The translations under genes were made by a program, and so were the position numbers. From IMG/VR virus record IMGVR_UViG_2627854098_000006: a stretch of 20,045 nucleotides of DNA. One strand, 5' to 3'. Of this stretch, positions 1 to 20,045 are shown in pieces. The stretch is from a virus (taxonomy: Duplodnaviria; Heunggongvirae; Uroviricota; Caudoviricetes). Below the pieces are notes generated by a model. That model searched no databases and had not been told where the DNA came from. It was given only the letters and a program-made list of their open reading frames with translations. The stretch's first letter is position 1. Each line of letters starts with the position of its first letter.

Positions 1-9413: not shown

Positions 9414-9485
9414 GTAGCTCACCTCATGCGTATACGATAAAAAATAATTTCATGCGGAAAGGGAATGCGTTGTGGGTATGGAGGA

Positions 9486-9506
9486 AAGGGGCAATAACCG
9501 CCCCTT
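9486..9506 (-). terminator. Hairpin after the small-ORF operon (weak terminator candidate)
   Basis: AAGGGGC-loop-GCCCCTT, 7 nt downstream of the stop at 9513; weak U-tract. Confidence 0.3.
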
Positions 9507-9512
9507 ACTGAT

Positions 9513-9785
9513 TCAGTTGCGCCAGGATGGCTGGCTAAGCGTGGTTTTCATTACATCATTGACGACCTGTTTTACGATTTCTGTGTTGGCAGTCGTGCTT
9601 TCAACATCAACAAAGCCATAATCGCCAATTTCCACCGTCAGGGATTCAAGTTTCTTCCCTAGAGCATCAGGCAACTCTCCACTGAACCGGTGCTGAAGAT
9701 TTTCCACCAGCAACGCCCTGAATGCCTCGCTGTTCTCTTTTTTCTGCCATAGCTGGCGTTTATCCACTCTGATATTTAATTTCAC
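9513..9785 (-). CDS. Hypothetical protein (90 aa)
   Basis: GTG start at 9783-9785 with AGAGGTGA upstream; overlaps the stop of the preceding gene (GTGA). Confidence 0.5.
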   Translation of the reverse strand: MKLNIRVDKRQLWQKKENSEAFRALLVENLQHRFSGELPDALGKKLESLTVEIGDYGFVDVESTTANTEIVKQVVNDVMKTTLSQPSWRN

Positions 9786-9949
9786 AGTCTCACCTCTTTA
9801 AGTGCCTTATCCATCAGTTGCCGGGCGATAACATGAATCGACGGTGCCACACCAAGCACAGATTTCTGACGCTCTTCGTCCTGGATGCGTTGCAGGGCTT
9901 CGATCTGCCTCCGGGAAAGTAAAACTGGCTTTACTCCGTGACCTTTCAT
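9782..9949 (-). CDS. Small hypothetical protein (55 aa; MKGHGVKPVLLSRRQIEALQRIQDEERQK...)
   Basis: ATG at 9947-9949 with GGGAGA upstream; the longer ORF-track start (10018) has no RBS and a hydrophobic junk-like leader. Confidence 0.5.
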   Translation of the reverse strand: MKGHGVKPVLLSRRQIEALQRIQDEERQKSVLGVAPSIHVIARQLMDKALKEVRL

Positions 9950-10059
9950 GATTTTTCTCCCGAATAATAACAACCACAACAATTGCACAAAATGAAATGA
10001 TAGCAACAAATGTTGCAATTAATGAAACACAATAAGGCCGGGAAAAATCCCGGCCTCCG

Positions 10060-10347
10060 TCACTGACTGCAATTTTTCGATCCAGGGTATTTCCTGAATG
10101 CCTTACCATTGGGCTGATGTAATCCCATTCCGGCATGTGCCCGGCTGATGGTTTCGCGCATCTCCCCGAAATTATCCTGCCTTGCTGGTGGGCGTGCTGC
10201 CTTGTGGATACATTCCGCGCGACGTTTTGCCGCCTGTTCCCGTGCCTTGTCATCATTCGCCAGCATGATGACCTCAGCCCACCGCGCCGCCGCTCTCCGG
10301 TACAGACCACGCGCTTCCAGTGCTTCCGCTTTGCTGTCGTGAATCAT
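10060..10347 (-). CDS. PerC-family (Pch-like) transcriptional regulator
   Basis: 95 aa; N-terminal motif AEALEARGLYRRAAARWAEVI matches the conserved core of PerC/Pch activators; start overlaps the stop of the upstream ProQ/FinO gene (ATGA at 10344-10347). Confidence 0.65.
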   Translation of the reverse strand: MIHDSKAEALEARGLYRRAAARWAEVIMLANDDKAREQAAKRRAECIHKAARPPARQDNFGEMRETISRAHAGMGLHQPNGKAFRKYPGSKNCSQ

Positions 10348-10874
10348 GCGCCTGTTTTCTCCTTTGCTGCCCGGCGCTGACGTTTGCGCTTCTCATTCAG
10401 CGCCATCAGCCGCGTTTCTGCGTCCTGTTGTTCCTGTGATGTCACCTCGCCGCACGGCTGGCCTTTCAGGTCGTAACGCGCCCCACCAGCAACCAGGGCG
10501 CGGTAATAGCGCGGAGACTGCGCATAAGATGCCAGCGTCGCACGTAATGCCCCAGGCCCAAATGCCAGCCCCCTGACGGCGAGATCCTGCATCAGGTCGT
10601 CGAATATCCCCACCTTAAGCGGCTTCGGTGCTTCCCGGCTGAATAAGTCAGGCCACAACTCAGTGAGGCGGTTAACGCGCCTGCGGTTTTTGCGCTGGCG
10701 TTTGGTCATATGCCGCCACGGTGTCGCCCCTGTGGGCTTCTGCTGCGCGTTCTGATTACCGGGCATCACTTTATATGCCGATGTGGTTTTATCCTGCTGT
10801 TGCGTCTCCTGTACCATTTTTGTGGCATACCGTAATTTCTGTTGATGGTCAGCTTTTCCATGTGTACTTCTCAT
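10344..10874 (-). CDS. ProQ/FinO-domain RNA-binding protein
   Basis: Segment ...LWPDLFSREAPKPLKVGIFDDLMQDL...LRATLASYAQSPRYYRALVAGGARYDLKGQPCGEVTSQEQQDAETRL aligns by eye with the ProQ N-terminal/FinO domain (PLKIGIFQDL...LR.AL..YT.S.RYL...GA.R.DLDG.P.GEL); lysine/arginine-rich C-tail. Start codon uncertain (weak RBS). Confidence 0.7.
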   Translation of the reverse strand: MRSTHGKADHQQKLRYATKMVQETQQQDKTTSAYKVMPGNQNAQQKPTGATPWRHMTKRQRKNRRRVNRLTELWPDLFSREAPKPLKVGIFDDLMQDLAVRGLAFGPGALRATLASYAQSPRYYRALVAGGARYDLKGQPCGEVTSQEQQDAETRLMALNEKRKRQRRAAKEKTGA

Positions 10875-10953
10875 CGATATTATCCGTATTATCGTCGTTC
10901 CTTTTGATGGCTCATTTCTATAGAAATTTCTTTATTGCTTATTGCCCTGGTAA

Positions 10954-11280
10954 TTAACTGGCTATTAGTGCTTTAATACTCAGGTACGCAGAAAGAATAA
11001 CACCAATAAAAGAAGGGTACAGCAGAATCCCAAACAAAAACTTCATGTACTTATGTTTTCCTGTCACTTCGTTAATAACAGATATTATACTCAACATACA
11101 TAATGCAATACTTATAGTTGCAATAAATGCAATAGTAAGCAAGATGAAATATCTTACACCTGTTTGAGAAGATAAATTTGCAATTATACCTATCATAACG
11201 AGACTCTGTATAATCCCGAAAGACAAAGCACCAGAAGACTTTTCCACTATTTCACTAAATTTCTTCACAAAGCAAATCAT
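10954..11280 (-). CDS. Small membrane protein (108 aa, about 3 TM helices), AT-rich cargo
   Basis: ATG at 11278-11280 with AAAGGTGA upstream; hydrophobic helices (ALSFGIIQSLVMIGIIA, YFILLTIAFIATISIALCMLSIISVI, FLFGILLYPSFIGVILSAYL); local GC clearly lower than flanks. Confidence 0.55.
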   Translation of the reverse strand: MICFVKKFSEIVEKSSGALSFGIIQSLVMIGIIANLSSQTGVRYFILLTIAFIATISIALCMLSIISVINEVTGKHKYMKFLFGILLYPSFIGVILSAYLSIKALIAS

Positions 11281-11317
11281 ATATATCACCTTTATATAAC
11301 GCTATGCTAAGGTTTAT

Positions 11318-11575
11318 TTATACGATATCCCCAAATGGTATTCCATCACCGTACGGATCACTCTGCTGGCTTTTTTGCCGCCCGGCCGCACCGTTCGCGC
11401 ACTGATTACGCTGTCTGCGATAACCAGACCAGCCACGTTTCGCCGTTCCGTCATCTGCCTGGCTGCGCGGAAGGGGAACCGCCATACTCGCCATTGCCAT
11501 TGGTGTTCCCTTGCTGGTGGTTTTTGAGTGCAGATCAGCCACCTGCCGCCCGTAAGCGGATATTTGTACCGTCAT
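11318..11575 (-). CDS. Hypothetical protein (85 aa), weak call
   Basis: ATGA overlap with the upstream ORF; low-complexity composition. Confidence 0.3.
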   Translation of the reverse strand: MTVQISAYGRQVADLHSKTTSKGTPMAMASMAVPLPRSQADDGTAKRGWSGYRRQRNQCANGAAGRQKSQQSDPYGDGIPFGDIV

Positions 11576-11772
11576 GCTGTTTGCTCTCCGGTTTTAACGT
11601 TGATGATTGTCACCTGTTCAGCTTCGGCAATCTCCCGTTCTGTCAGCATGGCAAAGTTTGCCGCTGCCGTTGTCATGAATGCGCTTATCAGTTCGGGATG
11701 TACTTTCGCGTATCCTTCCCCGGCGTTGCGGTCGATGATTTTTATCGCCTCCCTCAGCCTGTGTTCTGTCAA
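11572..11772 (-). CDS. Hypothetical protein (66 aa), weak call
   Basis: Protein-like composition but TTG start and no clear RBS. Confidence 0.3.
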   Translation of the reverse strand: MTEHRLREAIKIIDRNAGEGYAKVHPELISAFMTTAAANFAMLTEREIAEAEQVTIINVKTGEQTA

Positions 11773-11867
11773 ATCAAGGGCGTGAGATTGTGTTTTTTGT
11801 GTGCTTCGTTGTCACAGCCTTTACCTCACAGCAATAAAATAAAATTTTTGCATTTTAACCCTTCACC

Positions 11868-12089
11868 TGTTCACCTTTTTCCTTTTCTCCTTTTAATTCA
11901 TTGTGTTAATGGGTGAACAGTTTCACAAAAACTATTCACCAACTGTTCACCACTGTTCACCCTTAAAGCTCAACAAATAATCAAAAAGGTGAACAGTGAA
12001 TAGTTTGATGAACAGTTCATGAATAACTGTTCACCCTATAACCAACTGATATAGAACACATTTATTACAGGGTGAACAGTGATGAACAG
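11868..12089. repeat. Iteron array: TGTTCACC / GGTGAACA octamers (P4 ori/crr type I iteron sequence)
   Basis: Perfect TGTTCACC at 11868, 11944, 11954, 12028; perfect GGTGAACA at 11912, 11988, 12071; variants at 11933, 12008, 12082. Lies immediately 3' of the primase gene. Confidence 0.8.
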
Positions 12090-12102
12090 TTATTCCATAA
12101 GT

Positions 12103-13917
12103 TTAATTTTTGCCATCGTCATTTGTGACCGATGCACATGAGGGCATCCAGTCTTCTGAATCCTCTGTCAGTATCACGTTTGAACGCAAGCCATGCTTCG
12201 TTTTCCGTTTCATATACTCCCTGCCGTATTCCGCCATTGCCCCTGGCATATCCTTACCGAAGCGTGTCAGTGTTACGGGCTTACCGAATCCGTGTGCCCT
12301 CATATACGCCAGATAGGCGTGATAGAGATACCTGCGCGGGCTGAACGGAATAATTTCAGCATTACCCACTAACAGGCCATCGCACATTACCGACGACATG
12401 AGATAGCCGCAGAAGTCCACCAGCGAATCGCCCTCGCGTTTTATCACTAGGGCTTCTTCTGATTTCTGCTGCTCATATAGCAGGCGTTTAGCTTCGTCCT
12501 GGTCAGAAAAGCGTGTAAGCAGGTGGCGAATCACTACCGCCAGCTCTCCTTCTATTTTTTCAGCCAGCATAGGGTCACGTTCGTTCTCCGGTACAACTTC
12601 CGAAAAATTGAATATTACCCGACGACGTGATATCCCACCGCTGCGGTCACTGAATGACATGGCGTTATTGTTCACCGCCAGCACGACCGCCTGAATGCGT
12701 GTTGAGTAGGGGGCTTTATGTTTCGGGTCGATTGCCACCTTATCACCGCCTGTAATGGCCTTAATTCCTGCACCATCACCAGCGTAACGGGTCATATCCG
12801 GCATAATAATCAGCGAAAAGCCAACCACTAACGCGCGTTCCCTGGCATCTTCCAGCGCCTTCATGCTTGCCGATACCGTGTTGGCCTTACCCGCCAGCAT
12901 AGTGCAAATCTCCGCCATTACGCTTTTACCGCTTCCACCCGGCCCCGTTACCTCAAGAAATAACTGCCAGTCGTACCGATTCGCCAGCACCATGAATAAC
13001 GCCGCCAGTACGCGATCCGCTTTGCGTTCATTCTCTGCCACCGAACGGCGCAACCATTTCCAGAAATTCGGCGCATGCGTTGCCAGCGTTTCCCCCTCTG
13101 CTGGCGGGTTGAACGGTAATTCACTGGCAATTAACAACCAGTCGTTTTTGTCGTGCTCCCGAAAATCGCCTGTCCGGGTATCAAAAACACCGTTACTGAA
13201 TCCAATCAGGTTACGGGCGGTATTCCCCATTACGGGCAAACTTAACTTCATGGTATCGACCGCCGATTTGATGGCGTTCTGCGAATAGCTGATTTCCGCA
13301 TCAATAAAAATCTGCGCCATAGCCCGCTGTAACTCTTTATCCTGTACCGGCTCCCATACAACACCGTTGTAGTGGTGAACGGTGTCAGAATCCGCATTGA
13401 TTGCCAGTTCACCGCCATAATGTGCCAGGAGAACTTCGCCGCGCTGGCTTGCTCCCATCTGGTTAAGTGCCAGTGGTGTCGCGCTGTCTTCTGTTTTTTT
13501 CTTTGCCGGAAACCGGATAATCAGTCCGTCATCAATGTTTTTACGCTCACGGGCAAGGTATTCACGCCAGTTTTCACACTTCTGGCTGTGCATGCCATCA
13601 GGGTAATAATTCGCATTCTGTATACTTGCCGCCGCCAGCTTCTGACCAATTGCCTTAACCATTACAGGATCTAACTGTCCGGCTCTGAATATGCGCGCGG
13701 ATGTGCGCCCATCAGGCACTATTTGCAGATTTCCGATCTCTTTCAGTTGTTCATCAGCCAGCACAACAGGTGGCTCATTATCTCCAGCCATACGCGCATC
13801 GTGCTCCTGCCATTGTTTCGCGTGTGCCCAGGCATCACTACCCGCGAAAATAATTACCTCTGTGTCTTTGTGTTTTATTCCGCGTGGCTGTTTTTTTACG
13901 TTCGGTGCCAGTTTCAT
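12103..13917 (-). CDS. Phage/plasmid primase-helicase, P4 alpha-type C-terminal NTPase domain
   Basis: 604 aa; Walker A VTGPGGSGKSV and a downstream hydrophobic-D Walker B candidate (LVVGFSLIIMPDM); last gene of a coupled operon (ATGA overlap at 13914-13917); iterons downstream. Confidence 0.75.
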   Translation of the reverse strand: MKLAPNVKKQPRGIKHKDTEVIIFAGSDAWAHAKQWQEHDARMAGDNEPPVVLADEQLKEIGNLQIVPDGRTSARIFRAGQLDPVMVKAIGQKLAAASIQNANYYPDGMHSQKCENWREYLARERKNIDDGLIIRFPAKKKTEDSATPLALNQMGASQRGEVLLAHYGGELAINADSDTVHHYNGVVWEPVQDKELQRAMAQIFIDAEISYSQNAIKSAVDTMKLSLPVMGNTARNLIGFSNGVFDTRTGDFREHDKNDWLLIASELPFNPPAEGETLATHAPNFWKWLRRSVAENERKADRVLAALFMVLANRYDWQLFLEVTGPGGSGKSVMAEICTMLAGKANTVSASMKALEDARERALVVGFSLIIMPDMTRYAGDGAGIKAITGGDKVAIDPKHKAPYSTRIQAVVLAVNNNAMSFSDRSGGISRRRVIFNFSEVVPENERDPMLAEKIEGELAVVIRHLLTRFSDQDEAKRLLYEQQKSEEALVIKREGDSLVDFCGYLMSSVMCDGLLVGNAEIIPFSPRRYLYHAYLAYMRAHGFGKPVTLTRFGKDMPGAMAEYGREYMKRKTKHGLRSNVILTEDSEDWMPSCASVTNDDGKN

Positions 13918-14156
13918 TTTTTCCCCCCTGCAACCAGCATTTCACGGATTTTGCGGATATAGCTTGCTGCACGTTTTTGATTTACGGCTTTATAATGGTC
14001 CACCAGCGTAAAATCACGGCGGTAGGTGATATTGCCTGGCGTAACGTGACGAATAACCACTCGTCCCCCACGTCTGGTGTCGCGGTAAATATCTCCGAGT
14101 CTGATTTCAGGCCGAGAGAGACCGCTGGCAGTAAAGCCAGAATTTTTCTTTTTCAT
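13914..14156 (-). CDS. Hypothetical protein (80 aa), early operon
   Basis: ATG with AGGAAA upstream; coupled to the primase gene. Confidence 0.5.
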   Translation of the reverse strand: MKKKNSGFTASGLSRPEIRLGDIYRDTRRGGRVVIRHVTPGNITYRRDFTLVDHYKAVNQKRAASYIRKIREMLVAGGKK

Positions 14157-14160
14157 GGTT

Positions 14161-14361
14161 TTATTTTCCTGTCAGCAGTTCCGGTTTTATTTCCGCACGA
14201 ATATAAAGTTCAGAAAAAAATTCAGGAGAACCAACAATCTCATTACTTTTCAGTCGGCATTGTGATTTCACTTTCCCTTTATCCAGGTAAACCAGTACGC
14301 GTCCGGTGAAATCATCTGGCACATTAAGCACTACGGGTACATGCGCTTCATGATTATGCAT
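14161..14361 (-). CDS. Hypothetical protein (66 aa) carrying one copy of an FTG-x-x-L-V...G motif domain
   Basis: ATG with GGAGGA upstream; 8-nt overlap with the upstream gene; N-terminus MHNHEAHVPVVLNVPDDFTGRVLVYLDKGKV parallels the N-terminus of the 14580-14945 protein. Confidence 0.55.
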   Translation of the reverse strand: MHNHEAHVPVVLNVPDDFTGRVLVYLDKGKVKSQCRLKSNEIVGSPEFFSELYIRAEIKPELLTGK

Positions 14362-14587
14362 GGCTTACATCCTCCGTGAATTTTCTTCTGTAACGCGTCT
14401 CTGCCACATATTCCGCATAGTCCGACGCAATACTAAGAATCATTTCACCCTCTGACTTGTAGCCACTGGTATTGATAAGAAAATATGCAGCTTTCATCAT
14501 GTCAGCAACGCTCAACAATGCGCCCGCTGCATCTTCCGGTGCGCCATCAAATTCCCGTTTCAGGGAATTAAAACGATCATCACGCAT
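14354..14587 (-). CDS. Hypothetical protein (77 aa), early operon
   Basis: ATG with AGGGGGGG upstream; 8-nt overlaps on both sides. Confidence 0.5.
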   Translation of the reverse strand: MRDDRFNSLKREFDGAPEDAAGALLSVADMMKAAYFLINTSGYKSEGEMILSIASDYAEYVAETRYRRKFTEDVSHA

Positions 14588-14945
14588 GTTTCCCCCCCTG
14601 AATGACCTGATAACCGCAACTGGTCAGCAACTCGATAAATTCCGGCAGTGTACCGAAACAGCAATCATCACGCAGCCGTTCGCAGGATACCTCGACGCCG
14701 TTTTCGTAGTGACTCACCATACGTCCGGTAAAATGCAGATCATCATCGTGATGGCTCGTTGACGGCTTAATCAGTCGCACACGTTCCGCCAGTTCCAGCA
14801 ATGCTTCAACGCTTCCGGCAATTGCACCATCCGGCAGGTGATAATTACGCACTATGCGCCCGTTCTCCACATTGACCAGCAACTGCCCGGTAAATTTCTC
14901 GTCAAACTGAATGCTGTTAAGGTCAGAAATTGACAGGTTATGCAT
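14580..14945 (-). CDS. Hypothetical protein (121 aa) with two tandem copies of the FTG-motif domain
   Basis: ATG at 14943-14945 preceded by AGGAGGTG (the ORF-track start at 14963 lacks an RBS); MHNLSISDLNSIQFDEKFTGQLLVNVENGRIV and DDDLHFTGRMVSHYENGVEV are internal repeats. Confidence 0.55.
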   Translation of the reverse strand: MHNLSISDLNSIQFDEKFTGQLLVNVENGRIVRNYHLPDGAIAGSVEALLELAERVRLIKPSTSHHDDDLHFTGRMVSHYENGVEVSCERLRDDCCFGTLPEFIELLTSCGYQVIQGGKHA

Positions 14946-15162
14946 GGTGCACCTCCTGCACATCAGCCATGATAATTTTTCCGGCCTTATCCAGTGCCTG
15001 ATCGGCTTTTAGCTGCACAAATGCTAAATAATGGAAGATGCATTCTGATTCTCTGGCTGCGTGTTTATGCGCCACACCAGCGATAGCAGAAATCTCAATA
15101 AGTGAATCCATCAGCGTTTTGATAGCGTCTACCGCTGCATCAGGCCATGTTGCATTACACAT
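14938..15162 (-). CDS. Hypothetical protein (74 aa), early operon
   Basis: ATG at 15160-15162 preceded by AGGAGGTG; 8-nt overlap with the upstream gene. Confidence 0.5.
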   Translation of the reverse strand: MCNATWPDAAVDAIKTLMDSLIEISAIAGVAHKHAARESECIFHYLAFVQLKADQALDKAGKIIMADVQEVHHA

Positions 15163-15520
15163 GCTCCACCTCCTGGCGAATACGGGCGGCGAATACCATC
15201 ACGCAGCCATCAGGAGATTGCTGGCGTGCTTCCTGTTCGCTGGTGGCCTCGATGTGAATTACACGCGGTTGTGCTGTGCTCAGGGCGATAAAACGCCATA
15301 TAAAATTGTTTTCGCATTTCTGAATAAACAGCGTGTTTTCTTCGCGCCCTTTCCATGTTGCCGAGATATAGCCCATGTCATTGAGCATCTCGCAGGCATC
15401 AACCAGCGTATCGGCGGCTATGTGTACAGTGTTTTTACCGTCAGCGATGCAATCACGGTGCACCGCCAGGAAGGTGTATATAAATTTAGGGTGAGTTTGG
15501 GTATGCTGTGTTCCAGCCAT
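15155..15520 (-). CDS. Hypothetical protein (121 aa), first gene of the early operon
   Basis: ATG at 15518-15520 preceded by GAGGT (7-nt spacer); corresponds to the C-terminal third of the 512-aa ORF-track entry, the rest of which I regard as read-through. Confidence 0.55.
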   Translation of the reverse strand: MAGTQHTQTHPKFIYTFLAVHRDCIADGKNTVHIAADTLVDACEMLNDMGYISATWKGREENTLFIQKCENNFIWRFIALSTAQPRVIHIEATSEQEARQQSPDGCVMVFAARIRQEVEHV

Positions 15521-15522
15521 AA

Positions 15523-15707
15523 TCGTTACCTCGTTTAACGGTTTGGTTAGACGCCCCGCTACTGCCGCAAACAGTTCGGGGCGTTGTCGTTTACATCCTC
15601 TTACCGAGGTGTGATTTAAATTAAATTTAACTGAATCACAGGTCAAGTATTTTTTGTGATTCTTTTTTGTGTATACTGAATCACATCTTTTGTTTAGGAG
15701 AATGCAC
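15523..15707. promoter_or_regulatory. Divergent control region: leader hairpin plus two palindromic operators TGTGATT-N17-AATCACA
   Basis: Operator O1 15609-15639, O2 15654-15684 (O2 overlaps a TATACT -10-like hexamer at 15671-15676); 8-bp GC-rich stem ACGCCCCG/CGGGGCGT at 15551-15584 in the 5' leader of the minus-strand operon. Confidence 0.6.
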
Positions 15708-16013
15708 ATGGCAAAAAACACTATCAACGACAAATCAAAACAGATTTCAATTCGTATCCCACATGATGCTTTTGAAGGCATGGAATCCGTAAAACTGGAC
15801 GGCGAAAGCAACGCCGGATTCATCGTAACCGCTATGCGCGGTGAGATCGCCCGCCGCCAGGCAGAAGGAAGAGGAGAAAATCCCTTGGTTTCTTCGCTCG
15901 ATGCACTGGCGCAGGTGGAAAAAATCGGAGTCAAAGCTGCCGAGGAGATCGGGCAACTCATCACCGTCGCGCGTGAAGAACTCCAGCGCCGCAAGGCCAA
16001 AGAACAGGAGTAA
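15708..16013 (+). CDS. Small regulatory-type protein (101 aa), divergent from the early operon; candidate repressor
   Basis: ATG at 15708 preceded by AGGAGA (6-nt spacer); N-terminus KQISIRIPHDAFEGMESVKLDGESNAGFIVTAMRGEIARRQ is compatible with a ribbon-helix-helix-like fold (inference only); charged coiled C-terminus. Confidence 0.55.
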   Translation: MAKNTINDKSKQISIRIPHDAFEGMESVKLDGESNAGFIVTAMRGEIARRQAEGRGENPLVSSLDALAQVEKIGVKAAEEIGQLITVAREELQRRKAKEQE

Positions 16014-16070
16014 CCATCACCAGCGCCGTGGTGTGAGGAACTACGGTGCATCGTTTTACAGGGCAGCGCC

Positions 16071-16271
16071 ATGACCAACAAAGAATCAACCAATACACCA
16101 TCACCGGCACGGAAAAGACAGCGCAGAAAGATAGCGTACGAGTATGAGTCAGACAGATTCGCGCCCTGTGCGTTTATCCTTGAGAAATTCCTTAAAGAGT
16201 ACAGGCGCACAAAAATGGGGTCGCATACCTGGAAAACATCGCGGCATGGCAATGTTAAAGAGCAGGAATAG
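16071..16271 (+). CDS. Hypothetical small basic protein (66 aa), weak call
   Basis: ATG start without a clear RBS; plausible composition. Confidence 0.3.
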   Translation: MTNKESTNTPSPARKRQRRKIAYEYESDRFAPCAFILEKFLKEYRRTKMGSHTWKTSRHGNVKEQE

Positions 16272-16299
16272 CCCACCAGCAAGCCAGCACACTGATCAC

Positions 16300-16693
16300 A
16301 TTGCCCACCAGCCGCAAATCTGGCATTGTTGGTGATGCGTTCAAGTGTGTAGCTTTCCCACTGGTGGCCCTCTGCGGTCGCCTTTGTTTTATCCAGAACG
16401 AAATCAGACATCAGATTGGTCAGCACCTGGCGACCTGACAAAATCGCATCAGTCGCGCCACCAGCAAAATTTTTTGCTCTCCGGACAGCGTGACCAACGG
16501 CATTTTGCAGCAAAATATTCTGCATTTCTGGTGTGCTGTAGTAACGGTGATCAGCGCCTTCACTCTGTGCGACCACAACGCTATAATCTGCCTCGTAGAC
16601 AGTAAGCAATATGGCGCAGTAGGCTATTCGTTCACAAAGGCGCTCCGGCAACGGGGCGCTTTCTCTTTTTGTAACGGTCAGAACGTTACACAT
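16300..16693 (-). CDS. Hypothetical protein; start well supported, 3' end unresolved (no in-frame stop until 15152)
   Basis: ATG at 16691-16693 preceded by GGAGGAAAA and overlapping the antirepressor stop by 8 nt; the translation looks protein-like for about 130 residues and then degrades. Possible frameshift or lost stop, so the lower coordinate is approximate. Confidence 0.3.

Positions 16694-20045: not shown

What the first reader, a model, noticed from the sequence alone, without database searches (positions are those of the whole stretch)
14161..15520. Early operon of five small proteins joined by repeated 8-nt overlaps, with an internally duplicated ~55-aa domain
Seen: consecutive genes overlap by exactly 8 nt four times (15155/15162, 14938/14945, 14580/14587, 14354/14361), each start preceded by AGGAGG-type sites. 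The proteins at 14580-14945 and 14161-14361 both begin MHN and share the motif DxFTG-x2-LV-x4-G; the former contains it twice. None matches a family I know. Their position upstream of the primase parallels the derepression/accessory genes of P4 but without sequence resemblance I can see.
Basis: partly seen in the sequence, partly recalled or inferred. Interest (0 to 1): 0.5.

Follow-up and report, generated by a model that had tools for sequence, protein, structure and literature searches.

The report
Satellite early operon with antirepressor-like genes
This is the start of the inducible operon of a phage-parasitic island (PICI type) in a chicken-pathogenic E. coli: a chain of tiny, tightly overlapping genes in which the repeated domain belongs to the Rem family, whose founding member switches off a prophage repressor.

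Summary
On the minus strand, five genes (15520-14161) are joined by four exact 8-nt start/stop overlaps (ATGNNTRA). Three are preceded by GGAGG and one by a G7 run. The 121-aa protein carries the FTG...G domain twice and the 66-aa protein carries it once.

The families are known. Gene 1 is Icd-like. The repeated domain is phrog_340 / Pfam PF27490 'Rem', the family of E. coli K-12 Qin Rem, a demonstrated antirepressor of DicA. DUF4222 and a D5/P4-type primase follow in the same operon.

The window is E. coli APEC IMT5155. The element sits at a tRNA-Thr gene and has the Gram-negative PICI layout (int, alpA, Bro-type gene, replication module). It lacks the P4 genes sid, psu and delta.

In 12 related loci from E. 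coli, Hafnia and Serratia, the same SD-ATG-N5-stop linker joins a variable set of small cassettes. Similarity blocks between loci end at these linkers.

Most likely mechanism (inferred): one regulated initiation at the Icd-like gene drives coupled translation down to the primase. The Rem-like proteins neutralise short, non-cleavable repressors of resident lambdoid prophages, much as P4 epsilon does to P2 C. No target has been tested.

It is a new member of known kinds, of moderate interest.

The parts
15155..15520 (-). g1: Icd-like protein, 121 aa, with an N-terminal extension
   Evidence: NF033153 phage_ICD_like scores 80.4 bits against a cutoff of 25, at aa 73-116. An HMM I built from 10 Icd-like genes of related loci hits aa 5-23 and 70-121, so about 46 residues are inserted after a duplicated first strand. 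PGAP starts this gene at 15376 in this genome. It calls the full 366-nt ORF in another genome, as do other gene callers. The start and leader are conserved in Hafnia and Serratia.
14938..15162 (-). g2 ('X' cassette): 74-aa protein of unknown function
   Evidence: phrog_5146 E=1.3e-49. No Pfam, NCBIfam, PADLOC or PDB match. In other elements it is fused to g4-like (154 aa, L018, which corresponds to phrog_2512) and to Rem domains (P0203, P0170).
14580..14945 (-). g3: tandem Rem-domain protein, 121 aa (copy A aa 1-62 = 14760-14945; copy B aa 63-121 = 14583-14759)
   Evidence: phrog_340 E=2e-29 in two stretches. Copy A vs copy B gives BLASTP E=5e-6. Homologs 79-85% identical carry precomputed PF27490. 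Two-domain homologs occur in Hafnia and Serratia. AlphaFold shows the strand-strand-strand-helix unit twice.
14354..14587 (-). g4 ('Y' cassette): 77-aa protein of unknown function
   Evidence: phrog_24341 E=2.7e-49 and the C-terminal half of phrog_2512 E=7.8e-48. Natural g3+g4 fusions of 196 aa exist. They arise from one G fewer in the junction G-run.
14161..14361 (-). g5: single Rem-domain protein, 66 aa
   Evidence: phrog_340 E=1.7e-20. BLASTP to g3 E=1e-6. A profile that includes g5 matches K-12 Rem with 94% probability, E=1.2e-7. In other loci a 77-aa 'E' cassette takes this position instead.
13914..14156 (-). g6: DUF4222 protein, 80 aa
   Evidence: PF13973 E=3.9e-8. It lies directly upstream of the replicase in all 12 loci and overlaps it by 4 nt.
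12103..13917 (-). Primase-helicase (D5_N, DUF5906, Pox_D5), 604 aa; last gene of the chain
   Evidence: Pfam hits. PGAP calls it 'DNA primase family protein'.
15155..15174 (-). Junction g1/g2: AGGAGG-N6-ATGTGTAA
14938..14957 (-). Junction g2/g3: AGGAGG-N6-ATGCATAA
14580..14599 (-). Junction g3/g4: G7-AAAC-ATGCGTGA. The length of the G-run decides between separate and fused proteins in relatives.
14354..14375 (-). Junction g4/g5: GGAGG-N9-ATGCATAA
15521..15584 (-). Conserved structured 5' leader of g1. It has a GC-rich two-tier hairpin, then a CGUUA/UAACG stem with the Shine-Dalgarno (SD) sequence in its loop and the AUG partly paired.
   Evidence: The leader is conserved in E. coli, E. ruysiae, Hafnia and Serratia islands and in phages mEp460 and Klebsiella P12620-1. 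RNAalifold predicts 19 pairs, 3 of them with compensatory changes. The fold has z=-2.5. There is no significant Rfam match. The best is RF00043 at 18.6 bits against a gathering score of 55.
15618..15685 (-). Putative promoter (TTGACC 15646-15641, weak -10 TAATTT 15623-15618) with two copies of TGTGATTCAGT (15685-15675 and 15640-15630), each paired with a downstream AATCACA
   Evidence: Read from the sequence. The direct repeat is family D13. The consensus scan did not call this promoter, so it is only putative.
15708..16013 (+). Divergent YlcI/YnfO-family gene (101 aa), a candidate repressor of the operon
   Evidence: PGAP name. phrog_6522 E=2.8e-57. The ribbon-helix-helix look is my reading of the sequence and was not tested.

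Best explanation
The region is the promoter-proximal half of the inducible rightward operon of a Gram-negative PICI-type phage satellite. The satellite is integrated next to a tRNA-Thr gene downstream of proA in E. coli APEC IMT5155.

The proposed sequence of events is as follows. Transcription starts at a weak promoter that carries two inverted-repeat operators and faces a divergent YlcI/YnfO-like regulator. The mRNA begins with a conserved structured leader that holds the g1 ribosome-binding site in a hairpin. g1 is Icd-like, the family of P1 Icd.

Ribosomes that finish each gene stop 5 nt downstream of the next AUG, and an SD sequence lies 6-9 nt upstream of that AUG. g2 to g5 are therefore probably made largely by termination-reinitiation, in fixed ratios. 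Control exerted at g1 would then spread down the chain, through DUF4222 (4-nt gap) to the primase (ATGA overlap).

g3 (two copies) and g5 (one copy) carry the Rem antirepressor domain. They most likely bind and inactivate short, non-cleavable DicA/GfoR-type repressors of resident or incoming lambdoid phages. That would force or sustain helper lytic development, as P4 epsilon does with P2 C. g2 and g4 probably act with them, because in other elements they occur as X-Y, Rem-Y, X-Rem-Rem and Rem-X-Rem fusions.

Shown: gene structure, overlaps, family memberships, island type, conservation and shuffling of cassettes. Inferred: translational coupling, leader control, antirepressor activity and its target.
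For: Anatomy and overlaps.

Island context: int, alpA, antA, YlcI/YnfO, then Icd-like ... DUF4222, primase, ProQ, PerC. The same operon type occurs in the CFT073 island beside roxA, which I take to be the model PICI EcCICFT073, and in other E. coli islands, in Hafnia capsid-forming PICIs and in a Serratia island. The four-zone PICI layout is described in PMC10111431, and AlpA-dependent induction in PMC6092414.

Rem family:
- g3, g5 and K-12 Rem all match phrog_340 (E=2e-29, 1.7e-20 and 4.4e-21).
- hhalign of the domain profile against Rem gives 94% probability, E=1.2e-7.
- Homologs carry precomputed PF27490 'Rem'.
- Rem derepresses dicBp 165-fold (PMC10448788).
- The domain is also found fused to Bro-N, and the Hafnia homolog weakly matches an 'anti-repressor' PHROG.

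Coupling: overlaps from -8 nt to gaps of +10 nt are treated as predictive of termination-reinitiation. In E. coli such pairs are enriched for subunits of heteromeric complexes, 30.4% against 6.8% (PMC10666635). Natural fusions of the cassettes fit a complex.

Functional relevance of the operon type: in ECOR61 a 366-nt Icd-like gene and two small genes next to it were hit by suppressors of phage-gene-triggered cell death. [quoted passage not shown]
Against: - No target repressor was identified, and I did not check whether IMT5155 carries a DicA-type prophage.
- The CFT073 island analysed here (L013) has no Rem cassette, so Rem-like proteins are accessory and not core to the PICI cycle. The helpers reported for EcCICFT073, lambda and phi80 (PMC6092414), use CI repressors that I take to be RecA-cleavable (my knowledge).
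- The hhalign match to Rem covers only its last 43 residues. The direct match to the Gifsy antirepressor GfoA is weak (probability 9%, pairwise E=0.004).
- The structure models are of only moderate confidence, and no fold match was found.
- Each gene has its own SD, so independent initiation is possible. The 8-nt overlaps are reported to reinitiate less efficiently than 4- or 1-nt overlaps (PMC10666635).
- The promoter is weak by consensus and was not called by the scan.
Confidence: 0.6

Rival explanations
1. The operon is mainly a satellite-borne abortive-infection or superinfection-exclusion module. A phage protein triggers its expression, the Icd-like protein (helped by the small proteins and runaway primase-driven replication) stops division or kills the cell, and the Rem-like proteins are sensors or adaptors rather than helper antirepressors.
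For: In ECOR61, transposon suppressors of orf24-triggered death mapped to a 366-nt Icd-like gene and two adjacent small genes. By their coordinates these have 8-nt and 1-nt overlaps. [quoted passage not shown] Uncontrolled EcCICFT073 replication reduces viability (PMC6092414).
Against: The ECOR61 small genes encode 61 and 63 aa and may not be Rem, X or Y. I could not retrieve that contig. No PADLOC model matches any of the seven proteins. Death on forced induction would be expected of any induced PICI, so this reading is compatible with the best explanation rather than exclusive of it.
Confidence: 0.25
2. The Rem-like proteins act on the island's own regulator (the divergent YlcI/YnfO-like protein or another island repressor). 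This would give positive feedback that locks the satellite into its induced state.
For: The operon faces a small divergent regulator and carries repeated operators. Qin Rem acts on the repressor of its own prophage (PMC10448788).
Against: YlcI/YnfO proteins are unrelated to DicA-type HTH repressors (no shared family). Rem cassettes are absent from many islands that keep the YlcI/YnfO gene, such as L013, L015, L019 and L020.
Confidence: 0.1
3. The small proteins are replication accessory factors for the primase (origin recognition, loading or copy control). The overlaps are inherited by descent and serve no regulatory purpose.
For: They lie directly upstream of DUF4222 and the replicase in every locus. 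One distant family member is fused to a DnaG-type zinc ribbon.
Against: The same cassettes sit upstream of three unrelated replicase types: D5/P4 primase, RepA-like helicase/AAA_25 and DUF927. Their number and order vary freely, which is unlike dedicated replication partners. Rem itself is a transcription-level antirepressor.
Confidence: 0.07

Closest known systems
E. coli K-12 Qin prophage Rem (b1561), antirepressor of DicA (PMC10448788)
   Same: Same PHROG family (phrog_340) and the Pfam family named after it. There is a profile-level match over the hairpin-strand-helix core. Both are small proteins of mobile elements in Enterobacteriaceae.
   Different: Rem is an 83-aa, single-domain protein with an internal insertion, and it lies in the nin/Q region of a lambdoid prophage. 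Here the domain is tandemly duplicated in g3 and present again in g5. Both sit in a satellite's translationally linked operon. Activity and target are untested.
Gram-negative PICIs (EcCICFT073 type; PMC6092414, PMC10111431)
   Same: int, alpA, Bro-network gene, then Icd-like gene, small genes, DUF4222, primase, then SSB/ProQ/PerC. Integration beside a tRNA gene. No virion genes. The CFT073 island beside roxA has the same linker-joined array.
   Different: This island carries a different cassette set (X, Rem2, Y, Rem1) and a 121-aa Icd-like gene. Mobilisation by a helper was not tested. The small-gene array has not, to my knowledge, been described in those papers.
P4 left operon (eta/kil ... 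epsilon ... alpha)
   Same: A satellite operon in which an Icd-like/Kil-type gene and small accessory genes precede the primase. P4 epsilon is an antirepressor of the helper's repressor (my knowledge of Liu and Haggard-Ljungquist's work). In P4, translation of eta controls read-through into downstream genes (PMC10111431).
   Different: No sid, psu or delta. I did not test for a match to epsilon. No C4/CI-type immunity RNA was detected. The primase is of the D5/Pox_D5 type with different neighbours.
P1 immI operon (c4 RNA, icd, ant)
   Same: An Icd-family gene opens an operon whose downstream genes depend on its translation (my knowledge of Riedel, Heinrich and Schuster's work). The downstream cargo includes antirepressor function.
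   Different: No c4-like RNA by Rfam. The antirepressor family differs (Rem-like here, Ant in P1). Here there are four successive 8-nt overlaps.
ECOR61 prophage-encoded cell-death locus (Silas et al., bioRxiv 10.1101/2023.04.06.535777)
   Same: An Icd-like gene of the same length (366 nt) described as having a 'long N-terminal extension', followed by small genes with an 8-nt overlap, and linked to a DNA primase.

Membership tests
Rem antirepressor family (phrog_340 / Pfam PF27490) | Significant match to the family profile | tested here: met
   phrog_340: g3 E=2e-29 (two stretches), g5 E=1.7e-20, K-12 Rem E=4.4e-21. PF27490 is not in the local Pfam copy, since Rem itself gets no hit there. It is recorded as a precomputed hit on homologs 79-85% identical to g3 and on the Hafnia and Serratia homologs.
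Rem antirepressor family (phrog_340 / Pfam PF27490) | Profile-level homology to the characterised protein Rem | tested here: met
   hhalign of the 46-sequence domain profile against K-12 Rem: 94% probability, E=1.2e-7, 43 columns.
Rem antirepressor family (phrog_340 / Pfam PF27490) | Relieves repression by a DicA/GfoR-type repressor | not testable with these tools
   Needs a reporter or binding assay.
Gifsy-type antirepressors (GfoA/GftA/FsoA) | Detectable homology to GfoA | tested here: inconclusive
   hhalign against Gifsy-1 GfoA (identified by position as the ORF after dinI, L028 36665-36886): probability 8.8%, pairwise E=0.004, in the expected register. GfoA falls in a different PHROG, phrog_4847. 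The published link is by transitive PSI-BLAST (PMC10448788).
Gram-negative PICI | int, alpA and a primase/replicase in one orientation, integrated at a specific site | tested here: met
   Integrase 18831-20045, AlpA 17564-17761 and primase 12103-13917, all on the minus strand and next to a tRNA-Thr gene.
Gram-negative PICI | No phage structural or lysis genes; small size (about 10-15 kb) | tested here: met
   PGAP table of the island, about 13.5 kb from int to the DUF4747 pair. PHROG scan of the remaining ORFs found only a weak TerS/HTH-like N-terminus.
Gram-negative PICI | Induction, replication and packaging depend on a helper phage | not testable with these tools
   Experimental.
P4-like satellite | Presence of sid, psu and delta besides int, alpA and alpha | tested here: not met
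   None is annotated in the island, and there are no PHROG hits to such functions. Epsilon was not searched for specifically.
P4/P1-type RNA immunity (C4/isrK/CI) | Rfam C4 or isrK match near the Icd-like gene | tested here: not met
   No such match in the whole window at E<=1 or in 15440-15720 at E<=10.
Icd-like proteins (NF033153) | Score above the curated cutoff | tested here: met
   g1 scores 80.4 bits against a cutoff of 25. Cell-division inhibition itself is not testable here.
Translationally coupled (termination-reinitiation) gene pairs | Same-strand distance between -8 and +10 nt, with the start region inside the upstream gene | tested here: met
   Four overlaps of 8 nt, one 4-nt gap and one 4-nt overlap. 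The criterion is from PMC10666635.
Translationally coupled (termination-reinitiation) gene pairs | Downstream translation depends on upstream translation | not testable with these tools
   Needs reporter fusions with premature stop codons.
HicB N-terminal-like fold (my own early guess) | Structural or profile similarity to HicB | tested here: not met

The most novel reading that the evidence does not exclude
The conserved roughly 20-nt linker (CAGGrGGTG..CC-ATG-NNT-RA) may be more than a coupling signal. It could be the joint of a plug-and-play cassette array. Under this reading, small anti-helper genes (Rem-like antirepressors, X, Y, E, F and others) are swapped, reordered, duplicated and fused between PICIs by recombination at the linkers. 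Slippage in the G-run Shine-Dalgarno sequence would toggle between separate and fused proteins. The Rem-like cassettes would then be a diversifying repertoire that matches the repressors of locally available helper prophages. A second element of this reading is the shared structured leader, also present upstream of rem in phage mEp460. It could be the missing input that controls Rem-type antirepressor production.
Probability: 0.25. Interest if true: 0.65.

Novelty: new member of a known kind. Interest (0 to 1): 0.42.

Why it matters
Gram-negative PICIs are common: 1501 of 5426 complete E. coli genomes match part of this operon. Yet the genes between alpA and the primase are annotated as hypothetical. 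How these islands talk to their helper prophages, beyond AlpA, is still open.

Placing two of these genes in the family of a proven antirepressor gives a testable idea. The satellite may switch on, or keep on, lambdoid prophages that use non-cleavable DicA/GfoR-type repressors. The idea also connects to a published observation that an Icd-like operon of this kind can kill cells when a phage gene triggers it.

The linker-joined cassette array and the conserved leader are simple features that could be screened across thousands of islands.

Tried and rejected
- The AFDB Foldseek library was unavailable.
- The local Pfam copy has no model for g2-g5 and lacks PF27490.
- NCBIfam matched only g1. PADLOC matched none of the seven proteins.
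- tblastn of g3 against 50,697 phage records found no match.
- Single-sequence PDB searches of g1, g2 and g4 found no match.
- No c4/CI-type immunity RNA was found. The weak RF00043 (R1162 antisense RNA) match to the leader, at 18.6 bits against a gathering score of 55, is not evidence. I could not find a convincing antisense promoter by eye.
- A search of species-representative genomes with the domain alignment failed for lack of conserved stretches. With g1 it returned only 3 loci.
- An internal duplication of g1 is not supported by BLASTP (E=0.056). Only the first strand is repeated according to the HMM.
- Hits of the domain profile to long repeat proteins (P0136, P0155) are hairpin-repeat look-alikes, not family members.
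- I could not retrieve the ECOR61 contig, so identity of that locus with this one is unproven.
Full report
**Where the window comes from.** The window is 100% identical to E. coli APEC IMT5155, NZ_CP005930.1. In the RefSeq annotation, the region lies in an island next to a tRNA-Thr gene downstream of proA. On the window's minus strand the island reads: integrase, a 238-aa protein, an AlpA-type HTH protein, and an AntA/AntB protein. Two small genes follow on the opposite strand, one of them YlcI/YnfO family. The minus strand then continues with an 'Icd-like' gene, four hypothetical genes, DUF4222, a primase, further small ORFs (one a frameshifted SSB-like pseudogene), ProQ/FinO, PerC and a DUF4747 pair. 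A truncated integrase fragment, a vat toxin remnant and IS66 lie beyond it.

**Checking the observation.** The five ORFs and the four 8-nt overlaps are exactly as described.
- The junctions are ATGTGTAA, ATGCATAA, ATGCGTGA and ATGCATAA.
- Three are preceded by (A)GGAGG 6-9 nt upstream. The fourth is preceded by a run of seven G.
- The chain does not end at 14161. DUF4222 follows after 4 nt, and the primase overlaps DUF4222 by ATGA.
- The shared motif is real but looser than written; the common core is FTG-x8-G.
- Homology of the three copies is supported by BLASTP (E=1e-6, 4e-4 and 5e-6).
- It is also supported by an independent profile, phrog_340, which hits g3 twice and g5 once.
- AlphaFold models, of moderate confidence only, repeat a strand-strand-strand-helix unit in g3 and give a hairpin plus helix in g5.

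**What the proteins are.** g1 passes the NCBIfam Icd-like model (80 bits against a cutoff of 25). Its first 23 residues repeat the start of that domain, followed by an insert of about 46 residues. The 121-aa reading is used by other gene callers and by PGAP in another genome, although PGAP starts the gene at 15376 in this genome.

The repeated domain forms a small family. An exhaustive HMM search of 1.84 billion cluster representatives found only 79 at E<=0.001. Most are 60-130 aa, with occasional fusions to Bro-N or a DnaG zinc ribbon. Two-domain homologs in Hafnia and Serratia carry a precomputed Pfam hit, PF27490, named 'Rem'.

Rem is a gene of the K-12 Qin prophage. The domain profile matches it at 94% probability, E=1.2e-7, and Rem itself belongs to phrog_340. 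Rem has been shown to relieve DicA repression of dicBp 165-fold and to cause filamentation through dicBF. Its authors found it by transitive searches from the Gifsy and Fels antirepressors GfoA and FsoA (PMC10448788; PMC3121763). My direct comparison with GfoA is weak, although it aligns in the expected register.

g2 and g4 have PHROG families of unknown function and no other match.

**What the element is.** The gene order matches Gram-negative PICIs and their four zones: integration, Bro, replication, late (PMC6092414, PMC10111431). It does not match P4, because no sid, psu or delta is present. No C4/CI-type RNA is detected either.

The CFT073 island beside roxA, which I take to be the model PICI EcCICFT073, and other E. 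coli islands at other integration sites have the same operon type. So do a helper-embedded PICI, Hafnia capsid-forming PICIs and a Serratia island.

**The array and its linkers.** I compared 12 loci. Each has an Icd-like gene, then one to five small cassettes, then DUF4222 and a replicase.
- The cassettes are X (g2-like), one- or two-domain Rem, Y (g4-like), E, F, G and H.
- The replicase is one of three unrelated types.
- Cassette order and content vary. Rem can follow Icd, X or Y, and g5 alternates with cassette E at the last position.
- Of 61 junctions, 24 overlap by 8 nt and 8 overlap by 11 nt.
- The consensus is tCAGGrGGtG..cC-ATG-yrT-AAT.

This nucleotide constraint explains the similar C-terminal tails (Q-E/G-V/G-x-H-A/V-stop) of otherwise unrelated proteins. 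It also partly explains the shared 'MHN' start.

BLASTN blocks between this operon and 17 loci end within 12 nt of a junction start codon 20 times out of 73. Chance would give 6.7 +/- 2.5, and none of 10,000 randomisations reached 20. The loci are related, so this test is indicative rather than rigorous. The same block boundaries recur among 1501 matching E. coli genomes.

Fusions occur naturally. X+Y (154 aa) corresponds to phrog_2512. Rem2+Y (196 aa) arises from one G fewer in the junction G-run. X-Rem-Rem and Rem-X-Rem occur in other elements. Rare deletion hybrids join copies at the FTG motif (P0046, P0070).

**How it probably works.** Overlaps from -8 nt to gaps of +10 nt are treated as predictive of termination-reinitiation. 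In E. coli such pairs are enriched 4.5-fold for subunits of complexes. The 8-nt class is the shortest possible overlap in its phase and reinitiates less efficiently than the 4- or 1-nt classes (PMC10666635).

With the SD sites and the natural fusions, I infer three things. The small proteins are made in fixed ratios. X, Rem and Y work together. Initiation at g1 gates the whole chain down to the primase.

g1 has a leader conserved across genera and in two phages. It consists of a GC-rich hairpin with compensatory changes and a second stem that holds the SD in its loop. The leader is not in Rfam. Its role is unknown.

For g3 and g5, the best-supported function is antirepression of short DicA/GfoR-type repressors, which are reported as homologues in most E. 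coli genomes (PMC3121763).

The antirepressor role is an inference from family membership only. The Rem cassette is optional among PICIs, and no target was sought in this genome.

**A related published result.** In ECOR61, suppressors of cell death triggered by a phage accessory gene mapped to an Icd-like gene of the same 366-nt length and to two adjacent small genes. All six linked genes, including a primase, were needed to reconstitute the effect (10.1101/2023.04.06.535777). This shows that such operons are active and toxic when triggered. It also supplies the main rival reading, abortive infection. I could not obtain that contig to compare the cassettes.

**Verdict.** The finding is real and was well observed. 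Its parts belong to known kinds: a PICI early operon, an Icd-like gene, the Rem antirepressor family, and coupled overlapping genes. The new elements are the tandem Rem protein in a satellite, the recurrent linker-joined cassette array, and the conserved leader. I rate it a new member of known kinds, with moderate interest.

Noticed in passing
window 15521-15584 (- strand); also L025 2464-2551 (phage mEp460), L026, L002, L005, L010, L014, L021: The 5' leader of the Icd-like gene is conserved and structured. It has a two-tier GC hairpin with compensatory changes and a CGUUA/UAACG stem with the SD in its loop. It is shared by PICIs of four genera and two phages. In mEp460 it lies about 0.9 kb upstream of rem. 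There is no Rfam family for it; the only match is a weak one to RF00043.
   Followed up: partly
window 15618-15685 and 15708-16271 (+ strand genes): The intergenic region carries two copies of TGTGATTCAGT, each paired with AATCACA, around a weak promoter. A YlcI/YnfO-family gene plus a 66-aa gene lie on the other side. This looks like a candidate repressor/operator switch for an island type said to lack a known master repressor.
   Followed up: partly
window 14592-14598 (G7 run at the g3/g4 junction); L021 and L023 around 3360: The Shine-Dalgarno sequence here is a homopolymeric G-run. Relatives with G5, compared with G6 in L014 (separate genes) and G7 here, have g3 and g4 fused in frame into a 196-aa protein. 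The X/Y junction in other islands has eight G. This may be slippage-driven switching between fused and separate proteins.
   Followed up: partly
window 15376 vs 15520: RefSeq starts the Icd-like gene at 15376 (73 aa) in this genome. It annotates the full 366-nt ORF in another genome (L024). The conserved leader and N-terminus favour 15520.
   Followed up: yes
window 11908-12039 (- strand): A long imperfect hairpin rich in GTTCAC/GTGAAC repeats lies just downstream of the primase gene. Rfam gave only spurious microRNA hits. It is probably the island's replication origin, which in PICIs lies after pri.
   Followed up: no
window 6588-8080 (- strand): A DUF4747 protein (297 aa) overlaps a 199-aa partner by 1 nt at the distal end of the island, where accessory or defence cargo usually sits. 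Neither has a PADLOC match.
   Followed up: partly
window 8886-9413 (- strand): A 175-aa protein has an N-terminus that weakly resembles the small terminase subunit or Cox-like HTH proteins (phrog_57 E=4e-6). It may be a counterpart of the PICI packaging-redirection protein Rpp.
   Followed up: no
window 1-4960 and L001 24968-31801: Beyond the island lie a truncated integrase fragment, a MarR gene, a truncated vat autotransporter gene and IS66 elements. These are a second, decayed island abutting the satellite.
   Followed up: no
P0046, P0070 (homologs of g3 and g5): Rare natural hybrids join Rem copy A to copy B, or g3 to g5, exactly at the FTG motif, where the DNA shares about 8 nt. These are deletions between the paralogous copies.
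   Followed up: partly
L024 (E. coli A287): The same operon type, with a 121-aa Icd-like gene and a TIR-domain gene next to alpA, sits inside the major capsid gene of a lambdoid prophage. This is a helper-embedded PICI.
   Followed up: no
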